Source: Candidatus Nomurabacteria bacterium (GTDB taxonomy: Bacteria > Patescibacteriota > Minisyncoccia > Phycocordibacterales > JACOZG01). Taken from it: a stretch of 61,285 bases of DNA. Numbering within the stretch: position 1 is the stretch's first letter; each line of letters starts with the position of its first letter. The stretch lies in the NCBI GenBank assembly GCA_020847275.1, contig JADLCI010000006.1, forward strand, positions 1 through 61,285, in the 5' to 3' direction. This document shows, in pieces, positions 1 through 61,285 of this stretch. The position numbers were made by a program, and so were the translations under genes. The notes beneath the pieces are model-generated. The model searched no databases. It was not told the DNA's origin and was given only the letters and a program-made list of their open reading frames with translations.

Positions 1-54
1 CGCCAATCACTCCGCTATGCCACCGCGGTAGGACTCGCCTTGCGATCAAAATAA
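1..54 (+). CDS. pilM: type IV pilus assembly protein PilM, C-terminal fragment (partial)
   Basis: Frame 1 reads RQSLRYATAVGLALRSK*, a typical PilM C-terminus; lies directly upstream of PilN/PilO-like genes. Confidence 0.7.
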   Translation, partial: RQSLRYATAVGLALRSK

Positions 55-55
55 A

Positions 56-592
56 ATGATTAACTTACTAACCCCTGAACGTCAACAAGAACTCCTTAAA
101 GAATACCGTCATCGCCGACGTAGAGTAGCCAGCACTCTCGCTCTAATTGGTTTTGGAATAGCCTTACTCTTACTCGTGATCCTCTTCTCCCGTCTGCAAG
201 CAACCAAGAAAGAGGTGAGCGCATTGATAGCGCAGACCCCGAGTAAAGAGACGAACGATAACGATCTAGCGCTTAAGGAGGCCACCCGCACCTTAGTAAT
301 TGCACGGAATGTAAAAAAATCCTCAGCTACCGCTTGGTGGGAGGCCGTTTTTCCCAATCGGACATCTGGACTCATAATCACCGATTGGCAGTGGTTTGCC
401 GACAACACCAGTGGCCCGGCTCACGTCTCAATCGCTGGTCGCGCCAGTCAGAGACAAGCTTTAATTGATTTTGTCACCACCCTAAAACAGGATAAAATCT
501 TTAGTACTGTTGAATCACCTATTTCTAATCTTATTAAGAATCGTGATCTCGATTTCACAATCGAACTAACCATCAACCCAGATGAAAAATAG
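56..592 (+). CDS. pilN: PilN-like type IV pilus assembly protein
   Basis: MINLL start, basic patch plus one TM, C-terminal ferredoxin-like SIAGRA...F...L...F..V.SP...F.I.L motif; position in the operon. Confidence 0.75.
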   Translation: MINLLTPERQQELLKEYRHRRRRVASTLALIGFGIALLLLVILFSRLQATKKEVSALIAQTPSKETNDNDLALKEATRTLVIARNVKKSSATAWWEAVFPNRTSGLIITDWQWFADNTSGPAHVSIAGRASQRQALIDFVTTLKQDKIFSTVESPISNLIKNRDLDFTIELTINPDEK

Positions 593-1097
593 TCTTCTAA
601 TTATCAATCTTGTTGTGATCTTAACAATTGCCGCGTCTTTTTTCTTCGGTAAGCAGGAGTTTAATAAATTGAAACAAAGCTACGCCGAGCTTAATGAAAA
701 CAACCTAAGTTTAGCTTCCCAAGAACAATCGACGCGCCTTCTTGAGAAAACGGCTGCTGATCGAAAAATAATTTCCCTCGCCATTATTACCGCCGAAGAC
801 TTACCAGACTTTATTGAACAATTGGAAAATTTAGCAACCGAAACTGGCGCAGAGATCAATCTCGCGCGAGTAGACGACGCCAACGAAAACAACCCGAATA
901 TCAATCTAGATTTTGATCTTAACGGTAGCTACCAATCGCTAGCCCATTTTACCCTTCTTCTTGAGTCTCTCCCGTTCCAAATCAGAATTGACCAGATCGC
1001 CTTCAACCGCAATAGTGTGACAGAAAACAAAAAAAGTTTACCCACCTGGCGCGCCCATTTCACAATCGAATTACTTAATTCCCAAACAAAAAAATGA
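582..1097 (+). CDS. pilO: PilO-like type IV pilus assembly protein
   Basis: N-terminal TM, coiled coil, GSYQSLAHFTLLLESLPFQIRI PilO-type motif; overlaps pilN. Confidence 0.7.
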   Translation: MKNSLLIINLVVILTIAASFFFGKQEFNKLKQSYAELNENNLSLASQEQSTRLLEKTAADRKIISLAIITAEDLPDFIEQLENLATETGAEINLARVDDANENNPNINLDFDLNGSYQSLAHFTLLLESLPFQIRIDQIAFNRNSVTENKKSLPTWRAHFTIELLNSQTKK

Positions 1098-1384
1098 AAA
1101 AAATCAACTGGAAACTCAACTCTTTCAGGCCCCAACGTGACTGGCTCATCTTGCTGGTTATTACCGCACTGACAATAATCGCTATTTTCCTTATTTACTT
1201 CTACCTCAACAATCTAATCAAGACTCTACCAGAAAGCCAAACGCCGGTGGCGGACACCGCCAGTTCTACACCCAGATTAACCGCCGAGGAATTACATAAA
1301 TACGCGAATGAGATTGACGCAAGAGGAACCAAGTTCGAATCCTTACTCCAATCACCGCCCAAAATTTCTGACCCATCGATCTAG
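1094..1384 (+). CDS. small single-TM hypothetical protein closing the pil operon
   Basis: 96 aa, one TM, 4-nt overlap with pilO. Confidence 0.7.
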   Translation: MKKINWKLNSFRPQRDWLILLVITALTIIAIFLIYFYLNNLIKTLPESQTPVADTASSTPRLTAEELHKYANEIDARGTKFESLLQSPPKISDPSI

Positions 1385-1432
1385 TGATTCCTTGTGGATA
1401 TTTACAAAAACACGTGACCCCCTGCCTAATAC

Positions 1433-1461
1433 TTGACAGAGTTAACATAATGTGATAACCT
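1433..1461 (+). promoter_or_regulatory. sigma70-type promoter of an accessory two-gene cassette
   Basis: TTGACA(1433-38)-17 nt-TAACCT(1456-61) with extended TG. Confidence 0.7.
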
Positions 1462-1542
1462 GCCACAGTTCTTAGTCGTATGACTAGGATAGGGTGTATA
1501 CGTTCCCCCACTAACGTATGAGTACATTGAAAGGAGTGTCGT

Positions 1543-2052
1543 ATGACACGCGAGAATGAAGAATTCCTAGTCGATGGCGGGCCGTCGAAGCTCGATCTCA
1601 TGCTTTCTCTGTTCGACACAGATATGGGAATGCGGACGCTGAAGTTTCACACGCCTCAATGGGTTCACACCCACAATACGTATGAACTCACTGTTCAGAT
1701 TACTTCGGCTCGTCGGCGTAATCCGGCGGCGACCCTATGGGAAATCGAGGGAATCGTGGAGACCCCGAGGTACTACAAGCAAGAAAATGTCCGAGTCTCC
1801 ATCTACTACCTCTCGGACATCCGAGAAGGTCGCGCGAGATTTGAGGAAGGATCCCAAACGCACGGTATCATGGAGACTCCGGATGACGCGAGTCGAGCGA
1901 GGGCGCTCATGATTATCATCGGTAGGATGGTGGCCATCGCCCAGAATCACGGGGACTTGCCAGAGGAATTCTACGAACAGTTCGAAAAGGCAAAACCCAT
2001 CAGTTGGGCCAAGGATCACAAATCTTTGACTGAAGCGATCAAAAACATCTGA
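1543..2052 (+). CDS. hypothetical protein (GPSKLDLMLSLFD motif)
   Basis: 169 aa ORF, SD AAAGGAG upstream of ATG; no family recognised with certainty. Confidence 0.8.
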   Translation: MTRENEEFLVDGGPSKLDLMLSLFDTDMGMRTLKFHTPQWVHTHNTYELTVQITSARRRNPAATLWEIEGIVETPRYYKQENVRVSIYYLSDIREGRARFEEGSQTHGIMETPDDASRARALMIIIGRMVAIAQNHGDLPEEFYEQFEKAKPISWAKDHKSLTEAIKNI

Positions 2053-2064
2053 AAGGATGACGTC

Positions 2065-2289
2065 ATGAACAAATCACGCGGCAAGTGGTATATCTCCTTC
2101 ACATGGCACAATGACTTCGAGCCTCGCGGTGGAACCACAGAGCACGAAGAAATTCCGCTCGAAGCAACCACTAAAAATGCCGCGATTGCTGAAGCACATG
2201 CGGTTGTGTCTTCGGGTAAGAACATCAAAACGTCATGCGGCGAAATGCCCGTTCCCAAAGACTACAACGTGATTTACAAAACACGGTGA
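2065..2289 (+). CDS. hypothetical protein
   Basis: 74 aa, SD AAAGGA, followed by a terminator. Confidence 0.7.
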   Translation: MNKSRGKWYISFTWHNDFEPRGGTTEHEEIPLEATTKNAAIAEAHAVVSSGKNIKTSCGEMPVPKDYNVIYKTR

Positions 2290-2308
2290 GTCGGAAGGAG
2301 CTCCGAAC

Positions 2309-2348
2309 AGGGCGACCAAGGCAATAGCCAAGGTCGCCCTTTCTTTTT
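2309..2348 (+). terminator. intrinsic terminator
   Basis: AGGGCGACC...GGTCGCCCT stem followed by a T-rich run. Confidence 0.8.
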
Positions 2349-2369
2349 GTCTAAATTATTACCAGTCTG

Positions 2370-2441
2370 TGCCCTCGGCAGGAATCGAACCTACATATCC
2401 GGCTTAGAAGTCCGGAGTTCTATCCATTGAACTACGAGGGC
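2370..2441 (-). tRNA. tRNA-Arg(TCT)
   Basis: Cloverleaf GCCCTCG/CGAGGGC, anticodon loop CT-TCT-AA, GTTCGATT T-loop; CCA not encoded. Confidence 0.93.
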
Positions 2442-2445
2442 ATTG

Positions 2446-2517
2446 TGGGCGATAAGGGATTTGAACCCCTGACCTTCGCTGTGTAAAAGCGCTGCTCTAC
2501 CACTGAGCTAATCGCCC
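2446..2517 (-). tRNA. tRNA-Val(TAC)
   Basis: GGGCGAT/ATCGCCC acceptor stem, loop TT-TAC-AC. Confidence 0.95.
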
Positions 2518-2545
2518 GCACTCCTTACTATGCTATGATGACGAC

Positions 2546-3193
2546 GTGAAAATAGCAATGATTTACGAGGATAAAAACATTTTGATTGTAAACAAACCGG
2601 CTGGTTTGGAGGTATATGACCTGGAGACAGAGTTGAAGAAAAAATATCGCAAAATTCAACTTGCACACCGACTGGACAAAGATACAAGTGGGCTAATCAT
2701 TCTGGCGAAAAATGAGAAAACCTATGAATGGATCAAAGAACAGTTTAAGGAACGAAGAGTGAAAAAAACTTACCGCGCCATCGCAAGCGGTGTACTTAAA
2801 CCAGAGTCCGGGAGGCCAACAGGCACGGTAAGCGCACCTATCGGTCGTCACCCTCGCGACGCCAGGAAGAGAGTCGCGGGCGGTCAAGCTACGGGCGAGA
2901 AGCGCGAAGCCATCACCCATTACCAGATTCTGGAAAATTTTAAAAACCACACTTACCTCGAGGTGCGGCCCCAGACTGGGCGAACGCACCAGATTCGCGT
3001 TCATCTGCAGCATCTTGGTTATCCGATTCTTGGTGACAAGCTCTACGCCCCCGCTCGAAAGGGTGATACCCCCACCAAACGCCAAATGCTTCACGCCCAT
3101 AAATTAAGATTCGTTTTACCAGACGGTGGAGAAAAAGAATTTACCGCTCCTCTCCCCGGCGACTTCAAGAAAGCGCTTGCCGAATTGGGGTGA
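2546..3193 (+). CDS. rluA: RluA-family pseudouridine synthase
   Basis: HRLDKDTSG catalytic motif, NKPAG and TGRTHQIRVH motifs. Confidence 0.92.
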   Translation: MKIAMIYEDKNILIVNKPAGLEVYDLETELKKKYRKIQLAHRLDKDTSGLIILAKNEKTYEWIKEQFKERRVKKTYRAIASGVLKPESGRPTGTVSAPIGRHPRDARKRVAGGQATGEKREAITHYQILENFKNHTYLEVRPQTGRTHQIRVHLQHLGYPILGDKLYAPARKGDTPTKRQMLHAHKLRFVLPDGGEKEFTAPLPGDFKKALAELG

Positions 3194-3214
3194 CCGTGCT
3201 AGATTGTAACCCTA

Positions 3215-3604
3215 ATGATTAACGAAAAAAGAGCAAAACTAGATCTCCGTTCAGGCTATACCGTTCGTGTCTGGCAAAAGATTCAGGAAAAGGGAAAAAC
3301 TCGCTTACAGGCTTTCGAGGGTCTAATCCTTTCTCGCAAACACGGCCAGGAGCCGGGGGCAACATTCACCGTGCGTCGCGTCGTGGGTGGCATTGGCGTA
3401 GAGAAAGTCTTCCCACTCTATTCACCGAATATTGATCGAATTGAGGTTGTGAAAAAAGCTCGCGTTCGTCGATCTAAACTCTATTACGTACGCGAGAAAG
3501 CGGCCAAGGAAATCCGCCGTCAAATGCGCAACTATGTGATCGTCAAGCCAGAAGAGGCGGTAAAGAAAGAGGCACCAACGGAAGAAACAGTCGTTGCGGC
3601 TTAA
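3215..3604 (+). CDS. rplS: 50S ribosomal protein L19
   Basis: RLQAFEG, TFTVRR, GVEKVFP, VRRSKLYY motifs. Confidence 0.97.
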   Translation: MINEKRAKLDLRSGYTVRVWQKIQEKGKTRLQAFEGLILSRKHGQEPGATFTVRRVVGGIGVEKVFPLYSPNIDRIEVVKKARVRRSKLYYVREKAAKEIRRQMRNYVIVKPEEAVKKEAPTEETVVAA

Positions 3605-3623
3605 TTTGTTATAATTGAAACCT

Positions 3624-3707
3624 GCGCGGGTGGCGAAACTGGCAGACGCACTACCTTGAGGTGGTAGCGCCCGCAAGGGCATGGAGGTTCAAATCCTCTC
3701 CCGCGCA
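3624..3707 (+). tRNA. tRNA-Leu(GAG)
   Basis: GCGCGGG/CCCGCGC acceptor, loop TT-GAG-GT, long variable arm GCCC-GCAA-GGGC. Confidence 0.96.
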
Positions 3708-3797
3708 CACTTGACTTTTCTTGTTTTTCTGATAGTTATATCAATAGTCAGATCATTGTGATTTTGGCAAAAATTACCCTTCCTCAAGGAGATTCCA

Positions 3798-4331
3798 GTG
3801 TCTGCATGGGAAATTGTATGGCCGTGTGTCGGTATTCTTGTAATTGGCTTGGTTTCCGGCTTCTACATCGGGCAATTCTGCAGAAACAAGATCCCAATCA
3901 TTGATTGGGGCCACCGATGCTTTGTCGTTCCAAACGAGCGTGCCACCAAGGTACTGCTCGCCCTACTAAAGCCGCTTGGGCTAAGGGAGAACTTTACTTT
4001 CTCTCCTGGAAAAACTAACCAGACGGTCCTCAATGACGGCACCACAGTTTTTGTCTGGTTTGATGAATCAGTGCCAATTGAGCTACAGAAGAAGAACGGT
4101 ATATCGATCGTAACGAAAAATCCACAAGCAGAGGCTCTGAGGTGGGGTAAAGAACTTCAAGCGCGCGGTTATTGCTGCGTCATTCGAGACGATGTCTTTC
4201 CTCCAAAATGGAGCAACAAGGTTGTGGTTCTGGAAACCAACGCGCTCGTCAATTCCGTGATTGTCTTTCGTCGTCATTCTCTCGACATGGGTGGGAGGCC
4301 GGGTCTACGAAAAATCACGTCCGAGTGGTAA
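3798..4331 (+). CDS. membrane-anchored hypothetical protein
   Basis: 177 aa, SD AAGGAG 6 nt before GTG, N-terminal TM, own terminator. Confidence 0.75.
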   Translation: MSAWEIVWPCVGILVIGLVSGFYIGQFCRNKIPIIDWGHRCFVVPNERATKVLLALLKPLGLRENFTFSPGKTNQTVLNDGTTVFVWFDESVPIELQKKNGISIVTKNPQAEALRWGKELQARGYCCVIRDDVFPPKWSNKVVVLETNALVNSVIVFRRHSLDMGGRPGLRKITSEW

Positions 4332-4340
4332 TTCACGAAC

Positions 4341-4370
4341 AACCCCCCAACACGATTGTGTTGGGGGGTT
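4341..4370. terminator. bidirectional intrinsic terminator
   Basis: Perfect 13-bp hairpin AACCCCCCAACAC-GATT-GTGTTGGGGGGTT between convergent genes. Confidence 0.85.
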
Positions 4371-4391
4371 AATTTTGCTCGAAAGTAGAAG

Positions 4392-4634
4392 TTACTTGGC
4401 AACCCTCAACAACCTCGCCAATCTTGCTTTCTTTCTCGCGGCGTTGCTCTTCTTAATTATCCCCCGCTTCATTGCCTTATCAATTGCTTGGTATGCGGCA
4501 GGAAGGAGCTTATCCGACGGAGCTTTGATAAAAATCTTCACCGCATCACGCATCGTCTTCTGGCGACGGAGATTGAACACGCGCTTGCGCGCCGAACTAC
4601 GAATTGCCTTCTTGGCTGACTTGATGATTGCCAT
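4392..4634 (-). CDS. rpsT: 30S ribosomal protein S20
   Basis: MAIIKSAKKAIR...IDKAMKRGIIKKSNAARKKARL. Confidence 0.97.
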   Translation of the reverse strand: MAIIKSAKKAIRSSARKRVFNLRRQKTMRDAVKIFIKAPSDKLLPAAYQAIDKAMKRGIIKKSNAARKKARLARLLRVAK

Positions 4635-4701
4635 AATCTAGTTGAGTAAGGCAAGTATAGACGAAATGGGAAAAAAGGCAAATTTTTGCTATATTGACGG
4701 G

Positions 4702-5274
4702 ATGATTGGGCAACTGACTGGGCAAGTGTCACACAGGGGCGACCGGTTTGTGATTCTGGAAGTGGCCGGTGTAGGCTACCACGTTAATCTTTCCTCAGAA
4801 ACACTGAAGCGGGTGGAAAAAGAACAAAGCGGTGTTAAATTCTGGACTTATTTAGCGGTTAGGGAAAACGCTTTGGATCTATATGGTTTTCTCGAACGGC
4901 GGGAGTTGGAATTTTTTGAGCTGTTGATTTCCGTCTCAGGAATTGGTCCGAAAAGTGCAATCACCATCCTCTCTCTCGCCCCGCCAGAAACTTTAGAAAA
5001 AGCGATTACCTCCGGCGATGCCGGTTACCTGACGAAGGTTTCTGGGATCGGCAAGAAAAGTGCAGAGAAAATTGTGTTGGAGTTGAAAGATAAGTTGGGC
5101 AGTATCGCGGGTTTAAGCGACTCTGAACTACGCGGTGAAAGCGAGGCAATCGAAGCCCTCCAAGCTCTTGGTTACTCGCTTCGAGAAGCGCGTGAGGCAT
5201 TAAAAAATGTCCCCGACACTATTATTGACACCGGTGAGAAAGTAAAACAAGCCCTGAAAAAATTGGGTAAATAA
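4702..5274 (+). CDS. ruvA: Holliday junction branch migration protein RuvA
   Basis: MIGQLTG start (ATG 4702), GVGYHV, VSGIGPKSA and VSGIGKKSAEKIVLEL HhH motifs. Confidence 0.96.
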   Translation: MIGQLTGQVSHRGDRFVILEVAGVGYHVNLSSETLKRVEKEQSGVKFWTYLAVRENALDLYGFLERRELEFFELLISVSGIGPKSAITILSLAPPETLEKAITSGDAGYLTKVSGIGKKSAEKIVLELKDKLGSIAGLSDSELRGESEAIEALQALGYSLREAREALKNVPDTIIDTGEKVKQALKKLGK

Positions 5275-6471
5275 ATGTTCGAAAAATTAAAAAAAATTTA
5301 CCACTACAGTCTCGCGCTCGCCGGAGCGCTTATTTATCAATTTCCATCACGGAAAATTAAGGTGATCGCCGTAACCGGAACAAAAGGAAAAACTAGTACA
5401 GTAGAAATTATCAACGCCATCCTAGAAGAAGCCGGCTATCAGACGGTAATTTCTTCCACCTTACGTTTTAAGGTTGGTGAAGAATCCGTAAATAATCGAC
5501 GGAAGATGACGATGCCCGGACGTTTATTCTTACAGAAGATACTGCGTCGCGGTGTGAACGCTGGTTGTGACTATGCAGTTGTTGAGATGACAAGCGAGGG
5601 GGCCAAGCAATTTCGACATAAGTTTATCGAGCTAGATGCCCTTGTGTTCACAAACATCGCCCCAGAGCACATCGAGTCTCACGGTTCTTATGAAAACTAC
5701 CTAAAGGCTAAGTTGGCAATAGCCCACCAACTATCTCGATCAAAAAAATCCCCCCGATTTATCGTCGTCAACGGGGACGACAAAGAACATACGAAATTCC
5801 TCCAAGCCGCAGGTAAAGATGCCCAGAAAGTTGTGTATAAACTAAGTGACAACGAAACGCTAAAGCTGCACACCAGACTGCCCGGAGAATTCAACCTTTA
5901 TAATGTTCTAGCTGCCGCCCGCTTGGCAGAGACACAGGGTGTGGGACCAGAAATCATCCAAGAGACTCTAAATAATTTCGCTGGGATTCGTGGTCGAATG
6001 GAACCGGTCGGGCGACAGGAATTTGATGTCATTGTTGATTATGCCCACACGCCGGATTCACTTCGTGCGGCCTACAAGGCACTGAACAACAAAAGAAAAA
6101 TCTGCGTCCTCGGTGGCACTGGTGGTGGCCGCGACCATTGGAAGCGGCCACTGATGGGCCAGATCGCTAGCGAAAATTGTGACCGAATCTTTCTGACCGA
6201 TGAGGATCCCTACGACGAAAACCCAGAGGAAATCGTGAAACAGGTTGCCTCGGGCATCAAGTCAAATAATTACAAAGTAATAATGGACCGTCGTGAAGCA
6301 ATTCGTGAAGCGGTGAGAATTGCCCAACCAGGTGACGTGATAATTATCACTGGTAAAGGCACCGACCCCTACATTATGGGCGCAAATGGTAAAAAAACAC
6401 CGTGGGATGACGCCACGGTCGCCCACGAAGAACTTGAAAAATTAAGAGATGCCCGAACTACCAGAAGTTGA
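5275..6471 (+). CDS. murE: Mur ligase, MurE-like
   Basis: VTGTKGKTST P-loop, EMTSEG, FTNIAPEHI, VDYAHTPDS, DEDPYDE motifs. Confidence 0.85.
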   Translation: MFEKLKKIYHYSLALAGALIYQFPSRKIKVIAVTGTKGKTSTVEIINAILEEAGYQTVISSTLRFKVGEESVNNRRKMTMPGRLFLQKILRRGVNAGCDYAVVEMTSEGAKQFRHKFIELDALVFTNIAPEHIESHGSYENYLKAKLAIAHQLSRSKKSPRFIVVNGDDKEHTKFLQAAGKDAQKVVYKLSDNETLKLHTRLPGEFNLYNVLAAARLAETQGVGPEIIQETLNNFAGIRGRMEPVGRQEFDVIVDYAHTPDSLRAAYKALNNKRKICVLGGTGGGRDHWKRPLMGQIASENCDRIFLTDEDPYDENPEEIVKQVASGIKSNNYKVIMDRREAIREAVRIAQPGDVIIITGKGTDPYIMGANGKKTPWDDATVAHEELEKLRDARTTRS

Positions 6472-7261
6472 GACGCTTAGACGCGAGCTCGCGATAATTG
6501 CCGGCAAGAGAATCAAGTCGACAACTGTCTTTTCTCGTCAATTAGAGAACAAAAAAATACTCGGCCTAGACCGGCGGGCCAAGATATTGATTATTACTCT
6601 TTCTGATAAACGAAAGCTGCTTATCCATCTCAAGATGACTGGTCAACTTATTTTTGTCCCCAAGAAGGGCCAAGTCATACTTGGTGGCCACCCACAGGAA
6701 AACCCATTCAAATATACTCGCGCTATTTTTGAATTCACCGATAAATCAAAGCTGTATTTCAACGATTTACGTAAATTTGGTTGGATAAAATTGCTAAATG
6801 AATCGGAAACAGAAAACATTTTAAACAAACATGGCGTAGAGCCACTTAGCAGAGACTTCACCCTATCGCACTTCCAAAGTTTACTGAAAAAGTATCCGAA
6901 TCGGAAAATAAAGCAATTCCTCCTAGACCAGAGTCTCATCGCTGGTTTGGGAAATATCTACGTGGATGAAAGTTGTTTCTCGGCCAAAATTCTTCCAACC
7001 AGAATTGTCAAAAGTTTAACTCCAGTGGAACGAAAAAACCTACACTCCGGAATCGTAAAGATCCTTAAGCTTTCCGTTAGTAAAAAGGGAACTTCGGCAA
7101 AAAATTACGTACGAAGCGACGGAACCAAGGGCGGTTTCGTCCCCTATCTCAAAGTTTACGGCCGAAAAGGTGAAGGGTGTAAGCGCTGTAAGAAAACGGC
7201 AATCACAAAAATAAAACTTGCTGGCAGGGGCACGCATTTCTGCAAGAATTGCCAGAAATAA
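6449..7261 (+). CDS. mutM: formamidopyrimidine-DNA glycosylase
   Basis: MPELPEVE N-terminus, HLKMTG, GLGNIYVDE, C-terminal CxxC...CxxC zinc finger. Confidence 0.97.
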   Translation: MPELPEVETLRRELAIIAGKRIKSTTVFSRQLENKKILGLDRRAKILIITLSDKRKLLIHLKMTGQLIFVPKKGQVILGGHPQENPFKYTRAIFEFTDKSKLYFNDLRKFGWIKLLNESETENILNKHGVEPLSRDFTLSHFQSLLKKYPNRKIKQFLLDQSLIAGLGNIYVDESCFSAKILPTRIVKSLTPVERKNLHSGIVKILKLSVSKKGTSAKNYVRSDGTKGGFVPYLKVYGRKGEGCKRCKKTAITKIKLAGRGTHFCKNCQK

Positions 7262-7285
7262 AAAAGCTGGGGATTTCTCCCCAGC
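7260..7285 (-). terminator. intrinsic terminator of the candidate sRNA
   Basis: On minus: GCTGGGGA-GAAA-TCCCCAGC followed by TTTTTT. Confidence 0.8.
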
Positions 7286-7395
7286 CGATTGAGTCTGTTT
7301 GGACACTCACTGTCAACCCGCAACTGAGCGCATGCTCCGAAGAACACGATTGAATAGTTGTGTGACTCGGTTGTCCAAAGTTCACTCCATCTGTC
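7261..7395 (-). ncRNA. candidate ~135-nt structured sRNA (irregular rod with cUUCGg apex)
   Basis: Own promoter and terminator; stems TTTGGACA/TGTCCAAA, CAACT/AGTTG and CGTGTTC-TTCG-GAGCATG; no credible ORF. Confidence 0.65.
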
Positions 7396-7399
7396 CACA

Positions 7400-7427
7400 A
7401 GGATAACAAACTCACAGAAATTGTCAA
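7400..7427 (-). promoter_or_regulatory. sigma70-type promoter of the sRNA
   Basis: On minus: TTGACA-16 nt-TATCCT with extended TG. Confidence 0.7.
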
Positions 7428-7505
7428 GGGATTTTATTGTTTTGCGGTTTCTCATGCCAAAAAAGCTATGTTTAGAGCCATGTTCTTGGGTCGTATGTAA
7501 AATGA

Positions 7506-7976
7506 CTAAACGTTTAGAAGTCTGAAAATCGCAATCCCTGCCGCCACGCCCACGTTCAACGACTCTTTCTCTCCCCTCATCGGAATCTCAATAACATGGT
7601 CACAAAGTTGGATAATTTCTGGATCAACCCCGCCAACTTCGTTGCCGAGAATCAGAGCAATATCACCATCAAATTTTGCCTTCCTGTAATCAACCGCTCT
7701 CCTGTCTTGTTCCAGCGCGACAATCTCAAAATTTTCTTTTTTCAGTTTTGAAATTAGGGTTTCCAAATTATCAAACTTTCTCCATTCCATAATTTTCTCT
7801 GCGCCCAGTGCCGTTTTGGCAATTTCTTTATTTACCCGCTCAAACTTATCTTTAGGCATTGGTGTATAGCCAGTGAGATAAACCTTCTTAAGCCCCGCCC
7901 CTTCCGCGGTTCGGAAAATCGAACCCACATTGTGAGCACTTCGAATATTGTGTAAAATGAGAACAATGTTAAGCAT
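7506..7976 (-). CDS. TrmH/SpoU-family RNA 2'-O-methyltransferase
   Basis: LHNIRSAHNVGSIFRTA, LGNEVGG, IPMRGEKESLNV motifs; start taken at ATG 7976. Confidence 0.92.
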   Translation of the reverse strand: MLNIVLILHNIRSAHNVGSIFRTAEGAGLKKVYLTGYTPMPKDKFERVNKEIAKTALGAEKIMEWRKFDNLETLISKLKKENFEIVALEQDRRAVDYRKAKFDGDIALILGNEVGGVDPEIIQLCDHVIEIPMRGEKESLNVGVAAGIAIFRLLNV

Positions 7977-8298
7977 ATTTCCTGCTCTGTTAACTGGTAG
8001 TCTGGCGGCTCCCACTATCTTGCGTCTAGTGGCCAGTCTAATTCTTATCCAGCACGGCCATCAGTCGACCCAAATGAACGAGGGAAAACGCCGTTGGGCT
8101 GGCGCAATCGAAATAGCGCTCGCCTTTTTGCTTCTCATTGGTCTCTTTACCCAACCCGTCGCGCTTGTTCTCGCTATTCTAATTACAGCAAGACCAGATA
8201 AACAAATCCTCGTCACCGCCCGCCTTTTGATGATTACCGTTTTACTCTCACTGGTTTTAACCGGCCCAGGCCTCTTTGCCTTTGATCTACCCCTCTAG
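7966..8298 (+). CDS. DoxX-family membrane protein
   Basis: MLSIFP...LRL...HG, IEIALAFLLLIGLFTQ, TGPGLFAFD motifs. Confidence 0.8.
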   Translation: MLSIFPALLTGSLAAPTILRLVASLILIQHGHQSTQMNEGKRRWAGAIEIALAFLLLIGLFTQPVALVLAILITARPDKQILVTARLLMITVLLSLVLTGPGLFAFDLPL

Positions 8299-8314
8299 CT
8301 TTTTAAAAAGCATG

Positions 8315-8387
8315 TGCTCCGTGCAGGAATCGAACCTGCGACCGTTTGCTTAAAAGGCAACTGCTCTACCAACTGAGCTAACGGAGC
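8315..8387 (-). tRNA. tRNA-Lys(TTT)
   Basis: GCTCCGT/ACGGAGC acceptor, loop CT-TTT-AA. Confidence 0.95.
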
Positions 8388-8404
8388 AACAGGGCTTACT
8401 ATAC

Positions 8405-8749
8405 TCAAACAGTAGTGAAATGTCTACGAAGCTTGATGTTATTAAAAATATCTCGGGCAAGCAAAAGACTGAAAAAGAATAGCCCAGCCAACAAAAATTG
8501 AACCAGATATTCCGTTTCAAGAACGGACGACACAATATAGCGAGAACCGCTGAAAAGGCCCCCCGTGAGGACGGCGTTGGCGAAAACATTACGAATAGAT
8601 ACCATCAGTGAAACTACCCCGACAAGACCGACAAAAACAGCGAGTCTTACCCATACAGAGAGAAACACCCCTTTCAATCGATGTAAGAAAAGTATCCGGG
8701 CCATAATTTCGGCCTGATTAACCTGATTAAAATTAAGTGACTGGGACAT
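8405..8749 (-). CDS. two-TM membrane protein, candidate anti-sigma factor
   Basis: ATG 8749 (MSQSLNF) overlaps the sigma stop; 114 aa with two hydrophobic segments. Confidence 0.65.
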   Translation of the reverse strand: MSQSLNFNQVNQAEIMARILFLHRLKGVFLSVWVRLAVFVGLVGVVSLMVSIRNVFANAVLTGGLFSGSRYIVSSVLETEYLVQFLLAGLFFFSLLLARDIFNNIKLRRHFTTV

Positions 8750-9311
8750 AGGTCTGGAGAAGCTTGCGAGCTCGATGAAGACGAGTACGAATGGTACCAA
8801 TAGAAGCCCCCTCCAATCTCGCCACCTCCTCTTGCGAATAACCCTCGACCAAATGAAGCTCAGCCACACGACGTAAAATTTTCGGTAAACGTGAAATTAA
8901 GACGAGGAGGTCATTGAAGGCCCAGCGTGACTCGTGTGATAAAATTTTCTCATCGGGAGCAAGGGCCAGCAACTCTGGATCAAGAGTAGAAAAAAATTCC
9001 TTCTCTCTTTTTTCCCTACGATAAACTGTGAAACAGGTATTGAGAAAAATGCGATAAGCCCAAGAACGGAAAGATGCTCCTGGTCTCGCTTGAAATTTTC
9101 TGGCGTTTAGATAAATCTTGACCAAAGCATCCTGCACCGCATCAGTGAGAACATCTTCATCCTTGATAATATTCCGACCCTTACGGAAGAAAGCTGGCTC
9201 ATAACGGGCCACCAGTTCGGCGAAACATTGCGGCTCGCCGATAGAGCGAGCCAACAACGCTTCGTCTGATTGGTAATCGTTCGACCTCACACTATTGATA
9301 ACATTCATCAC
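8733..9311 (-). CDS. ECF-type RNA polymerase sigma factor
   Basis: DAVQDALVKIY and FRSWAYRI (region 2); YSQEEVARLEGASIGTIRTRLHRAR (region 4). Confidence 0.92.
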   Translation of the reverse strand: MMNVINSVRSNDYQSDEALLARSIGEPQCFAELVARYEPAFFRKGRNIIKDEDVLTDAVQDALVKIYLNARKFQARPGASFRSWAYRIFLNTCFTVYRREKREKEFFSTLDPELLALAPDEKILSHESRWAFNDLLVLISRLPKILRRVAELHLVEGYSQEEVARLEGASIGTIRTRLHRARKLLQTYVPVT

Positions 9312-9330
9312 TACGAAATATTACAACAAA

Positions 9331-9861
9331 TCAAACTGTGAGTAAAAAGAGTTCTAGCTCCAAGGAAAAATCGCGACCCTCTTCACGTTTGGTGTCATGC
9401 CAAAGTCGAACTAGTCTAGAAGAAAGCCCGCTATCTCGCAATTTCCGCACTTGCCACCAGAGCGAACGCCAGAAAACTTCTTCTGCCGATACGCCAAAAG
9501 CGAGCGCCTTCTGGTAACCCAACCACAACCGGGCTCGATCGCGTTTAACTAGAGAGTTAGAGAGGGCAAAGAAGTCAAAATCGACACTTTTCTCAACTTC
9601 TTGTCGAAGCCATAAAACAATCGTCTCACTTTTTTCAATCCTCTCTCTTTCTGAATCAGTTAATTCCTCAATGTCACGTAAGATAATTATATTCTTCTCT
9701 CCGAATAAACTTATCCCCGACGCGAGTAATTCCTCAAACTTACCCTTCTCCACCAGCCAATTCTCATTATCAAACTTATTAAGTGTGCCTGTCGGATTTT
9801 TTTTCTTAAACTGCTGCAGTGCACGCTCCAGTTTGTTTTGATCACTGAAAAGATAGAGCAT
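9331..9861 (-). CDS. holA: short DNA polymerase III delta (HolA)-like protein
   Basis: SLFGEKNIIIL motif, FFALSNSLVKRD helical C-domain, terminal LELFLL; about half canonical length. Confidence 0.55.
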   Translation of the reverse strand: MLYLFSDQNKLERALQQFKKKNPTGTLNKFDNENWLVEKGKFEELLASGISLFGEKNIIILRDIEELTDSERERIEKSETIVLWLRQEVEKSVDFDFFALSNSLVKRDRARLWLGYQKALAFGVSAEEVFWRSLWWQVRKLRDSGLSSRLVRLWHDTKREEGRDFSLELELFLLTV

Positions 9862-9864
9862 GAA

Positions 9865-10641
9865 TTACAAGTCAATTTCTAAACCAACCGGACAATGATC
9901 CGAACCCAAAACATCACTTAAAATAAATGCCCCGCCAAGCTTATTTTCCAAATCTTTACTGGCATAAAAATAATCGATCCGCCAGCCAACATTACGATCA
10001 CGCGCCCGAGTTTTCTGATCCCACCAGGTATACTGCTCCAACTTCTTCGGGTAAAAGTGTCGAAATGTATCGGTAAAACCAGCGGTAGATAATTTATCCA
10101 ACCATTCTCGCTCGATTAACATAAAGCCCGAATTATTCACATTCTCTTTTGGTCGAGCCAAATCTATTTCACCGTGAGCCGTATTCACATCACCACAGAA
10201 AATGACCGGTTTCTTCAGCTTTTTAATATAATTTAAAAACTCGCCATAAAACCGCAATTTAAAATCTAACCGCTCGTCGCTGGCACCACCGTTTGGGAAA
10301 TAAATATTAAGAAAAACAAAGTCATCATATTCTAATTCTATTACCCGACCCTCTTTGCTCAATAAACTACTCTTTCCGAAATCCGTTTTGATTTTTTTCG
10401 GCAAGAAATTCTTCTTCACAAAACAGGCCACCCCACTATAACCTTTCTTCTCGCTCGCCCCATGCCAGAAGCTTACATAATTATCCGGCTCAAGAAGGGC
10501 TGAGCTTAGCACGGAATGATCGCTGACTTTCGTTTCTTGAATTGCCACAATCTGTGCACCACACCCCTCCAACCATGATAAAAATCCCTTCCGCTCCGCG
10601 GCCCGAACACCATTCACATTCCAAGAAATAAAAGTTTTCAT
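9865..10641 (-). CDS. xth: exodeoxyribonuclease III
   Basis: SWNVNGVRA, QETK, GYSGVA, CGDVNTAH, GWRIDY, SDHCP motifs. Confidence 0.96.
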   Translation of the reverse strand: MKTFISWNVNGVRAAERKGFLSWLEGCGAQIVAIQETKVSDHSVLSSALLEPDNYVSFWHGASEKKGYSGVACFVKKNFLPKKIKTDFGKSSLLSKEGRVIELEYDDFVFLNIYFPNGGASDERLDFKLRFYGEFLNYIKKLKKPVIFCGDVNTAHGEIDLARPKENVNNSGFMLIEREWLDKLSTAGFTDTFRHFYPKKLEQYTWWDQKTRARDRNVGWRIDYFYASKDLENKLGGAFILSDVLGSDHCPVGLEIDL

Positions 10642-10642
10642 C

Positions 10643-11233
10643 TTATAGGACTTTCAGTTTGCTAAAGTCCTCCTTCAAAGTATCCAATAATGATCGATTG
10701 TAAATGGCGGCGGCCGGATGATAGAGCGGTAGAATTCTCACTTTACCATAAGTAATTTCTGTCTCAAAAAGCTGGCCGTGCATCTGACCAATACTGCGTA
10801 AAACGTCCCCAAGGCCAAACCTGGTCATAATATATTGCATTGAGAAACGTCCCAGCGTAGCGATTATTTTGGGTCGAATGATTTCAATTTGTCTGTCCAA
10901 AAAAGGCCCGTAAACTTCTATCTCCCCCGGAGTTGGGTCCCGATTTTCCGGTGGACGATCTTTCACAATATTCGTAACATAAACTGAGGCTCTCGGAATA
11001 TTTACACTGGCCAGAAGTTCATCGAGTAATTTACCTGACGCACCGCAGAAAGGTTTCCCCGTTGCCGCTTCGTTACGCCCTGGAGCTTCACCTACAAACA
11101 TAATCTGTGCTTCGTGACTACCCTCGCCAATCACTGGTAAATTTTTATTAGAAATTCGAAAGGTATACAGTGGCGAATCTTTTAAAGTTAGAATCTCGTC
11201 ACGGATTTGTTTAAGACTTTCCGTTTTCGTCAT
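10643..11233 (-). CDS. uracil-DNA glycosylase, family 4
   Basis: GEAPGRNE, KPFCG, TNIVKDRPPENRDP, YHPAA motifs. Confidence 0.93.
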   Translation of the reverse strand: MTKTESLKQIRDEILTLKDSPLYTFRISNKNLPVIGEGSHEAQIMFVGEAPGRNEAATGKPFCGASGKLLDELLASVNIPRASVYVTNIVKDRPPENRDPTPGEIEVYGPFLDRQIEIIRPKIIATLGRFSMQYIMTRFGLGDVLRSIGQMHGQLFETEITYGKVRILPLYHPAAAIYNRSLLDTLKEDFSKLKVL

Positions 11234-11696
11234 AACCGATACCACCAGATGTAAGCTTCTGCTCTAGTGACCAAAAAACGGTAAAAATAAGCAGAGTGAG
11301 AATACTCACAAGAAGACCAAGAGTGAAAAAACCGAAACCAATCGCCATGCCAATTCCGGACGAAACCCAGATCCCGGCTGCCGTGGTTAAACCACTCAAT
11401 TTGCGCGCTCCATCACGGAAAATAATGGAACCCGCACCGAGAAATCCGATACCAACCACAATCTGCGAGGCAACACGGAGCGGATCAAAACTGCGAATTC
11501 CTTGGGCAATGTACTGTTGGGCGACTAAGGTGGAAACGATGATAAAGAGAGCCGAGCCAAGAGAGACGAGGGCGTAAGTACGCATACCGGCTGTTTTACC
11601 CGCCAGCGTCCTCTCAATCCCAAGTGCCCCACCCAGAACCACGGCTAGGACCAGCTTGATGATAATGTCCCAGTTAGATGAAACGGTTACTAGCAT
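11211..11696 (-). CDS. mgtC: MgtC/SapB-family membrane protein
   Basis: GIER...AGMRTYALVSLGSA, QIVVGIGFLGAG, GLTTAAGIW motifs. Confidence 0.93.
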   Translation of the reverse strand: MLVTVSSNWDIIIKLVLAVVLGGALGIERTLAGKTAGMRTYALVSLGSALFIIVSTLVAQQYIAQGIRSFDPLRVASQIVVGIGFLGAGSIIFRDGARKLSGLTTAAGIWVSSGIGMAIGFGFFTLGLLVSILTLLIFTVFWSLEQKLTSGGIGYDENGKS

Positions 11697-11779
11697 AGAC
11701 TAGATTATACCAGACCTTACGGTGGGGAGGAATTGGGAACGAGTTATACTTTATCCCCAGTAAAAAACATTGCGTTTGC

Positions 11780-11808
11780 TTGTGTCAGGAAAACCACTTT
11801 GTTATAAT
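11780..11808 (+). promoter_or_regulatory. extended -10 promoter of the RNA-microprotein unit
   Basis: TTGTGT(11780-85)-17 nt-TATAAT(11803-08) with TG at 11800-01. Confidence 0.75.
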
Positions 11809-11814
11809 GTTAGG

Positions 11815-12120
11815 AGTGAATTTTGAAAATTAGGTTTTTTCTCCGTTTGGTTTGGTAAACCAGGCACACAAGGGGGCACAGCAATTCAGTAGCCGTAAGA
11901 ACACCAAGAAAGTTTCGCACGGTACTGGGACAAGATGATTCGTCATTAAGTCTCGGCTTACCACTGGGATGAGTTAGCCGAAAGGCTACCTTGTCCAGTG
12001 CTGTGCAAAGTTTTGTTGGTGTTTTTTGTTTCGCAGTACACCCCAACTTTCGCGAAAGTTAGGCAAGCACCGGTCGACTAGGGCGCAGAGAAAACTGCTG
12101 ATTATTAAGACCTAATTTTA
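11815..12120 (+). ncRNA. unidentified ~300-nt highly structured RNA (ncRNA or very long leader)
   Basis: Closing helix AAAATTAGGT(11826-35)/ACCTAATTTT(12110-19); TTTTCTC/GAGAAAA; ~35-bp helix 11897-11934/11990-12026 with G-U pairs; UUCG and GAAA tetraloops. Confidence 0.7.
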
Positions 12121-12125
12121 GTCAA

Positions 12126-12269
12126 ATGACTATTTGCAGGCCATTCATTACCTTGCGTAATGGACGCGTGTTATTCGCATCTGAAGTAGGACGCAAGGCG
12201 TTCTGCTTCGATGTTGACAAAGAAAGACCGAAAAAGCCCCCGAAGCTTTTAAAAGCTAAGGAGGTCTAG
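12126..12269 (+). CDS. 47-aa basic microprotein (not in ORF track)
   Basis: ATG 12126 to TAG 12269: MTICRPFITLRNGRVLFASEVGRKAFCFDVDKERPKKPPKLLKAKEV; fills the gap between the RNA and the terminator. Confidence 0.65.
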   Translation: MTICRPFITLRNGRVLFASEVGRKAFCFDVDKERPKKPPKLLKAKEV

Positions 12270-12282
12270 TTCGGAATCCATT

Positions 12283-12322
12283 GAAATACCGCTTTCGTCT
12301 GACGGGGGCGGTATTTCTTGTT
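12283..12322 (+). terminator. intrinsic terminator
   Basis: GAAATACCGC/GCGGTATTTC 10-bp stem extended by G-U pairs, then TTGTT. Confidence 0.75.
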
Positions 12323-12418
12323 CACTTATATACTAACAACACGTCGCCGTCCCTGTCACTGTTTATAACTACTGGAAAGCCGCTTGAATTGTAAGTCAAT
12401 ACTGTTATGTCCTCAAAC

Positions 12419-14731
12419 CTATTCCGCCTCCGCCCAGTTTGGTCCAGACTTAGCATTGACGACCAGCGGAACACCAATATTGGCCGCCCCTTCCATTGTC
12501 TGTTTAATTATTGGTAAGACCTCGTCCACTTTTTCATTTTTTATTTCATAAATCAGTTCATCGTGAACCTGAAGCAAGAGGTGAACACTTTCCCTCCAAC
12601 CCCCTTTTTCAATCAATTCGTCTATCTGTTTCATTGCCATCTTCACAATATCCGCGGCCGTACCCTGAAGCGGAGCGTTGACGGCCATTCTCTCACTCAT
12701 CGCCCGCAGGAACGGTAAACGCGACTTAATACTGGGAAAATATCGTCTCCGACCAAAAAAAGTTTCAGTGTAACCATTTTTTCTTGCAAAAGTTTTCACT
12801 GACTCGAAATAGTTTCTAATCGTGGGAAAGGCGGCAAAATAATCATCATAGAATTTTTGAGCCGTGGCGCGATCTGTCCCCAGATTGGCCCGCAAGGCGT
12901 TCACGCCCATGCCATAAATAATCCCGAAGTTAATCACCTTGGCATGGCGACGCATTTCTTTTGTCACCTCATTCGCTGAAACCTTGAAAACCTTCTGCGC
13001 CACAGAAGTATGGACATCCTCACCAGTTGCAAAAATTTTCTGTAATTCCTGATCACCAGAAAGAGCAGCAAGGACACGCATTTCAATTTGTGAATAGTCT
13101 AATGCGCACCAAGTATACCCGGGCGACGCGAGAAAAGCGCGCCGAATAGCCTGACCATGAGTCTCGCTCGCTGGAATGTTTTGCAAGTTGGGATCAGTGG
13201 AAGACATCCTTCCGGTTGTCGAACCAGTCTGATTAAGCGTGCTGTGCAGGCGGCTATTCTCATCTACCAGTTTTGGCAAACTATCAATATAGGTAGACAA
13301 TAACTTCTGCAATTCTCGGTAGGCGAGGATATCGGTAATCACCGGATGCTCACTCTGTAATTTCAACAGTTCTGATTCTTTGGTCGAGCGTGCGCCACCA
13401 GCCGTCTTCTTGCCGGTTTTAAGAAGCAGTTTGTCAAACAAAATTTCTGCTAACTGTTTCGGTGAATTAAGATTAAACTTCTCACCTACTGCTTGATAAA
13501 TCTTGCCCTCCAGCTTGGTCAGCTCCGCATGATAACCCACGGAGAGATTACCGAGATAAACCCTGTCCACGAGAATCCCCCGTTCCTTAGCGTGTTTAAC
13601 TATCGGTATAAGAGGCAATTCAATTTCCCGATAAACTTTTTCCAAATTATTCCGCTTGATTTCCTCTAGAACCTTTTTCGCACCACCAAGTTTTTCTAAA
13701 TCCTCCGTCGTTGCGGTTGTTTTCTCTGAATCCAGTAGCCAGACGGCAATCGCCAAATCACGGCCCAGTTCCTTTTTTTCTGTTTCTTTTTCTTTATTAA
13801 TGACCACCAACTTCTCACCCAAAGCAGCTCGAACGCGCGTGCCAAGTGTCCTGAACTCCAGTTTTGCAAATAGGGCATCAACTTTTGCCAAATCTAGATT
13901 TTCTTTCCAGGTTTTTTCAGGTATAGAAAATTTAATTTTTGCATCCCGCCGAATGGTCGCCAACGTTTTAGAAAAAACAGCCTCCTCTTCCCCCTCACGC
14001 AACAATTTAATTACCCTTTCGGTTAAACCTGCTTCCTTAAACTTTTTCTCACCATCTTTTGCTCTCAGTCTTTTGTAAATTTCTTCCACTGTGCCAAACT
14101 TCGTAATCAGAATGGTCGCCGTCTTTTCTCCAATCCCGTTAATTCCGATAATATTGTCAGAGGGGTCGCCACGCAAGCCCTTCCAGTCGGGGAGTAATTC
14201 TGGGCCGAACCCAAACCGCTCTTTCACTTTTTCCTCGTCATACAGGATAGTATCGTTGATTCCCTTTTTAAGTGTGTAAACTAAAACTTTTTTATCATCC
14301 ACAAGTTGCAATGTGTCCATATCACCAGAAGCAATCACCACTTGTAAATTTTTTTGACCTCTCATCTCCTCTACAATCGTGCCAATGATATCGTCGGCTT
14401 CAAAGCCCGCCAAGTCGTATACAGGAATACCAAATGTAGTGAACAAATCCCGTGAAGTCTCCATCTGCTTCACCAATTCTGTATCGGCCTTCACGCGCCC
14501 CGCTTTATATTGATCATAAACTTGCTTCCGGAAAGTGGCCTCGGCGCGATCATAGCAAGCAATCAGGTAATCAGGCTTTAAATCATTCACAATTTTAATC
14601 AACATCGCGGCGATACCATAAAGTCCGCCAGTTGGTTCTCCGGCACTATTTTTAAAATCCGGCAAAGCGTGATAGGCGCGATGAAGAATCGCGTGAGCGT
14701 CAAGCAATATTAATTTGACGGGTGTTTTCAT
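12419..14731 (-). CDS. polA: DNA polymerase I (5'-3' exonuclease plus polymerase; 3'-5' exonuclease region largely absent)
   Basis: LLDAHAILHRAYHA, EADD, GDPSDNI, TGRMSSTDPNLQNIP, DYSQIEMR, LQVHDEL motifs; 770 aa. Confidence 0.97.
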   Translation of the reverse strand: MKTPVKLILLDAHAILHRAYHALPDFKNSAGEPTGGLYGIAAMLIKIVNDLKPDYLIACYDRAEATFRKQVYDQYKAGRVKADTELVKQMETSRDLFTTFGIPVYDLAGFEADDIIGTIVEEMRGQKNLQVVIASGDMDTLQLVDDKKVLVYTLKKGINDTILYDEEKVKERFGFGPELLPDWKGLRGDPSDNIIGINGIGEKTATILITKFGTVEEIYKRLRAKDGEKKFKEAGLTERVIKLLREGEEEAVFSKTLATIRRDAKIKFSIPEKTWKENLDLAKVDALFAKLEFRTLGTRVRAALGEKLVVINKEKETEKKELGRDLAIAVWLLDSEKTTATTEDLEKLGGAKKVLEEIKRNNLEKVYREIELPLIPIVKHAKERGILVDRVYLGNLSVGYHAELTKLEGKIYQAVGEKFNLNSPKQLAEILFDKLLLKTGKKTAGGARSTKESELLKLQSEHPVITDILAYRELQKLLSTYIDSLPKLVDENSRLHSTLNQTGSTTGRMSSTDPNLQNIPASETHGQAIRRAFLASPGYTWCALDYSQIEMRVLAALSGDQELQKIFATGEDVHTSVAQKVFKVSANEVTKEMRRHAKVINFGIIYGMGVNALRANLGTDRATAQKFYDDYFAAFPTIRNYFESVKTFARKNGYTETFFGRRRYFPSIKSRLPFLRAMSERMAVNAPLQGTAADIVKMAMKQIDELIEKGGWRESVHLLLQVHDELIYEIKNEKVDEVLPIIKQTMEGAANIGVPLVVNAKSGPNWAEAE

Positions 14732-15131
14732 CGATGAATTTAAAATAAATTGTCCTCGTTCCGTTCAAAATATCAGCTACACGTTCAGCCCACTCGATTA
14801 GAATTAAGTTACTAGGGTCTCTGGTCAATTCTTGAAAACCCAATTTTGACAACTCGCTCCCATTTTCCAATCGGTAGGCATCAATATGAACGAGCTTCTG
14901 AAATTTTTGACCAGTCAACCGATAAATCTTTTCGATCACAAAAGTTGGACTGGTTATTACCCCAGTTAAACCAAGCTCATGTGCCAAATTCTGGACGAAA
15001 GTTGTTTTACCAGAACCAAGTTCGCCACTTAGGCCGATAATCGTAGCCATCTGATTTTCTGGCTTCAGCTTATCCAGGAAATCTCGTGCCACTTCTGCGG
15101 TCTCCTTAACGCTTTTACTCAAAATTTCCAC
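14700..15131 (-). CDS. tsaE: tRNA t6A biosynthesis ATPase TsaE
   Basis: GELGSGKTTF, ITSPTF, HIDAYRL, IEWAE motifs; GTG start at 15131. Confidence 0.95.
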   Translation of the reverse strand: MEILSKSVKETAEVARDFLDKLKPENQMATIIGLSGELGSGKTTFVQNLAHELGLTGVITSPTFVIEKIYRLTGQKFQKLVHIDAYRLENGSELSKLGFQELTRDPSNLILIEWAERVADILNGTRTIYFKFIDENTRQINIA

Positions 15132-15153
15132 CAACCGATTTTAACATAAAAAT

Positions 15154-15179
15154 AGCCCCCGACATGATTGTCGGGGGCT
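15154..15179 (-). terminator. intrinsic terminator
   Basis: AGCCCCCGACA-TGAT-TGTCGGGGGCT hairpin; T-run follows on the minus strand. Confidence 0.8.
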
Positions 15180-15202
15180 CGTTTCAGAATCACGGAAAAC
15201 TC

Positions 15203-15766
15203 TCAGTCGTCGAACTCCGTGAAGCGTCCATACTCATCAAACTTAAGTTTGACGGTGTCGTGCTTCTCCACTTCCTCATCGTGCTTCTCCAGGTGCTTGA
15301 AGATGATCCAGCGTACCTCAAGTTTCACCTTCTTGAGAGCGCCCGTGTCGCCATGGTAATCACGGGACACAATCTGAAGTCTGACTCGGTTAACCTCACT
15401 CAGTCCTCGAGAGAAAACAAACTTACTGCGAGCCAGTTCCTCAAGCTGGTTTTCGTCCCAATTCACGATCGATATATCCGGTCGCAATTTTGGTTGGCGA
15501 ATCACCACAACCGAGGAACTGCCACCGTAATAAACTGGAGGTTGGTAGGTGTAGGTTGGCTGCCGATAGTAGCCACCCCAGTAACCGCCGCCCCCAACGT
15601 AGTAGGGTGAACGACAGCCCGAAGAAAGGAACGATGGTCGAACACCCCCCCAATAATTACCCCCATAGCGATATCCTGAACCACAATTCGAGCGGTGGCC
15701 GGCCAGGGCCGGCGCGGTTGCGAGGGAAAGCACAAATAAACAACAAACTGTAAAAGATCTTTTCAT
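15203..15766 (-). CDS. secreted Gly/Tyr-rich low-complexity protein
   Basis: Signal peptide ending APALA-G; GY/GGY/YWGG-rich N-half; charged beta-rich C-half; own promoter and terminator. Confidence 0.8.
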   Translation of the reverse strand: MKRSFTVCCLFVLSLATAPALAGHRSNCGSGYRYGGNYWGGVRPSFLSSGCRSPYYVGGGGYWGGYYRQPTYTYQPPVYYGGSSSVVVIRQPKLRPDISIVNWDENQLEELARSKFVFSRGLSEVNRVRLQIVSRDYHGDTGALKKVKLEVRWIIFKHLEKHDEEVEKHDTVKLKFDEYGRFTEFDD

Positions 15767-15824
15767 GGCTTGTTTTCCTTTCTGGGTCTTAGCCCAAAAG
15801 CCATTGTTCTACTTGACTATTCCA

Positions 15825-15853
15825 AGTATAGCATATACGGATTTAAATGTCAA
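15825..15853 (-). promoter_or_regulatory. near-consensus sigma70 promoter
   Basis: On minus: TTGACA-17 nt-TATACT with extended TG. Confidence 0.85.
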
Positions 15854-15908
15854 CTATCCGAGTTTTGCCTTGTTTATACAACCTAAAAAAGCTAGGATGG
15901 AGAAATAA

Positions 15909-17606
15909 ATGATCACCTTCAGAGACACTGGGGAAACAAAGAAACTGGAAGAACTTCACAGTCACGAAGCAGAGGCGCTCGCAGAAATGCTATCAGGAAA
16001 ATATCAGCTACCGTACATTGACCTATCTAAATTCCCCATCAATACTGATGCCCTGCGTCTAATACCCGAAAGTGAAGCCCGGAAAAGTGCTCTGGCGGCT
16101 TTTAAAATTAACGGTAAGAATATTTTCCTCGTTACAATCTCTCCCGAAAGGATAGAAACAAAAAATACCCTCAGTGAATTACGTGATAAAGGCTACCATC
16201 TCAATCTCTATCTAGCCTCCCAAGCGAGTCTGGATCGCGCTTGGTCCCGCTACAGCGAGATATCTCGCTCAACGCGGACAGAGGCTGGCGTAATCGACAT
16301 TTCAAATGAGGCTATCGCCAACTTCACCAAACAAATCAGCGACATCGATAGTTTGAATCGTTTATTCTCATCTGAGGGCTTATCTGCTCTCGCCGCTGGT
16401 GGTATCTCTAACTTGTTAGAAGTAATTCTTGCCGGTGGCATTGTAACTCTCGCCTCCGATATCCATCTTGAACCGGAGGCCGATCGTGTGCGCTTACGTT
16501 TCCGTTTAGACGGCGTGCTCCACGATATTAGCTTCCTCCCTCAAAAACTTTACGCCCAAATTGTCTCGCGTGTGAAGCTCCTTTCGGGACTGAAACTAAA
16601 TGTCCAGAAATCCGCCCAAGACGGTCGTCTGAGTATCCGGCTCGATGGTACTGATATTGAAATCCGTACTTCAATTTTGCCTGGCGCCTACGGTGAATCA
16701 ATCGTACTACGTTTACTTAATCCAGAAACGATTAATGTCACTTTTGAAACTTTGGGCATTGAGCCAGCCCTGTTTAAAATCGTCGAGAGAGAAATCACTA
16801 AACCAAACGGTATGATCCTCCTAACCGGGCCGACTGGTTCTGGTAAAACAACTACCCTTTACTCCTTCCTTCGAAAAATTTCTACCGGTGAAAACAAAAC
16901 CATTACCATTGAAGATCCGATTGAATATCACCTACCTGGAATCAGCCAAACCCAAGTTAATCCAGATAAAAATTATACTTTCCTAACCGGGCTCCGTAGC
17001 GCCCTTCGTCAAGACCCAGACATCATAATGGTTGGAGAAATCAGAGACAAAGAAACGGCAAAAATTGCCATTAACGCTTCCCTAACTGGACACCTCGTCT
17101 TCTCCACCCTCCACACCAACAATGCGGCTGGCACAATTCCAAGATTGATTGACCTAGATGTGAACCCTAAAATTATTGACTCCGCGCTTAATATCTCAAT
17201 GGCACAACGCCTGGTTCGAAACCTCTGTCCAGCGTGCAAAGAAGAAAGCACTCCCACTCCCACCGAAACGAAGCTACTGCTCGCCGTCCTCGAATCGATT
17301 AAGGAAAAACGGCCAGAAATTCCCCTCCCCACAGCAAACCGGTTGTGGCGAGCAAAGGAAGGTGGCTGTGCCGCGTGCAATCATATTGGTTACAAGGGGC
17401 GACAAGGGGTCTTCGAAGCAATTCTAATTGACGAACGAGTGGCTCCCCTCCTAGTAAGTAATCCGAATGAACGCGAGATAAAAATCGCTGCTCGACCGCA
17501 GGGAATTCTAGATATGCGTCAGGACGGTGTCTTAAAGGTCCTTGCGGGAGCGACCTCATTAGAGGAGCTGGCGCGAGTGGTAGATGTAAATGAAGAAGTT
17601 ATCTAG
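15909..17606 (+). CDS. pilB: PilB/GspE-family pilus assembly ATPase
   Basis: ASDIHLEP, AQDGR, GPTGSGKTTT, TIEDPIEY, LRQDPDIIMVGEIRD, STLHTN, tetracysteine motif. Confidence 0.93.
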   Translation: MITFRDTGETKKLEELHSHEAEALAEMLSGKYQLPYIDLSKFPINTDALRLIPESEARKSALAAFKINGKNIFLVTISPERIETKNTLSELRDKGYHLNLYLASQASLDRAWSRYSEISRSTRTEAGVIDISNEAIANFTKQISDIDSLNRLFSSEGLSALAAGGISNLLEVILAGGIVTLASDIHLEPEADRVRLRFRLDGVLHDISFLPQKLYAQIVSRVKLLSGLKLNVQKSAQDGRLSIRLDGTDIEIRTSILPGAYGESIVLRLLNPETINVTFETLGIEPALFKIVEREITKPNGMILLTGPTGSGKTTTLYSFLRKISTGENKTITIEDPIEYHLPGISQTQVNPDKNYTFLTGLRSALRQDPDIIMVGEIRDKETAKIAINASLTGHLVFSTLHTNNAAGTIPRLIDLDVNPKIIDSALNISMAQRLVRNLCPACKEESTPTPTETKLLLAVLESIKEKRPEIPLPTANRLWRAKEGGCAACNHIGYKGRQGVFEAILIDERVAPLLVSNPNEREIKIAARPQGILDMRQDGVLKVLAGATSLEELARVVDVNEEVI

Positions 17607-17805
17607 TTCACCGACAATCAAGAACATAAACCTCTAAGCAAACCTTCGACGTAAACGCCGAAGTGAGGTAAAACCGAAAGGATAGAGAAAGCAAAACAAC
17701 CGAAGTTATGAAACTGTCTCGTCCTCCTGGAAAAACCCGTTTAAACCCGGAAGAGCTTAGTTGCTTAGAGGTTTATGGTCTGGATTAGTGTCAAACTAAC
17801 GAACC
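17605..17805 (-). ncRNA. ~200-nt structured RNA with 6S RNA-like architecture
   Basis: Perfect 17-bp inverted repeat 17625-41/17761-77 extended by imperfect pairing; terminal stem ATAAC-UUCG-GTTGT; G-U pairs fit only the minus strand; consensus promoter upstream. Confidence 0.6.
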
Positions 17806-17811
17806 ACGGCC

Positions 17812-17840
17812 ATGCTAGCATAAAACAATTTAAATGTCAA
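17812..17840 (-). promoter_or_regulatory. sigma70 promoter; its palindromic -10 (ATGCTAGCAT) also serves ruvB on the + strand
   Basis: On minus: TTGACA(17840-35)-17 nt-TAGCAT(17817-12) with extended TG; the -35 overlaps the ruvB start codon. Confidence 0.75.
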
Positions 17841-18844
17841 TAGGCAAAGAAAACGGTGGACAAGATTGGTTTCTTGATAGCGCTCTCCGACCAAGCACTT
17901 GGAGCGACTATATTGGACAGAAACACATCAAAGATAACCTGCAAATCCTCCTTGCGGCGGCCAAAGAACGCTCCCAACCACCAGAACATCTACTCTTCTA
18001 CGGTCCACCTGGGCTAGGTAAAACCACTCTTGCTCATTTAATCGCTAAAGAAATTGGCGCCCAACTTAAAATCACCTCCGGTCCAGCGATTGAGCGCGTG
18101 GGTGATCTTGCTTCCATCCTCACCAATCTTGCCGCGGGCGACATGCTCTTCATCGACGAAGTACACCGTCTCAACAAGATGATTGAAGAAATTCTTTACC
18201 CGGCAATGGAATCTGGAAAACTAAATATCGTCATCGGTAAGGGGCCGGGAGCGAGAGTCATTCAATTAGACTTACCGCCGTTTACCCTTGTCGCTGCTAC
18301 GACTCGCCCAGCACTGCTCTCGGCACCACTTCGTTCACGTTTCGGTGGGGGCACGTTTCGCCTAGATTTTTATTCCGAAAACGAAATCCGGGATATCATC
18401 AAACGATCGGCCGAGATTCTGGGTATGAAACTAGACGACGAGGCAGCGCTGGAGATTGCTAGACGTTCGCGTTTTACCCCACGAATTGCCAATCAATTCT
18501 TAAAACGTTGCCGCGATCTAGCTCAATTGCGCGGACAATCAATCAGCAAACAGGTCGCCCGTGAAGCCCTAACACTGATGGGAATTGATGAACTAGGATT
18601 ATCGGAAAACGATCGGAAGATTCTGGCCACAATTATCGAAAAATTTAACGGTGGGCCAGTTGGTGTTTCAACTATCGCTACCGCAACGCACGAAGAAGAC
18701 GCGACTATCGAAGAGGTTCACGAACCCTATCTGATTCAACTTGGAATGCTGGAACGAACTCCTCGCGGCCGTCAAGCAACTCGCCACGCCTACGATCATC
18801 TGGGCTTTGACTGGCCAGAAAACAGGCAAGGGAAGCTCTTGTAA
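17834..18844 (+). CDS. ruvB: Holliday junction branch migration helicase RuvB
   Basis: [49 protein letters not shown] motifs. Confidence 0.97.
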
Positions 18845-18857
18845 AAAGTTAAAACAA

Positions 18858-18893
18858 AACCCCCCACTGCGGTTATTACCACAGTGGGGGGTT
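18858..18893. terminator. bidirectional intrinsic terminator
   Basis: AACCCCCCACTG...CAGTGGGGGGTT hairpin between convergent ruvB and the PEP-CTERM gene. Confidence 0.85.
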
Positions 18894-18916
18894 GCTTTAC
18901 TAAACACCGAAAGGAG

Positions 18917-19546
18917 TCAACGACGGCGCCTGGCAAAAAACAGGACAGCCGGACCAAGCAACGCCATCGTCGCCGGTTCTGGGGTGAGACCGAAATACCC
19001 ACGTCCGCGGGCTTCCCCCAGTTCTCCGTCGCCAAAATTGCCACGGAAAATGAAGTAGGCATTCCAACGAACACCATCGATATATTCGTCATACCATTCC
19101 GCATAGTTCATATATGCGAAATCCAGACGAGAAGGATCGACAGTAACAGAAGCCCACCCCCGGTCATACCCACTCTCCGAAGACAGCTGAGTAATTTGGC
19201 TCAAGGAAACGCCACCGACAGAAAGACCGGACGAACTCCAGATAGGACTCAGAACAAGGCTACTGTTCTTGATTCCTCCAAAAGAAGCCGTCCAGCCCCA
19301 CTCGTTTTCATCACCCTCGCTTGGGTGATAAAACGTAGCGGAAACGTAATCCACCAGGTGGATTGATGATGCCACTTGGGCAGATAGCCAAACGCCATCA
19401 CCGTCCTGACCTCCTCCTTCCTGACCGCTGAGTGAAACCTGGAAACCACCGAGGGTCAGCGACTGATGGACGCTGGCGGCTTGCGCCGGAGTTGTAACGA
19501 GACCAATCAAAACAAGTAGAACAATCATCACCAAAAACTTCTTCAT
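18917..19546 (-). CDS. PEP-CTERM sorting-domain surface protein
   Basis: Signal peptide MKKFLVMIVLL...AQA-A; C-terminus TPEPATMALLGPAVLFFARRRR. Confidence 0.88.
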   Translation of the reverse strand: MKKFLVMIVLLVLIGLVTTPAQAASVHQSLTLGGFQVSLSGQEGGGQDGDGVWLSAQVASSIHLVDYVSATFYHPSEGDENEWGWTASFGGIKNSSLVLSPIWSSSGLSVGGVSLSQITQLSSESGYDRGWASVTVDPSRLDFAYMNYAEWYDEYIDGVRWNAYFIFRGNFGDGELGEARGRGYFGLTPEPATMALLGPAVLFFARRRR

Positions 19547-19684
19547 TTTCTTCCCTGCTTTCTTTTTTACGATCCCCTGCCCCCATAAACAAATCAAACG
19601 CTCATCCCCCAATGTCCTTCCGCGTATCTATAACTCCTTTCTTGTTAAAGACCAAAAACCACCCAACACTGGGTTTAGACGGAG

Positions 19685-19712
19685 AGTCTAGCATACTTTA
19701 TAAAATTGTCAA
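19685..19712 (-). promoter_or_regulatory. promoter of the PEP-CTERM gene
   Basis: On minus: TTGACA-16 nt-TAGACT with extended TG. Confidence 0.7.
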
Positions 19713-19754
19713 ATTTGTTTAATTAACCTCTGATTTGTACACTGAAACAGAAGC

Positions 19755-20291
19755 ATGGCTGGCCACAATAAATGGACCCAAATTAAACGGCAAAAGGGTG
19801 CTGAAGACGCTAAAAGGAGCAAACTCTTTGGTGTGTTAAGTAAAAACATTTCCCTAGAATCAAGGAAGGCGGGGGGAGATAAAGACGCGCCAGGATTACG
19901 AGCCGCCATTCTGAAGGCTCGTGCCGCCAATATGCCAAACAACAATATCGAACGAGCAATCAGGGGGGCGACGGAAGACAAAGACAGCCAGTTAACTAAG
20001 GTAATCTACGAAGCCTATGGCCCAGGCGGAGTGGCTTTAATTATTGAGGGCACGACCGACAATAATAACCGCACCGCACAAGAAATCAAACATCTACTCT
20101 CTCTTCACGGAGGTAAGATTGCCATACCGGGATCTGTACTTTGGGCTTTCCAAAAAATTGACGACGAATGGCGAGTGGTAAATCCTAAAAAAGTGGAAAG
20201 AAGTGACCAAGAACAACTGACCGGACTAATCCTTGCACTAGAAAGTGGTCAAGGAATTAAGAAGGTAACAACTAACCTATCTCCTTTATGA
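19755..20291 (+). CDS. yebC: YebC/PmpR-family protein (shortened)
   Basis: MAGHNKWTQIKRQKG, NMPNNNIERAI, YEAYGPGGVA, TDNNNRT motifs. Confidence 0.95.
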   Translation: MAGHNKWTQIKRQKGAEDAKRSKLFGVLSKNISLESRKAGGDKDAPGLRAAILKARAANMPNNNIERAIRGATEDKDSQLTKVIYEAYGPGGVALIIEGTTDNNNRTAQEIKHLLSLHGGKIAIPGSVLWAFQKIDDEWRVVNPKKVERSDQEQLTGLILALESGQGIKKVTTNLSPL

Positions 20292-20764
20292 AAATCCTAG
20301 GAATTGACCCTGGTTACGATCGGCTCGGCATTGCCATTTTAGAAAGAAAAAAATCCGCCAGCGAACTAAGTTTCTCCGACTGCCTCACCACCGACAAAAA
20401 ACTTATTTTTGCAGAAAGGTTATTGGAATTAGGAAATGCCCTGGAAAAAATTATCATTGAATTCCGGCCGGAGCTACTAGCACTAGAAACTCTCTTCTTC
20501 GCCAAGAATAAAAAAACGGCGATGCTTGTGGCCGAAACAAGGGGCTTGATTCTCTATTTAGCCGCGAAACATCATTTACGGGTTTACGAAATATCGCCAG
20601 CCAGTGTGAAACTTACCACCACTGGTTATGGCCGGGCCGACAAAGCGCAAATAATCGCCATGTTACCGAAGCTTCTAAAGATCGACAAAACGATAAAACA
20701 CGATGATGAATTCGACGCCATTGCTATTGCCCTTACAGCTTTATCCACAGTTTCACTTAATTAG
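20288..20764 (+). CDS. ruvC: crossover junction endodeoxyribonuclease RuvC
   Basis: ILGIDPG, ETLFF, GYGRADKAQ, DDEFDAIAIA motifs. Confidence 0.96.
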   Translation: MKILGIDPGYDRLGIAILERKKSASELSFSDCLTTDKKLIFAERLLELGNALEKIIIEFRPELLALETLFFAKNKKTAMLVAETRGLILYLAAKHHLRVYEISPASVKLTTTGYGRADKAQIIAMLPKLLKIDKTIKHDDEFDAIAIALTALSTVSLN

Positions 20765-20825
20765 TCTTGCCAAACATTTCCCTTGGTGCTAAAAATGAGG
20801 CGTTATAAAGTAAGATAAAATATTT

Positions 20826-20951
20826 ATGGAAGAATTTGACAATATGGAAATGGGGGGAGAGGAAGAAGAATTGGAGGAAACTGGGGATGGAAATCTGGGA
20901 GGAGAAGACTTGGGTGATGATGGCGACGATCTAACGGCTGACGACATGTAA
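20826..20951 (+). CDS. 41-aa ultra-acidic microprotein (not in ORF track)
   Basis: MEEFDNMEMGGEEEELEETGDGNLGGEDLGDDGDDLTADDM*; purine-rich against the local C-rich + strand. Confidence 0.6.
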   Translation: MEEFDNMEMGGEEEELEETGDGNLGGEDLGDDGDDLTADDM

Positions 20952-22088
20952 GAAGCGCCGTTTTCCTACCTTTAGTTTAATCTCGGCAGTAAAAATCTGA
21001 TCGACAACGGTCAGATTTTTATTTGGCCACTCTGTCACCGCCCCCTCCTCCACCAGACGACGAAAATCAGATTTAGACTTCACCGCGCCAGCACGCGATA
21101 AAATTTCTGACAGTTTCTCGCCATAACTTGCATTGATCTCTTCCCACTCTTCCGGTTCCTCCCCCCTTTGAAAAGTATTGATAAAATTTTCCTGGGCCCG
21201 ATCCGCTTCTGACTCATCGTAAATCAGAGACACCACCTCCCGCGCTAACTCCATCTTAGCTTCCTTGGGATGTCCAGATAAAATATGTTTTATTTGCGAA
21301 TCCGTAAGACGAGTTAGAAGTTCCAAGCCCGGGGCAACTAAATCATCGGACCAACTCATTATCTTTCCATAAGCATCACTGGGCGTGTCGGTGAAAGAAA
21401 CCATATTCCCCTCTGTCTTTCCCATTTTTAAACCCGCAGAATCGGTCAATAGTTTGGTGGCCACCACAAACTTCTCCTTGCCCCGCATCTTCTTCAGAAG
21501 ATCGCGACCAACCAGCATGTTGAAAATCTGGTCATTACCACCGATTTCCATATCAACTTCCAACGCCACCGAATCATAACCCTGCATTAGCGGGTAGAGA
21601 AATTCGTGCAAAAAAAGATCCTTATTCTCCGCAATCCGTTTCTGAAACATATCCCGCTTAATGGTCTGAGCAAGGGTTACTTGCGAGGCTAGCTCTAGAA
21701 CCTCCGCAAACGAGAGCTTAGCAAGCCATTCACTATTGTGACGAAATTCTATTTTATCTAAATCTAGAATCTTACCGATCTGTTCGCGGTACAACTTCAA
21801 ATTATTCTCTATCTCCTCGGGTGATAAAGTTTTCCGTACCGCCTTCTTGTCTGTGGGGTCGCCGATACGCGCCGTGAAATCACCAAACAGAACTACGATC
21901 TGATGGCCCTCTCCCTGCCAATCGCGCAGTTTAAGTAAAACAGAAACATGACCAAGGTGAAGTGTCGGCCCCGTTGGGTCAACGCCCCAATAAATCCGCA
22001 ATTTTCGGCCACCACTCAACTCCTTCTTCAGTGCTTCAGAAGAAGGGAACGTGTGAGAAACGCCACGAGTAAGTAGCTCCGAATTCAT
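20931..22088 (-). CDS. tyrS: tyrosine--tRNA ligase
   Basis: GVDPTGPTLHLGH (HIGH), YPLMQGYD, GGNDQIFN, KMGKT, C-terminal S4 KVGKRRF. Confidence 0.97.
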   Translation of the reverse strand: MNSELLTRGVSHTFPSSEALKKELSGGRKLRIYWGVDPTGPTLHLGHVSVLLKLRDWQGEGHQIVVLFGDFTARIGDPTDKKAVRKTLSPEEIENNLKLYREQIGKILDLDKIEFRHNSEWLAKLSFAEVLELASQVTLAQTIKRDMFQKRIAENKDLFLHEFLYPLMQGYDSVALEVDMEIGGNDQIFNMLVGRDLLKKMRGKEKFVVATKLLTDSAGLKMGKTEGNMVSFTDTPSDAYGKIMSWSDDLVAPGLELLTRLTDSQIKHILSGHPKEAKMELAREVVSLIYDESEADRAQENFINTFQRGEEPEEWEEINASYGEKLSEILSRAGAVKSKSDFRRLVEEGAVTEWPNKNLTVVDQIFTAEIKLKVGKRRFLHVVSR

Positions 22089-22155
22089 TTTGCCTATTTT
22101 ATCACAAGATTTTCCTCATCAGAAATAAGTTTACTTTAGAGCATTGTTTGCATAA

Positions 22156-22183
22156 TTGATAAATCTCGCCTATTTACTATAAT
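22156..22183 (+). promoter_or_regulatory. sigma70 promoter of an accessory cassette
   Basis: TTGATA-16 nt-TATAAT; SD AAAGGAGGT downstream at ~22199-22207. Confidence 0.75.
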
Positions 22184-22215
22184 AGCGGCAGTCCTTTGAA
22201 AGGAGGTACTGTTAG

Positions 22216-22320
22216 ATGAGACGAGCCATTTGTGGCTTAAACACGGCCTTAAATGGCTCGTCTCATTCCGAGACCAGTCGCTTGTCGCTGGAGCGAATCC
22301 GGCCCCCAAACAAGGAGTGA
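22216..22320 (+). CDS. 34-aa leader ORF coupled (GTGA overlap) or -1 frameshifted to the downstream gene
   Basis: Strong SD, then ATG 22216: MRRAICGLNTALNGSSHSETSRLSLERIRPPNKE*. Confidence 0.5.
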   Translation: MRRAICGLNTALNGSSHSETSRLSLERIRPPNKE

Positions 22321-22976
22321 CAACAATTACGACGAAACCGATCACATCCGCTTCTCGGCGAAGGATACGGACTATATCTTTGGCTCAGTCAATCCTTGGC
22401 GCAGATTTCATCACGCCAGAGGAAATCACAAAGGCTCGCTCGAGCATCTTTTATACCGACGAAAGGGTCGCGGCACTCGTCGAAAGTCTACCATCGAAAG
22501 AGGTACTCATGTGGTGCAAGGAGAAAGGTTACGCCGTCATCCCCACACCACCTCAGGATTGCTCGACCCTCGACATTCGGGAGATCCAGTTTGCTCACTT
22601 CCACTCGAAGACGGGCGGGTGGTATTCCGACCAGAAATTCGCTCGCGAAGACAAGACAGGGTTCGGATGGCTCGCCATCAAGAAAACTCCAGTCGCAAAC
22701 TCGACCAGCAAAAACTGGACCGAGCAGAACAAGCTTCTGTTGGCACTTGAGAAGGTGCCGAATGCCGCTGAGATGAGCTGGTTCATCACGACCTATTTAG
22801 AGGTTCGTGGCGTCCGACTCCTCGAAAACATCTATGTTTGGACGTCCAGTCTCGGCTCGAACGGTCGTCGCGTCTACGTCGGCCACTTCAATGTCGATGG
22901 CCTCCTCGTCAGCCACTATTGGGGCGCCTATCGCTTCGACGGCATCGGCCTGTCCTCTGCCCGGAAGTTCAAGTGA
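22317..22976 (+). CDS. hypothetical protein with a C-terminal DGR variable-region-like segment
   Basis: C-terminus WTSS..NGRRVYVGHFNVDGLLVSHYWGAYRFDGIGLSSARKF; NNY codon bias in the last ~40 codons; start uncertain. Confidence 0.75.
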   Translation: MTTITTKPITSASRRRIRTISLAQSILGADFITPEEITKARSSIFYTDERVAALVESLPSKEVLMWCKEKGYAVIPTPPQDCSTLDIREIQFAHFHSKTGGWYSDQKFAREDKTGFGWLAIKKTPVANSTSKNWTEQNKLLLALEKVPNAAEMSWFITTYLEVRGVRLLENIYVWTSSLGSNGRRVYVGHFNVDGLLVSHYWGAYRFDGIGLSSARKFK

Positions 22977-23015
22977 TCCTTGCAACCTTGAGGGTTCGTA
23001 CCTCTTGAATACTTG

Positions 23016-23052
23016 AGCCCCCGCGAAAATTTTTTCGCGGGGGCTTTTTTTA
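23016..23052 (+). terminator. intrinsic terminator
   Basis: AGCCCCCGCGAAAA...TTTTCGCGGGGGCT hairpin plus T-run. Confidence 0.88.
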
Positions 23053-23088
23053 TCAAAAATTCCCCAGAATCTATGTTATAATCAACAA

Positions 23089-25533
23089 ATCAAATCGTTA
23101 ATTTTTAAGTTAATTCTCCTCTTTCTGATTTTCTGCTTCCTCGGCGGTGGCGTTCTTCTACTTTGGACCACCAATCTAGAAATCCCTTCTTTCGAAGCTT
23201 TTTCCGAACGAATCGTGGCCAAATCTACGAAAATCTACGACCGAACAGGTGAAGTTTTGCTCTACGACATCCACGACACCGTGAAACGACGCGTTGTTCC
23301 TCTGGAACAGATCTCGAAGAATGTGAAGAACGCCACAATCGCCATCGAGGACGACCAGTTCTATCAACATGGGGGCATTCAGGTCAGTGCCATCTTCCGC
23401 GCCCTGCTCGCCAATTTGGGCGCTGGGACAAAACAGCAAGGCGGATCAACGATTACCCAGCAATTGGTGAAAAACTCGCTCCTAACGCAAGATAAGAGCT
23501 GGTCACGAAAAATTAAAGAGCTAGTCTTGTCTATCCGGCTGGAAAAAAAGATGAGCAAGGATGAAATTCTTGGCCATTACCTCAACGAAATTCCCTACGG
23601 CGGCAATATCTACGGCGTGGAAGAAGCCGCCCAAACTTACTTCGGTAAAAGTGCACTGGATGTGAACTTGGCCGAGGCAGCTTACCTTGCCGCTATTCCT
23701 AAAGCGCCAACTTTCTATTCACCGTATGGTCAGAATAGAGACAAGCTCGATGAGAGGAAAGATGTTGTCCTGGCGCGGCTAGCCGAACTTGGATTTATCA
23801 CCGAAGCAGAACATCGCCAAGCTCTGGCCGAGAAGGTTACCTTCTCGTCATCAACGGAACGTGGGATAAAGGCACCTCATTTCGTGATCTGGGTGCGCGA
23901 TTATCTGGAGAACAAATACGGCATTGAGGCCCTAAATTCTCGTGGCCTGAAAGTAACCACCACGCTCGACTGGCCACTACAAGCGGCTGCCGAAAAAATC
24001 GTAGCAGAAACCGCCGAAGAAAATGCAAAAAAGTTTAACGCCAAGAACGCTGGCCTAGTGGCCATTGATCCAAAGACTGGACAAGTGCTAGTGATGGTCG
24101 GTTCTAAAGACTATTTCAATACGGAAGACGAAGGTAACTTCAATATTATTCTCGCTCACCGTCAGCCTGGTTCTGCCTTTAAACCTTTTGCCTACGCTGA
24201 AGCATTCAAGAAAAACTTCACCCCCGAAACGATGCTCTTCGATTTAGAAACCCAATTTGATACGGCCTGTCAAAACGGTGGTAATTGTTATAAACCAGTA
24301 AACTACGATAACAAGTTCCGCGGGCCGATGAGCATGCGCGAAGCTCTAGCCCAATCAATCAACATCCCCTCAATAAAAACCTTGTACCTTGCCGGCATTA
24401 ACGACACCCTAGCTCTTGCGAAGAATATGGGAATCACCAGTCTCGGCAATGCCAACCAATACGGACTAACACTTGTGCTTGGTGGTGGCGAAGTCTCCCC
24501 GCTTGAATTAACCAGCGCCTACGGCGTTTTCGCAAACGATGGAAATCGTTTACCCTACACCTCCATTCTAAAAGTGGAGGACGACACGGGAAGAATTCTG
24601 GAAGAATTCACTCCTCATCCCCGAGAGGTACTTGAACCAAATATTGCTCGCCTGATCTCAGATGTTCTCTCTGATAATAAGGCAAAGATTCCATCCTACG
24701 GCGCTAACTCTCCACTCTTTTTTCCGAACCGCGAAGTAGCGTCAAAAACTGGTACAACGAATGACTATAAAGACGCGTGGATTGTGGGCTACACCCCCAG
24801 TCTAGTTGTGGGAGCTTGGGCCGGCAACAACGACAATACCCCAATGGAGAAGAAGGTTGCCGGACTAATTATCGTGCCAATGTGGCGCAACTTCATGGAT
24901 GTAGCTCTGGAAAAATCCACTGTAGAAAATTTTCCTGACCCAGAACCAGCAAGCACTGAATCTCTACCGTTAATGCGGGGTTTCTGGCAGGGTAGCCACG
25001 GCTATTTCACCGATAAAATTTCGGGCAAAATTGCCACCGAATATACGCCAGTTGAACTGCGCGAAGAACATGTCCTGACACAAGTTCACTCCATTCTTTA
25101 TTGGCTAGACAGAGAAGATGATCCTCAATTTCCCCTTTGGGAAGAACCAGTTCGTCGTTGGGTCTCGGAGAAAGGAATCGTCGAACAAACAGATTCAGCC
25201 ATCCCCACGGCGATAGATGATATTCACCGACCAGAATTTGAACCTAAAATTAAAATTCTTAATCCATCACCATCAGAAATCTATGCCCCCGAACAGCAAG
25301 TTACCATACGCGGTTCTTATGTTGGGCACTTCCCCATCGGAAAATTGGAATTTTTCTTGAACGATCAATATCTTGGTCAAAGTGAACGGGCCCCATTTGA
25401 TTTTACATTTATCCCCAAATATACCTCTCCTCTCAAGCCAGTCAACGAGCTAAGGATCGTGGCTCACGACAGTGTCGGCAACCGTAGTGAAATCAAAGCA
25501 CCACTCTCTCTTTCAGTTCTCCCAACAACTTAG
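23089..25533 (+). CDS. class A penicillin-binding protein (PBP1A type); N-terminus extended to a probable ATC start
   Basis: IAIEDDQF, QGGSTITQQLVKN, YLNEIPYG, RQPGSAFKPF, SINIP, SKTGTT motifs, C-terminal Ig-like domain; the TM anchor lies upstream of the ORF-track start (23215). Confidence 0.9.
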   Translation: MKSLIFKLILLFLIFCFLGGGVLLLWTTNLEIPSFEAFSERIVAKSTKIYDRTGEVLLYDIHDTVKRRVVPLEQISKNVKNATIAIEDDQFYQHGGIQVSAIFRALLANLGAGTKQQGGSTITQQLVKNSLLTQDKSWSRKIKELVLSIRLEKKMSKDEILGHYLNEIPYGGNIYGVEEAAQTYFGKSALDVNLAEAAYLAAIPKAPTFYSPYGQNRDKLDERKDVVLARLAELGFITEAEHRQALAEKVTFSSSTERGIKAPHFVIWVRDYLENKYGIEALNSRGLKVTTTLDWPLQAAAEKIVAETAEENAKKFNAKNAGLVAIDPKTGQVLVMVGSKDYFNTEDEGNFNIILAHRQPGSAFKPFAYAEAFKKNFTPETMLFDLETQFDTACQNGGNCYKPVNYDNKFRGPMSMREALAQSINIPSIKTLYLAGINDTLALAKNMGITSLGNANQYGLTLVLGGGEVSPLELTSAYGVFANDGNRLPYTSILKVEDDTGRILEEFTPHPREVLEPNIARLISDVLSDNKAKIPSYGANSPLFFPNREVASKTGTTNDYKDAWIVGYTPSLVVGAWAGNNDNTPMEKKVAGLIIVPMWRNFMDVALEKSTVENFPDPEPASTESLPLMRGFWQGSHGYFTDKISGKIATEYTPVELREEHVLTQVHSILYWLDREDDPQFPLWEEPVRRWVSEKGIVEQTDSAIPTAIDDIHRPEFEPKIKILNPSPSEIYAPEQQVTIRGSYVGHFPIGKLEFFLNDQYLGQSERAPFDFTFIPKYTSPLKPVNELRIVAHDSVGNRSEIKAPLSLSVLPTT

Positions 25534-25750
25534 CAATTTCGGCGGCTATTTGTTCCCGTTTAAGAAAAACTAGATTTTTTACTACCGGAGAAACCATTAG
25601 GTAAAGTGAGCGCTTTTCAACTTTTATCATTTCCAGACCCACTTCAACCCCAATCAACCTGTGCAAGACATCCTGTACCGCCTGTTTCACTAATTGATTC
25701 GCTGGTAGAATACCCCGAAACTTTATCAGAAAAATACCGAGTCCTTTCAT
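25493..25750 (-). CDS. small protein, possibly DciA/DUF721-like helicase-loading factor
   Basis: 85 aa, coupled to the dnaN stop; pattern I.V....LYL.VSPVVKN.VFLK.EQI...I resembles the DciA KH-like fold. Confidence 0.5.
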   Translation of the reverse strand: MKGLGIFLIKFRGILPANQLVKQAVQDVLHRLIGVEVGLEMIKVEKRSLYLMVSPVVKNLVFLKREQIAAEIAKLLGELKERVVL

Positions 25751-26853
25751 TATCGATTAAGTGGCATTATTAGGTAACGAAAACTATCGTCACTAGTGCT
25801 AGTAAGTAAAATCGGTTTAGTCCGACCGTTAAATTGGAGTGAAACCTTTTCATCAGAAATTGATTGCAAACCGTCCAGTAAATAACGCAGATTAAGATTG
25901 ATAATTAACTCCTCGCCATTGATCGTCGCCGGCACAAGACTGGTATTTTCCCCCACATCACCATTTTGGCTTGTTAATTCTAGAACACTATCTTCTGGTC
26001 GAAGTTTAAGTGTCACATGATTGAGACGATCGGTGAAAATTTGAGAGAGTTTGAGGGCATTCAAAAGTTCTACTCGACTTAACACAACTTGGCTAATTGA
26101 GTTTAGCGGCATTATTTGACGGTAGTCAGGAAAAACTCCCTCGATCAAACGTGAAGTTAAACGGAGGCGATCAGTGATAACTGTTAATTGATGCCGATTA
26201 AATTTCCAGACCGCTGTACCAGTAGTCGATTCCAGTAACCGTAAAATTTCCGTCACATTCCTAACGGGAATAATTAATTTTACTACCTGATCTCCCTCTG
26301 TCTTTAAATCAACTTTCTTTTCTGCTAAACGAAAAGAGTCTGTTGCCACAAAATAGGCATTTGATTCGTCGGTATAGAAATATAAACTAGCTATTTCCGG
26401 TTTAATATCGGTCAAAGCAGCGGCATAACCAACCGCCCTAGCTCCAGAAACAAAATCAATTATTGGGAGAGTTAACTCCATTGTTTCTTCTAATTCAGGT
26501 AGGGTCGGAAAGTCTTCGGTTGATTGAACCTTAATTAAGGTGGAACTGGACCCAACCGAGACAACTAAATTCTTATTCACCACTTCTAGAGTTAGTTTTT
26601 CTACATTGTTTATATTAGAAAGCAGGTTATAGAAGACTGCCCCAGAGATAAGAACCGCCCCGGGGGATATAACTTTCGCTGGTAATTTCCACTCACAACC
26701 AAGATCAAGATTCGTACCACGGATAATCAAATTTTTACCTTCAGCGGATAACAGAATAAAACCAAGAACAGGTAAGGATGAACTCTTACTCGTCACTTTT
26801 TCCGTAAGACCGACAGCTTGTTTTAAACTTTCCCGTTGGCATTCTAGTTTCAT
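25750..26853 (-). CDS. dnaN: DNA polymerase III beta clamp
   Basis: GTNLDLG, EDFPTLP, VATDSFRLA, SRLIEGVFPDYRQIMP, YLIMPL motifs. Confidence 0.97.
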   Translation of the reverse strand: MKLECQRESLKQAVGLTEKVTSKSSSLPVLGFILLSAEGKNLIIRGTNLDLGCEWKLPAKVISPGAVLISGAVFYNLLSNINNVEKLTLEVVNKNLVVSVGSSSTLIKVQSTEDFPTLPELEETMELTLPIIDFVSGARAVGYAAALTDIKPEIASLYFYTDESNAYFVATDSFRLAEKKVDLKTEGDQVVKLIIPVRNVTEILRLLESTTGTAVWKFNRHQLTVITDRLRLTSRLIEGVFPDYRQIMPLNSISQVVLSRVELLNALKLSQIFTDRLNHVTLKLRPEDSVLELTSQNGDVGENTSLVPATINGEELIINLNLRYLLDGLQSISDEKVSLQFNGRTKPILLTSTSDDSFRYLIMPLNR

Positions 26854-26854
26854 A

Positions 26855-27030
26855 ATATTTAATTAATCTTTATCTAAATACATTATTATAATTATGACTG
26901 GGGATAAGGTAGTTTGTCTCTTCGGGGTAGTGTTTTAGGCTGGGGATTATTTTTAATATCTTTCTCATTTTGATTTTTATCCTATTTTATTCCAGAGGTT
27001 ATCCATTTTTTATCAACTGGTTATCCCTGG
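26855..27030. other. replication origin oriC (dnaA-dnaN intergenic)
   Basis: AT-rich tract 26855-96; box TGGGGATAA 26899-907; second box at 26941; phased TTAT(C/T)C units at 26977, 26987, 26999, 27010, 27021; apparent GC-skew flip. Confidence 0.75.
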
Positions 27031-28373
27031 AGTATTAGGTTTCTAATCTGCTCAATTTCCTGAGCTAGGGGCTCGTTGTTGGTGATGTCTTTTTTGATTT
27101 TCTCGTAGGCGTGGATGACTGTGGTGTGATCTCTACCGCCTAACTTTTGGCCGATGTAGGGATAGGAGGTGTTGAAGTCTTCACGAAGTAGATACATAAT
27201 CACCTGCCGCGGTTTTACTACCTCTTTCTTCCTTGTTTTCTCATAGAGATTTTTCTCGTTGATATGGTAGAAGTTGGCAACAATGTCAGCCACATCTTTA
27301 ACGGAAACCATTTTCTTTGGTTTAACATTATTTTTAATTAGAGTTTTGATTTCACTCAGACTTAGCGGTCTGTTTTTAAGCTGGCTTTGGCAGATAACGG
27401 TATTAAGACAGCCCTCCAGTTCGCGGATATTATCTTGAATCACCTCGGCAATGTACTCTAGTGATTCTGGTGCTAGAGTAAGTTGATTTTGGTGGATCTT
27501 ATTGTTCAGGATTGCTAGACGTGATTCATAGTCTGGTTTACTGACATCAACAATCATTCCCCCCTCAAAACGAGAGCGTAGGCGTTCCTCAAGGTCGGGG
27601 ATGTATTTGGGTGCCTTGTCAGAGGAAAAAATAATTTGTTTATTGTTGTCGTGAAGGTGGTTAAATAAATGAAACAGCTCCTCCTGAGTCTTTTCTTTCT
27701 TGGCAAAGAATTGGACATCGTCCATTATCAGGATGTCATATTTTCGATATTTTTCTTTGAAAGTGTTGATCCGGTTATGTTGCATTGAGCTCACGTAATC
27801 AACCGTGAACTGTTCGGAAGTAACATAGAAAATCTTTTTGCCGGGGTTGTTTTTTTTGACATAATTTCCTACCGACTGGATCAAGTGGGTTTTGCCAAGT
27901 CCCGTTCCACCATAAATAAAGAGGGGGTTATAAATTTGCCCCAGTTTTTTTACAACTGCCTGGGTAGCAGCGTGTGCCAGTTCATTGAATGGGCCAACAA
28001 TAAAAGAATCAAAGACATATTTCGGGTTAAGGTTATCTTCGCGGTTTGTGTACATTTCAGCCAAATCCATTTGTGGACTAATAGCTGGTGCCGTACTGGG
28101 TAGGTTAATGTTTTCAGGTTTTTCGTTCTTGGAGATGGTGTATTCCACAGCTCGTATCTCTGGCATCAGTTGTCGGAGAGAGCGGAGAATTGATTTGTGA
28201 TATTTCTTAAAGAGCCAGTCTTTCACAAAAGCGTTTGGAACGCCGAGGAAAATTACTCCGTCCTCGTCTTTTACAATTCTGGTGTTGCGAAACCATGTTC
28301 CGAAATTGGCGCGCGAGACCTCGATTTCAATATCTACTAGGGCATTTTCCCAAAGAGTTTTGTGGTCAGACAT
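27021..28373 (-). CDS. dnaA: chromosomal replication initiator DnaA
   Basis: YNPLFIYGGTGLGKTHL, DDVQF, RLRSRF, NIRELEG, GGRDHTTVIHA motifs; ATG 28373 preferred (TTG 28403 possible). Confidence 0.98.
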   Translation of the reverse strand: MSDHKTLWENALVDIEIEVSRANFGTWFRNTRIVKDEDGVIFLGVPNAFVKDWLFKKYHKSILRSLRQLMPEIRAVEYTISKNEKPENINLPSTAPAISPQMDLAEMYTNREDNLNPKYVFDSFIVGPFNELAHAATQAVVKKLGQIYNPLFIYGGTGLGKTHLIQSVGNYVKKNNPGKKIFYVTSEQFTVDYVSSMQHNRINTFKEKYRKYDILIMDDVQFFAKKEKTQEELFHLFNHLHDNNKQIIFSSDKAPKYIPDLEERLRSRFEGGMIVDVSKPDYESRLAILNNKIHQNQLTLAPESLEYIAEVIQDNIRELEGCLNTVICQSQLKNRPLSLSEIKTLIKNNVKPKKMVSVKDVADIVANFYHINEKNLYEKTRKKEVVKPRQVIMYLLREDFNTSYPYIGQKLGGRDHTTVIHAYEKIKKDITNNEPLAQEIEQIRNLILQG

Positions 28374-28422
28374 CGCAGGTGAATTATATGCCTCGTTTTC
28401 CAAGTATCCAACTAGCCGAATC

Positions 28423-28431
28423 TGTGAATAA
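28423..28431 (-). promoter_or_regulatory. DnaA box upstream of dnaA
   Basis: TGTGAATAA = TTATTCACA on minus, fits TTWTNCACA. Confidence 0.65.
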
Positions 28432-28470
28432 TCAGTGGATTACTATAATGAACTATGGTAGACTCCTCCC

Positions 28471-28605
28471 ATGTCTCAAACATACCAACCTAAAAAGCGG
28501 AAACGTAAGACTACACACGGTTTTTTGACCCGGAGTCGTTCCAAAACTGGCCGGCGGGTGCTGGTTGCTCGTCGTCGGAAGGGACGTCATAAATTGACAG
28601 TTTAA
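28471..28605 (+). CDS. rpmH: 50S ribosomal protein L34 (not in ORF track)
   Basis: [44 protein letters not shown]. Confidence 0.96.
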
Positions 28606-28947
28606 ATGCTCGCTCGTTTCCTCCGGTTGGATCGTCCTGAGATTGAATTAGTGGTTGCAAGGGGTCGCCGGTTTGGCAACCGAGATCTTGGTTTGCGGGT
28701 TTTAAAGGTGGGTCACTCCCCTAGCCGTTTTGCCATAGTAGTTCCCGCCAAGGAGATGAAACAATCAGTTGATCGCCATTTGATTAAGCGTCGCATCCGT
28801 TCAGTCATTCGGTCTTTGGCCCCACGTATTTTACTTGGTTTTCACATAGTTGTGTTCTGTGGTTCGGCGACAGTAAACTGGTCATTCGCAGAATTAAAAA
28901 AAAGTTTTGTGGACTTACTTAAGGATTTTATTAAAAAAGAGTCATGA
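28606..28947 (+). CDS. rnpA: ribonuclease P protein component
   Basis: RFAIVV..K...SVDRHLIKRRIR (RNR-like motif); rpmH-rnpA-yidC synteny. Confidence 0.88.
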   Translation: MLARFLRLDRPEIELVVARGRRFGNRDLGLRVLKVGHSPSRFAIVVPAKEMKQSVDRHLIKRRIRSVIRSLAPRILLGFHIVVFCGSATVNWSFAELKKSFVDLLKDFIKKES

Positions 28948-29681
28948 TTGGTAATTTTTTTCATTTGGTTTTCTTTCTCCCGCTCTATAATGCCCTAATT
29001 TGGCTAAGCAGTATCCTGCCTGGTGGAGATATTGGTCTTGCAATCGTCATCCTAACCCTGATTGTTAAGGTTATCCTTTTTCCGCTTCAACACAGAATGA
29101 GTAAGACCCAGGCGGCCCTTAAAAAACTTGAACCAGAGTTGCAAAAATTAAAGGAGAAATATGCCGATGACAAGAGTGAACAGGCTAAACAACTAATGGC
29201 TCTTTACCGCGAGCACGGTGTTAACCCCCTTTCTGGTTTCATTATTTTACTTATACAGTTGCCGGTTCTTTTGGCACTTTTTTGGGTTTTTAAAGATAGC
29301 TTTACCCTTAGACCTGAGTGGTTCTACTCATTTGTAACGCCCCCCGCCGTCTCCAACACGCTCTTCCTTGGTCTACTGGATATCACCACTAAAAGTTATA
29401 TTCTAGCGATACTCGTTGGCCTTTCTCAATTTTTCCAAATGAAGCTAGTCTTACCTCCGCAGTCTGCTACTGGTGAAAAAAATGCTAAAAACTCTCTCGC
29501 TTCAGATTTCACACGGGGACTCAACCTTCAAATGCAGTATTTTATGCCAGTGATGGTAATGTTTATCGGCTTTTCTCTTCCTGCGGCTATATCGCTCTAT
29601 TGGTTTACCAGTAACCTGTTCGCTATCGGTCACGAGATTTTTGTAAACCAAAAATTGAAAGAGAAAAAGGCTCTGAACTAG
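28944..29681 (+). CDS. yidC: YidC/Oxa1 membrane insertase
   Basis: AIVILTLIVKVILFP, LYREHGVNPLSG..LLIQLP, SLYWFTSN motifs. Confidence 0.96.
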   Translation: MIGNFFHLVFFLPLYNALIWLSSILPGGDIGLAIVILTLIVKVILFPLQHRMSKTQAALKKLEPELQKLKEKYADDKSEQAKQLMALYREHGVNPLSGFIILLIQLPVLLALFWVFKDSFTLRPEWFYSFVTPPAVSNTLFLGLLDITTKSYILAILVGLSQFFQMKLVLPPQSATGEKNAKNSLASDFTRGLNLQMQYFMPVMVMFIGFSLPAAISLYWFTSNLFAIGHEIFVNQKLKEKKALN

Positions 29682-30964
29682 AATCCTGTTTCCAGGTTAA
29701 GTGCCCAAAGATTGTTGTCGTTACGATTGGTGAGGTAGAGTATCCGTTCATCCGGCGATAATAGTAGGTTGTTGGCATCAATTTTTTCACCGAGGTTCGC
29801 CGTTGCGGGGCTGAAGATTATTTCAGTCTGGTTGTTCGAGGCGTCAAGTTTCCAGATGTTGTCTGCTAGTCTTACCTCTCCGCGATACCAATCATCAGGA
29901 TATTGGTGTCCGGGTGGTAAGGTGCTTGGTGCGGCGCAATAGGCAATTATTCCAGACTGGTTCCACACACACTTGTCGGCCCAAGTTTGGAGGTTTAGAC
30001 GATTAAACAGATGTTTTTTCGCGTCGTAGAAACCGAAGACGAGCCCGCGATCACTATCACCACTATAGATGATGTGTTTCAGGCTGGGGCTAACAAGTGT
30101 AGTAAGACCGGGAACACCAGTAATTATTGGTTCCCATTTTTTTGTTTCGATATCAATGAAATAGAGCGAGCCATCAACGCTTTGCGCCGAACGAGTCTGA
30201 ATGGCAAGAACGGAAGAGGTGGCCCAAGACGCTCGCCACTCGGGATAGGGAGAGCGAAAAATTAATTCTTTTTTGTCGCCGTTTGTGTTGGCAAGATAGC
30301 CCAACATTTCTTTGTTTACAGTTTCTAGCCAGAATAGTTTATTTTGCTTAGGTGAGGTGACTATATCTTCAATATCTTGAGCGAGGAAGCCCCCCGATAG
30401 AGGTTCCAATTCCCTACTCTGATTTAGAAAGCCATCTTCGTTTGTCGCGCTGGTGAGCTCAAGATTCCCAGAGAAAGTTTGGATACGGTTTCCCTTGAGA
30501 TACTGGAAAATGATTTGAGTACTTGTTCCCGTTTGCCCACCAATCAGACGGTAAATTTTTGGGATCGTGGTGTTGGAGATTCGTTCAAGACTGACGGCAT
30601 TAGTTGAAACACGATAGAGATGACCAGTCGCTTTTTCAACCACAATGACGGTGCTAGATGTACCGGTTCCTAGACGGACCAAACCACCAATCGGTCTCGT
30701 GGTCACTTGGAAGAATCGTCCAGAACGATCAATGGTGGCCAGATTTTCTACATTATCAATATTGGTTGCTATGGTCGTGCTACTAACTCCTTGTTCGTTC
30801 AGTAAACCTGGTCTCATTTCTCCACTGGGAAAGAGATCGTTTACGGTGACTTGATCCAATTCTGGTTCGGCTGTTTTTTCGTTATTTTTCGTAGTTACCA
30901 GAACAACAATAAGTACTAGAACGATGACTGCCCCGATAATGATTGTTAATTTTTTTCTTGCCAT
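29678..30964 (-). CDS. membrane-anchored beta-propeller-like protein
   Basis: N-terminal TM, repeated beta-strand blades (SPKQNK, SPSLKH, SPDER), WADKC...YCA motif. Confidence 0.7.
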   Translation of the reverse strand: MARKKLTIIIGAVIVLVLIVVLVTTKNNEKTAEPELDQVTVNDLFPSGEMRPGLLNEQGVSSTTIATNIDNVENLATIDRSGRFFQVTTRPIGGLVRLGTGTSSTVIVVEKATGHLYRVSTNAVSLERISNTTIPKIYRLIGGQTGTSTQIIFQYLKGNRIQTFSGNLELTSATNEDGFLNQSRELEPLSGGFLAQDIEDIVTSPKQNKLFWLETVNKEMLGYLANTNGDKKELIFRSPYPEWRASWATSSVLAIQTRSAQSVDGSLYFIDIETKKWEPIITGVPGLTTLVSPSLKHIIYSGDSDRGLVFGFYDAKKHLFNRLNLQTWADKCVWNQSGIIAYCAAPSTLPPGHQYPDDWYRGEVRLADNIWKLDASNNQTEIIFSPATANLGEKIDANNLLLSPDERILYLTNRNDNNLWALNLETGF

Positions 30965-30966
30965 GT

Positions 30967-31287
30967 TTATTGACCGCCGAAAATGCCAAAAGTGTTAATC
31001 TGGGGGTTGATTGTTTCTAGAATTAACCAGGCGGCCAGCGCAAGTAAGAGTCCCCATAGGGCGTTTTTTATCCTCTCTTTTCCCTCCGTTTTTGCTCCAG
31101 GAATTTTGCTTAACATATACTCTAAACCACCCCAAGCAATCACAACGATGGCTAGCGCGACAGAAGCACCGAGAAAAATCGAGAAAGCCGTTGTGACGTA
31201 ATCACCGACACCATTAGCCGAAACTGTTCTAACAGCATCCTGCCCGATTCCTAGTGGTTCCAATAGATTGACTTGTTTTTCTGCCAT
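30967..31287 (-). CDS. T4SS-type pilin (TrbC/VirB2-like)
   Basis: Two TMs with WGGLEYM...KTEGKERIKNALWGLLLALAAWLILETINP signature. Confidence 0.8.
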   Translation of the reverse strand: MAEKQVNLLEPLGIGQDAVRTVSANGVGDYVTTAFSIFLGASVALAIVVIAWGGLEYMLSKIPGAKTEGKERIKNALWGLLLALAAWLILETINPQINTFGIFGGQ

Positions 31288-31295
31288 ACTGATTT

Positions 31296-32021
31296 TTAAA
31301 AATTAAAATTTTGAGTACCGCCGAAGGTGATCTGAAACTGTTTTTTGGCGGACTGAAAGACCGTGTTTAAGCTCTCCGCATTAATGGTGATGGTGTTTTG
31401 TCCTGTAGTGCCAGATGGCGCCGCGAAGGTGATGAGACGACTGTCTAGCGGATCAGGCACGACCCTTTGGTCGTTTAGACGCCAACGGTAATCAATTTTA
31501 CCGCTAGTCACGTCGGTTTTGGGAAAGAAATATGGTTCGGCAAACAGGTTAATTTCTGGTTGGCCGAGGATTAGATTGTCGTCGATTGCTTGTGCGTAGT
31601 TAATCCCAGTTAGTGATTCGTTTCGGTAAATACTGATACTAGGATTAGTGACCGGAATCGTGATGGTTTGTTCTTGTCTTGTGGTTTGGGCGGGGTCGCT
31701 AACGGCCACGTTTATCCGTTCTGTTTCCCCCGCTTTTCCAGCACTGAAGGTCAAAATATTTTGACCGAACCCAGACGATTTTAACAGGAGTTGCCCGTTG
31801 CGCTTCCAGGTATACTCTAGGTTGGATGGAGCTTGAGCCCAACTATCAACGAGGGCAAGTACTTTGATCTTGCTTTGTGGTGTAGCGATACTGTGCCCAG
31901 CGTAGAATGGCGGACTATGGGTGTCGGCAGACCAGATCAAATTTACACTCGGTTTGGTTTGAGCTTGAGTTGAGCTAGTCAGCAGAGCTAAGGTTAGGAG
32001 AATTAGAATAAAATATTTCAT
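31296..32021 (-). CDS. secreted Ig-like beta-sandwich protein
   Basis: Signal peptide; LIWSADT..PPFYAG, YTWKRNG and YRWRLN motifs. Confidence 0.7.
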   Translation of the reverse strand: MKYFILILLTLALLTSSTQAQTKPSVNLIWSADTHSPPFYAGHSIATPQSKIKVLALVDSWAQAPSNLEYTWKRNGQLLLKSSGFGQNILTFSAGKAGETERINVAVSDPAQTTRQEQTITIPVTNPSISIYRNESLTGINYAQAIDDNLILGQPEINLFAEPYFFPKTDVTSGKIDYRWRLNDQRVVPDPLDSRLITFAAPSGTTGQNTITINAESLNTVFQSAKKQFQITFGGTQNFNF

Positions 32022-32344
32022 TTTGTCAGGGGCACCTTAATTCCCAGAGCATCTTCTGATTTTACCATAAAAATAATACTTACAACGCCAATAGTAGTCT
32101 CTGGCAACATACTTAGTACGGGTATCAAACCAATAACAAAACTACCTATCGCTACGGCAGCGCGGCGTCCGCTGAAAGGGTTAACTCCTTCGAGGAAAAA
32201 CCAAATAGTGAAAATAATCCAGGTGATTGGAGCAACGATGAGATTAATTAATGGTATTAAACTAAAAATATCAAACACGAAAGCTAAGGCTGGCATGAAA
32301 ATCATTGACGCGAGACTAATTCGTGTTTTCTTTTCTTCAGCCAT
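32018..32344 (-). CDS. small multi-TM membrane protein
   Basis: 108 aa, 3-4 hydrophobic segments, IPVLSMLPETT motif; overlaps both neighbours. Confidence 0.75.
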   Translation of the reverse strand: MAEEKKTRISLASMIFMPALAFVFDIFSLIPLINLIVAPITWIIFTIWFFLEGVNPFSGRRAAVAIGSFVIGLIPVLSMLPETTIGVVSIIFMVKSEDALGIKVPLTK

Positions 32345-34154
32345 CTAGTTTTTCTTTGTCTAATTTCGCCTGTTTTATTGCAAGAATCTGAGAGGGGTCG
32401 GAAGTGATAATTTGATCCTCTGTGTAGGAGGCGATTATTTTGATAGCCACATGTTTTAATCCCGCGAAAAAGATTCCTTCCCCTACTGCCGACTCCAGTA
32501 ACAGATACTTCTCACCGTCGGTTAGTTGGAATGTTTGCTGGACCAGGTCAATTGCCGCTGGCGATTGTTTCAGTAGAAGCTGGATAGAAGAGTTGGTAAT
32601 AATTGGTGTGCCATACTCACTTTTCAAGAAGTCGCCGACGTCTTGAGTGATGGTGGCGACACCCAAGTAATACTTTCTACCTCTTTTAACCAATGAAAAT
32701 AAGAATGATGCCGTGTCCTTGGATTTCATCATCCACCAAGCTTCATCAATGACGAGCAGGCGTTTTTTCATATTGCGTCGAATGGCGTTCCAGATATTGT
32801 GCATGACAATATACATTGCCACCGGTTTAAGCTCATCTTCCATGTCGCGAACGGAGAAGACGACGAACTTTTTATTAATATCAACATTCGTGGGTTTATT
32901 GATAAAGCCGGCCCAGGTTCCACGGGTGTACTTGAGTAGGCGCTGAGCGAGAGCTTCTCCGCCATCCATTCCGACCAGAACTAATTCTAAGTCAGAGAGA
33001 AGTGGAGCTGGTTTGTTGGTAAAGTCGCCGTCGGCTGTGATGTCCTTCAAGGCATAGGTCTCAGTGATGGCATTGTCCATGATCGCATCTTCTTCAGGGG
33101 TTAGGCCGCCAAGCATTAATCTGAATAAGCCAACGAGGTTGATAATATTTGAACGCAAGACATCAGCCGGCGACTCGTCTTCTCGCGGGAAGGGCAAATC
33201 AAAAGGGTTGATGTGGTGTTCAGAGGTGAGGGAAATGTTGAAGTAGCGTCCACCGACGGCTTCAGCTAGGAATTCGTATTCCCTCTCTGGGTCAATGACC
33301 AGCACATCTGTGTCGAACATTAGTGAACGTAAGATTTCCAACTTAGTTGCGTAGGATTTTCCAGAGCCAGATTTGGCAAAAGTGACGGAGTTATAGTTTT
33401 CTAGCGAGAAGCGATCAAACAGGATTAGGGATGAGTTGTGGCGGTTTATTCCATATAGAATTCCTTTATTTGAAGTTAAATCGAACGAGACAAAAGGGAA
33501 GAGCGAGGAAAGTGGAGAGGAATTAAGCTTGTAGTTTACCGCGAGCAGGTCTTCGGCGGTGGGGATCACACTTTTGAAGCCCTCCGCTTGCTGGAAAAGG
33601 GCTGGTTTTAGGTAAACCAACTTGGCGTCCAGGATGCCTTTTATTTCGGTTTCTGTTTTATTTAACTCATCTTCTGTTTCACCATAGATTGTGATATAGA
33701 CACCAACATCAAAAATCTTTTCGCGGGCTTGTTGAAGTGAATCACGTAGGGTCTCGATGTCGGCATAAGCGGTATCGAGAACGGGGTCACGAACTAGCCC
33801 GCGGTCTTCCTTAATGCTGATCTGACTTTGAACCTCGGCCACTTTTTTCTCCAACTGGCGTAAGGCGATGGAGGTATCAATGGGATGAATCAGAATTGAT
33901 ATATCAAAGACCTTGTCTAAGTTTATGAGCGGTGAGAACCAGTCTCCAGAAAGAAAACGTGGGTAGGAAATGACATAAAAGGTGCGAGCCACTTTGTCTC
34001 CCAGGTTAAGTAGGCGGGGCGTTACCTTGAGTGCGCTTGGGGCGAGAATATCACGCAAGCCGAGCACCCCCATCTGGTAGATGTCTTGTGGAAAAACCGG
34101 GGCCATCATTGGTGTAGGTTTCTCTTCTTTTTTTCCAAATCCAAATGGTGTCAT
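32337..34154 (-). CDS. virB4: VirB4/TraG-like P-loop ATPase
   Basis: FAKSGSGKSY Walker A, VIDPEREY, LVIDEAWWMM Walker B, KRGRKY, TQDVGDF, GEGIFF motifs. Confidence 0.85.
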   Translation of the reverse strand: MTPFGFGKKEEKPTPMMAPVFPQDIYQMGVLGLRDILAPSALKVTPRLLNLGDKVARTFYVISYPRFLSGDWFSPLINLDKVFDISILIHPIDTSIALRQLEKKVAEVQSQISIKEDRGLVRDPVLDTAYADIETLRDSLQQAREKIFDVGVYITIYGETEDELNKTETEIKGILDAKLVYLKPALFQQAEGFKSVIPTAEDLLAVNYKLNSSPLSSLFPFVSFDLTSNKGILYGINRHNSSLILFDRFSLENYNSVTFAKSGSGKSYATKLEILRSLMFDTDVLVIDPEREYEFLAEAVGGRYFNISLTSEHHINPFDLPFPREDESPADVLRSNIINLVGLFRLMLGGLTPEEDAIMDNAITETYALKDITADGDFTNKPAPLLSDLELVLVGMDGGEALAQRLLKYTRGTWAGFINKPTNVDINKKFVVFSVRDMEDELKPVAMYIVMHNIWNAIRRNMKKRLLVIDEAWWMMKSKDTASFLFSLVKRGRKYYLGVATITQDVGDFLKSEYGTPIITNSSIQLLLKQSPAAIDLVQQTFQLTDGEKYLLLESAVGEGIFFAGLKHVAIKIIASYTEDQIITSDPSQILAIKQAKLDKEKLDG

Positions 34155-34159
34155 GGTTG

Positions 34160-34813
34160 TTAATTAATACTCGGAATATCGCTCTCGCCGGGGTTGAAAA
34201 TTTTGAAATAAAGCTCGACCAGCTCCTCTGTCCCTAGTTGGACTACGCGTAAGCCAATTCGACCGAAACCCTGTTCTACCACGGCTGCGCGTTGTTCTAG
34301 CTGGGTACGGTGCTCCTCAAACTCATTTAATTCATGATGGGCTGGCTTTGGTCCCCCACCAAAACCTGGAATTCTTGCCAAGAAGCTTCCGCCCGATTGT
34401 CCCAGATTAACTGGCGGTGAATAAGGGATGACCACGAAGAAGCTCTTAGACATAATATCTGTCGATTCGGTAAATTTTCTGATGAAATCGATGTATTCCC
34501 GGGTTTGGATTTTCAGCAGGTCATTGCTTTGGGAGACCAAGCGTTCTTCTAGGGTGCGGATGTACGGTTTGATATCAAGTCGACGTGATTCAACAAATAG
34601 TTGAACATGGAAATCGAGCGAATTAAGGAAATTTTGGAACTGGAGAAGAATGGCTGTCTGTTCGTCCTCTCCCTTTAATGCAAAGTTGATGGAGGAAACC
34701 ATCAACACCACACGAAGGGAATCGTTTTTGAGAATCACCACGCCATCACGAATCTCTTTGATCGGTAGGAAATCTTGCGAAGCGCGGCCATCACTTTTTA
34801 TTGCCGTGGCCAT
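34160..34813 (-). CDS. conserved VirB4-associated protein
   Basis: SQDFLPIKEIRDG, SSINFALK..DEQ...FQNFLNSLDF motifs; sits between prgI and virB4. Confidence 0.75.
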   Translation of the reverse strand: MATAIKSDGRASQDFLPIKEIRDGVVILKNDSLRVVLMVSSINFALKGEDEQTAILLQFQNFLNSLDFHVQLFVESRRLDIKPYIRTLEERLVSQSNDLLKIQTREYIDFIRKFTESTDIMSKSFFVVIPYSPPVNLGQSGGSFLARIPGFGGGPKPAHHELNEFEEHRTQLEQRAAVVEQGFGRIGLRVVQLGTEELVELYFKIFNPGESDIPSIN

Positions 34814-34831
34814 AGTTTAATTGTAACAGAA

Positions 34832-35251
34832 TTATTGGACCTTTTCTCGAATGTCCAGACTCCAGGACAAATCTTTCAGGCGACTTTCGGAGAGTTTGGG
34901 CATTACCAGCGCTTTCGGGCGGTCTGCTTTTTGGTTATTCCCGGACACGGAGCTTGTCTTGGTTGGGTCGCTGTGTTTCCAGATATAAAGCTTATGGGTA
35001 AGAAGATAACGGAACACCGCTTCCAGAACCAGAATAAAAGAGCGGTTATTTACTTTATAAAAGGCGAGGGCTAAGGCGAGACCAAATACCGGAAGAATGA
35101 AAATTACCGCAAGCCAGTGATAGGGTAGATAAACCCAAAACATGAAGGAGAATCCCGCTCCACCGGCAACATAGACGAATTGACGAAAGGTTAGGGGTCC
35201 GAAAATCTTATCTTCAATCTCAATAAATTGTGGGACCTGAAAGTTGAGCAT
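34832..35251 (-). CDS. PrgI-family membrane protein
   Basis: FQVPQFIEIEDKIFGPLTFRQF plus two TMs. Confidence 0.88.
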   Translation of the reverse strand: MLNFQVPQFIEIEDKIFGPLTFRQFVYVAGGAGFSFMFWVYLPYHWLAVIFILPVFGLALALAFYKVNNRSFILVLEAVFRYLLTHKLYIWKHSDPTKTSSVSGNNQKADRPKALVMPKLSESRLKDLSWSLDIREKVQ

Positions 35252-35253
35252 AT

Positions 35254-35775
35254 TTATTCTGGTCGTTCGAGATAGGGGTCAATCTTTTTAATGGGTGTTG
35301 GGTTGTTGGCGGTTGTGGGGGTATCTGGCGAACCAGTTAGAAAGTTTTCCGTCAGTTTTCGTTCAAAAATAGTTCGTTTTTCCTCACTAATCTTTGGTAA
35401 AGCCGTCTGGTTTTCTATTTCGCGCAAGAGCTCATCTTGTTTTGGGGTATTCTTGTTTTCCTCCATTTGTTTTAAGGATTCGCGGATCTTCAGAAAAATT
35501 TCTTTGTTTACATTGGTGGCAATCTGTTCGGCTAGTGAACGTTCTATTCCAAGCCGGGTCTCGATGTTAGAGACAAAGATATTTGAGGGCTCAAGGCCGA
35601 GCATTACGAGGCCAATCTCGTCAGACAAGGAGCCGATCTGGTCAATGTGTAGTTTATGTCTGTCTCCTATTAGTTTGATCCTATCTGACGTTTCTTTGGA
35701 AAACAAAGCCTCGCGCACGATGGCTGGCGCCTGGTCAAACTGCTTATCTAACTCTTCTTGCGTGTAAGTTTTCAT
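35254..35775 (-). CDS. conserved hypothetical protein
   Basis: 173 aa, IGDRHKLHIDQIG.L..EIGLVMLG motif, terminal DPYLERPE. Confidence 0.8.
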   Translation of the reverse strand: MKTYTQEELDKQFDQAPAIVREALFSKETSDRIKLIGDRHKLHIDQIGSLSDEIGLVMLGLEPSNIFVSNIETRLGIERSLAEQIATNVNKEIFLKIRESLKQMEENKNTPKQDELLREIENQTALPKISEEKRTIFERKLTENFLTGSPDTPTTANNPTPIKKIDPYLERPE

Positions 35776-35778
35776 TTT

Positions 35779-38100
35779 TTATGGAATGATAATTCTCCCG
35801 GGGTTTGGGTTTTCTTCAGGTGGTAAATTTGTTGGGTTTCGACCACCGCCCGCTCCAGGTACTGTTTCTTGGTCGGACATTCTCCTGGCAATTTGGGCGA
35901 GACGAGTTCTCTTGGCGCCACCCACCTTAGATAGCTCCCCTAGAATTCTACTGTCAATATTGTTAGCAATTGCTTGAATTGTTTTTTCGTATTGTTCTTG
36001 ATCCTTTTCGTTCAGTTCAGCGATGAATTTAGCCAGAGTTTTGTTCGACATCTTATCAATCTCCCTCTCAATTATAGTTGATCTGTTCTCCTTTATTGAC
36101 TCACGTAATAATTCTTCCCTCTTTTCCTTAATTTTTGCAAACTTCTTTGGCTCGATACCGTCTTTCCCGTCGGATAGTGCGGTCATTTGCGATTCGGATA
36201 GTAGGTGGGCTAGTTTTACGAGTGTGTCTGGGTCGATTTTGACGATATTTTTATTGCTTACTTCCTGAACCGCTATCTCGTGTTTTTCTTGAGTTTTTTT
36301 CTCTGCTTCTGTTAGCGGTTTGGTCGTTGTCTCTACTGGGGTGTCGTTAGCAATTTGTTCAAGTTCAACTCCCTTCTCCTTGTCCTTTCTTTCATTCGCA
36401 CGCTCCTTTTCTTCCTTGGCATATTTCGCGGCTTCCCTCTCGTCGTCTTTGGTTTGCCCCAATATCTTGATTCCTGTGGCGCTGGACACACCCTCATTGA
36501 GTAGGCGACCAGGTTCCTTGGTCACGGATTCAACAGCGCGTTTGACTACTCGACCCTCAGACAATGTTTCAGTAAATTCTTTAACACCAGGGATTTTTTT
36601 AGCCTGGAGAGTGAGACGCTTGAAACCCTCCTCACCTCTTTTTAGGATCCCGCCGTCTGGGGCCACTCTCTTGCCCATCGCTTTATAGCCGCTTCCAATA
36701 ATTCCACCGATTGGCCGACCAAGTAACTTGGCGCCAAAGCCGGTGATCCCTCCACCCAACTTGGTGCCAAGTGCGGCGCCAGCGACGCCAAGTTCTTTGG
36801 CAATGATCAATGAACCAAGCATTAGGCCGTTTACGATAGCGAAGACAACCAGACTGCCAACCGGCCCCGAGTTTGCCGCCGCGCCCAGATCACCAGAGTT
36901 AACCAATTTTATCGTCATAAGAATAAGCAAGAGATAGACCGGGGCGAAAATGACTTGGTTTGTCAGGGCGCTTTGCCATTTCTTAGCCAGTTTTCCCAGA
37001 CCGTCTCCCCCGATGGCGAAACCAAGGAAAGCAACGGGTGATAGTACGAGCACAAAGATGAGGACAATTGTGCGAATGAAGAACATTACCGCCCCAGCGA
37101 AGAGAACCGTCGCGGTGATCAGCATCAGAACAATTCGACCAGCGTAAGAAGTTAGAATTGATCCGAATTGTCGTAGGGTGCTGTCACTATCATTGCCATT
37201 CCAAGCCAGAACATCTTCGTAGTAACTTTTCCTCATCCCATCGATTAGTGAGGTGGTGATATCTGGCGCGCCGTTTACGCCAGTGGGATTTTCTCCGCCG
37301 GCCATGGAGTAGAACTGGTTTGCCACCACATTGCTGGCGTCGATGATTATGCCCGTGAAGAAGAAGCTGAAATTAACCAAAAGGGCGGCGATAATAACAT
37401 TTTTTAAAAGGTGTTTCCCTTGGACGGAATTGAGCTGAAGGATGGTGCCAATAGCGACATAAAGCAAAACGAAAATGAAAGAAATATTTACCAAATCACG
37501 GAAGATTGACCAAGCCGTTTTGACGCCATCAAGCCCGGCGTAAGTATTAAATTCGCGCACCGAGATATCAATTGCTAGATTGAAGATCTGGTTGGCCAAT
37601 ATCACTAGCAGGGCGAACAGGCGAACTACCCACCAAAGTAGCCAGGCAACAGCACGGAGTATTATACAGCCGGTGTTCCAACCACAATCCGGTAGCGGTT
37701 CTTCTCCACCCGCTAGGCCGCCATTCTGGGGATTACCAGAGCCAGTGTTACCAGAATTTCCAGGAGGAAGGCCCGTTGTGGTGTCCAAGTTTCCGGTGTT
37801 GAATACCGCCCCATTTCTGTGGAAAAAAGCGTCTGTATATTGTTGTCTCCTCTCACTCGCCTGAGAGGAATTTATTCGGCCTTCGTTGAAATCATTTCTA
37901 ACGGCCAGTTCCGACAGGATTGCCCCTCGATCTTCGGCGTTTTGATTTGGACTTAGGCTGGCTCGCAGGGCAGTGTCTGAATAGTCGACCAAATTTTCCG
38001 GACCGACCGGCGTATCAAAGCCCCGGATATCTATTGCGCTGGCGTGACCCGCTAGAAAAATGAAACTGATTACGATGAAAATTTTGAGGAAATTCTTCAT
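35779..38100 (-). CDS. VirB6/TrbL-like polytopic membrane protein with long cytoplasmic tail
   Basis: Signal peptide; WSIFRDLVNISFIFVLLY, LLVNFSFFFTGIIIDASN, RTIVLIFVLVLSPVAF motifs; Gly-rich linker; charged C-terminus. Confidence 0.75.
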   Translation of the reverse strand: MKNFLKIFIVISFIFLAGHASAIDIRGFDTPVGPENLVDYSDTALRASLSPNQNAEDRGAILSELAVRNDFNEGRINSSQASERRQQYTDAFFHRNGAVFNTGNLDTTTGLPPGNSGNTGSGNPQNGGLAGGEEPLPDCGWNTGCIILRAVAWLLWWVVRLFALLVILANQIFNLAIDISVREFNTYAGLDGVKTAWSIFRDLVNISFIFVLLYVAIGTILQLNSVQGKHLLKNVIIAALLVNFSFFFTGIIIDASNVVANQFYSMAGGENPTGVNGAPDITTSLIDGMRKSYYEDVLAWNGNDSDSTLRQFGSILTSYAGRIVLMLITATVLFAGAVMFFIRTIVLIFVLVLSPVAFLGFAIGGDGLGKLAKKWQSALTNQVIFAPVYLLLILMTIKLVNSGDLGAAANSGPVGSLVVFAIVNGLMLGSLIIAKELGVAGAALGTKLGGGITGFGAKLLGRPIGGIIGSGYKAMGKRVAPDGGILKRGEEGFKRLTLQAKKIPGVKEFTETLSEGRVVKRAVESVTKEPGRLLNEGVSSATGIKILGQTKDDEREAAKYAKEEKERANERKDKEKGVELEQIANDTPVETTTKPLTEAEKKTQEKHEIAVQEVSNKNIVKIDPDTLVKLAHLLSESQMTALSDGKDGIEPKKFAKIKEKREELLRESIKENRSTIIEREIDKMSNKTLAKFIAELNEKDQEQYEKTIQAIANNIDSRILGELSKVGGAKRTRLAQIARRMSDQETVPGAGGGRNPTNLPPEENPNPGRIIIP

Positions 38101-38101
38101 T

Positions 38102-41100
38102 TTATCTGCCGCTCACGTGATTAATTAGAAGCTCAATAATCCTTGCCTTAATCTCAAGAATAATATTTTGTTCTTGGCTCAGCCCGGCCCGACTAAGTGA
38201 ATCAACCACGGTATTGTGTACAAGGTTGCTGCACTGGAAGTTACAGCTATCCGCGCTGGAGAAATTACTATTAGTAAAACCGCGACCGCGAATTCCAGAG
38301 TCTAGGTAGCCGCTAAGTGATCCAATTTGTTGTGATGTCCAACCACTTGCTTGATTACCAAGATTGGTGACCCCGGTGTTTATTGCCTGATTGAGTGAAT
38401 TAGTGAAGTTGGACCCGAAAGAATATTGGTCAATCAAGTTGTAATTTGTCACATCGTAACCGCTTTGCTGGTATTGCTGGTTCGGATTACATGGTTCTAG
38501 TCCCGGACAGGGGTTATCTCCTTCTAGGACTAAACTATTTGGATCAATACCACCATTAGCGTTAAACATTTCAATTAACTTGCCGAGCGGCCCCACCGAG
38601 TCTTCCTTGTAATTGCTGGCCATGACCAGCTTCAAGATGTCTACGATGCCGAGGATGTTTTCCCGCTGACTAATTGTTGACCCCCGAGTTTTGATCTGCC
38701 AGCCACCGATGCAGGTTGGCTTTAGTTCTACTTGGCTTGACCACTCCTTACATTCAACCAAGTCATTTACTCCGTTATTCGCCAGATACTGGACTGTTGC
38801 CTGCTCTCGCTGTTGGCTAGCATTACTTAGGGCGTATTCAATACCCTCTAGTGTTCTTGTGGTGGGGTCATTATCTATTGCTTTGAGCCAATTATCCCAG
38901 AATTCTTGCTTACTTAGTGATGGTGTGTTGCTATTGAATTTGTTCCACTCGGATTGTGACATGGTGGCTGCCGGTAGACGGTTTTGTTGTGTGAGGGCTT
39001 CTAGTAAACGGGCAGTTTTCGCATCTTGCTCATTGCCACTTTGTTTAAGCAAGTAAGAGGCTTTGAGCAACGCCTCCTCCGAGGCATCGTTCCAGTTTTG
39101 GTTGATATCGGCTGTCGTTGAGTGACCTTGATTATTGTCTCCTCCGCCGAAACGGTCGGGAATGGCATTAACCTTGAATTTCTGGAAATTTTTAAGGGCG
39201 GCGGCGGTAAGTACCATTGATCCGGCCCAAGCGGCAGGGTTTAGTACGCGTCCTAGTGTTTCTAAGTTTTTTAAAGTAAAGAGTGAGGATTTGTTTTTCA
39301 AACAATCTTTGATGGCCACCTGTTTCTGTTCATTCTGGGTTTTAATAATTGCCTTATTTTGTTCGTTGTTTTGCTTGATTCCCGCCTCTGTTCCCGCGGC
39401 TGGCTTGAAGAGAGTTTTAGTCTGATTTTTCATCGTCTGGATGGTAGCGCTGTGTTGGGCGGCATCGCTGACCGGAACACGTGTTGCGAGACCAAATTGG
39501 TCCAATTCTTCTAATCCGAAAGCGTTGGTGAGGGCGAGGTTCACCATATTTTCTGCAATTGGGGAAAGTAGGCCCCCGACATAAGGAACGCCATCTACGA
39601 GACCACCAATGCCGCCAGAAATACCGCTTACAACCCCCACCCCAAGTTGATTACCAAGTGAGCCCCAACCCAAAGTGGAGTTTGAGGCAATTGTTTGGGA
39701 ATCAACCGCGTCAGCGGCGTCGGACCCGATATTGTCCATTGCTGATGGTGCCCCCTCAAGAATAGAGGTTTCGTAATCAGGAAAGCCTTCACCCAGGTTC
39801 CCAGCATTGAGCGACTGCGCCACAGAACCATCCATTTGCCCGCTGAAACCGCCGAGTCTCTGGGCATAGTCAATTCCAAGCGGAGTCAACTGACTGCCGG
39901 CGGTCAAGGTGTCGATTGTCACTGGCCCGTTATAACCAATCGCGGCGAGATTACCGATGGCGCTATCGTAACCAGATATCCCTAGTCCGGAAACAGTGGC
40001 CAGAGCAAGTGGTTGGGCAATTGCCTGTGAAACTGGCGCCAGATCGAAACCAATCGCCGCCGTGATGTTATTGCCTGCCCAATCATTGAAATTGAAGTTG
40101 TCGAAGCTGTCGCTGGCATTACTGATAGCGTTATTGAAATTGGTATTGTTGAATTGACCCATCAGTCCGGCGTGGCCCCCCGGACCGGAGACACCCTGGA
40201 GGACGACCTGCATAATTGTGGGCATCATTTGCTGTACCAGCTTGTCTATCCCACCACTTTGCGAGATACCGTGTGCTGCGTCATTGGCGATGCCGCGCTG
40301 AATGTTTTGAGCTAAGTCGCTTAGCATGATGGTAATTTGCTGTTGCGTCATTTGAATGGCAACATTGGCTAGTGTCTTAAGGGTTGCCGTCGTGTTTATT
40401 CCTCCCCCGTCTTGAATTTGTGATGTAACTATTTGTGGCAAGGCGCTAAGAACACTGTTCAGTGTTTCAAAGAGTGAGCCACCGGGGCCGAAGACTCTTC
40501 CAATCATTTCTTGGAAGCCAGCATCGGCGGCTAACAAAGGCGAAGACTCTGAGGCGTCGTCGTAAATTTGATTCTCGAATTGGGGGGTGAGATTATTTCG
40601 TAGTTGCTCGCTGATTCCCGTCTCTAGGGCGTTTGGTAGTTCGTTTTGGATAATCTGCGGAAGCAGTTGTCTGATTGAATCACGAAGCATGCCAGATGTG
40701 GGTTGGGTCACATTGGCCGACCGCATCCGTTGTTGAATTAGGGCTGGCAGTTGGCGACTTAGGCCGTCCTGAATGATTCTCGGTAGTTGTTGGGTTAATT
40801 GTTGTTGAACAATATTGTGGAGGTTGTTGCTAATCGTGTTTCCGATGGTTTGAGACAGTGTCTGCTGAAGTCCTCGGCTGATTACATTACGAAGGTTGTT
40901 GCCAAAGTTGATTCCCTGCTGGTCGGGTTTGCAGGGGTCTTTGTCCCCCTCCTCTTCTTTGTGTTCCTGCTTTAACTCTTGAGTGGACTGTTTATAGAAC
41001 GCACTCCAGAATCCTCCACTAGAGGTTTGCGCCATTGCTAGTTGAGGTAAGACTAGGCTGACAATTAAGAAAATGGGGAGGAGTTTTTTAAGGAGAAATT

Positions 41101-41107
41101 TGGTCAT
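38102..41107 (-). CDS. 1001-aa secreted Gln/Gly/Asn-rich protein
   Basis: Signal peptide (AMA-Q), LPxIIQ helical repeats, Gly-zipper-like segment, Cys-containing C-terminal region. Confidence 0.8.
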   Translation of the reverse strand: MTKFLLKKLLPIFLIVSLVLPQLAMAQTSSGGFWSAFYKQSTQELKQEHKEEEGDKDPCKPDQQGINFGNNLRNVISRGLQQTLSQTIGNTISNNLHNIVQQQLTQQLPRIIQDGLSRQLPALIQQRMRSANVTQPTSGMLRDSIRQLLPQIIQNELPNALETGISEQLRNNLTPQFENQIYDDASESSPLLAADAGFQEMIGRVFGPGGSLFETLNSVLSALPQIVTSQIQDGGGINTTATLKTLANVAIQMTQQQITIMLSDLAQNIQRGIANDAAHGISQSGGIDKLVQQMMPTIMQVVLQGVSGPGGHAGLMGQFNNTNFNNAISNASDSFDNFNFNDWAGNNITAAIGFDLAPVSQAIAQPLALATVSGLGISGYDSAIGNLAAIGYNGPVTIDTLTAGSQLTPLGIDYAQRLGGFSGQMDGSVAQSLNAGNLGEGFPDYETSILEGAPSAMDNIGSDAADAVDSQTIASNSTLGWGSLGNQLGVGVVSGISGGIGGLVDGVPYVGGLLSPIAENMVNLALTNAFGLEELDQFGLATRVPVSDAAQHSATIQTMKNQTKTLFKPAAGTEAGIKQNNEQNKAIIKTQNEQKQVAIKDCLKNKSSLFTLKNLETLGRVLNPAAWAGSMVLTAAALKNFQKFKVNAIPDRFGGGDNNQGHSTTADINQNWNDASEEALLKASYLLKQSGNEQDAKTARLLEALTQQNRLPAATMSQSEWNKFNSNTPSLSKQEFWDNWLKAIDNDPTTRTLEGIEYALSNASQQREQATVQYLANNGVNDLVECKEWSSQVELKPTCIGGWQIKTRGSTISQRENILGIVDILKLVMASNYKEDSVGPLGKLIEMFNANGGIDPNSLVLEGDNPCPGLEPCNPNQQYQQSGYDVTNYNLIDQYSFGSNFTNSLNQAINTGVTNLGNQASGWTSQQIGSLSGYLDSGIRGRGFTNSNFSSADSCNFQCSNLVHNTVVDSLSRAGLSQEQNIILEIKARIIELLINHVSGR

Positions 41108-41931
41108 TTGATTTTTGGGGAAATGGAGAAGTAATGATCTAGAGCGTTGATTACGGTAATTACCTTGCCATAGTGAATCGTTCTCTGGTCGGCACTCTCC
41201 ACGGCGAGGAGCGGTTCGCTCGCCACTTGTCCCATATTATAAATTATTTGGCCGAGATTGGCTAAGGTGTTTATGAGAGAAAGGTGGAGAAGTGAGGCGG
41301 AGACTGGTACGGGCGTAACCAAGAGTCGGCTAATCGTGGTTTGGATATTCTGAGTTGCACTTTTCAAAATCTCGTATGACCCTGTGTCTTCTGAATTCTG
41401 AAACAAGTTGTACATTAGCGTGGTTTCATTACCCACCAGTCCGTCGGTGTAATCTTGGAGGATTTTCTTAATTGTTGTTCGGTAAACATTGGCCGTTTGA
41501 ACAGTATCCTCATCTGTCAGTCTAAGATCCGTAAATTTGTACTGATTTTTTTCAAGTGTTTTGGGGTCGAGCTTGGCGAGGGGGGCTTGTTTATCTACCA
41601 GTGCTTGAGTGCCCACGATAATTGCTCGATCTTCCACCTGGTTTAGGGGATCATTTGGCCCGGCGAGACGGGGGTTTCTATTCTGCACCACCTCCTCACC
41701 ATCTTTAGTACCATCACCGTCGGTGTCGGGGTTGTTTGGGTCGGTTTGCCAGAGTCGTTCTTCCCAACCAGTTAGTCCGTCATTATCGGCATCACTTGCG
41801 AGGGCTGTTTCTTCCAAACGTTTCTCTGCTTCTTCCTGCTCGATTATTCTTGTGCCTCGCCACCACAACAGAAACACAATGACGATGATGAATAATGGCG
41901 GAACGAGAATCCACAAGATTTTTCTTTTCAC
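41104..41931 (-). CDS. membrane-anchored protein with a thrombospondin type 3-like Ca-binding repeat
   Basis: DADNDGLTGWEE...TDPNNPDTDGDGTKDGEEV motif after an N-terminal TM. Confidence 0.8.
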   Translation of the reverse strand: MKRKILWILVPPLFIIVIVFLLWWRGTRIIEQEEAEKRLEETALASDADNDGLTGWEERLWQTDPNNPDTDGDGTKDGEEVVQNRNPRLAGPNDPLNQVEDRAIIVGTQALVDKQAPLAKLDPKTLEKNQYKFTDLRLTDEDTVQTANVYRTTIKKILQDYTDGLVGNETTLMYNLFQNSEDTGSYEILKSATQNIQTTISRLLVTPVPVSASLLHLSLINTLANLGQIIYNMGQVASEPLLAVESADQRTIHYGKVITVINALDHYFSISPKIK

Positions 41932-41978
41932 CCCCTAATTATATGCTATAACCGTGTTATACTTCTAGGGTAAAACTT

Positions 41979-42569
41979 ATGAGGAAGAAACTTCTTATCG
42001 TTTTGTTGTTTGGTGGTATTTTGTTTAGTAATACGTCGCTCGCTTTAGCGCAATCTCAAAGTGTCAACACATTTGAGGTAACAAGGCTAGTTGAGATTAT
42101 TCAGCGCATAGTTGAGCTAATTAGCAAGATTAGTTTAAGGCCTGCTGTTAATCAACAGCCGGCTGTTGTTCGTCGGCCAACCCCGACATCTCTTTCCGGC
42201 TTAGCTTCTGGTTCACAATTAGCCACAAATCCAGCAAGTCAAACGACCGTCTCGCTATCTTCCCCTGCCCCACTAGTTCCGCCCACGATTTCTGGTGTCA
42301 GCCCGTCTGCTGGTGGACCACATGAGACAATTACCCTTTCCGGCACCGGCTTCACGCCCACCGGGAACACGGTTTACACCGGTTATGGTGAAGTAGTTCG
42401 CCCTTCATCAGACGGAAGAACAATCACTTTTGATTTTACTGTTCCCGGTTTTCCTTCTAATACAACATTATTGAAACAGCACGGTTTCCCGAGACTGCCC
42501 TTTGGGTTTTATGTTCGTAATGCGAATGGTTTAACGGCCGAACCGGGGCGTTTCTTTTTGCAATTATGA
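41979..42569 (+). CDS. secreted IPT/TIG-domain protein
   Basis: Signal peptide, S/T/P/Q linker, PTISGVSPSAGGPHETITLSGTGF...SSDGRTITF. Confidence 0.75.
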   Translation: MRKKLLIVLLFGGILFSNTSLALAQSQSVNTFEVTRLVEIIQRIVELISKISLRPAVNQQPAVVRRPTPTSLSGLASGSQLATNPASQTTVSLSSPAPLVPPTISGVSPSAGGPHETITLSGTGFTPTGNTVYTGYGEVVRPSSDGRTITFDFTVPGFPSNTTLLKQHGFPRLPFGFYVRNANGLTAEPGRFFLQL

Positions 42570-42922
42570 AATCTATTTTCCTAATCATCGGAGCGGTCAT
42601 TGTATCTGTGGGTGTGGTTTGGTTTGGCTTTGGAAAACAGACGCCACAAACTGATGCTGCTACCCCCTTCACTTTTGGTGGGATGATTGAGGAAGTGGAA
42701 TATTGCTGCAACGGGGTGGCGGTCACAATTGGTCCACCGAGTCCCGGCGTATTTATGTTTGACGAGACCTCGCAACTTTACTCACACTATAATATTTTCA
42801 GCCCCGGTCCCAATGTGGTTGGCTCGGCGATTCCGGGAGGAGTTTGTAAAAAACTTTTCTTTGAATGTTTTCCTTCCCCGACTTTCGGGACAATTGTCCA
42901 GGTTGGAACATCCGACCTCTAA
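42566..42922 (+). CDS. small secreted Cys-containing protein
   Basis: Signal/TM, FGG...CC.G...IGPP, G.C......C, terminal GTS; 4-nt overlap with the upstream gene. Confidence 0.75.
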   Translation: MKSIFLIIGAVIVSVGVVWFGFGKQTPQTDAATPFTFGGMIEEVEYCCNGVAVTIGPPSPGVFMFDETSQLYSHYNIFSPGPNVVGSAIPGGVCKKLFFECFPSPTFGTIVQVGTSDL

Positions 42923-43302
42923 CTGGGGTTTTTTTCCAAAACATAACGAATCGGTTTGGGTGGGGAGAAAGTTTGCGGATAAGTTGAGGGTAAGAGATTT
43001 TTTTCTATACCGACCACCATCCAGTTTTTATCTAGCCAAATTATATCAATGGGGAAGCGCATGTCCTTCATCCAGAAGGCTGGGACGGTATCTTCTGGGT
43101 AAACGAAAAGCATGCCAGAGTCCTCCGGTAAGCCCTCTCGACCAGATAAGCCTCGCGTCATTTCTTCCGGGGTTTGTGCCAACTCCAAGTCAATTTTCTT
43201 TCCGTCCAGTATTATCGTTTGTCGCGGTGGATGGTGAAAAAAGATAGCAGCGAGAATCAGTGGCACAAGAGTCGTTACCGCTAAACTTGCTCGGCGAGGC
43301 AT
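42919..43302 (-). CDS. DUF192-family protein
   Basis: ELAQTPEEMTRGLSGR, GMLFVY, FWMKDMRFPIDIIW, YVLE motifs. Confidence 0.92.
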   Translation of the reverse strand: MPRRASLAVTTLVPLILAAIFFHHPPRQTIILDGKKIDLELAQTPEEMTRGLSGREGLPEDSGMLFVYPEDTVPAFWMKDMRFPIDIIWLDKNWMVVGIEKNLLPSTYPQTFSPPKPIRYVLEKNPS

Positions 43303-44021
43303 AGCCAGTTTTCTAGAGTCAAGTTTTCTGCTCGACCTGTTTCACTGATACCACATTTTGTAAAAATTACCGGTGAAACATTTAAATGGTTGCGCAACAT
43401 CTTGCGTTTACTCCCGAATCCCCTTTTCACGATCTCGAAAAATTTTGTTTCGTCAACTTTGATGAAGTTGTCTTTGCTTATCTTCTCGATGGAAAGGATT
43501 GCCGAATGTACTTTCGGTATGGGGGTGAAACATTTTGCGAGAACTTTCTCCACATATTTTGGCTGACCGAAAGCCTTGACGGCGATTGAAAGTAAGCTCT
43601 CCTTGCCGTCTTTGGCGACAATGCGCTTCGCGACCTCGTCTTGTAGCATCAGTACCATTTTCTCTGGCTGGTTCTCCGACTCTAGAAATTGTCGCAATGC
43701 TTGTCCGGTTATGTAGTAAGGTAAGTTGGCAACCAGCTTGTATCTTTTTGGTAAATCAATTTCCAACTCCAGAATATCGCCGTGGATTAGGTTCAGTTTT
43801 TTTCCGGCGAATTTTCCTTGTAACAACTCAATCAGCCGATCGTCCTTTTCTACCGCGATTACCCTTGCGCCGGTTTCTAGTAAGAATTTAGTGAGGAAAC
43901 CTTGACCCGGACCAATCTCCAAGACTGTTTCTCCTGGCCCCAAGTTTGCCGTTGCTATAATTTGGCGCGCGACTCTTTCCGAACGCAACCAATTCTGGCC
44001 CAATGATTTTTTCGCTAGCAT
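43281..44021 (-). CDS. rsmA: 16S rRNA dimethyltransferase RsmA/KsgA
   Basis: KKSLGQNWL, LEIGPGQG, VANLPYYIT, P.PKVHSA, RAENL motifs. Confidence 0.97.
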   Translation of the reverse strand: MLAKKSLGQNWLRSERVARQIIATANLGPGETVLEIGPGQGFLTKFLLETGARVIAVEKDDRLIELLQGKFAGKKLNLIHGDILELEIDLPKRYKLVANLPYYITGQALRQFLESENQPEKMVLMLQDEVAKRIVAKDGKESLLSIAVKAFGQPKYVEKVLAKCFTPIPKVHSAILSIEKISKDNFIKVDETKFFEIVKRGFGSKRKMLRNHLNVSPVIFTKCGISETGRAENLTLENWLCLAEQV

Positions 44022-44051
44022 TTGTTCCTAGATTATACCGCAAATAGACTT

Positions 44052-45929
44052 TCAAAAATCGATAAAGCTGGTCGGTTCGTTTTCTGTTTCTAACAGCTCT
44101 GATGGAATATCACTCAGGAATTCAGAAGGCAAGGTAACTTGACGGGAACCATAAATGGTACGAAGTTGTGCGTAGGAGAGAGACAGTTTTTCTTTTGCGC
44201 GTGTGAGGGCGACGTAAAAGAGTCGCCTTTCTTCTTCGGTGTCGCGGGTTTCGTTTTCATTTTCGCGACCACGGTGGGGAAAAAGATCTTGTTCTAGTCC
44301 GATAATAAAAACGGTTTGGAATTCCAATCCTTTGGCGGCGTGAACCGTCATTAATTTCACCCCCACTTTTTTCTGGTCTTTTTCGTCCAGGCTATCTTGG
44401 TCAGAGGCTAGCGTTGCGTCGTCCAACAATTTTTCAATCCCTTGTTGAGGGGGGAAGTGGTCGTACTTTAAGGCCAGTGTCGCAAGTTCTTTGGCGTTCT
44501 CCAAACGCTCCCCTTCTTCTGGCCCACCTTCGCGCCACATTTTTGCCAGACCGGTCTGTTCGATAACTGTTCTGATTAGGTCAGAAGGTTTTTGGGCGGG
44601 TATCGCCTCGCGGATAGTTTGTAAAATTTTTCTAAACTCCGCCAATTTTGCTCTAACTTTTGTCGATAATTCAGCTTCTTGATTAGAAAATATTTTTGCC
44701 AGAGTCACCTTGCCGAGACCGCGTGGTGGTAGATTGATGGCGCGCCTTATGCTCACAACATCTTCCTCGTTTAAGGCGGCTCGAAGGTAAGACAGCACAT
44801 CTTTGATTTCTTGTCTCTCCAAGAATTTTGTTCCTAGTACCTGATAAGGGATATCAGATCGTAGCAAGGCTTCTTCGAGAACACGAGATTGGAAATTAGC
44901 ACGATAAAGTATGGCGATTTCGTTTGGATTCTTTCCTGCTCGTATTAATTCAGCGCATTTTTCTGCCACTAGTTGCGCCTCCTCTCTTTCGTCTAGGGTG
45001 ATTGTTAAGCTAATTTTTTCCCCGGCCAGATTTCTGGTGAATAACTTTTTGTCATGTCTCTCGCGATTTTGTTTTATGACCTCGTTTGCCGCTGCGAGAA
45101 TATTTTGGGTGGAACGATAATTTTCTTCTAGCAAAACAACCTTGGCTTCGGGAAAATCTTGCTCGAAACGTAGTAGGTTACGGAAGTCTGCTCCCCGCCA
45201 AGAATAAATTGATTGATCCACGTCTCCCACCACGCAGATATTTTTTCGTTCCCCCGTCAGTAGTCTAGCCAGGCGATACTGAATCGGGTTGGTGTCCTGA
45301 TATTCGTCAATGTGTAAGTAGTGCCAACGTTCTCGGTAGTGATTTAGGGTGTCTGGGTCGCGTTCCAGTAACTCTGTCGTTTTTAGTAGCAAGTCGTCGA
45401 AGTCTAGGGCCTTTTGTTTCTGAAGGTTTTCTTCATATTTTTGCCACACACTTAAAACCGTGTCGGTGAAGAATCCACTGTGGGTGTTTGCGCGATAGCT
45501 GGTCCGATTTAAGCCGTCACCCTTTGCGCGCGAGATCCCACCAAGCACTCGTCTCGGCTCCAACGATTTTGGGTCGAAACCGAGCTCCAGCAGAATTGAC
45601 TTTATCTCTCGGGAAGAGTCATCTTTGTCGAAAATGGTAAAATTTCTGTTAAGCCCCAGTTTTTGGGCGTTGTCACGTAATATGTGGACGCCAAGCGCAT
45701 GGAAGGTGCTCACGAAAACTTGTTCATTGCCCACTCTTTCCCGCAGTTCTCGTGCCGCCTTGTTGGTAAAGGTGATGGCCAAAATCCGATCTGGGGCCAC
45801 TCCTTTCGTAAGGAGATGACCTATTCTCTCGGTTATTGTTTTTGTCTTGCCGGCTCCAGCACCCGCGACAATTAAAAGCGGGCCCACTAAATGTTCGACC
45901 GCCGTTTTTTGTGCTTCATTTAGTGACAT
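44052..45929 (-). CDS. pcrA: UvrD/PcrA helicase
   Basis: AGAGAGKT, TFTNKAA, DEYQDTN, VGDVDQSIYSWRGA, LEENYRS, TVHAAKGLEF, EERRLFYVALTRA motifs. Confidence 0.95.
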   Translation of the reverse strand: MSLNEAQKTAVEHLVGPLLIVAGAGAGKTKTITERIGHLLTKGVAPDRILAITFTNKAARELRERVGNEQVFVSTFHALGVHILRDNAQKLGLNRNFTIFDKDDSSREIKSILLELGFDPKSLEPRRVLGGISRAKGDGLNRTSYRANTHSGFFTDTVLSVWQKYEENLQKQKALDFDDLLLKTTELLERDPDTLNHYRERWHYLHIDEYQDTNPIQYRLARLLTGERKNICVVGDVDQSIYSWRGADFRNLLRFEQDFPEAKVVLLEENYRSTQNILAAANEVIKQNRERHDKKLFTRNLAGEKISLTITLDEREEAQLVAEKCAELIRAGKNPNEIAILYRANFQSRVLEEALLRSDIPYQVLGTKFLERQEIKDVLSYLRAALNEEDVVSIRRAINLPPRGLGKVTLAKIFSNQEAELSTKVRAKLAEFRKILQTIREAIPAQKPSDLIRTVIEQTGLAKMWREGGPEEGERLENAKELATLALKYDHFPPQQGIEKLLDDATLASDQDSLDEKDQKKVGVKLMTVHAAKGLEFQTVFIIGLEQDLFPHRGRENENETRDTEEERRLFYVALTRAKEKLSLSYAQLRTIYGSRQVTLPSEFLSDIPSELLETENEPTSFIDF

Positions 45930-45968
45930 TTAGGCATTCTAACATATCCACAGGCGGGGCTTGTGGAG

Positions 45969-45997
45969 TTGAAATTGGGGTTATTTTGCGTTAGAAT
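45969..45997 (+). promoter_or_regulatory. sigma70 promoter of the LysM-M23 gene
   Basis: TTGAAA-17 nt-TAGAAT. Confidence 0.75.
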
Positions 45998-46081
45998 GAT
46001 GGTCACGGTTGAATTGTAGAAAACGGCTTAAAATATAGCTATTATACCGCAAAACCCCTTTATTTGGCTTAACTTAGACCT

Positions 46082-47068
46082 ATTTTACCCCAACTAAAAA
46101 GACTCCTTTTTTCTCTTGGTTTATTTCTGGCTGTAACTAGCCTTATTTTCGCTTTCGGTCACCGCACTAGTTACGCCGGTTTCTTTGGGTCTAATTCTCA
46201 AAATGTTGGTTTATCAAGCTCGCTTACCTTGACAGGTAATAACAACTATATGGGTGGTGGGGATATCACGATTAGTGGTGATGCTCTCCTCCCCGATTCT
46301 GGTGTTGTCGGTACCTCTGCTGATATTGAGGAGACACCTCAAAGTGATCAGATTAGCTTATATGTTGTACGTTCTGGTGACTCGCTTTCTGGTATTGCTA
46401 AAATGTTTAACGTTTCGGTCAATACGATTGTGTGGGCCAATGATTTACCCAGTAATGCTGTGATTAGAGAGGGTCAAACACTTACCATTCTTCCAATAAA
46501 TGGTTTAAGGCACGTTGTAACGAAGGGCGAAACAATCGCGAGTATTGCTAAGAAATTTAATGGAGATGAGAAAGAAATCGTTCAGTTCAATGATCTTGTT
46601 CCCGATGCCCCTCTGGCGATTGGTCAAGTTGTGCTAATTCCTGGTGGCGAAGAGCCGACATCAGCCAAAACTTCTAGTCCAAAATCGTCCACCCTTGTTA
46701 GGGGCGCAAGTGGCCCAAGTTATGCTGGCTACTATCTCCGACCAATCGCAGGCGGTGTGAAGACGCAGGGCTTGCACGGCTACAACGGTGTCGACTTAGC
46801 TTCGAGTGCTGGTACTGAGATTCTCGCCTCCGCTTCTGGTAAGGTGCTTGTCGCTAAGTCTGGTGGCTGGAACGGTGGTTACGGCAACTATGTGGTTATT
46901 GGGCACCCAAACGGAACTCAGACTTTGTATTCACATCTTCAGAACACAATTGTTTTCGTTGGTCAGCAGGTTGTTCAGGGCCAAGTGATCGGCTACATGG
47001 GTGCAACCGGAAAGGCGACGGGTATCCATCTCCACTTTGAGATTCGTGGCGCGAAGAATCCGTTTTAA
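46082..47068 (+). CDS. LysM(x2)-M23 peptidoglycan endopeptidase; probable ATT start
   Basis: YVVRSGDSLSGIA and HVVTKGETIASIA LysM domains; HGYNGVD, YSHL, HLHFE motifs; signal peptide encoded upstream of the track start (46229). Confidence 0.9.
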   Translation: MLPQLKRLLFSLGLFLAVTSLIFAFGHRTSYAGFFGSNSQNVGLSSSLTLTGNNNYMGGGDITISGDALLPDSGVVGTSADIEETPQSDQISLYVVRSGDSLSGIAKMFNVSVNTIVWANDLPSNAVIREGQTLTILPINGLRHVVTKGETIASIAKKFNGDEKEIVQFNDLVPDAPLAIGQVVLIPGGEEPTSAKTSSPKSSTLVRGASGPSYAGYYLRPIAGGVKTQGLHGYNGVDLASSAGTEILASASGKVLVAKSGGWNGGYGNYVVIGHPNGTQTLYSHLQNTIVFVGQQVVQGQVIGYMGATGKATGIHLHFEIRGAKNPF

Positions 47069-47080
47069 ATAATTTAGTTT

Positions 47081-48640
47081 TTAGACGCTCCGTGCCTTGG
47101 GTCGGTATTGCAGGGCCTCCAGTAAATGTTTTTCCGAGATGTTTTCGTCGCCAGCAAGGTCCGCGATGGTACGGGCAAGTTTTATAACACGATGATAGGC
47201 GCGGGCGGATAAGTCTAGATGTTTTGCTGAGTCATTAAGAAGTTTGGTGGCGGGTTCCGTGAGTGGGGCGAACTGTTTCAGCTCTTTCACGCCCAAGTCG
47301 CTATTCGTTTTTAGTTTACCGGTCGTCTTTTTAAATCTCGCTGTTTGAAGTTCTCGAGCGTGGAGCACCCGTTCTCGAACAACGGAAGAAGATTCTTCTT
47401 TCGTTGTTGTGTCTGACAGTTTCGCGTGATCTACTTGCCCGACGTCAAGCCAGAGGTCAATTCGGTCGGCAATGGGGCCGGAAATTTTTCGTTGATAACG
47501 CCAGAGTGCCGCCTGGGAACAAACGCATTCCTTGTTTTTCAATCCACGGTTACCGCAGGGACAGGGATTCATCGCGGCGATGAGGATAAAGTTGGCCGGG
47601 AAACTCATTGAACCGCGGGCGCGGGCGACGTGGATGATGTGGTCTTCTAGTGGTTGGCGGAGCGATTCAATAACCCGCTTGTCAAATTCTGGGAACTCAT
47701 CAAGGAAAAGTACTCCACGGTGTGCAAGGGTAATTTCTCCAGGTTTCGGAATATTGCCACCACCGACAAGCGAAACATAACTGGAGGTGTGGTGGGGTGA
47801 ACGAAACGGCGGATGGGTGATCAATTTTTCTCCAAGTGTTCCGGCCGAAGAATGGATACCTGTTGCTTCCAACATTGTTTCAAAATCAAGTGCGGGCAAG
47901 ACGCTGGCAAATGCTTTGGCTAGCATCGTTTTCCCTGTGCCGGGCGGGCCGCTCATCGCTAGGTTGTGGCCACCGGCGGCGGCAATTTCTAGTCCACGTT
48001 TGGCTGTGGCCTGGCCCTTAATTTCTGCTAAGTCATTTAGGTAAGCTGGTTCCTCTAATTCCACGATGGTGGTTGGGAAAGATTTGATTGTAGCTACCGG
48101 GGCGACCTTACCCTCATTGTCTGTGACCGTTGAGAGGTGGTGGACCAACTCCTTTAGTGTCCTGATGCCGTAAACAGTAAGGTCGTGAATTAACGCCGCT
48201 TCTCTGGCGTTATTAAATGGTAAGTAAATTTCTGTGAAACCTTTTTTACGTGAGTGTTCGGCGATCATTAGGGAGCCGCGTATGGGTCGGAGTGTTCCAT
48301 CCAGACCAAGTTCTCCGAGAAAAAGTTGTTTGTCTGAATCAAATTTGATTTCCCCGGACGCCTTGAGATAAGCCAGTGCGATTGCTAGATCAAAGATCGG
48401 ACCTTCCTTCTTGATATCTGCTGGAGCGAGAGAGACAATGACTTTTTTGTTGTTCTTTTGCGGCGAACGAAAACCAGAATTTTTAATCGCGGCGCTGATT
48501 CGATCACGCGCTTCCTCTACCGCTTTATCTGGTAAGCCGACGATTGAAAAAGAGTGAAGACCTTTCGCAATGTCCACTTCTATATCAATGATTTCTGGTT
48601 TCAAGCCCACAATTTGGGCCGAGTGAACTTTACCGAGCAT
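47081..48640 (-). CDS. comM: YifB/ComM-family Mg-chelatase-like AAA+ ATPase
   Basis: VGLPDKAVEEARDRI, GPPGTGKTM, PFRSPHH, GEITLAHRGVLFLDEFPEF, AMNPCPCG motifs. Confidence 0.93.
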   Translation of the reverse strand: MLGKVHSAQIVGLKPEIIDIEVDIAKGLHSFSIVGLPDKAVEEARDRISAAIKNSGFRSPQKNNKKVIVSLAPADIKKEGPIFDLAIALAYLKASGEIKFDSDKQLFLGELGLDGTLRPIRGSLMIAEHSRKKGFTEIYLPFNNAREAALIHDLTVYGIRTLKELVHHLSTVTDNEGKVAPVATIKSFPTTIVELEEPAYLNDLAEIKGQATAKRGLEIAAAGGHNLAMSGPPGTGKTMLAKAFASVLPALDFETMLEATGIHSSAGTLGEKLITHPPFRSPHHTSSYVSLVGGGNIPKPGEITLAHRGVLFLDEFPEFDKRVIESLRQPLEDHIIHVARARGSMSFPANFILIAAMNPCPCGNRGLKNKECVCSQAALWRYQRKISGPIADRIDLWLDVGQVDHAKLSDTTTKEESSSVVRERVLHARELQTARFKKTTGKLKTNSDLGVKELKQFAPLTEPATKLLNDSAKHLDLSARAYHRVIKLARTIADLAGDENISEKHLLEALQYRPKARSV

Positions 48641-48989
48641 CGATATGTGCTTTGCAAGTGCGGGCTGCTGGGTTTGTCATTAGGCGCTCTTCCTCAATTG
48701 CTTCTCCTCCTACCTCGCAAATACCGAATTTGTTGTTGGCGATTCTATCTAGCGCTTCAAGAACCTGATGTAGGCGTTCTTCCAAACCCCGCTCGATTTC
48801 TTCTCTCTCATCCATCTCCTCCAGATCATCTGCCACTTCATCGCGAAACGCCGTCTCACTGCCATCAAGCGGTTTTACTTCCCAGTCGGTCTTGTTTTGT
48901 GGGTTAATTCTGCCGACTTTACTTAGCTGACTTTCTAGGTCAGTTTTTTCAGCCGTTAGTTTTTCTTGCCAATATTTTAGATCAAACAT
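48630..48989 (-). CDS. TraR/DksA-family protein with a degenerate zinc finger
   Basis: Coiled-coil hairpin, ALDRI...FGICEVGGEAIEEERL..NPAARTCKAH. Confidence 0.88.
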   Translation of the reverse strand: MFDLKYWQEKLTAEKTDLESQLSKVGRINPQNKTDWEVKPLDGSETAFRDEVADDLEEMDEREEIERGLEERLHQVLEALDRIANNKFGICEVGGEAIEEERLMTNPAARTCKAHIDAR

Positions 48990-49012
48990 AATCTTACCCT
49001 AAGTCTAGCAGG

Positions 49013-50185
49013 CTATATTTGGTCTATCAACCGTTCAAAAACCTTTACAAAAGTACTCTCATTTCTGGTAATCAGGATTGTTTTTTCGTCTATAAAACCG
49101 TATATAAGAATGGAGTTGTCGGTTTTGTCCACTAATTCTCGCGCATCTTTATTGCGGAGCACACGGTCAACCCAGATCGATTCATTGACATTTACGCTGT
49201 CAAGAACTGGTCCCAAATCGCTTGCCATGTAACGCTCCCAATCAAACATCGCCGACCACGCTTGGTCGAAAAAACTTGTTTGAAGAATAAGAAAACTGGT
49301 TCTGGTTTCGCCATTATCGTAAACGCCGAAGAAGAAGTTATCACGTAGGTGTCTGGTGAGACCCTCTGGTAGGTTTAGTCCAAGTGACTTTTGAAAATCT
49401 CCAAATATTATGGGGGCGCCCAGTTTGGTTAGTTGGATATTAATTAATCCGTTCTGTTCGTTTTTTTGCTTTGCTGTTGTGTCAATAGTTTCGCGTGCCT
49501 GACTCACGCTTGTCAGGGCATCAAGACTAATTGGGTGAATGAAATCGGCACGCATGATGCTGTTTTCCAAAATTGGGGGTGGGGTTTCTTTTGTTGCCGT
49601 CACGGAAGTTTGCCACCATTGCCAACCGAAGTAGCCGGCCGTTCCAATGAGGATGAAGATCAAGGGCCAAATCAACCAGGTAAGACGACCGCGAGTACTG
49701 ACTAGCGTGTCCTTTCCGTTGTGTCGGTCGGATATTGTTGCAATTTTAGACAAAGATAAGCCGCGTTCTCTTACGGCGCGTGCCATATCTGTTTTTATCG
49801 TTCGGAAACCACTTAGTTTTGTCGTTGTCCCCTTCAGTTTTTCTGTTAATTCTTCTGATTGATTGATTTTGTTTCGTTGATTAACGGATTGTTCTAGTGC
49901 GTCTTCTTCTGCTTGTGCCCTTTCAGCTTTAGCTCTAGCAGAAGCTGCTTGGACTGCCGCCGTTTCCGCTGCCGCTTTTTTAATTTTTGCTTGAGCAATA
50001 TTTTGCCGAGCGATGTTTTCTGTCTCGCTTCGCTCGCGTCGTTCACGATGCTTCTCCCCTTCCATCGCGAGGATCGCTTCCCGGCGGCGTTTTTCTGCAA
50101 CCTTTTCCCGCTCGATGATTTTGTCGCCACCGAGAGCGCTCCTGGCCTCCCTCAGGCGCTCTTCTTTGGGGTCTTTTTCAGCCAT
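49013..50185 (-). CDS. coiled-coil / single-TM / extracytoplasmic-domain protein
   Basis: Charged N-terminal coiled coil, TM WLIWPLIFILIGTAGYFGW, C-domain MFDWE..M..DL...NKDAR...ILIYGFID. Confidence 0.8.
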   Translation of the reverse strand: MAEKDPKEERLREARSALGGDKIIEREKVAEKRRREAILAMEGEKHRERRERSETENIARQNIAQAKIKKAAAETAAVQAASARAKAERAQAEEDALEQSVNQRNKINQSEELTEKLKGTTTKLSGFRTIKTDMARAVRERGLSLSKIATISDRHNGKDTLVSTRGRLTWLIWPLIFILIGTAGYFGWQWWQTSVTATKETPPPILENSIMRADFIHPISLDALTSVSQARETIDTTAKQKNEQNGLINIQLTKLGAPIIFGDFQKSLGLNLPEGLTRHLRDNFFFGVYDNGETRTSFLILQTSFFDQAWSAMFDWERYMASDLGPVLDSVNVNESIWVDRVLRNKDARELVDKTDNSILIYGFIDEKTILITRNESTFVKVFERLIDQI

Positions 50186-50714
50186 TTTGCATCGTCGCTA
50201 GTTCAATTTTTAACTCCTGCAATTTTTGGTCGATTTTCTCTTCTTCATCAAGAAGAGTTCGATATTTTGCGGTATTGGCTTGGACAGTTGTTTCGATTTT
50301 CGCTAGCTTTTCTTCCTCATCCCACTTTTTTTTCTCAATCTCCTTACGTTTGTCTTGCACTTCCCAGCGCTTCTTTTCTATTATTTTTTTGTCGGCGGCT
50401 AAACCAGTTCTTGCTTCTTCGGACTCTAGACTGATTTCCTCGCTTTCGATTTTTTTTTCTTCGTCAAGAAGCGGGTTAAGTATGGTGCGCAATGCTCGTC
50501 GTTGATTGTCCAATTCAATCCAGTCTAGTTCTAGGAGTTCCTTCTCTTTATTTATCTCCGTTAATTTTTGGCGCAATGAGTCTGTTTCAGTTTGAAGCGT
50601 CTTCAAACGTTCTTCTCGGTCGTGTTTGGCTGTCCATTCGGCACCAGCCATTGCAGCTTGGGCCTCTGTCCTCTTTTCGTTTAAATTGTCTTTAGGAGTT
50701 TTGTCGTCAATCAT
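50178..50714 (-). CDS. coiled-coil protein
   Basis: E/K-rich heptads throughout; ATG 50714; overlaps the downstream gene. Confidence 0.8.
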   Translation of the reverse strand: MIDDKTPKDNLNEKRTEAQAAMAGAEWTAKHDREERLKTLQTETDSLRQKLTEINKEKELLELDWIELDNQRRALRTILNPLLDEEKKIESEEISLESEEARTGLAADKKIIEKKRWEVQDKRKEIEKKKWDEEEKLAKIETTVQANTAKYRTLLDEEEKIDQKLQELKIELATMQNG

Positions 50715-50723
50715 TACCAACCA

Positions 50724-51263
50724 TTATAACAAAGGTTTGGCGCGACGGCGATTGTTTGGCGTCAGGAGATATTTCCGCGGGTTAGACCCGAGGTCAATGA
50801 AGTCATCGGCGATTTCTTTTAGTTTACCGGAAGTGCTGCGTCCGAACGACATTACTTCCACCTGGTTTCCACTGTGGTTCTTTAGATATTCTACGAGAGG
50901 AACGAAGTCACCATCGCCTGTTGCCAGGACAATAGCATCCACTCGGGGCGCCATTTTCACTGCGTCCACCGCAAGACCAACATCCCAGTCAGCCTTCTTG
51001 GCGCCACCAGAAAAGATCTGTAAATCTTTGGTCTTGATTTCAATCCCCATCTTTTCCATTGCCTCGAAAAAGCTCTTTTCTTCACCGCTTTCTGTCGTGA
51101 CCACATAGGCGACCGCGCGTACTAAATCACGTCCAGAGACCGCCTCCTTGATGATGGCGTCGAAGTTCACTCGCGCGCCGTAGAGGTTCTTGGCGCAATG
51201 ATAGAGGTTCTGCGTATCAATGAAAACGCCGACTCTCTGACCCTTATGTTTGATTATCGCCAT
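50724..51263 (-). CDS. NYN-domain (LabA/DUF88) protein
   Basis: FIDTQNL, KKADWDVGLAVD, TGDGDFVPL motifs. Confidence 0.93.
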   Translation of the reverse strand: MAIIKHKGQRVGVFIDTQNLYHCAKNLYGARVNFDAIIKEAVSGRDLVRAVAYVVTTESGEEKSFFEAMEKMGIEIKTKDLQIFSGGAKKADWDVGLAVDAVKMAPRVDAIVLATGDGDFVPLVEYLKNHSGNQVEVMSFGRSTSGKLKEIADDFIDLGSNPRKYLLTPNNRRRAKPLL

Positions 51264-51500
51264 TTACTTCGCTTTAACTGGTTTCTGCTTGGCGAGATGC
51301 TTCTCGTGGGTGCGACGCTTGGCCACCATTTTCAAGAGACCTCGTCGGGAATGCTCATCTTTCTGGTTCTTTTTCAAATGTTTTGTTAATTCAGCAATTC
51401 GCTCATTTAAAATAGCCACTTGAACGGCCGAGGAACCGGTATCTTTTTCATGGACACGGCTTTTCTTAATTAAAACCTGTTTTTTCTTACTTTTCAGCAT
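51264..51500 (-). CDS. rpsO: 30S ribosomal protein S15
   Basis: [31 protein letters not shown] motifs. Confidence 0.97.
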
Positions 51501-51596
51501 ATGCAACCAAGAATAGCATATATCAATTAAAAAAACAAGACCAGTCCTTTCATCGATCATAGTCGCACAATATTTGATATGGGTTAGAATATAGAG

Positions 51597-52475
51597 ATGT
51601 CTAGCGAGATTGAAGTTTGGCGACGGCGATTTCTAGAGCATCTGGAAATTGAAAAAGGGCGGAGTTTGAAGACGGTAGAAAATTATGACCGCTATCTCAC
51701 CGATTTTTTTACTTTTTCCAAGATCAACACGATTAAACAGATTGATGATGAACGGATCCGCGAGTGGCGCTTGGCTCTTAATCGTCGCGGACTCAAGAAA
51801 AATACGCAAAATTATCACTTGATTGCCCTACGAACCTTTCTTAAGCATCTTTCTTGGCGCGGAGTGGATTCCCTTGCCCCCAATCGCATTGAGCTTGCCA
51901 AGACCGGCGCTCGGGAGCTTGATTTAATCAGTGCTGTTGAGCTTGAGAGATTACTAAATGCGCCGAGTGACAAGGATGAAAAAGGTTTGCGAGACAAGGC
52001 TATCTTGGAACTCTTCTTCTCGACCGGCCTGCGTGTATCAGAGCTTTGCGGTCTCAACCGAGACAGTTTTGATCTGAAACAGGACGAGTTCAGTGTTCGG
52101 GGGAAGGGCGAGAAGGTTCGTCTGGTCTTTCTCTCCCCTGCCGCCCGTGGGGCGCTACAGAATTATTTAGCAAAGAGGCAGGATCTTACTGGTGAGGCTT
52201 TGTTTGTAAATAAAGACGGTGACCGACTCACTCCGCGCAGTGTGGAGCGACTGATTAAGGTCTATGCACTTAAGGCTGGAATCTCTAAGAAGGTGACACC
52301 ACACATAATTCGCCATAGTTTCGCCACGGACCTACTCCAGAACGGCGCAGATATTCGCTCGGTGCAGGCTCTCCTTGGTCATGCCAATATTGCCACGACC
52401 CAGATTTATACTCATGTTACAGACAAGCATCTCAGAGAAGTCCACAAACGCTTTCACGGCAAAGATCGTGCTTAG
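51597..52475 (+). CDS. XerC/XerD-family tyrosine recombinase
   Basis: [52 protein letters not shown] motifs. Confidence 0.95.
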
Positions 52476-52515
52476 GAGTGGTGGGGAACTTTGTGTTCAA
52501 GGGATACACGCCTAG

Positions 52516-52570
52516 TTATCCACAGACAGGCACTTGTCCTTGAATGTCCTTTAGATTATCATAAAGGACA
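52516..52570 (+). promoter_or_regulatory. DnaA box, promoter and overlapping 9-8-9 palindromic operator
   Basis: TTATCCACA 52516-24; TTGTCC-17 nt-TATCAT; TGTCCTTTA-GATTATCA-TAAAGGACA at 52545-70. Confidence 0.55.
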
Positions 52571-52647
52571 GTTGATGATTTGGTCTTTCTGATGAAGCTC
52601 CTGTCTCTGACATTTTTTCTCCACCCGTTGGAGACCGAGAGATAATC

Positions 52648-52680
52648 AACCCCCGCGCTGCGTGCCGGGGGTTTGTTTTT
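52648..52680. terminator. bidirectional terminator
   Basis: AACCCCC...GGGGGTT hairpin plus T-run between convergent units. Confidence 0.7.
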
Positions 52681-52688
52681 TGGAAAAA

Positions 52689-54164
52689 CTATTTTACGAA
52701 ATGTTTTTTGCGAATTTCGTCAACGATTCCCTCTTCGAGTTCAGCAATCTTTTCTTTACCGGAGTCACCCAGCTCTTTTAGGGTTTTTTCATCTAGATTC
52801 GCTAGTTCTTGGGCACGTTTCATTAGCAACTCCCTTTCGTTTATTTCTGGGTTTTCCAGCACTTCTTCCAATAAAGCGCTAAGAATAAAGCCTATCTTGG
52901 GTCCTGGCGGAAGTTTCGTTTCATGAATAACATCGTCTCCTCTTACCTTTAGCATCCCAACACTGGTTGGCTGGCGTAATGCTTCGTCGATCATTGACTG
53001 ATATTTGCGTAGACGGTAGGGCTGTTCCTTGGGGCGACCCATACCAATTCGGTCACACATCCTGACTTTTAGCAGATCGTCGATGTTTTCTCGTCCAACT
53101 TTAGCAATAATACGACGAACTGCAGACAAGGTGATTTTCTCCGTGTCGCTGAAGAACATATGGTTTCTCACCAGGTTAACTACCCTATCGCTGGTTTCAC
53201 GTGAAAACTTAAGCCTAGCCAGGATAATCTTTGTCATTTTTGCCCCCACAACCTCATGGCCGTAGAAGGTGAAATTTTGCTTATCTTGGTTAAAGGCGCG
53301 TGTTCGTGGCTTCGCAATATCGTGAAACAGGGCGGAAAGCCTTATTTCTAGGGGGTATTTCTTGTCGGCGGAGTGTTGGAGGACACGGAGGGTATGTTCC
53401 CATACATCGTAAATGTGTTCACCGTTCTGTTTCACGTGAACCCCCTCCTCCAACTCTGGTAGAAAATGCTTTAGGATCATTAGTTTATGGCAGAGAACCA
53501 GGCCAACCATGGGGTTGTCCGACATAATTATCCGACATAATTCGTCACGAATCCTTTCCGCCGCAATTTCACGGACTAAAGCCCCGTTTTTTATTATGCT
53601 ATTCGTGGTTTCATCGGCAATCGTGAATCCGAGCTCCACCGCTAGACGGACACAACGCAGTATTCTTAGGGCGTCTTCGGTGAAACGTTCATCGGCTTGT
53701 CCTACAGAACGGATTGTCCGATTCTTTAGGTCACTTTCACCTCCAAAAAGGTCGACAACTTGTCCTTTAGTTGGGTCAAGGGCAAGTGCATTGATAGTGA
53801 AGTCGCGTCGCTGCAGATCGTCTTCCAGTTTGTCGCTAAATTTAACACTATCTGGGTGGCGCTTATCAGAATATGCTCCCTCCAGACGAAATGGCGTAAT
53901 CTCGATGTTTTTCAGTGCTTCCCCGACCCCCGCCGTCTCGTCCACAACTGTAACCGTGCCGAAGTGGTTCTCGTAGAAGGTTTTAGGAAATAGGGACACA
54001 ATTTGCTCCGGTTTGGCGCTAGTGGTGATATCCCAGTCTTTGGGGGGTCTATTTAGTAAGAGATCTCGAACACAGCCTCCCACCAGATAGGCAGAAAAAC
54101 CACCTTGTTTTAGGGTGTCGATTATTCTAGAAACTTCCACGGGGATCTTGAGTTGGTGAGACAT
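52689..54164 (-). CDS. cca: CCA-adding tRNA nucleotidyltransferase with HD domain
   Basis: LVGGCVRD, DWDITT, DLQRRDFTINA, EDALRILR, LFHDIAKP motifs; the track start overlaps tRNA-Gly, so ATG 54164 is used. Confidence 0.93.
   Translation of the reverse strand: MSHQLKIPVEVSRIIDTLKQGGFSAYLVGGCVRDLLLNRPPKDWDITTSAKPEQIVSLFPKTFYENHFGTVTVVDETAGVGEALKNIEITPFRLEGAYSDKRHPDSVKFSDKLEDDLQRRDFTINALALDPTKGQVVDLFGGESDLKNRTIRSVGQADERFTEDALRILRCVRLAVELGFTIADETTNSIIKNGALVREIAAERIRDELCRIIMSDNPMVGLVLCHKLMILKHFLPELEEGVHVKQNGEHIYDVWEHTLRVLQHSADKKYPLEIRLSALFHDIAKPRTRAFNQDKQNFTFYGHEVVGAKMTKIILARLKFSRETSDRVVNLVRNHMFFSDTEKITLSAVRRIIAKVGRENIDDLLKVRMCDRIGMGRPKEQPYRLRKYQSMIDEALRQPTSVGMLKVRGDDVIHETKLPPGPKIGFILSALLEEVLENPEINERELLMKRAQELANLDEKTLKELGDSGKEKIAELEEGIVDEIRKKHFVK
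53193..53208. other. parS-like site
   Basis: GGTTTCACGTGAAAAC, 13/16 to TGTTTCACGTGAAACA. Confidence 0.5.
53428..53443. other. parS-like site
   Basis: TGTTTCACGTGAACCC, 14/16 to consensus. Confidence 0.55.
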
Positions 54165-54176
54165 AGAAACAATCTG

Positions 54177-54247
54177 TGCGGGTAGGGAGAATCGAACTCC
54201 CGCCTCATCCTTGGCAAGGATGTGTTTTACCACTAAACTACACCCGC
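54177..54247 (-). tRNA. tRNA-Gly(GCC)
   Basis: GCGGGTG/TACCCGC acceptor, loop TT-GCC-AA. Confidence 0.95.
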
Positions 54248-54293
54248 AACTTTTCTATGTTATCATAAAATGTTGAAGTTTCAACGTTGTAAT

Positions 54294-54365
54294 GCTCTCG
54301 TGGTGAAATGGATATCACAACGGTCTTCGGAACCGTCGTTGGGGGTTCGAATCCCTCCGAGAGCA
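54294..54365 (+). tRNA. tRNA-Arg(TCG)
   Basis: GCTCTCG/CGAGAGC acceptor, stem ACGGT/ACCGT, loop CT-TCG-GA. Confidence 0.94.
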
Positions 54366-54395
54366 CTAAGTATTTAGGACATAAAAGCCAAAAAC

Positions 54396-54425
54396 TGTGG
54401 ATAACCTTGGGGACAATGTGCATAA
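54396..54425 (-). promoter_or_regulatory. three tandem DnaA-box-like sites
   Basis: TGTGGATAA (54396), TGGGGACAA (54408), TGTGCATAA (54417). Confidence 0.6.
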
Positions 54426-54831
54426 AGGACAGACCTTTAAGTTGGAGGTTGGTCAAAAAGGGGAGGATTTAGCTTGTTTGTTTCTTAAGAAACATAATTT
54501 TACGATAATTAGCCGTAATTATTGGAAAAAATGGGGTGAAATCGATATTGTGGCTCAAAAGGGGAACGATTTACGTTTTGTGGAGGTGAAAACGGTCTCA
54601 CGAAACAGTGTTACACGTGAAAGCTTGGGGGGAGATAAGGATGATTATGAGCCGGAAGATAATATGCATTCATGGAAACGCGCTCGTTTGCGACGCGTAA
54701 TCGAGACTTATTTGTTGGAAAAAAATATCGACGACGACAAAATTGATTGGCAGGTAGATGTGATTTCTGTTTACATTAATCCTGAGGGACAGGAGTTAAA
54801 AATTGACTGGCTGGAAGATGTGGTGTTGTAG
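54397..54831 (+). CDS. yraN: YraN/UPF0102-family nuclease-like protein
   Basis: GQKGEDLA, NY.KKWGEIDIVA, FVEVKT motifs; true start may be GTG 54418. Confidence 0.92.
   Translation: MDNLGDNVHKGQTFKLEVGQKGEDLACLFLKKHNFTIISRNYWKKWGEIDIVAQKGNDLRFVEVKTVSRNSVTRESLGGDKDDYEPEDNMHSWKRARLRRVIETYLLEKNIDDDKIDWQVDVISVYINPEGQELKIDWLEDVVL
54609..54624. other. parS-like site
   Basis: TGTTACACGTGAAAGC, 14/16 to TGTTNCACGTGAAACA. Confidence 0.55.
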
Positions 54832-54891
54832 GGTCACTTATGCTAGTTTTGATTCAGGGAATGTCCTTTTACCTGAGAGGTGGTGATAGAA

Positions 54892-55155
54892 ATGGCGAAT
54901 AAGAGACGGATTGTTGTACCTGTAGAACATGTACCGTATCGCGACTTTAAACATCGGAGAAAAGCTAAGAATGGACAAGTCTCTAGGGGACGGCGCGCGA
55001 CATTTCGTGCTCGGATGCCGAACGGGCTAAAGTTGAGGGAGCGAAAAGCAGTAAATCGCGTCTGGTTTTCTGTAAAAAGACTCTTTGTCTCACTTGATGT
55101 TTCGGAAGTCACGGTCAATCTCGGTTTTGTTAAGGTTGTTTTTAAGAAAAAATAA
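54892..55155 (+). CDS. 87-aa highly basic hypothetical protein
   Basis: SD-like GAGGTG upstream of ATG 54892; 25 K/R; own terminator. Confidence 0.65.
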   Translation: MANKRRIVVPVEHVPYRDFKHRRKAKNGQVSRGRRATFRARMPNGLKLRERKAVNRVWFSVKRLFVSLDVSEVTVNLGFVKVVFKKK

Positions 55156-55174
55156 CGCCTCGTCAAGGAGTTCC

Positions 55175-55205
55175 AGCCTCAACCGAAACGGTTGAGGCTT
55201 TTTTA
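55175..55205 (+). terminator. intrinsic terminator
   Basis: AGCCTCAACCG-AAA-CGGTTGAGGCT followed by TTTTT. Confidence 0.88.
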
Positions 55206-55379
55206 TAAATTATCTTTGTTGGGGGTGCTATCTCGGCTTTCTGTTGGTGAATTTAAGGTATTTTTTGGTGTTCTCGTCGGTAGTCGAGCCCCAGATCACG
55301 GATATTTCGCGAGATTTGTCCGTTTTTAGCACGATGTTAACGGTGCAGTTTTCAGAGATAAGGGAATTCTAGATACCCC

Positions 55380-55802
55380 TTAGGCCCGTCTCGTCAAACT
55401 CCAAATTTTTCCAGCTCCGAAATTGATGACAACGAGTAATGCCAGAATCAGAATGATGTGGTCGTCAATGATAAACGAGTGGGCATCTGGGTGGGGAAAG
55501 GGGAGAGCCAGGTAGTAGAGTGCCATTAGAACAATACCCAAGATAGAGCTTAAGCGGACGAAAATTCCTGTTAGTAGTGATAAGCCAAGTAAAGTTAGGC
55601 CCCAGGCATTTAGGAAATTAACGATTGGCAAGATACTTGGTGATAATAATGCTCCGTAGAAACCAACAAAGTGCTTCGCACTAGAGATATAGCCAGCTGC
55701 CGACCACGAGGAATCGATTATTTTACTGAATCCGGCGTAGAAAAAGAAAAGACCTAAGCCGACTCGGAGTAGGAATAAGGAAATCTTTTGGGTTTTGTTC
55801 AT
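55380..55802 (-). CDS. DoxX-family membrane protein
   Basis: LLRVGLGLFFFYAGFSKI, GLSLLTGIFVRL, GAGKIWSL motifs. Confidence 0.9.
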   Translation of the reverse strand: MNKTQKISLFLLRVGLGLFFFYAGFSKIIDSSWSAAGYISSAKHFVGFYGALLSPSILPIVNFLNAWGLTLLGLSLLTGIFVRLSSILGIVLMALYYLALPFPHPDAHSFIIDDHIILILALLVVINFGAGKIWSLTRRA

Positions 55803-55841
55803 GATTGGTTAAGTATAATCTGAACAGAAGATCCTGTCATG

Positions 55842-55913
55842 TCGGAGCGCCGGGATTCGAACCCGGAGTCTTACGAACCCGAATCGTAAATGTTACCGTT
55901 ACACCACGCTCCG
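55842..55913 (-). tRNA. tRNA-Pro(CGG)
   Basis: CGGAGCG/CGCTCCG acceptor, stem TACGA/TCGTA, loop TT-CGG-GT. Confidence 0.94.
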
Positions 55914-55918
55914 TTTTA

Positions 55919-56929
55919 TCAGTATCTCAATCCAGCAAATGGTACCTCGTAGAAGATGCCTGCCCCAGCCGTCCCATTGTCTGTACCGAGGTAAGCCTTA
56001 CCGTTTCTAATCGAGAAACTTTCTTGTTGGTCTGGGGTAATCCCGGTATCAAAGTTCCAGGAAGCCAGAATGGATGAACTATTTTTTCTCGTCGCGTATA
56101 GTTTATTGATGTCGTCGTAGACCCAATATAATACTTGGTATTGTGGGTCAAAGTATAGTGAAGCTAGGTCATTGGAGTTTGATGGTTTCCCCGCGATCAT
56201 TCCCAGGTTCTGGATTGTTCCAGTGCCTTGATTTATCCGGTATTTGTAAACTCGGCCATTGCATTGGCTACCTGCGTAGAAAATATCCCCAGTGCCATCG
56301 TTTTCCACAAACGTTAGAGCCTCGAGCCCGTCTGTGCCGCCGTTACCGCCCGTGCAGGTTTGGAGGTCGGTTAGGGGCCAAAATGTACCAGGGGTGTTCA
56401 GGTCATTAGGTAAGTGAGTCTGGGTGTTCCATTTGAAAATGCTTGGTGGATTTTCCCTTCCTACATAGACGAAATCGCTTGCGGGGTCAGCAACCGCCAA
56501 ACCCTCGATGTCGCCCAGGTTACCCCAGCGACCTAGGATTGAGCCGTTGCTGGCAATCTGGACCATTTTGCCACCATCATCTACTATCCAGAAACTGTTT
56601 GAACGGTCATGCCACTCTGCACCACTAACCTCTCCGGCGTTGCTACTAGTGAGCACGGTTTTCGCTCCGAAGGTGGCTTGGCAAGTGTTGCTACAGCCGT
56701 CCGTATTATTAGTATTGCCGTCGTCACATTGTTCGCCGCTGGCTGGTTGAACGATGCCGTTGCCACAGGCGGAGAGCGGTCTTTGTAGTGGTTCAGGGGA
56801 TACGGCACCTTGTCCAATCGGGCGACTTTGATAGAGAATTGCTAACTGGTCTTGTGACCGGTCGAGAATAATGGATGAAGAAACGATTAGGACGATTCCA
56901 ACAAGCACGAGGACTGTTAATCTTTTCAT
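55919..56929 (-). CDS. secreted protein: Myxococcus Cys-rich repeat (DUF4215) plus SdiA-regulated/YjiK-like beta-propeller
   Basis: CGNGIVQPASGEQCDDGNTNNTDGCSNTC; repeated DIEGLAV / GLEALTF blades. Confidence 0.8.
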   Translation of the reverse strand: MKRLTVLVLVGIVLIVSSSIILDRSQDQLAILYQSRPIGQGAVSPEPLQRPLSACGNGIVQPASGEQCDDGNTNNTDGCSNTCQATFGAKTVLTSSNAGEVSGAEWHDRSNSFWIVDDGGKMVQIASNGSILGRWGNLGDIEGLAVADPASDFVYVGRENPPSIFKWNTQTHLPNDLNTPGTFWPLTDLQTCTGGNGGTDGLEALTFVENDGTGDIFYAGSQCNGRVYKYRINQGTGTIQNLGMIAGKPSNSNDLASLYFDPQYQVLYWVYDDINKLYATRKNSSSILASWNFDTGITPDQQESFSIRNGKAYLGTDNGTAGAGIFYEVPFAGLRY

Positions 56930-57054
56930 TTTTCTATTTATTTAGCCACTTATAATCTTTCAACTCTAGCAGATAAGCTAGTTTGCCACAAACATAATGT
57001 TTCCAGGCGCGGAATTCGATTAGCGCCGAGGCAACTTCTTCTCAAAATCAAATT

Positions 57055-57128
57055 TGGTGGACCTAGCGAGAATCGAACTCGCGCCTCGGCAATGCGAATG
57101 CCGCGTCGTACCACTAGACTATAGGCCC
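57055..57128 (-). tRNA. tRNA-Ala(CGC)
   Basis: GGGCCTA/TAGGTCC acceptor with G3:U70, loop TT-CGC-AT, CCA encoded. Confidence 0.95.
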
Positions 57129-57132
57129 GCGG

Positions 57133-57206
57133 TGGGCAATACAGGAGTCGAACCTGTGACCTTACGAATGTGAATCGTACGCTCTAACCAGCTGAGCTAA
57201 TTGCCC
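57133..57206 (-). tRNA. tRNA-Val(CAC)
   Basis: GGGCAAT/ATTGCCC acceptor, loop TT-CAC-AT. Confidence 0.95.
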
Positions 57207-57235
57207 GTTAACACAATCTCTTTTAAAAATCTCTG

Positions 57236-57308
57236 TCGGAGCGCCGGGATTCGAACCCGGAGTCGCCCGCTCCCAAAGCGGGAATGTTAGCCGTTACACC
57301 ACGCTCCG
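57236..57308 (-). tRNA. tRNA-Pro(TGG)
   Basis: CGGAGCG/CGCTCCG acceptor, stem CCCGC/GCGGG, loop TT-TGG-GA. Confidence 0.95.
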
Positions 57309-57367
57309 TCTTGCCCGTAGCTTGCCTCGCATCGTAGCATGATTTCGTTATAATGTCATAGCGAAAG

Positions 57368-57438
57368 CGGGATGTAGTATAGTGGTAATATATGCCCATG
57401 GGGTGGGTAAGCCCCGAGTTCGATTCTCGGCATCCCGA
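57368..57438 (+). tRNA. tRNA-Pro(GGG)
   Basis: CGGGATG/CATCCCG acceptor, loop AT-GGG-GT (A32/U38). Confidence 0.92.
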
Positions 57439-57446
57439 CAGTGTCT

Positions 57447-58574
57447 CTAAAAATAGACCCGTTTCATTAGGGGGTTTAGTTGCGTTACGGTTTCGTAGTT
57501 AACGGTGTCGGAGAGGTTGGATAATTCGTCCGCCGTCATCTTGTTCTTACCATCCTGCCCTATTAGTGTGACAATATTGCCAACCCGCACCCCTTTAACC
57601 GTCGAAACGTCGACGATGATCATATCCATCGAGATGCGACCTAGAATTTTTGCAAACTGACCACGGATTAAAACCTTGCCGATGCTGGAAAGGGATCGTG
57701 GGTAACCATGCCAGTAACCAATTGGGCAAATTGCAATCTTGCCAGCCACCGCCAGTTTCTCTGTGCCGTCATAACCAAGCTTGCTCCCGGCTGGTAGATT
57801 TTTTACTTCGCTAACAATACTTTTCCAGCTCAAAACTGGCCGCAAGTTTAACTTCTTCTGGAATCCCGCGGCCACTTCCTTCGAGGGATAAAAGCCGTAT
57901 AGACCAATACCAATTCGGGCTAAGTCCAGCTGGCTTTCTGGGAAAACGATGGCACCGGAAGTGGCCGCGGCGTGAGAGAGGGGATGGAAGCCCGCTTTTC
58001 TGGCCAATTCTGTCACTTCTAGAAATTGTTTCAGCTGAGCGCGAGTTTCGTTGGGGAAGGCGGGGTTTTTCGCCGCTGGGAAGTGGGTATAAATACCCTC
58101 AAAATTTTTTATTTTATTTTTCTGTAAAAATTTCAAAACTTTATCGATTTGTGTCGGCAAGAAGCCCTGTCGGTGCATGCCGGTGTCAATCTTAAGGTGA
58201 AACTTGGCCGGCCACTTTTTCAACAATTCCAAATTTTCAAAACTGGAGATAGTTAAACTTAAATTATATTTCACCGCTTCCGCAAATTTCTCTGGCAATG
58301 TGTAACCAAGAACCAAAATCGGGATCTTAATTCCGAAATCTCGTAGCGCCTCTCCTTCCACAATGGAGTCCACGCCAAGCCAATCTGCTCCCAGTTTTTC
58401 TTGCAGTTTCGCGAACTGAAATAAGTCGTGGCCGTAGGCGTTTGATTTGACCACCGCGAGTAGCTTGGTCTTTTTGTCCAACAATTTTCGAAAGACGTGG
58501 TAATTGTGCGCAACTTTTTCCTCGTCAATCTCCAGCCAAGTTCGCAGGCCGTCATGTGCGTTTTTTAGTTTCAT
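57447..58574 (-). CDS. alr: alanine racemase
   Basis: AVVKSNAYGH, HLKIDTGMHRQG, ARIGIGLYG, IGYWHGYPR, GRISMDM motifs. Confidence 0.97.
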   Translation of the reverse strand: MKLKNAHDGLRTWLEIDEEKVAHNYHVFRKLLDKKTKLLAVVKSNAYGHDLFQFAKLQEKLGADWLGVDSIVEGEALRDFGIKIPILVLGYTLPEKFAEAVKYNLSLTISSFENLELLKKWPAKFHLKIDTGMHRQGFLPTQIDKVLKFLQKNKIKNFEGIYTHFPAAKNPAFPNETRAQLKQFLEVTELARKAGFHPLSHAAATSGAIVFPESQLDLARIGIGLYGFYPSKEVAAGFQKKLNLRPVLSWKSIVSEVKNLPAGSKLGYDGTEKLAVAGKIAICPIGYWHGYPRSLSSIGKVLIRGQFAKILGRISMDMIIVDVSTVKGVRVGNIVTLIGQDGKNKMTADELSNLSDTVNYETVTQLNPLMKRVYF

Positions 58575-58724
58575 GGTGAATTTACTCTAGCAGTAAAAGG
58601 CCCTGGTGTTAAATGTCATTGACGTGAATCCTAAAATGCACCAAACTAGTACTGGACTGGTTATTTAACGATGAGGGAAGTATCGGAATACTTCCCAGAT
58701 TGTGTTTTAATATAAGGAGATATT

Positions 58725-58871
58725 GTGAAACGTAAACGGAACAGAGAGATTGTCGGGTCAGAAACGATTGCTTGTTTTCCCGTGCGACCTGTGCGCACCG
58801 CAATGCCTTCAAGGGTCCGTAAGATCGTCAAGGAGGCGATTGCCAAAGCCCGCGTTGCGGCAGGCAAGTAG
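58725..58871 (+). CDS. 48-aa basic microprotein (not in ORF track)
   Basis: SD AAGGAG (58714-19), GTG start, MKRKRNREIVGSETIACFPVRPVRTAMPSRVRKIVKEAIAKARVAAGK*, terminator follows. Confidence 0.6.
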   Translation: MKRKRNREIVGSETIACFPVRPVRTAMPSRVRKIVKEAIAKARVAAGK

Positions 58872-58897
58872 ACAGACAGTTGTTTCCCATTTCACCC

Positions 58898-58928
58898 GCC
58901 CCTCGCGCAAATGCGAGGGGCTTTTTTT
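58898..58928 (+). terminator. intrinsic terminator
   Basis: GCCCCTCGC-GCAAAT-GCGAGGGGC followed by TTTTTTT. Confidence 0.9.
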
Positions 58929-58934
58929 GTTTTG

Positions 58935-59005
58935 TGCGGGATGGGGGAATCGAACTCCCGACTACAGTTTGGAAAACTGTCGTTTTACCACTAAACTAAT
59001 CCCGC
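58935..59005 (-). tRNA. tRNA-Gly(TCC)
   Basis: GCGGGAT/ATCCCGC acceptor, stem ACAGT/ACTGT, loop TT-TCC-AA. Confidence 0.94.
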
Positions 59006-59026
59006 TTTGTGATACTATATTACCCA

Positions 59027-59167
59027 ATGTCGAACTTGCCCGAGCTTAGCACGAATCTTTTCATTGAGACAATCATCTCTTTCGTCGCCCTTGTGATTAT
59101 CTCTGGCCTTTTAACCTTGCAGATTATTTTGAAAATCACGGAGACATATCTTCATTCTGGGTACTAA
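59027..59167 (+). CDS. 46-aa single-TM microprotein (not in ORF track)
   Basis: MSNLPELSTNLFIETIISFVALVIISGLLTLQIILKITETYLHSGY*; TG-a-TACTAT 8 nt upstream; ends at a terminator. Confidence 0.6.
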   Translation: MSNLPELSTNLFIETIISFVALVIISGLLTLQIILKITETYLHSGY

Positions 59168-59197
59168 GAAACCCCAGCTAGAGTGGCTGGGGTTTCT
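59167..59197. terminator. bidirectional terminator
   Basis: AGAAACCCCAGC/GCTGGGGTTTCT 12-bp stem. Confidence 0.85.
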
Positions 59198-59221
59198 CGG
59201 GGACTTTCAACCAAAGTCGTT

Positions 59222-59494
59222 TTACTTTACGGCGTCCTTTAAACCTTTGGCTGGGCGGAACTTCGGCACCCTCATCGCGGGAACCTGAATTGGCTCACCT
59301 GTTCGGGGGTTGCGCGCGGTGCGGGCCGCTCGTTTGCGCGCCGAGAAGATACCAAGACCGGAGATGGATACTTCACCATCTTGCTTCAGGGTAGCGGTGA
59401 TGGAGTCAATAACCACGTCCAGTGCTTGCTCCGCGGCCACCTTCGTTCCACCAATTTTCTGGTGAATCGCTTCAGCTAGTGCTTGTTTATTCAT
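59222..59494 (-). CDS. hup: HU-family DNA-binding protein
   Basis: MNKQAL, GLGIFS, RAARTARNPRTGE, PKFRPAKGLKDAVK motifs. Confidence 0.97.
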   Translation of the reverse strand: MNKQALAEAIHQKIGGTKVAAEQALDVVIDSITATLKQDGEVSISGLGIFSARKRAARTARNPRTGEPIQVPAMRVPKFRPAKGLKDAVK

Positions 59495-59535
59495 TTTTTC
59501 TTAAAAATGGCTGATAATCGCCTATTATACACCAA

Positions 59536-61065
59536 TTATCTGGCGTATTCAATCACACGACTTTCTCGGATAACTGTCACCTTTATTTCGCCTGGGTATT
59601 TTAATTCTTGTTCCACTCGGAGGGCAATCTCTCGGGCCAATTTTTGGGCTTCTAGGTCGCCTATTTCTTGTGGTTTCACGAAGACACGAATTTCTCGGCC
59701 CGCTTGGATGGCATAGACACGCTCAATTCCCGGGAAAGTGTTCGCCAGATCTTCTAATTCCTTCAAACGTTTTATGTAATTCTCTATGCTGTCGCGGCGA
59801 GCGCCTGGCCTTGCGCCACTGATGGCATCGGCCGCCTGCACAATTCGAGATTCTAGGGTTTCGTAGGGGTATTCTTCGTGGTGGGCTTGCATTGCCTTAA
59901 CCACCTCTGGCGAAGCACCAAATTTTTCTAGAATTCTTTTGCCGATTTCTACGTGAGTGCCAGGCACTTCGTGGTCTACGGCTTTGCCGATGTCGTGGAG
60001 TAATGCTCCAGCGCGGGCCACGGTGGGGTCGGCTCCTAATTCTTCAGCGAGCATTCCCGCCAAGTGGGCCATTTCCACCGAGTGTTGTAGTACGTTCTGG
60101 CCATAGCTTGAACGGAAATGTAATCTTCCGAGAATTAAGGTGATGCGTGGATCTAGGTTGAAGACGCCAGCTTCATAGGCCGCTGCCTCTCCCTTTTGTT
60201 TAATCGTTTGTGCAATTGTTTCCCTTGCTTTCTCCACCATTTCTTCAATTTTGGCAGGTTGGATACGGCCGTCAGCGATGAGGTCGATCAGGGCCGTTTT
60301 TGCAACCTGTCGGCGAACAGGGTCGAATGAAGAAAGGGTCACTGTTCCTGGTGTGTCGTCGATGATGACTTCTACGCCGGTCGCCTTCTCAAACGCGCGA
60401 ATATTGCGACCTTCTTTGCCGATAATTTTTCCCTTGATGTCGTCCGAGGGAATTTCCACTGTTGTCGCAAGCACCTCTGGTATGCTGGAATTAGCGAGAC
60501 GTTGAATAATCGTCGTGAGGATTTCCCGTCCTTTCGTTTCTAATTTGTCGTTATGTTCAATCGTCAGTTTTCTCATCCGCGCAAGCAGGTCTTCCTCGGC
60601 TTTTTTCTCTACGAGGCGGATAATTTCTTCCCTGGCTTCTTCGGGTGACAATTGTGCTACGTGGCGTAGTTTTTGTTCACGCTCCTCTTCAAGGGCGGAG
60701 ATTCTTTCCCTGACCCGTTCCATCTCTTCTGCGCGCGTTTTCAGGTTTTCTTTTTCTTGTTCGAGATCCGTTTGTCGTTTATCCAGCAAATCATCTTTCT
60801 TTAGCAGACGTTCTTCGCGGGTTTTTAGCTCGATTTCTTTTTGTTTCTCAACTTCCTTGATTTCCTTTAATTTTTCTGCCACCTCCTCTTCTGCGTTGTC
60901 TATAATTTTTTGGGCCTGATCTTTAGCCTCAAACATCATCTGTTTGATGGTTAATTCCATCGAGCCCTTCTGTCCTAGGGTGATTAGCCAGCGGAGAAAG
61001 TAGCCAAGGACGAGACCAGCGAAGGCCGCCGTCCCGGTGATAAGCACCAGGGTGAATAATGACAT
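59536..61065 (-). CDS. rny: ribonuclease Y
   Basis: N-terminal TM plus coiled coil, KGKIIGKEGRNIR KH domain, LLHDIGKA HD domain, YAIQAGREIRVFV. Confidence 0.97.
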   Translation of the reverse strand: MSLFTLVLITGTAAFAGLVLGYFLRWLITLGQKGSMELTIKQMMFEAKDQAQKIIDNAEEEVAEKLKEIKEVEKQKEIELKTREERLLKKDDLLDKRQTDLEQEKENLKTRAEEMERVRERISALEEEREQKLRHVAQLSPEEAREEIIRLVEKKAEEDLLARMRKLTIEHNDKLETKGREILTTIIQRLANSSIPEVLATTVEIPSDDIKGKIIGKEGRNIRAFEKATGVEVIIDDTPGTVTLSSFDPVRRQVAKTALIDLIADGRIQPAKIEEMVEKARETIAQTIKQKGEAAAYEAGVFNLDPRITLILGRLHFRSSYGQNVLQHSVEMAHLAGMLAEELGADPTVARAGALLHDIGKAVDHEVPGTHVEIGKRILEKFGASPEVVKAMQAHHEEYPYETLESRIVQAADAISGARPGARRDSIENYIKRLKELEDLANTFPGIERVYAIQAGREIRVFVKPQEIGDLEAQKLAREIALRVEQELKYPGEIKVTVIRESRVIEYAR

Positions 61066-61161
61066 AAACAGTTTTTGGTTCTAGAGGAGAACATTAGTAA
61101 AGTTTGACATATCCACTCTAACAAATTGTGTTTACCTTGTCTAACCTTTATAATTAAACCC

Positions 61162-61285
61162 ATGAAACCCCTCTTTCTCCTCCTCCTCGCTTTTCTCCTC
61201 TCCACCAACCTCACTTACGCCGCTTGGGAACTGCCAACGGCCACCCCACCAAACGGCAACCCTGATGTCCCCGTGAACACTGGTC
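61162..61285 (+). CDS. N-terminus of a secreted, probably large surface protein (partial; not in ORF track)
   Basis: MKPLFLLLLAFLLSTNLTYA-AWELPTATPPNGNPDVPVNTG...; TATAAT 7 nt upstream; runs off the window. Confidence 0.7.
   Translation, partial: MKPLFLLLLAFLLSTNLTYAAWELPTATPPNGNPDVPVNTG

Follow-up and report, generated by a model that had tools for sequence, protein, structure and literature searches.

The stretch at 7260-7427 of the window (the whole 61,285 nt of DNA analysed here) is best read, from comparison with related genomes, as the species-specific non-coding cargo of a variable slot between the genes trmH and mutM. This reading follows from the combination of a conserved promoter module with a cargo that differs in each lineage. 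The unit would be either a young accessory small RNA (sRNA) or a decaying relic, and we give a probability of about one half to a transcribed, lineage-restricted accessory sRNA without a housekeeping role. We infer its transcription, start site, fold in vivo and any function that it may have.

The source genome, G000, is a Patescibacteria assembly of 537 kb (95.6% complete). Its trmH-mutM interval is laid out as follows:

7506..8015, minus strand: trmH, a SpoU/TrmH-type RNA methylase gene recognized by its ORF and translation; this gene flanks the slot upstream, and the slot is anchored at its 3' end.
7459..7479, minus strand: decayed trmH terminator (GGCT..AGC followed by T6), the first piece of the conserved slot module.
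7400..7427, minus strand: slot promoter (TTGACA, 16 nt, TGtTATCCT), located by a consensus scan.
7287..7394, minus strand: predicted transcribed cargo, with a putative +1 near 7394-7391 and then an imperfect rod hairpin at 7391..7287.
7257..7286, minus strand: intrinsic terminator and U-tract, from a terminator scan and the sequence.
6449..7261, plus strand: mutM, encoding formamidopyrimidine-DNA glycosylase, from its translation and Pfam domains PF01149, PF06831 and PF06827; it is the convergent downstream flank.

From promoter to terminator the predicted unit measures about 135 nt and is non-coding. Its flanks are those described in an earlier sequence-only reading of this DNA, namely a trmH-type methylase upstream on the same strand and a convergent mutM, whose TAA stop codon (7259-7261) lies inside the U-tract of the minus-strand unit. 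Orthologues of trmH were present in 30 of 32 relatives, and Pfam SpoU_methylase was matched on the gene calls of relatives. The MutM of G000 shares 55% identity with the MutM of a Candidatus Buchananbacteria MAG. A search of sequencing runs found sequence identical to the window in four low-depth wastewater DNA runs only, and in no RNA runs.

The promoter and the terminator are real, strong and beyond chance. The promoter TTGACA-16-TATCCT was located where the sequence-only reading had placed it, on the minus strand, with the -35 TTGACA at 7427..7422, a 16-nt spacer and the -10 TATCCT at 7405..7400; besides, it carries an extended -10 (TG at 7408-7407, same strand). Both strands of the 537-kb genome contain only 12 exact TTGACA-N16-TAnnnT sites, of which the slot promoter is one. 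The GAAA-capped terminator reported along with it is likewise present and strong: at 7286..7265 a 9-bp stem with 6 G-C pairs and a GAAA loop (arms GGCTGGGGA-GAAA-TCCCCAGCT) is followed by TTTTT[A]TTT. Direct inspection of the plus strand revealed the same hairpin without a U-tract, so it would be a poor terminator for mutM.

Throughout the family trmH and mutM are convergent neighbours, and closer relatives were reached through MutM homologues with 71-85% identity. The two genes are separated by only 3-7 nt in the same-genus genome G001 and in G006, where the slot is empty. In genus-level relatives the filled slots begin with a conserved 5' module in which the trmH terminator (GGCT..AGCC-TTTTT) is followed, after about 25 nt, by a near-identical sigma-70-type promoter with an extended -10; the sequence behind the terminator is approximately GGCAAAAATGAGGTAAAAACAC, followed by TTGACAAATTCTGTGGAGTTGCTATAMT. 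This promoter stands at the same place in G002 and at loci L186, L187, L188, L190, L192, L193 and L194. The module of G000 is slightly degraded. Its trmH terminator, which aligns with the intact GGCTnn..nnAGCC-GTTTTT hairpins of G002, L186-L188, L192 and L193, is weakened, about 12 extra nt precede the -35, and the -10 reads TATCCT where most relatives have TATACT. Local alignment of the G000 and G002 slots gave a score of 37 for the promoter part against 14.4 +/- 2.2 for shuffles, whereas the RNA parts scored 12 against 14.7 for shuffles. Directly after the -10 the slot sequences are unrelated, and their contents are the following:

G000: 135 nt, non-coding.
G002, L104 and L194: an RNA of ~170 nt and a convergent gene for a P-loop kinase-like protein of 183-189 aa.
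L186 and L187: a non-coding insert of ~270 nt.
L190: a non-coding insert of ~190 nt.
L188/9: an ORF of 99 aa.
L192: a receiver-like ORF of 196 aa.
L193: a membrane ORF of 100 aa.
G001 and G006: empty.

Every cargo has a terminator of its own, just ahead of the mutM stop codon, and the cargo RNAs of G000, G002, L186/7 and L190 end at or beside the 3' end of the convergent gene. The slot has a fixed 5' module and a 3' border at the mutM stop, and the sequence between the two differs from lineage to lineage, being swapped or rewritten. Homologues of the unit between mutM and trmH, which the sequence-only reading had proposed to collect, were not found; the slots of other lineages carry unrelated cargo.

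Some of these junctions show features of their own. The non-coding cargo of the closest relatives, L186 (853-1160, minus) and L187 (2814-3100, minus), whose MutM proteins are 85% and 80% identical to that of G000, had no Rfam match at E <= 1 and contains CCACUGGCAACAGGAGAGAAACUCC, which resembles what we take to be a segment of RNase P RNA, CCAGUGCAACAGAGAGCAAACC. Adjoining it is a duplicated scrap of the mutM 3' end (TTATTTCTGG..TTATTTCTGGCA), which is a recombination scar. At L094 (G005, another genus of the family) trmH and mutM are 186 nt apart, and this interval, which has no ORF, a different promoter-like site right after the trmH stop, several G-C-rich hairpins and a terminator, is a further non-coding cargo of the junction. 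In L188/L189 trmH is reduced to its last ~25 codons, which lie beside the module and adjoin the kinase-like gene in inverted orientation, so the junction is also a site of rearrangement.

The G000 unit had no relative in any of the searches. Rfam 15 gave no family at the gathering score in the window and none at E <= 10 in 7150-7560, the two scans giving only tRNAs and noise, and nothing relevant was obtained on 20 + 4 + 1 related loci. BLASTN of the unit against 60 relatives retrieved only promoter-like 29-mers, and neither tblastx nor BLASTN with short words gave a match in the genome or in any of the loci. A covariance model built from the single hairpin sequence (R1) had no match in 30 genomes of the family or in 32 loci; among 400 genomes sampled from the order it produced one 36-nt match to the apical hairpin, with a per-genome E of 0.007 that is at chance level. 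Phage records contained no match to the unit, and an 18-mer scan of viral contigs yielded two matches, both in jumbo-phage tRNA arrays, about the number that chance predicts. A MITE or repeated palindromic element was rejected because the unit is single-copy, with only chance matches of 11-14 nt elsewhere in the genome. The description of the unit as an unassigned non-coding RNA thus holds, with no Rfam match, no credible ORF and no similarity at the protein level. Of the two outcomes that the same reading had named together as counting against it, no transcript and no structural conservation, the second was also what we found, as no homologue appeared in the 30 family and 400 order genomes.

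The 105-nt irregular hairpin described earlier was borne out in its helices. These are P1 (GAUGGAGU/ACUCAAUC, with one G.A mismatch), P2 (UUUGGACA/UGUCCAAA), GUCA/UGAC, a CAACU helix with two alternative partners (AGUUG or GGUUG) and the apical CGUGUUC-UUCG-GAGCAUG, a continuous 7-bp stem with its cUUCGg loop at 7341..7338; the largest internal loops of the rod are 7x5 and 5x6 nt. However, the fold as a whole is no better than that of shuffled sequences. The hairpin alone (7394..7284) has a minimum free energy of -31.4 kcal/mol against -28.8 +/- 3.5 in dinucleotide shuffles (z = -0.77), 208 of 1000 shuffles fold as well, and so do 12.4% of all 111-nt windows of the genome. End-to-end pairing was seen in 21% of the shuffles, and in 4.7% jointly with equal stability. 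The terminator accounts for the z of -2.9 obtained when the unit is folded whole. On energy alone the hairpin is not more stable than chance, and the unit, known from a single sequence, is at most a putative structured functional RNA.

An accessory sRNA at this position could act on its neighbour. The promoter would fire to give an RNA of ~135 nt folded into the cUUCGg-capped rod, with its end at the terminator that overlaps the mutM stop codon, and the most likely mode of action would be that of an abundant convergent partner of mutM. Because mutM is without a good terminator, transcription of that gene should continue across the unit in antisense, and the resulting transcripts could pair perfectly with the RNA or collide with its transcription. 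Such pairing or collision might set the 3' end of mutM and shield trmH from antisense read-through. RatA and SR4 of Bacillus subtilis are type I antitoxins that act as 3'-overlapping convergent antisense RNAs, and they offer a possible parallel in that a small RNA is transcribed toward the 3' end of a convergent gene with a terminator region common to both. Here, however, the convergent gene encodes a repair enzyme and not a toxin, and the coding overlap is limited to the stop codon. In any case an insulator or antisense role cannot be essential, because G001 and G006 are without the module. Moreover, several of the cargos are ordinary protein genes, so the promoter may simply express whatever sits behind it, which says nothing on the function of the G000 cargo.

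The unit also resembles the orphan lineage-specific sRNAs of variable intergenic islets, which measure ~100-150 nt, lack an ORF, run from a sigma-70-type promoter to an intrinsic terminator, and are confined to one species and placed between conserved housekeeping genes. What sets it apart is that the promoter module persists from species to species while the part behind it changes, and that it occurs in a Patescibacteria genome of 537 kb, where non-coding DNA is very scarce.

A second kind of slot RNA bears on the relic alternative. It is a three-armed or rod-like RNA of ~127-170 nt found in G002 (L085:605-790, plus), at L194:3431-3556 (minus) and at L104. The slot promoter lies upstream of it, it has its own terminator and no Rfam match, and it ends antisense to the last codons of the convergent gene for the 183-189-aa P-loop kinase-like protein. 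It is a real conserved RNA: of its 43 predicted pairs, 5 show compensatory changes between the two lineages.

The G000 unit might be a non-functional relic of an earlier cassette, possibly of this G002/L194 type after loss of the kinase-like partner gene, and heading for deletion as in G001; we hold this to be less likely than an accessory sRNA, though the likeliest of the alternatives. It would account for a fold no better than shuffles, for the orphan status of the unit across about 430 genomes and for the partly degraded upstream module. G000 lacks the kinase-like gene that G002, L194 and L188 carry. TTGG lies at +21 from the -10 in both RNAs, and the two also seem to have in common the register of a TTGG(A/T)CAA motif (TTGGNCAA), a 5' GG(A/T)CAG and a layout with P1 ahead of P2 (GGAC/GUCC in one RNA, GGUC/GACC in the other). 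In spite of these resemblances, R2, a covariance model made from both known members (G002 and L194), which themselves score 143-145 bits, found nothing in the window at E <= 10, and the local alignment of the two RNAs stays below shuffles. A relic is also hard to reconcile with the compactness of Patescibacteria genomes and the clean deletion of the spacer in G001, for G000 has kept a promoter close to consensus and a G-C-rich terminator stem of 9 bp.

Look-alikes of the slot promoter precede unrelated genes elsewhere, with one copy in G000 (C1:3900) and two in G002. The G000 copy (contig C1, ~3900 to 3555, minus; locus L185) is a paralogous slot promoter between dusB and dnaX, upstream of a ~345-nt unit with a well-placed Shine-Dalgarno, a 22-codon ORF (MKTHYGGCFEPEIHSFFETNHR) and a terminator, and without a meaningful Rfam match at E <= 10. 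In Bacillus it is the SRP RNA gene that lies upstream of dnaX. A short motif recurs behind these promoters: GTTGG occurs in the first 40 transcribed bases of 6 of 10 unrelated cargo types (post-hoc binomial P of 2e-6), and GTTGG(T/A)C occurs in the first 5-25 transcribed bases of G002, L186, L188, L192, L193 and L003. In G000 the corresponding sequence is TTTGGAC, in register with the G002 type. Candidate roles for GTTGG(T/A)C are those of an initial-transcribed element, of a protein-binding site and of a recombination site.

The slot and the look-alike promoters might together form a promoter-first cassette system in which a conserved ~32-nt promoter with GTTGG(T/A)C behind it marks the exchange site of unrelated RNA and protein cassettes, integron-like but without a recognisable integrase, and the 135-nt RNA would be one of its cassettes. 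We regard this idea as quite improbable. It has in its favour that integrons, with their Pc promoter, attI and swapped promoterless cassettes, also combine a fixed promoter with interchangeable cargo, some of it non-coding. The slot, in contrast, has no integrase nearby (its neighbours are trmH and mutM), holds a single cargo and gives each cargo its own terminator. Homologous recombination through the flanks explains the exchange of cargo equally well. An attC site was rejected because the hairpin arms show no GTTRRRY/RYYYAAC pair.

Three other readings, of the unit as a 6S RNA, as a small protein gene or as an SRP RNA, carry very little weight even when taken together. The sequence-only reading had raised a minimal or second 6S-type RNA, which would mimic an open promoter to bind the RNA polymerase holoenzyme. 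Like 6S RNA (RF00013; 6S-Flavo RF01685), the unit stands alone between promoter and terminator and forms a largely double-stranded rod, and RF00013 matched nothing in the whole genome at E <= 1 that might already fill the role. Yet no Rfam family, 6S models included, matched 7150-7560 at E <= 10. Typical 6S RNAs have ~150-200 nt and a large central bubble, whereas this rod has no such bubble and, as had been noted before, only ~105 nt, about half the usual length. The unit is moreover not conserved even inside the genus, the slot being empty in G001, so that a 6S role did not hold up and appears highly improbable. A longer 6S-like candidate also exists at 17605-17840 (minus). This ~190-nt unit, with a TTGACA promoter, is closed by a stem of 17 bp (CATAAACCTCTAAGCAA / TTGCTTAGAGGTTTATG) around inner hairpins with UUCG caps; although RF00013 did not match it either, it is a better 6S-like candidate than the unit at 7260-7427.

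A small protein gene missed on either strand has a slightly poorer chance still. Mechanically called ORFs do cross the region, 74-99 aa long on the minus strand and 34-55 aa on the plus strand. However, the long minus-strand ORFs continue across the terminator and into mutM in antisense, no ORF has a Shine-Dalgarno sequence at the proper spacing, and a tblastx search of the genome and of 190 loci retrieved no relative. Where the sequence-only reading had counted a single ATG, there are two, opening Met-Glu-stop and Met-Arg-Ser-Val-Ala-Gly-stop, and neither is preceded by a Shine-Dalgarno sequence.

A divergent SRP (4.5S) RNA is effectively refuted: the unit shares with the bacterial small SRP RNA (RF00169) a rod-like hairpin of ~100 nt with its own promoter, and no competing candidate came from RF00169, which matched nothing in the genome at E <= 1, but no SRP model matched the region at E <= 10, the tetraloop is UUCG and not GNAR, the symmetric and asymmetric loops of helix 8 are missing, with the cUUCGg apex sitting on a continuous stem (the sequence-only reading had likewise noted the lack of the helix-8 CAGG/GGAA/AGCA motif), and the genome encodes neither an Ffh M domain nor an SRP54-type GTPase as a partner.

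This last point is an observation in its own right. Neither PF02978 (Ffh M domain) nor PF00448 (SRP54-type GTPase, of Ffh and FtsY) was detected in G000, a six-frame scan of the genome found no DTAGR motif and no combined set of SRP-GTPase motifs, and tblastn with E. coli Ffh gave a best E of 0.76. Nor was either domain detected in any of the other Patescibacteria sampled (31 genomes from the order, 121 from the phylum, 3 named ones), whereas the 14 control genomes were all positive for SRP protein domains. A literature search found no paper that states the absence of Ffh and FtsY from Patescibacteria.

By itself the unit is an ordinary candidate for an orphan sRNA, and it does not fill the role of a missing 6S or SRP RNA. 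The apparent absence of Ffh and FtsY, if it holds, far outweighs the sRNA in importance, as the Patescibacteria would then be a phylum without the SRP pathway. The slot shows that even Patescibacteria genomes of 0.5 Mb keep a small hypervariable site with a fixed promoter, where closely related species differ in the non-coding RNA or small protein that they carry. This makes it an accessible system in which to follow how genes arise and are lost in these bacteria, and what accessory RNAs do there.

What the first reader, a model, noticed from the sequence alone, without database searches (positions are those of the whole stretch)
11780..12322. Top candidate: unassigned ~300-nt multi-helix RNA co-transcribed with a 47-aa protein in an autonomous unit
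Seen (+ strand, fixed by G-U pairs and UUCG/GAAA loops): promoter TG-t-TATAAT 11800-08. End-closing helix AAAATTAGGT/ACCTAATTTT (10 bp perfect) plus TTTTCTC/GAGAAAA. Hairpins at 11845-65 and AACTTT-CGCG-AAAGTT (12045-60), and GGGG/CCCC. A ~35-bp helix (11897-11934 with 11990-12026; 2 mismatches, 1 bulge) is capped by a junction carrying ATGA-UUCG-TCAT, a central 23-nt element and TAGCC-GAAA-GGCTA. The ATG lies 6 nt after the closing helix and a terminator ends the unit. I cannot match it to RNase P, tmRNA, SRP, 6S, group I/II introns, omegaRNA/HEARO or common riboswitches. The terminal repeats plus long hairpin recall retron msr-msd, but there is no RT in the window. Inference: a new RNA-microprotein module (RNP, trans-acting RT template, or type I toxin-like mRNA with a sequestering leader).
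Basis: partly seen in the sequence, partly recalled or inferred. Interest (0 to 1): 0.85.

Follow-up and report, generated by a model that had tools for sequence, protein, structure and literature searches.

The report
Structured RNA plus small-protein cassette
This intergenic stretch of a tiny uncultivated (Patescibacteria) bacterium carries a real, conserved two-part cassette that matches no described family: a folded RNA of about 215 nt that ends in its own terminator, followed by a 47-residue protein gene; relatives sit beside integrase genes of phage-like mobile elements.

Summary
The finding is real, but its anatomy needs correcting.

**RNA.** It is on the + strand and runs from about 11815 to a U-tract at 12021-12033, roughly 215 nt, not 300. 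It has its own extended -10 promoter. No Rfam family matches. It recurs at 88-91% identity in two other MAGs and in at least 10 metagenome variants. A divergent copy (L107) is found by a covariance model at E = 3.5e-9.

**Fold.** Parts that covary:
- a 5' hairpin;
- a long terminator stem of 30-35 bp;

The 5' hairpin loop is complementary to the loop of cap hairpin P4 over 6-7 nt. This holds in four lineages, each with a different sequence.

**Protein.** The 47-aa ORF is a real gene. It has 35 homologues, no Pfam or PHROG match, and a confident small beta-sheet model. Homologues lie next to tyrosine integrases or ImmR/ImmA lysogeny modules. In four or five lineages the same RNA architecture precedes them.

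**Not conserved.** The 10-bp "closing helix" and the spacer are specific to the window. One lineage has the RNA without the ORF, and phage lineages have the ORF without this RNA.

**Best reading (about 0.4).** The RNA is a terminator-gated leader controlling a small gene of mobile elements. Function is unproven, and no transcript data were available.

The parts
11780..11808 (+). Promoter: extended -10 TGtTATAAT (11800-11808), with a weak -35 TTGTGT (11780-85)
   Evidence: Sequence. A Logan variant (X20/X21) has TATAAT 15 nt before the first conserved base, against 14 nt in the window. The start at about 11815 is inferred; it was not mapped.
11815..12033 (+). Structured RNA of about 215 nt, from the inferred start to the end of the U-tract
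   Evidence: z = -4.5. 88-91% identical in L083/L100/L101. Partial variants in at least 10 metagenome runs. A divergent homologue in L107. No Rfam match.
11845..11865 (+). 5' hairpin P1a (11845-51 / 11859-65) with loop L1 UUGGUAA (11852-58). It is enclosed by P1, UCUCC 11840-44 / GGGGG 11872-76
   Evidence: All 7 pairs are kept in 4 sequences through 5 one-sided changes (helix 2). A YCUC...GAGR stem is present in L107, L115 and L116.
11897..12026 (+). P2 long stem (11897-11926 / 11997-12026, extendable by 11928-34 / 11990-96) carrying the branched cap. Its base and the U-tract make an intrinsic terminator
   Evidence: Pair table. 95-96% of cells are paired. There are 4-5 double compensatory changes against L107, and slid controls give about 40% paired.
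11935..11946 (+). P3 hairpin AUGA-UUCG-UCAU
   Evidence: The loop is swapped to GCAA in L083. In L107 the stem is GGUAAC-GAAA-GUUACC, with 2 double compensatory pairs.
11950..11970 (+). P4 hairpin (Z 11950-56 / X' 11964-70) with loop L2 CUUACCA (11957-63), complementary to L1
   Evidence: 7 of 7 pairs are kept in L107, with 1 double and 4 single changes. L1/L2 complementarity by lineage: UGGUAA/UUACCA in the window and L083, UGAAAG/CUUUCA in L107, UUCAUAG/CUAUGAA in L115, UUAGCG/CGCUAA in L116.
11975..11988 (+). P5 hairpin UAGCC-GAAA-GGCUA. This is the variable arm
   Evidence: Compensatory substitutions and paired insertions in 9 metagenome variants.
12021..12033 (+). U-tract (UUUUUUGUUU) that ends the conserved RNA
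   Evidence: Similarity to L083 and to every Logan variant ends here, and the flanks beyond it differ.
12034..12125 (+). Spacer specific to the window. It includes the 3' arm of the 10-bp 'closing helix' (12110-19)
   Evidence: No counterpart in L083 or L107. Duplex test.
12126..12269 (+). Gene for a 47-aa protein (core ICRPFITLRNGRVLFA..GRKAFCF, with a Lys/Pro tail)
   Evidence: 35 true homologues with E down to 5e-12 among 1.84 billion representatives. Codon-usage score is the best of six frames. AF2 pLDDT is 94-96 over residues 1-30. No Pfam, PHROG or PDB match.
12283..12327 (+). Terminator of the cassette (GAAATACCGC ... GCGGTATTTC, then TTGTT)
   Evidence: The 83 nt at 12244-12326 recur 100% identical in another context in runs X7 and X11.

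Best explanation
This is a self-contained two-part cassette of mobile-element origin.

**How it is proposed to work.**
1. An extended -10 promoter drives a leader RNA of about 215 nt.
2. The RNA folds into a 5' hairpin (loop L1) and a long stem of 30-35 bp (P2).
3. The base of P2 plus the following U-run forms an intrinsic terminator.
4. Transcripts that read through the terminator carry the gene for a small basic beta-sheet protein, 47 aa here.
5. L1 pairs with the loop of P4 (L2). This contact crosses P2, so it makes a pseudoknot.
6. I propose that this contact, together with the strand-exchangeable X/Z/X'/Y core, sets how much transcription passes the terminator. The RNA would then act as a gate (attenuator or riboswitch-like leader) on a small regulator of integration or lysogeny modules. 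A stable 215-nt RNA would be left as the terminated product.

**Shown:** conservation, strand, helices, the loop-loop covariation, the reality of the protein family, and its neighbourhoods.

**Inferred:** co-transcription, the gating role, and any role of the protein.
For: **Conservation and boundaries.** The RNA is conserved with sharp boundaries at the promoter and the U-tract.

**Covariation of the helices.**
- P2, P3, P4 and P5 all covary.
- 96% of cells are paired, against about 40% in slid controls.
- 8-9 pairs carry double changes, and 0 of 500 shuffles reach that.

**Loop-loop contact.** L1/L2 complementarity of 6-7 nt uses four different sequences in four lineages. The chance estimate is about 1.3% per lineage.

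**Link between the RNA and the protein gene.**
- No promoter is evident between the U-tract and the ATG.
- The U-tract lies 55-130 nt before the ORF in the window, L107, L115 and L116.
- The ORF family is real.
- Homologues in other lineages also sit behind structured leaders. The ImmA-linked phage forms have a three-hairpin leader whose last hairpin covers the SD.

**Mobile-element context.**
- Integrase is adjacent in L114-L117, and ImmR/ImmA in the L109 type.
- The cassette is absent from the syntenic gap of the closest relative.

**RNA without the ORF.** In the RNA-only locus L083 the RNA again precedes a small gene on the same strand. A modular leader would be expected to do this.
Against: - No transcript data exist; RNA runs were sought and none found. 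The start, termination and read-through are therefore all inferred.
- P2's lower stem forms in both alternative cap folds. No conserved antiterminator was found, and the pseudoknot-versus-terminator competition is only a topological argument.
- The RNA is far more conserved than anything downstream of it, and it persists without the ORF (L083/L100/L101). That fits an RNA with a function of its own at least as well as a leader.
- In L083 the downstream 73-aa gene has its own conserved leader, shared with L094, where a different RNA occupies the slot.
- The covariation rests on few independent lineages. Many window-clade variants were reconstructed from difference tables, not read directly.
Confidence: 0.4

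Rival explanations
1. RNA-protein partnership, with type III toxin-antitoxin-like or RNP logic. The RNA is the functional partner (antidote or scaffold) of the small basic protein. The terminator between them sets an excess of RNA over protein. The cassette serves its mobile element, for example in addiction, abortive infection or control of excision.
For: - The order promoter, RNA, terminator, protein gene is the layout of ToxIN-type loci (established knowledge).
- The two parts co-occur in 4-5 lineages.
- The protein is small and basic with a Lys-rich tail.
- The cap nucleotides are invariant, as expected for a protein-binding surface.
- RNA-only loci could be orphan antidotes.
- The context is a mobile element.
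Against: - The RNA has no tandem repeats.
- The protein is about 45 aa with no nuclease-like fold or family.
- At least 20 phage loci carry the protein without this RNA.
- No binding or toxicity data exist.
Confidence: 0.27
2. Independent trans-acting small RNA gene. The RNA acts alone, by sequestering a protein or by base pairing, and the ORF is merely a neighbouring passenger in some elements.
For: - It has its own promoter and its own terminator.
- It is 88-91% identical between genomes whose flanks share nothing.
- RNA-only loci exist.
- A different stand-alone RNA occupies the same slot in L094.
Against: - The RNA recurs immediately upstream of the same rare protein family, on the same strand, in four lineages with diverged sequence. 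Chance adjacency does not explain this well.
- No conserved single-stranded seed exists. UCUCC is replaced in variant X19.
Confidence: 0.2
3. DNA-level element, or no function. The repeated CTGGGAC-type motifs (X, Z, X', Y) and the long palindrome are protein-binding sites, an att-like site or an ssDNA hairpin for the neighbouring recombinases. Alternatively the fold is fortuitous.
For: - Four copies of one motif, in direct and inverted orientation, change together in L107: CTGGGA becomes CTAGGA.
- Integrase genes lie nearby in relatives.
Against: - Differences between the repeat copies, and between homologues, are the transitions that keep G-U pairing on the + strand only.
- Tetraloop swaps (UUCG, GCAA, GAAA), paired insertions in P5 and loop-loop covariation have no meaning in duplex DNA.
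- The promoter and U-tract are conserved at the boundaries.
- The window has no integrase within 40 kb.
Confidence: 0.06

Closest known systems
Type III toxin-antitoxin loci (ToxIN, CptIN, TenpIN)
   Same: One promoter, a structured RNA gene first, a Rho-independent terminator that lets only some transcripts through, then a protein gene. They are carried by phages and plasmids.
   Different: - The RNA here is a single complex fold, not tandem 36-nt-type repeats.
- The protein is about 45 aa with a small beta-sheet, not a ToxN-fold endoribonuclease of about 170 aa.
- Each part is found without the other.
Terminator-type riboswitches and attenuator leaders (for example purine riboswitches, with loop-loop docking and a terminator platform)
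   Same: - A highly conserved junction core with variable peripheral hairpins.
- A long-range loop-loop tertiary contact.
- An intrinsic terminator upstream of the controlled gene.
- Alternative pairings among four segments.
   Different: - The sensor is nested inside the terminator stem rather than overlapping one of its strands.
- No antiterminator was identified.
- No ligand or gene-function logic is apparent.
- No Rfam family matches.
Phage immunity and retroregulation RNAs (lambda sib/tI hairpin next to int; P1/P7 c4-icd-ant; P4 CI RNA)
   Same: A structured RNA with a long hairpin terminator sits in the integration/immunity region of temperate elements and controls a small downstream gene. 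Read-through and terminated transcripts have different fates.
   Different: - No sequence or structural homology was shown.
- sib acts from downstream of int through RNase III.
- c4 and CI are processed antisense RNAs with target repeats, and none was found here.
Excisionases / recombination directionality factors (for the protein)
   Same: Small basic proteins encoded next to tyrosine integrase genes at prophage ends.
   Different: - No Xis/HTH_17-type Pfam match.
- The predicted fold is a small beta-sheet, not a winged helix.
- The window copy has no integrase nearby.

Membership tests
Any Rfam 15 family (including RNase P, tmRNA, SRP, 6S, HEARO/omega RNA, riboswitches, retron msr) | Covariance-model score at or near the family's gathering threshold | tested here: not met
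   The window, L083 and the relatives were scanned at the gathering threshold and at E up to 10. The only hits were 15-23-bit chance matches to miRNA, snoRNA and Spot42 models.
Type III toxin-antitoxin | The antitoxin RNA consists of tandem direct repeats processed by the toxin | tested here: not met
   A self-comparison of the unit finds no direct repeats beyond the 8-11-nt X/X' similarity.
Type III toxin-antitoxin | A terminator lies between the RNA gene and the protein gene under one promoter | tested here: met
   The U-tract at 12021-33 follows P2, and no promoter-like site lies between it and ATG 12126. The layout is the same in L107, L115 and L116. Read-through itself was not measured.
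Type III toxin-antitoxin | The toxin is a ToxN/AbiQ-fold endoribonuclease | tested here: not met
   The protein is 47 aa with no Pfam, PHROG or PDB sequence or fold match.
Retron (msr-msd) | A reverse transcriptase gene is adjacent to the ncRNA | tested here: not met
   No RT was found in the window neighbourhood or among the neighbouring ORFs and called genes listed for the related loci.
Retron (msr-msd) | Conserved flanking inverted repeats a1/a2 close the ncRNA | tested here: not met
   The 10-bp repeat 11826-35 / 12110-19 exists only in the window. It has no equivalent in L083, L107, L115 or L116.
Type I toxin-antitoxin | A small hydrophobic membrane toxin plus an overlapping antisense RNA | tested here: not met
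   The protein is basic and hydrophilic with a beta-sheet core. No antisense promoter or transcript is evident.
Terminator-type riboswitch / attenuator leader | A conserved structured sensor followed by an intrinsic terminator upstream of the regulated gene | tested here: met
Terminator-type riboswitch / attenuator leader | A mutually exclusive antiterminator pairing that disrupts the terminator | tested here: inconclusive
   Two cap folds (X:Z + X':Y, or X:Y + Z:X') are isoenergetic in the window clade, at -50.3 against -50.2 kcal/mol, and both can still form in L107. Both keep P2's lower stem. In L107, L115 and L116 the P4 form dominates. L1:L2 crosses P2 as a pseudoknot, but competition between them was not tested.
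Excisionase / RDF (protein) | A small basic protein encoded beside a tyrosine integrase | tested here: met
   Phage_integrase domains are adjacent in L114, L115, L116 and L117. This is not so in the window, where the nearest recombinase is 40 kb away.
Excisionase / RDF (protein) | Winged-helix / HTH_17-type DNA-binding fold | tested here: not met
   No Pfam match. The AF2 model has four short strands and one helical turn. No PDB neighbour was found.

The most novel reading that the evidence does not exclude
The cassette would be a previously unrecognised class of mobile-element switch. In this reading, a pseudoknotted two-state RNA has a cap that isomerises by strand exchange between X:Z + X':Y and X:Y + Z:X'. 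That state is read out by, or sets the dose of, a new small beta-sheet protein that controls integration or excision, or host takeover. The 215-nt RNA and the microprotein would form a dedicated RNP found from Patescibacteria to phages.
Probability: 0.2. Interest if true: 0.85.

Novelty: categorically new. Interest (0 to 1): 0.68.

Why it matters
- **New families.** Neither the RNA nor the protein belongs to a described family, yet both are under clear selection. They are shared between ultra-small Patescibacteria and phage-like elements.
- **Complexity of the RNA.** A multi-helix RNA of about 215 nt with a covarying long-range loop-loop contact is unusually complex for a bacterial leader or sRNA. 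Such complexity has usually signalled ligand sensing, catalysis or a dedicated RNP.
- **The protein.** It adds a widespread microprotein family of 40-60 aa that gene callers and word-indexed searches miss. It sits in the integration/lysogeny modules of temperate elements, where small regulators decide between lysogeny and excision.
- **Testability.** The cassette is small enough (about 520 bp) to be tested directly in laboratory strains.

Tried and rejected
**Identities for the RNA that were considered and rejected**
- Housekeeping RNAs (RNase P, tmRNA, SRP, 6S, 5S). There is no Rfam signal. The SRP helix-8 motif and the RNase P P4 strands are absent by eye. Earlier notes place RNase P RNA and tmRNA elsewhere in this genome.
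- MITE. The copy is single in the window. The conserved unit does not coincide with the inverted repeat, and there is no target duplication.
- DGR template. There is no similarity to the VR-like region at 22.8 kb.
- Antisense ORF 11810-12046 as a gene. Its amino-acid identity between the window and L083 is lower than the nucleotide identity, variants carry indels, and it has no homologues.

**Associations that were considered and rejected**
- Link to the IS1595-like transposase next to the RNA in L083. At least five distinct relatives of that gene with downstream sequence in hand lack the RNA.
- L094's RNA, which sits in the same slot, as a homologue. Only the post-terminator leader aligns.

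**Searches that found nothing or too little**
- The word-indexed protein search found no homologue of the ORF. This was a false negative, overturned by the exhaustive HMMER search.
- JGI metagenome pattern scan: only one true hit.
- IMG/VR scan with the RNA's invariant 18-mer: none.
- Phage GenBank blastn: none.
- RNA-seq runs holding the RNA: none.

Full report
**Setting.** The window is from a Patescibacteria (Paceibacteria/Parcubacteria-like) genome. Its PolA is 74% identical to that of a "Patescibacteria group bacterium" MAG and 50-60% identical to many Paceibacteria. The finding lies in a 722-nt gap between two minus-strand genes: mgtC (11211-11696) and polA (12419-14731). In the closest relative (L001) the gene order is the same, polA-mgtC-udg-xth-holA. 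Its gap is only 260 nt and is unrelated in sequence. The unit is therefore an optional insertion, not part of the conserved backbone.

- The region folds far better than shuffled sequence: z = -3.9 for 311 nt and z = -4.5 for 11815-12042.
- No Rfam 15 family matches, either at gathering thresholds over the whole window or at E up to 10 on the region and on its homologue.
- ARAGORN finds only ordinary tRNAs.

**Relatives and true boundaries of the RNA.**
- Public Logan contigs from soil, permafrost, pond, groundwater, sediment and freshwater metagenomes hold only the core, about 11886-12030, at 90% identity or more. Their flanks are unrelated.
- One JGI contig (L083) and two NCBI MAG contigs with the same sequence (L100, L101) carry a full-length copy.
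- Homology starts at UUUGAAAAU, just after a -10 box. A TATAAT lies 14 nt upstream in the window and 15 nt upstream in variant X20.
- In every case homology stops at GGUGUUUUUUGUUU.
- The conserved gene is thus about 11815-12033, and the long helix with its U-run is an intrinsic terminator.
- The spacer 12034-12125, the 10-bp "closing helix" and the ORF are absent from L083. A duplex test shows the closing helix is significant only in the window.

**Strand and helices.**
- Within the window clade, the block 11921-11969 is invariant except for the P3 tetraloop (11939-42), which is UUCG in the window and GCAA in L083.
- The variable positions in the 5' strand of the long stem are C-to-U changes opposite G, or opposite A. 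They are tolerated only in a + strand RNA.
- L083 carries a double compensatory change: C11918-G12005 becomes U-A.
- The P5 hairpin varies freely, with compensatory substitutions and paired insertions.
- The 5' hairpin keeps all 7 pairs through five one-sided changes.
- Caveat: most window-clade variants were reconstructed from read laying difference tables and are approximate near their ends.

**The ORF is real.**
- A word-indexed search found nothing. An exhaustive HMMER scan of 1.84 billion representatives then found 37 hits. Of these, 35 are small proteins of 42-113 aa sharing the core M.ICRP[FWY]ITLRNGKRLYA...GKKAFCF.V at 40-78% identity. The other two are low-complexity artefacts.
- Codon usage in the ORF frame is the best of the six frames and lies within the range of real genes.
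- AlphaFold with a 12-sequence alignment gives pLDDT 94-96 over residues 1-30. The model has four short strands and one helical turn, followed by a disordered Lys/Pro/Glu tail.
- There is no Pfam, PHROG, PDB-sequence or PDB-fold match. Only two [15 protein letters not shown] siphovirus proteins match in BFVD.
- A Cys-less subfamily, M[WY]IFRAWITTKDG.KIYAKDHGKRAFRFWV, shows that the cysteines are not essential.

**Neighbourhoods of the protein family.**
- In IMG/VR contigs the gene lies next to tyrosine integrases in L114, L115, L116 and L117.
- In the L109-113/118 type and the L121-137 type it lies directly after an HTH / ImmA(IrrE) pair. These loci are usually near contig ends.
- In L107 it lies between FtsK-gamma/TrwB-like genes and a tRNA plus a DNA methylase.
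- It is therefore a gene of the integration/lysogeny modules of mobile elements.
- The window copy has no integrase within 40 kb.

**The RNA travels with the ORF.**
- A covariance model built only from the window-clade core (R1) hits L107 at 2305-2440. The hit is on the ORF's strand, about 60 nt before its ATG, full length, at 43.4 bits and E = 3.5e-9.
- Weaker hits fall at the equivalent place in L115 (19.9 bits), L116 (17.5) and L114 (13.5).
- L119, a 604-nt contig, begins inside what looks like the 3' strand and U-tract.
- The window/L083/L107 alignment was scored under the fold with X:Z + X':Y and under the fold with X:Y + Z:X'. Paired cells are 96% in both, against 31-45% when partners are slid. 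Pairs with changes on both sides number 9 and 8, against about 3 in shuffles; 0 of 500 shuffles reach the observed values.

**Long-range contact.**
- The 5' hairpin has a YCUC...GAGR stem. Its loop is perfectly complementary over 6-7 nt to the loop of cap hairpin P4.
- The sequence differs in each lineage:
  - window and L083: UGGUAA/UUACCA;
  - L107: UGAAAG/CUUUCA;
  - L115: UUCAUAG/CUAUGAA;
  - L116: UUAGCG/CGCUAA.
- A generous chance estimate is about 1.3% per lineage.
- Because L1 precedes the 5' strand of P2 and L2 precedes its 3' strand, L1:L2 together with P2 makes a pseudoknot.

**Two cap folds.**
- Segments X (11925-31), Z (11950-56), X' (11962-73) and Y (11990-12000) can pair in two ways: X:Z + X':Y (two stacked hairpins), or X:Y + Z:X' (P2 extended to 35 bp, plus P4).
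- The two folds are isoenergetic in the window (-50.3 against -50.2 kcal/mol) and in L083 (-51.3 against -50.9).
- All four pairings remain possible in L107, because X, X', Z and Y changed together.
- In L107, L115 and L116 the ensemble strongly favours the P4 form.
- I therefore treat the P4 form as the family fold, and the alternative as a possible but unproven switch.

**What it most likely is.** The shown facts are these:
- a promoter-to-terminator structured RNA with tertiary covariation;
- a conserved microprotein gene 55-130 nt behind that terminator, with no evident promoter of its own;
- a mobile-element context;
- separability of the two parts.

The reading I favour (about 0.4) is a terminator-gated leader that controls the dose of a small regulator, with the terminated RNA as a by-product or a second product. 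Homologues of the protein in other lineages are also preceded by structured leaders, including an SD-sequestering hairpin. In the RNA-only locus the RNA again precedes a small same-strand gene.

The main rivals are as follows.
- A type III-TA-like or RNP partnership (about 0.27).
- An autonomous sRNA (about 0.2). This is favoured by the much stronger conservation of the RNA than of anything downstream, and by RNA-only loci.
- DNA-level or chance explanations, which are unlikely (about 0.06) given the wobble-specific substitution pattern, the tetraloop swaps and the loop-loop covariation.

**Limits.**
- No RNA-seq run holds the sequence, so the transcript ends are inferred.
I could not look for an RT, further copies or a partner elsewhere in the genome.
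- The genome contigs and metagenome-contig scans were each limited to one use.
- Independent lineages are few: four with the full architecture.

**Verdict.** It is a genuine, unassigned RNA-plus-microprotein cassette. Three corrections apply: the RNA ends at an internal terminator, the closing helix is not part of the family, and the retron and type I toxin readings are not supported.

Noticed in passing
L083 1890-2777 (-); L092-L106: The IS1595-family 'transposase' next to the RNA in L083 belongs to a family of more than 3000 proteins of about 290 aa that are 60-73% identical. It appears once per contig in Patescibacteria and always in a different neighbourhood. This is unusual for an active IS and looks like either a domesticated gene or a very successful single-copy element.
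   Followed up: partly
L094 3925-4115: A different structured RNA of about 190 nt (z = -5) has a TTGACT-17-TATCAT promoter and its own terminator. It occupies the slot where L083 carries the RNA studied here. The 71/73-aa ORF downstream (63% identical) and its leader are orthologous. The slot seems to accept interchangeable RNA genes.
   Followed up: partly
window 12244-12326: The last 8 codons of the 47-aa ORF plus the cassette terminator (83 nt) occur 100% identical, with unrelated flanks, in Logan contigs from two other wastewater studies (X7, X11). This suggests a reused 3' module or a recombination junction.
   Followed up: no
L121, L123-L137 (IMG/VR): A Cys-less subfamily of the microprotein (M[WY]IFRAWITTKDGEKIYAKDHGKRAFRFWVGPGPEP, about 40 aa) lies after ImmA/IrrE genes. 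It has a conserved three-hairpin leader of about 170 nt whose last hairpin sequesters the SD.
   Followed up: partly
window about 51660-52460: A tyrosine recombinase about 30% identical to the phage integrases that neighbour the ORF homologues. It is probably XerC/D, or a remnant integrase 40 kb from the cassette.
   Followed up: no
window 11697-11720 (minus strand): The ATG of mgtC lies 6 nt after a TATAAT box, so the mRNA is probably leaderless. The 47-aa ORF also lacks an SD, unlike its phage homologues.
   Followed up: no
L107 2708-2785: A tRNA gene follows directly after the terminator of the ORF homologue, and a DNA methylase follows that. This layout is typical of the end of an integrated element.
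   Followed up: no
window 12181-12213: A near-perfect hairpin of about 15 bp lies inside the 47-aa coding region, and the whole 12036-12325 stretch folds with z = -4.4. The mRNA part of the cassette is also unusually structured.
   Followed up: no

Follow-up and report, generated by a model that had tools for sequence, protein, structure and literature searches.

A candidate new family of structured small RNA encoded between pilB and ruvB in an order of Patescibacteria

6S RNA (SsrS; RF00013) is a stand-alone, strongly transcribed RNA of ~150 to 200 nt that is widely conserved within lineages. Its ends pair to form a long closing stem, its terminal arm is long, and its middle can be flanked by hairpins. 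The RNA described here, which is encoded between the pilB and ruvB genes, is alike in all these features. However, its center is a tight four-way junction, while that of 6S RNA is an open bubble, and its closing helix is almost uninterrupted, while the stems of 6S RNA are bulged. With the orphan RNAs LOOT (RF03000), raiA motif, and OLE, the pilB-ruvB RNA shares a lineage-restricted distribution, a multi-helix fold supported by covariation, transcription signals of its own without coding potential, and the lack of a known partner. It differs from them in architecture, has no sequence or structure similarity to them in Rfam 15, and occupies an unusually fixed gene neighborhood; LOOT RNA itself is present in the same genome.

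In rRNA-type processing stems, RNase III cuts a long near-perfect duplex that joins the ends of the RNA. The ends of the pilB-ruvB RNA also meet in a near-perfect duplex whose outside flanks vary in length, but here the sequence of the duplex itself is strongly conserved, which mere processing would not require, and cleavage is putative. phi29-type pRNA, a junction-based RNA of ~120 to 170 nt, is linked genetically to a hexameric/pentameric motor ATPase. The pilB-ruvB RNA is likewise a junction-based RNA genetically linked to a ring ATPase. This likeness, one of description and not of sequence or fold, is a lead only; the RNA is chromosomal and not phage-borne, and its ATPase is of the PilB/GspE type. 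We found no paper on the pilB-ruvB RNA in the literature.

The window, i.e., the whole 61,285-nt stretch of DNA that was analyzed, comes from a Candidatus Nomurabacteria genome and contains the following features around the pilB-ruvB spacer.

15909–17606, plus strand: gene of a PilB/GspE-type ATPase with T2SSE and MshEN domains, convergent with the RNA
17834–18844, plus strand: ruvB, divergent from the RNA
17812–17840, minus strand: RNA promoter, with −35 element TTGACA (17840–17835), a 17-nt spacer ending in TGC, and −10 element TAGCAT (17817–17812)
17604–17806, minus strand: predicted full transcript of ~200 nt, from fold and promoter, including a genome-specific outer extension of the closing stem; its 5′ end is placed from the promoter and its 3′ end from the fold
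17618–17784, minus strand: conserved core, a full-length covariance-model match (152.6 bits, E 9e-44)
17761–17784, minus strand: 5′ strand of helix P1, UCCAGACCAUAAACCUCUAAGCAA, from covariation
17743–17758, minus strand: P2, a short hairpin AAGCUC-UUCC-GGGUUU, with 5 pairs that each occur as five pair types
17666–17738, minus strand: P3, a long arm with a GGG/CCU base, conserved elements, and a variable UUCG-capped tip
17644–17663, minus strand: P4, an 8-bp hairpin CUUCGGCG-UUUA-CGUCGAAG, with compensatory changes in all 9 pairs
17618–17641, minus strand: 3′ strand of helix P1, UUGCUUAGAGGUUUAUGUUCUUGA, from covariation

The first-pass annotation of this DNA had described a perfect 17-bp inverted repeat, inner hairpins, and a TTGACA-17-TAGCAT promoter with a TG, all of which were recovered in place. 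In the repeat, CATAAACCTCTAAGCAA (17625–17641) is matched by its exact reverse complement TTGCTTAGAGGTTTATG (17761–17777), and a repeat finder lengthened the pair to 26 nt with 92% complementarity (17616–41 with 17761–86). This inverted repeat forms helix P1, which closes a structured minus-strand RNA of ~167 to 200 nt. When the 17600–17840 region was folded, the minus strand yielded −80.7 kcal/mol (z = −5.6; 0 of 200 shuffles were as stable) and the plus strand −59.7 kcal/mol (z = −3.7). The extended closing stem, 8-bp hairpin, and UUCG-capped terminal stem that had been proposed are all present in the minus-strand fold, in which the closing stem reaches 17806/17604 and includes GGUUCGU/GGUGAACU, and the apical part is AUAAC-UUCG-GUUGU. 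The 3′ part of the predicted transcript overlaps the pilB stop codon (17604–17606).

P1 is a long, almost mismatch-free duplex of ~17 to 25 bp that joins the 5′ and 3′ ends of the RNA. Compensatory changes were found in 22 of its 24 pairs, with 94.9% of cells paired, and the UCUCUAAGC block of its 5′ strand is nearly invariant across the order. P1 carries a junction of two or three arms, namely, P2 (optional), P3, and P4, and the center is a compact four-way junction with covarying hairpins P2 and P4 and linkers of 2 to 4 nt. P2 is absent in L048, L059, L103, L107, L111, and L112; lineages that lack it have a 10- to 18-nt single-stranded 5′ segment. In P3, conserved AGGAC (17721–17725) faces UAUCCU (17679–17684) across an internal loop of C versus UA, and a CUGG/CUGG-type segment is also found in this arm. 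Of the whole RNA, it is the P3 motif that distant versions (L098–L100) have kept. Positions G62, G71, C94, and C104-105 are invariant. P4 was flagged by a terminator scan, yet it is an internal arm and was rejected as a terminator. The parts of constant sequence, UCUCUAAGC/GCUUAGAGA in P1 and AGGAC/UAUCCU and CUGG/CUGG in P3, lie in helices or internal loops; variation is free in the loops and at the helix tips.

RNAalifold analysis of 27 family members yielded 56 pairs, and compensatory changes were seen in 37 of these. Among 60 order-wide sequences, 39 of the 44 tested pairs had changed on both sides. In the same set, 92.7% of cells were paired, compared to 77.0% in shuffles and 39 to 51% with slid partners, and the covariation score (0.499 versus 0.200) was equaled in 0 of 500 shuffles. 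A model-based alignment recovered P1, P2, three P3 segments, and P4 and gave no support for a pseudoknot or loop-loop pairing. In all, conservation of the element, accompanied by compensatory changes, extends to more than 60 genomes. The RNA was assigned to the minus strand because in the minus-strand sense G-U pairs exceed A-C pairs (245 versus 54 in the paired cells of 60 genomes). At the window locus, the covariance model gave the minus strand 152.6 bits, compared to 54.2 bits for the plus strand, and the minus-strand score was ~100 bits higher in every genome. Covariation, G-U asymmetry, and the promoter agree on the proposed minus-strand RNA gene with an antisense orientation to pilB and ruvB.

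The promoter matches the consensus at 10 of 12 positions and has a TG extension ahead of the −10 element; judging from these elements, the RNA is driven by a near-consensus sigma-70–type promoter with an extended −10. As had been noted before, the promoter overlaps the start of ruvB, with the −35 element covering its ATG at 17834. In 48 of 60 loci, the strand of the RNA carries a near-consensus promoter, compared to 6 of 60 in the reverse-strand control; TTGACA is perfect in 45 and TGn present in 49 of the 60. Read from the opposite strand, the −35 sequence TTGACAT becomes ATGTCAA, i.e., the Met-Ser codons of ruvB, in 39 of 60 loci. ATGCTAGCAT is palindromic, as claimed in the first-pass annotation, and a −10-like hexamer also faces ruvB. 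The “bidirectional −10” described there may be the TRTGn extended −10 motif, known from Gram-positive-type promoters, read backwards. Promoter competition with ruvB is plausible from this geometry.

No terminator is visible 3′ of the RNA in this genome or its family; the earlier remark to this effect is true for the genome, although relatives do carry one. In 26 of 60 loci, a terminator was detected in the direction of the RNA, either as a U-run directly after P1 (18 of 60) or as a separate hairpin with a T-run (8 of 60). Since none is visible in this genome’s family, its transcripts may run antisense into pilB. The length of the 5′ leader ranges between 5 and 75 nt. In several relatives, a hairpin and U-tract resembling a terminator lie between the promoter and P1, which a simple model leaves unexplained. 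The few metatranscriptome contigs from relatives are directionless, have a depth of 2, and extend into the promoter region; they may represent DNA or plus-strand read-through. The source organism was absent from the RNA runs found.

A covariance model built from relatives, as the first-pass annotation had suggested, detected the RNA in 178 genomes out of 201 from the order (more than 100 families), nearly always as one gene per genome; ~11% of the order’s genomes had no match. An exact-motif scan matched at least 120 public metagenome-assembled genomes labeled Paceibacterota, Parcubacteria, Minisyncoccia, or Ca. Taylor-, Zambryski-, Adler-, or Vogelbacteria. Outside the order, the family model produced just three weak matches, all of them syntenic. 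Another weak match, of model R1 (L150, 19.6 bits), lies behind a PilB paralogue; it is a long AT-rich perfect hairpin that misses the P3 motif and was rejected as a homologue. Among 63 loci examined, the PilB-type ATPase gene is convergent with the RNA in 60 to 62 and ruvB is divergent from it in 56 to 57, and this near-invariant synteny spans more than 50 families. The fixed position is best explained by overlapping signals, since the −35 element of the RNA sits on the ruvB start codon; it could instead mean that the RNA and pilB or ruvB are functionally linked.

No Rfam family matched the window at the gathering threshold, and at E ≤ 10 the region gave only chance matches (HtrA thermometer, PsrR1). 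The pilB-ruvB RNA is accounted for by no described RNA family. The RNA is ~165 to 200 nt long, with no coding potential and with transcription signals of its own; as in stand-alone small RNA genes generally, promoter and terminator are found on the strand supported by covariation and G-U pairs. We conclude with high confidence that the minus strand of the pilB-ruvB spacer holds a genuine RNA gene that belongs to a new family. The full explanation that we favor, an undescribed stand-alone structured small RNA with a protein-binding role, is reasonably probable.

Because the sequences of helical and internal-loop elements are constant while loops and tips vary, the RNA would be an abundant, stable molecule that acts in trans, within a ribonucleoprotein, by binding or sequestering a protein. 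To this mechanism, which is suggested by the choice of parts that are conserved, we give a little less than an even chance. The RNA ends would probably be set by cleavage in the closing duplex. This is proposed because the genome encodes an RNase III that has a dsRNA-binding domain and because the 5′ leaders differ in length; the RNase III maturation step is a more tentative idea, drawn from the same pattern of conservation. As a side effect, the strong promoter of the RNA may limit ruvB transcription.

It is unlikely, though worth weighing, that the RNA is instead a regulator bound to its locus, where the act of transcription or antisense pairing matters and the fold serves only stability or termination. 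The promoter on the ruvB start would then occlude ruvB, and unterminated transcripts would pair with the pilB 3′ end or with pilB-to-ruvB read-through. Such a role is consistent with the almost invariant synteny, with the coincidence of the −35 element and the ruvB Met-Ser codons, with the outer stem that in this genome lies over the pilB stop codon with no terminator after it, and with the palindrome that puts a −10-like hexamer toward ruvB. However, four densely covarying helices with conserved internal loops exceed the needs of a terminator or a stabilizing hairpin. Antisense pairing with pilB is not conserved, since the RNA ends ahead of pilB in 26 of 60 relatives, and the conserved ATGC before the −10 element is predicted by TRTGn, so that a second promoter is unnecessary. 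Action at the locus and action in trans can both hold.

The stand-alone RNA that we favor could also have a more specific function. We consider it improbable that it is the RNA subunit of a ribonucleoprotein machine specific to Parcubacteria without a signal recognition particle (SRP), working with the PilB/GspE-type ring ATPase or RuvB. In the more striking version, it would be a cofactor of the solitary PilB/GspE-type ring ATPase, motor-associated by analogy with phage pRNA. If the RNA were partnered with the ATPase or RuvB, then the near-universal synteny would be functional and not merely a matter of overlapping signals.

The first-pass annotation had proposed a divergent ssrS as one of two possibilities. 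Such an RNA, or one that is 6S-like and second to the main 6S RNA as in Bacillus 6S-1/6S-2, would bind the RNA polymerase holoenzyme as an open-promoter mimic. A similar size, a similar layout in which a closing stem leads through a hairpin-flanked middle to a long terminal arm, the strong housekeeping-type promoter, and the lack of any Rfam 6S match above threshold in the class speak for this identity. Nevertheless, it is very unlikely. The suggested search with the Rfam 6S model at relaxed threshold gave no match: RF00013 matched neither 17450–17990, even at E ≤ 10, nor the whole genome. The middle of the RNA is a four-way junction with short linkers and covarying hairpins, not an open bubble, a distinction that is less clear-cut in lineages missing P2, where the 5′ segment is single-stranded. 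Moreover, a canonical-type 6S RNA is already present elsewhere in the genome.

Contig C1, ~59644–59795, minus strand: 6S-type RNA, from architecture, motif, and the Patescibacteria 6S model

This RNA has closing and terminal stems, a bubble, a 3′-bubble hairpin, and a terminator, as well as the motif GGGAGyCyU...GCGGrCACCCACCUrG common to Patescibacteria 6S RNAs that score above the Rfam threshold. It is the sole match in the genome of R2, a Patescibacteria-specific 6S model (35.3 bits, E 1e-4), which did not match the pilB-ruvB RNA or any other part of the window. A 6S-type match was found in 78 of 201 genomes of the order, and 71 of these 78 also carry the pilB-ruvB RNA. Since genomes carry a separate 6S-type RNA elsewhere, the pilB-ruvB RNA is very probably not 6S, and the alternative offered in the first-pass annotation, a new RNA, is the one that holds. 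Canonical 6S genes of other Patescibacteria classes adjoin neither pilB nor ruvB, and positional orthology with 6S was rejected. In 16 such genomes, PilB homologues were found without an adjoining ruvB and without the AGGAC...UAUCC motif downstream.

It is highly improbable that the element is a cis element of plus-strand mRNA (pilB 3′ UTR, terminator, or ruvB leader) or a palindromic site acting at the DNA level. It does lie in the plus-strand spacer of a conserved gene pair, and the long inverted repeat folds on the plus strand too. Against this stand the G-U excess and the higher model scores in the minus-strand sense, the promoter and terminators on the minus strand, and the plus-strand hairpin, which has no U-run after it. 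A riboswitch or cis leader was rejected separately: the downstream gene is convergent in 60 to 62 of 63 loci, and terminators follow P1 with no alternative pairing.

It is barely credible that the element is a far-diverged SRP RNA (4.5S RNA) or a MITE-type mobile repeat, although SRP RNA (RF00169/RF01854) was found in the genome neither at E ≤ 1 nor at the gathering threshold and the terminal inverted repeat is long, a superficial likeness to a MITE. The RNA is not SRP RNA, since Ffh and FtsY are missing from the order: the SRP54-type GTPase (PF00448) is absent both here and in 199 genomes out of 201 from the order, in a search whose positive controls scored 14 of 14. Loss of SRP has already been published for Parcubacteria (PMC4508563). 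In addition, the GNRA-capped helix-8 motif is missing, and the P3 tip is variable and UUCG-capped. Multi-copy insertion, which the first-pass annotation had named as the sign of a MITE, was not seen: the element is found at a single locus in this genome and at one fixed position order-wide, and is absent from viral contigs. Two further identities were rejected. RNase P RNA and tmRNA are both encoded elsewhere in the genome. A Holliday-junction mimic replacing a lost RuvA does not fit a genome that encodes RuvA (window 4702–5259) or lineages in which P2 is dispensable.

Parcubacteria and other members of the Candidate Phyla Radiation have genomes of ~0.5 to 1 Mb and have shed even the signal recognition particle. 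About 9 of 10 genomes of this large order of ultra-small bacteria nevertheless retain an RNA of ~165 nt with a near-consensus promoter in one fixed place. Because it is so stubbornly kept in such reduced genomes, the RNA likely has a central role. It is now told apart from the true 6S RNA of these organisms, which escapes Rfam at its standard threshold and is now open to annotation. The pilB-ruvB RNA provides a new target for RNA biology, with a predicted fold, strand, promoter, and ends. If its partner is indeed the adjoining ATPase or RuvB, it would be part of a new kind of RNA-protein machine.

The spacer between pilB and ruvB, whose identities were confirmed with Pfam (T2SSE and MshEN domains in the case of pilB), and its surroundings in the window contain the following features:

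17625–17641, plus-strand reading: inverted repeat arm CATAAACCTCTAAGCAA, with an exact reverse complement at 17761–17777
17840–17812, minus strand: RNA promoter TTGACA-17-TAGCAT with a TG extension, 10 of 12 positions matched in a promoter scan
17812–17821, both strands: perfect palindrome ATGCTAGCAT, 12 nt before the ruvB ATG, with a TAGCAT hexamer facing both ways
17834–18844, plus strand: ruvB, followed by yebC and ruvC (19755–20288 and 20288–20761)
4702–5259, plus strand: ruvA, 12.5 kb from ruvB

The repeat finder extended the 17-nt repeat pair to 26 nt at 92%. The minus strand of region 17600–17840 folds with −80.7 kcal/mol (z = −5.6; none of 200 shuffles was as stable), compared to only −59.7 kcal/mol for the plus strand. 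In the minus-strand fold, a closing stem that reaches out to 17806/17604 encloses three hairpins, among them CUUCGGCG-UUUA-CGUCGAAG and a UUCG-capped tip. The first-pass annotation had thus described the repeat, hairpins, tip, and promoter accurately.

Within its 537-kb genome, the element is confined to a single locus. BLASTN also found it in nearly all of ~30 genomes from its family, with essentially one copy in each. Of the 56 pairs predicted when 27 copies were aligned, 37 showed compensatory changes. A family covariance model (R1), a kind of check suggested at first pass, matched 178 of 201 genomes sampled across the whole order and representing >100 families. Structure statistics for the order were computed on a 60-sequence alignment. 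Changes on both sides were seen in 39 of 44 pairs; paired cells amounted to 92.7%, compared to 77.0% in shuffles and 39 to 51% when partners were slid; and the covariation score of 0.499 (versus 0.200) was matched by none of 500 shuffles. No pseudoknot was supported. The RNA consists of four arms, all read on the minus strand:

P1, closing helix: 6 bp, one variable position, and 17 to 18 bp
P2, short hairpin: covarying, with five pair types per pair; absent from some lineages
P3, long arm: GGG/CCU base, CUGG/CUGG segment with tandem wobble pairs, variable tip
P4, hairpin: closed by CUUU/AAAG

Hardly any variation is seen in the P1 block UCUCUAAGC/GCUUAGAGA, and the internal loop of P3 contains a conserved C-versus-UA flanked by AGGA/UCCU. 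One relative (G080, contig C1) carries two tandem copies on the minus strand, at 65114–65290 and 65314–65490 (99.7 and 75.8 bits), the only clear duplication among the matches listed for the 201 genomes.

Several measures place the predicted RNA on the minus strand. G-U pairs outnumber A-C pairs 245 to 54 in the minus-strand reading, and R1 scores ~100 bits higher on this strand in every genome. A near-consensus promoter is found upstream on the RNA strand in 48 of 60 loci (reverse-strand control, 6 of 60), with a perfect TTGACA in 45 and TGn in 49. A U-run directly 3′ of P1 (18 of 60 loci) or a separate terminator (8 of 60) points in the same direction. Some genomes lack a terminator, including that of the window, as had been claimed. 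The G-U bias, model score, and promoters in relatives bear out the earlier proposal of a minus-strand RNA with the named promoter, and comparative evidence presents it as an independent transcription unit with a predicted strong promoter. RNA runs yielded only fragments from relatives (151- to 232-nt contigs, depth 2, directionless); since these also cover the promoter, they were not counted as evidence for a small RNA. The organism itself comes from wastewater or sludge metagenomes. Overall, it is very probable that the minus strand carries a genuine RNA gene and that this gene belongs to a new family.

An exact-motif scan of public genomes revealed the RNA in at least 120 metagenome-assembled genomes (MAGs), labeled Candidatus Paceibacterota, Parcubacteria, Minisyncoccia, Ca. 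Taylorbacteria, Zambryskibacteria, Adlerbacteria, and Vogelbacteria; among the matches listed, many TPA assemblies bear a generic “Saccharibacteria” label. R1 was also run on 300 genomes of the phylum and gave just three matches outside the order, all of them weak. All three lie convergent with a PilB-type gene and retain the P3 core AGGAC...CUGG...CUGG...UAUCC; their P1 differs in sequence and is followed by a U-run. Therefore, the family probably extends further in diverged form. Behind PilB homologues of other classes, no pilB-ruvB–type RNA was found. In two loci of another Patescibacteria class (L149 and L150), a PilB paralogue is directly followed, in convergent orientation, by a perfect, AT-rich inverted repeat of ~24 bp. 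This repeat matches R1 weakly (19.6 bits) and lacks the P3 motif; it might represent no more than a terminator, or a strongly reduced relative.

Conserved sequence is confined to helical and internal-loop elements, while loops and tips vary, and the predicted fold is closed, its two ends held together in a long duplex almost without mismatches. We infer an abundant, exonuclease-resistant RNA that would serve in trans as the RNA component of a ribonucleoprotein (RNP) and be recognized at P1 and at the internal loop of P3. We hold such a protein-binding mechanism tentatively, at slightly less than even confidence. The 5′ leaders range from 5 to 75 nt, and a terminator is not always present; this makes the constant P1 duplex a good candidate site for RNase III cuts that would generate the ends. 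An RNase III with a dsRNA-binding domain is encoded in the same genome (C7:201115–201789). Maturation by this route is possible, although we consider it somewhat doubtful. In eight relatives (L037, L040, L044, L047, L048, L058, L106, and L115), the 30 to 60 nt between promoter and P1 contain, on the RNA strand, a terminator-like hairpin with a U-rich tract 3′ of it, which might act as an attenuator, form an additional 5′ domain, or reflect processing of the 5′ end.

The main alternative is a role bound to the locus, in which the RNA promoter would occlude ruvB or antisense effects would operate. The downstream gene is a convergent PilB-type ATPase in 60 to 62 of 63 loci, and the upstream gene is a divergent ruvB in 56 to 57. 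The −35 element sits on the ruvB ATG (17834); it reads TTGACAT in 39 of 60 loci, and ATGTCAA on the other strand is the Met-Ser start of ruvB. This overlap would lock the RNA gene to ruvB, so the synteny can be explained by overlapping signals without shared function. Since ruvB transcription must traverse the RNA promoter or begin inside it, interference, as suggested at first pass, is plausible. The bidirectional −10 proposed there stands only in part: the palindrome does direct a TAGCAT toward ruvB, but a TRTGn extended −10 is enough to account for the conserved “TATGC” preceding the −10, so bidirectionality is only conjectural. If the ruvB-facing hexamer were used, the ruvB mRNA would be nearly leaderless, with a ~5-nt leader and no Shine-Dalgarno sequence. 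The Ruv genes are split, with ruvA retained far from ruvB and its yebC-ruvC neighbors. A locus-bound role, which cannot explain the elaborate covarying fold, is unlikely; it is compatible with a trans-acting RNP, and neither excludes the other.

The identification as a divergent ssrS was evaluated by an RF00013 (Rfam 6S) survey, motif comparison, a motif search of the window's own genome, and a dedicated model. At the Rfam gathering threshold, the window gave 12 tRNAs and no other family; at E ≤ 10, the relaxed search recommended earlier, the pilB-ruvB region had no match. Of 301 Patescibacteria genomes, 28 had an RF00013 match, which exceeded the threshold in 8; all 28 belong to other classes, where no canonical 6S gene adjoins pilB or ruvB. 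Within the order, RF00013 gave only five weak matches, two carrying GGGAGyCyU...GCGGrCACCCACCUrG, which is common to threshold-passing Patescibacteria 6S RNAs. The motif search revealed an unannotated RNA outside the window:

C1:59644–59795 (L067:544–689), minus strand: intergenic 6S-type RNA

This RNA comprises a closing stem, a 5′/central bubble, a terminal stem, a 3′-bubble hairpin, and its own terminator, and shares GGGAGUCUU...GCGGACACCCACCUAG with the threshold-passing RNAs; RF00013 misses it. A covariance model from the Patescibacteria 6S set (R2) had this RNA as its sole match in the genome (35.3 bits, E = 1e-4); the pilB-ruvB RNA was not matched. R2 matched 78 of the 201 genomes, once each, at loci other than those of R1, and the matched RNAs fold as canonical 6S rods. 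Both RNAs occur in 71 genomes. Thus, bacteria of this order have a predicted 6S-type RNA distinct from the pilB-ruvB RNA, which is something else; divergent ssrS is rejected, and a 6S-like function is very unlikely.

A plus-strand or DNA element is highly improbable. SRP RNA or a MITE can be dismissed almost entirely: no SRP54-type GTPase domain (Ffh or FtsY) was detected in the genome, PF00448 is missing in 199 of 201 genomes of the order (six-frame search; controls positive in 14 of 14), and, where multiple copies would have indicated a MITE, the element has a single locus in its own genome and a position fixed across the order, with no copy in viral contigs. Nelson and Stegen (2015, PMC4508563) reported that Parcubacteria lack ffh and ffs; the loss of SRP seen here agrees with that report and extends it to a far larger sample. 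The whole-genome Rfam scan found rRNAs, tRNAs, tmRNA, RNase P class A, and one LOOT RNA, and neither 6S nor SRP RNA. LOOT (RF03000, 81 bits; C7 ~166040–166156, plus strand; L084:8440–8556) is another lineage-restricted structured RNA of unknown function.

A literature search found no paper on the pilB-ruvB RNA. The first-pass observation is confirmed and its interpretation partly supported: strand and promoter hold, as does the second of its two identities, a new RNA, but not the first, a divergent ssrS. The pilB-ruvB spacer very probably encodes a new structured small RNA, near-universal in a large order of Parcubacteria and with no described relative.

Follow-up and report, generated by a model that had tools for sequence, protein, structure and literature searches.

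An orphan, probably frozen target gene of Patescibacteria diversity-generating retroelements

The 61,285-nt stretch of DNA analysed here (hereafter, the window) encompasses a gene (22383-22976) that, judging from its homologs, is a target gene of the diversity-generating retroelements (DGRs) of CPR/Patescibacteria, elements that rewrite part of a gene via mutagenic reverse transcription; its predicted variable region (VR) lies at 22850-22964. The window copy is an orphan and, in our assessment, probably is a frozen, slowly decaying relic. An earlier note, made from the letters alone, had proposed a DGR-type VR in a stand-alone target gene, either remote or frozen, and serviced in trans. The first part of this proposal is borne out by homologs with 60-77% protein identity, in which the VR and the template repeat (TR) differ at adenines only and which have Avd and a DGR reverse transcriptase (RT) as neighbours. 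With regard to the second part, frozen fits better than remote and active because of the marks of decay, the clonal VR, and the lack of a template or RT in the window.

The variable region and its templates in related loci

In 37 in-frame codons (22851-22961) of an ORF that ends at the TGA at 22974-22976, the third positions are 27 C, 7 T, 3 G and 0 A. Codons ending in C or T account for 34 of the 37, compared to 53% in the preceding 156 codons of the same gene, and codons ending in C for 73%, compared to 37% in the same upstream portion. With the gene's own body as the reference, the binomial tail is 4.2e-7 for at least 34 C/T-ending codons out of 37 and 7.2e-6 for at least 27 C-ending ones, and the adenine content is 11.7% in this segment versus 26.3% in the gene body. 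This recount agrees with the codon bias reported in the earlier note, and the translated C-terminus, ...VYVGHFNVDGLLVSHYWGAYRFDGIGLSSARKFK*, is identical to the protein end quoted there.

In a large protein collection, 267 Patescibacteria proteins show the above level of identity to the window protein; the relatives that are named all belong to Patescibacteria (Paceibacterota, Taylorbacteria). A profile search expands the family to 2068 cluster representatives, and a metagenome scan for the target family added 36 loci to the comparison. In one of the related loci, L001, the last ~115 nt of the target gene are repeated 477 nt downstream of the VR, and over 110 nt, the VR and this TR differ at 18 template adenines and at 0 other positions. 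The gene order in this locus is target gene, TR, then bAvd, and then an RVT_1 gene, and L008 contains the same DGR parts arranged differently. Altogether, 11 related loci carry a TR (L001, L008, L011, L012, L017, L025, L027, L029, L030, L035 and L046), with 0-2 non-adenine mismatches versus 9-20 adenine mismatches in 110 nt. Both Avd and the DGR RT were identified by tblastn in 10 of these 11 loci; in the remaining one, L029, the contig ends at the template. On these comparative grounds, the last ~115 nt of the gene can be considered proven to be a DGR variable region in the relatives. The DGR of this family is of the CPR type and corresponds to clade 2 in Roux et al. 2021 (PMC8144416).

The window sequence aligns with the templates of these relatives. 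An nhmmer profile built from the TRs of 10 loci matches positions 22850-22969 with E=1.5e-13, and of the mismatches between the window VR and related TRs, 17-21 fall on template adenines and 14-27 on other positions. The variable columns of the VR coincide with AAC codons of the related TRs; the claim that all variable codons derive from AAY/GAY codons holds for most of them, at AAC and GAC codons of the related templates. The 3' end of the VR (22945-22964) contains no A and therefore should escape mutagenesis. As evidenced in the relatives, a template RNA with AAC variable codons is reverse-transcribed by the DGR RT together with Avd, errors are introduced at the adenines, and the resulting cDNA takes the place of the VR; the window VR would have been written in the same manner. 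The C/T-ending, adenine-poor codons would then result from NNC codons left between the codons of a fixed scaffold.

A codon pattern of this kind could, in principle, have nothing to do with a DGR and reflect an ordinary codon bias or the chance composition of a GC-rich foreign gene, and indeed, the gene as a whole is richer in C-ending codons than the neighbouring genes. But the bias is local (P ~4e-7 against the gene's own body), the segment in question aligns to genuine template repeats with the E-value given above, and it is in these columns that the family is hypervariable, the VR/TR differences in the relatives being adenine-only. This explanation is already refuted by these observations, and its residual probability is negligible.

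In the family alignment, the body of the protein is strongly conserved and variation is free at the x positions of the last ~45 residues, in which the C-terminal scaffold reads TSSLDSxGxRVxVGxFxSxGLxVxxxWxxxRxxxIGLSAARK. Within clusters of 90% identity, the VR (x) columns hold up to 9 residues, compared to 1-2 in the body columns. No family was identified for the target protein in Pfam or PHROGs, a sequence-profile search of PDB gave no match, and the target family was not found in a viral contig collection. An AF2 model of the window protein, built with diverse representatives, has a pLDDT of 97.6 and a pTM of 0.93 (an earlier model from a shallow alignment had a pLDDT of 60.5, and its fold search was meaningless). 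The top Foldseek matches of the model are nearly all FGE, EgtB, PorK, C-type lectins and the Treponema DGR protein TvpA, with a probability of 1.00 and a TM of 0.62 on the target for the best match. Because the E-values range only from 0.01 to ~2, with none at or below 0.001, the C-type-lectin/FGE-type fold appears likely, short of proven; the outcome of the structure prediction that the earlier note had called for is consistent with such a fold.

Some members of the family deviate at the C-terminus. P0034, P0036, P0068, P0298, P0306 and P0307 have frameshifted C-termini that run into the element following the VR (...VILDPLRACPS); others (P0060, P0066, P0097 and P0112) contain internal duplications of 8-20 residues in the VR. 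The frameshifted C-termini and the VR-internal duplications may be by-products of imprecise retrohoming.

The cassette, its insertion site and the post-VR element

The gene resides in a compact cassette between tyrS and the PBP1A gene (Table 1). The window flanks (22089-22129 and from ~23045 onward) align with L047, the closest relative found (TyrS 86% identical), in which the same flanks enclose an unrelated gene (L047:4983-6000), equipped with a promoter and a terminator of its own, for a multi-pass membrane protein of 214 aa. In L048, which is more distant, a 72-aa ORF is all that the tyrS/PBP1A site contains (L048:5617-6000). Because L047 has the same flanks around a different gene and L048 only the short ORF, the cassette (~22130-23046) is best described, on the strength of the alignments, as a lineage-specific acquisition, with no TR or RT scar attached. 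The window and L047 cassettes both end at TTTTTTATCA, and the GC content is 0.51-0.56 within the window cassette versus ~0.43-0.47 outside. Given the two different occupants, the tyrS/PBP1A intergenic site is a putative cassette slot.

Table 1 Predicted features of the cassette and its neighbours in the window
Feature	Coordinates	Strand	Basis
tyrS, left neighbour of the cassette	20931-22088	-	Flank
Putative foreign cassette, ~0.9 kb: promoter, leader, target gene, VR, hairpin, terminator	22130..23046	+	Flank comparison
Sigma-70-type promoter, TTGATA-16-TATAAT	22156..22183	+	11/12 consensus positions
5' leader hairpin, ~18 bp stem, window fold -36.8 kcal/mol	22216..22266	+	Conserved in family
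Degraded remnant of the ancestral N-terminal coding region	22302..22382	+	Alignment A2
Target (variable protein) gene, TTG start, 197 codons + stop, family core domain	22383..22976	+	Homology
VR, DGR type	22850..22964	+	TR-profile alignment, family hypervariable columns
Adenine-free VR 3' end, IMH-like segment, TCGGCCTGTCCTCTGCCCGG	22945..22964	+	Matches last VR/TR-identical stretch in L001, L008
Post-VR element: four CTTG units + short hairpin (GAGG 22990-22993 / CCTC 23001-23004)	22977..23014	+	Family consensus
Strong intrinsic terminator: 14 pairs, 9 G-C, then T run	23015..23053 (or 23015-23046)	+	Fold + covariation
PBP1A gene, right neighbour of the cassette	23215-25533		Flank

Both the position and the sequence of the promoter are kept in the family alignment A2 (TTGACA ... 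TATAAT). The leader hairpin is found in 13 other family loci as well and shows apparent compensatory changes, GCCATTT/AAATGGC in the window versus GCTTTTT/AAAAAGC elsewhere; a search of Rfam yielded no family above the threshold for this hairpin, only sub-threshold terminator-like matches. A box at 22184-22215 lies downstream of the promoter and upstream of the leader hairpin, and GAGAC recurs just 3' of the hairpin (22272-22276), so that an alternative pairing is possible. No RNA runs containing the stretch were found.

Downstream of the stop codon, the four CTTG units (22979-22982, 22987-22990, 23004-23007 and 23012-23015) occur at the positions and with the 8/17/8 spacing given in the earlier note, and the hairpin (22990-23004) and the terminator described there are both present. 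The family consensus in this part of the cassette is TGATYCTTGA-CCCTTGAGGGCTTGTCCCTCTTGAATACTTGAGCC, followed by the terminator. Most of the relatives contain five CTTG units, 8-9 nt apart; the window lost the middle unit, which is the hairpin loop. The family hairpin, GAGGG-CTTGT-CCCTC, consists of 5 bp, with changes on both sides in 3 of the 5 pairs, whereas the window hairpin reads GAGGG-TTCGT-ACCTC, with G.A as the top pair and the loop TTCGT instead of CTTGT. The terminator helix covaries in the family as well: both partners have changed in 4 of 9 pairs, and pairing is maintained in 98.8% of the cells.

The suggestion that the CTTG/hairpin tract may be the homing signal is, by analogy, reasonable for the family because the covarying hairpin sits at the position of DGR target-recognition hairpins. 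The tract is not restricted to this locus but belongs to a family-wide element, of which the window has a slightly eroded copy. In BPP-1, stem structure is important, and so is the sequence of the loop (PMC3240598). Similarly to the BPP-1 mtd site, with its IMH and hairpin/cruciform (Guo et al. 2011, PMC3240598), the family has a VR end that is rich in GC and free of adenine, with a short inverted repeat downstream; this repeat has a covarying stem and a loop that shows little change across the family. Unlike that site, the family stem comprises only 5 bp and is located ~25 nt past the VR end, beyond the stop codon, and the window copy has one mismatch and an altered loop.

The family appears to have spread across hosts. 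Nucleotide identity of the non-variable body (for example, 22371-22850 compared to L001 and L016) is 0.76-0.82 between different hosts. Because the dS of the family body is low (0.37-0.8) although the TyrS proteins of the respective hosts are only 67% identical, this high nucleotide conservation points to horizontal spread. The family bodies exceed the flanking genes in GC content, at 0.52-0.61; within the set, the window copy and L018 share the lowest value.

One might go further and envisage the cassette as an autonomous unit that, without the need for TR-Avd-RT to travel along, passes from one Patescibacteria genome to another, lands in slots such as tyrS/PBP1A, and is picked up in trans by any resident DGR of the same family. 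If this were the case, the orphan copies would be a reservoir of switchable targets rather than dead relics. We consider this scenario rather improbable.

Orphan state and decay of the window copy

The claim that the window contains neither an RT nor a template withstood all searches. Across the 61,285 nt, there is no TR-like gapless match on either strand, tblastn detected no Avd or RT, and the RT and Avd profile HMMs had no match among the six-frame ORFs at E<=10. An nhmmer search of the window with the TR and leader profile returned the VR as the only match and no TR-leader RNA. In a genome contig collection from which the source genome is absent, a scan with the adenine-free 20-mer from the VR 3' end produced two unrelated chance matches only. 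The RNA at 11780-12322 was considered as a candidate TR RNA and rejected, the TR-leader profile having no match there.

This state is common in the family. Avd, RT and TR are missing within 6-10 kb of the target gene in L003/L019/L020, L005, L014, L016, L021 and L022, and among the loci examined, orphan targets are about as frequent as complete cassettes. In L007 (6950-7140, minus strand), a half-decayed TR is present, the first ~70 nt of which match the VR with adenine-type mismatches before the similarity is lost; no Avd or RT was found near this half-TR, and the locus looks like an intermediate stage of DGR loss. An orphan copy thus is an ordinary state for this family, and no new mechanism is required.

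The most conspicuous damage in the window copy affects the 5' end of the gene. Of the first 60-65 codons of the relatives, which start with MKxLNTSALVTADSPKGQRATETF..., ~150 nt (~50 codons) are missing in the window, and there is no ATG at this position. The N-terminal homology resumes at CGCTTCTCGGCGAA in another frame, and one extra base in GACTATATCTTTGG (GACTA-CGGTTTGG in the relatives), just before LAQSILG, restores the main frame. The called TTG start has a poorly spaced Shine-Dalgarno box. The segment following an AAGGAG box (22314-22334) contains no ATG; an in-frame GTG (22317) abuts this box, and an in-frame ATT (22326) is at a normal spacing from it. The ORF nevertheless remains open for 248 codons, and the promoter, the leader hairpin, the adenine-free VR end and the terminator are intact. 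The N-terminal loss need not inactivate the protein because core-only forms of ~200-210 aa are common among the relatives.

The body of the gene has also diverged. In 100 columns of the body with a conservation of 90% or more in the family, the window deviates 14 times, compared to a family median of 3 and to 10 in the next worst of 120 members; the 13-14 changes at near-invariant residues on the private branch include R154W, Y75H, F140L and F148L. The 41 private substitutions in 480 body nt comprise 26 GC>AT versus 10 AT>GC changes and, by effect, 28 nonsynonymous versus 13 synonymous ones, that is, a dN/dS of roughly 0.7, on a private branch that is long in part due to the lack of close relatives in the sample. 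These substitutions fit a combination of relaxed constraint and drift toward the AT-richer host composition.

The VR itself shows drift. At 47 VR sites where 8 related TRs all share one base other than A, the window has 5 changes (two G>A, two C>T and one G>C). Among the VRs paired with those 8 TRs, 7 have no such change, and L025 has 2, at the edge of the stretch. The orphan L003 has 14 changes of the same kind at the same 47 sites, and its VR is identical in four independent assemblies; clearly, L003 is a frozen orphan. The five changes in the window could instead reflect an unsampled template lineage.

Freezing does not by itself imply decay: one useful VR variant might have been kept by purifying selection as a domesticated binder of fixed specificity. 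Along these lines, the ORF is intact at least over 22383-22976 and has its own promoter and terminator, pairwise dN/dS values against the relatives are 0.19-0.43, core-only architectures are common, and the model of the window sequence folds with high confidence. However, most of the signal in the pairwise dN/dS comes from the common history of the family, whereas the private branch has the higher ratio and the excess of changes at near-invariant residues given above, and the ancestral ATG is gone, leaving a TTG start with a badly placed Shine-Dalgarno box. We regard domestication as very unlikely.

The other alternative is that the gene is a remote but active target, with a DGR (TR, Avd and RT) on another contig rewriting the VR in trans and homing via 22945-22964 and the downstream hairpin. 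DGRs can reach remote targets, and avd-TR-brt function in trans (Wu et al. 2018, PMC5758913). Furthermore, the window copy has kept its promoter, leader, IMH-like end, hairpin and terminator, and the third positions of the VR still are 73% C, as in templates. Against this possibility, the 61-kb contig has no TR, Avd or RT; two insensitive look-ups, covering five windows of the genome, were negative as well, the one with the VR and post-VR DNA identifying no other window and the one with a family RT including no window of the genome among the 8 matches listed. The two G>A changes at template-invariant G sites are beyond the reach of adenine mutagenesis, which cannot turn a template G into A, and the gene body is under relaxed constraint.

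Population data bear on the same question. The earlier note had suggested a search for adenine-specific hypervariability, and none was apparent: VR unitigs identical to the window were recovered from four samples of a wastewater study (X1, X3, X4 and X5), with no variant unitigs over the VR, at a depth of 2-3.6x in contigs rather than reads, so that low-level diversification would be missed, given this depth and the loss of rare variants from Logan contigs. The four runs of this source study also contained no TR-like unitig on the VR at 80% likeness, and comparison of the four runs with the RT-Avd-TR of L011 revealed only short RT active-site matches from several organisms and one other family VR fragment, none of them attributable to this genome. 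Taking the clonal VR together with the other evidence, we find a remote and active target unlikely.

Under the preferred interpretation, that of a frozen relic, the VR would have been written before or at the time when the cassette separated from its retroelement and would have remained frozen since, with the gene under relaxed constraint and subject to GC-to-AT drift. A core-only lectin-fold protein of fixed specificity may still be expressed, or else the gene may be on its way to a pseudogene.

The family VR fragment from the comparison with L011 is a unitig of run X1 (at L011:5301-5335, with a depth of 2) that reads ...NIYARVSDLG... and ...GGLSVSDYW, and the same wastewater metagenome contains several distinct DGR-like RT fragments; none of these could be traced to this genome.

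Relation to known DGR systems

The targets of CPR DGRs are reported to be without Pfam or transmembrane domains that could be recognised (Roux et al. 2021, PMC8144416; Wu et al. 2018, PMC5758913), and remote targets are missed by RT-centred surveys (Roux et al., PMC8144416). The window gene belongs to the same family as 'DGR clade 2' (Roux et al. 2021, PMC8144416) or the 'CPR set' (Wu et al. 2018, PMC5758913), with a C-terminal NNC VR, and like these target genes, it is small, GC-rich and devoid of a recognisable Pfam or transmembrane domain. It differs from them in that no TR, Avd or RT is present within 22 kb upstream and 38 kb downstream, and in the loss of the N-terminal extension and the ancestral start codon.

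The Treponema denticola DGR has seven targets (Wu et al. 2018, PMC5758913; Nimkulrat et al. 2016, PMC4891356). Like such remote targets, the window VR gene is far from an RT and has kept an IMH-like end and a hairpin; in contrast, remote targets are defined by a genomic TR that matches except at adenines, whereas for the window gene none was found and there is drift at template-invariant non-A positions. Degenerate, RT-less DGR loci have reportedly been described by Dore et al. in 2024. The window, too, is a DGR component without an RT, but only the target cassette is kept, with no TR remnant, whereas L007 keeps half of a TR.

Both remote targets and RT-less remnants are already described in the literature, and because the loci examined include about as many orphan copies as complete cassettes, the case is an ordinary one for DGR biology. 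It illustrates that a DGR VR can be recognised from the codon pattern alone and places the gene in a very large Pfam-less family. Its value, a modest one, is in documenting the fate of a hypervariable gene without a retroelement, namely, drift from GC to AT, a relaxation of constraint and an eroding recognition hairpin, and in providing a clean example of close relatives that differ by a cassette exchange at a single intergenic site. Three features are somewhat out of the ordinary: the clean cassette replacement at tyrS/PBP1A, the leader hairpin that is absent from Rfam, and the high nucleotide conservation of the family.

The complete DGR cassettes of the family have neighbourhoods of their own: those in L001 (13247-18880) and L008 (6170-7501 and 14670-16081) adjoin genes for a serine recombinase and N6/N4 DNA methyltransferases and a terminase-like gene, which suggests that complete cassettes are carried on an integrative island.
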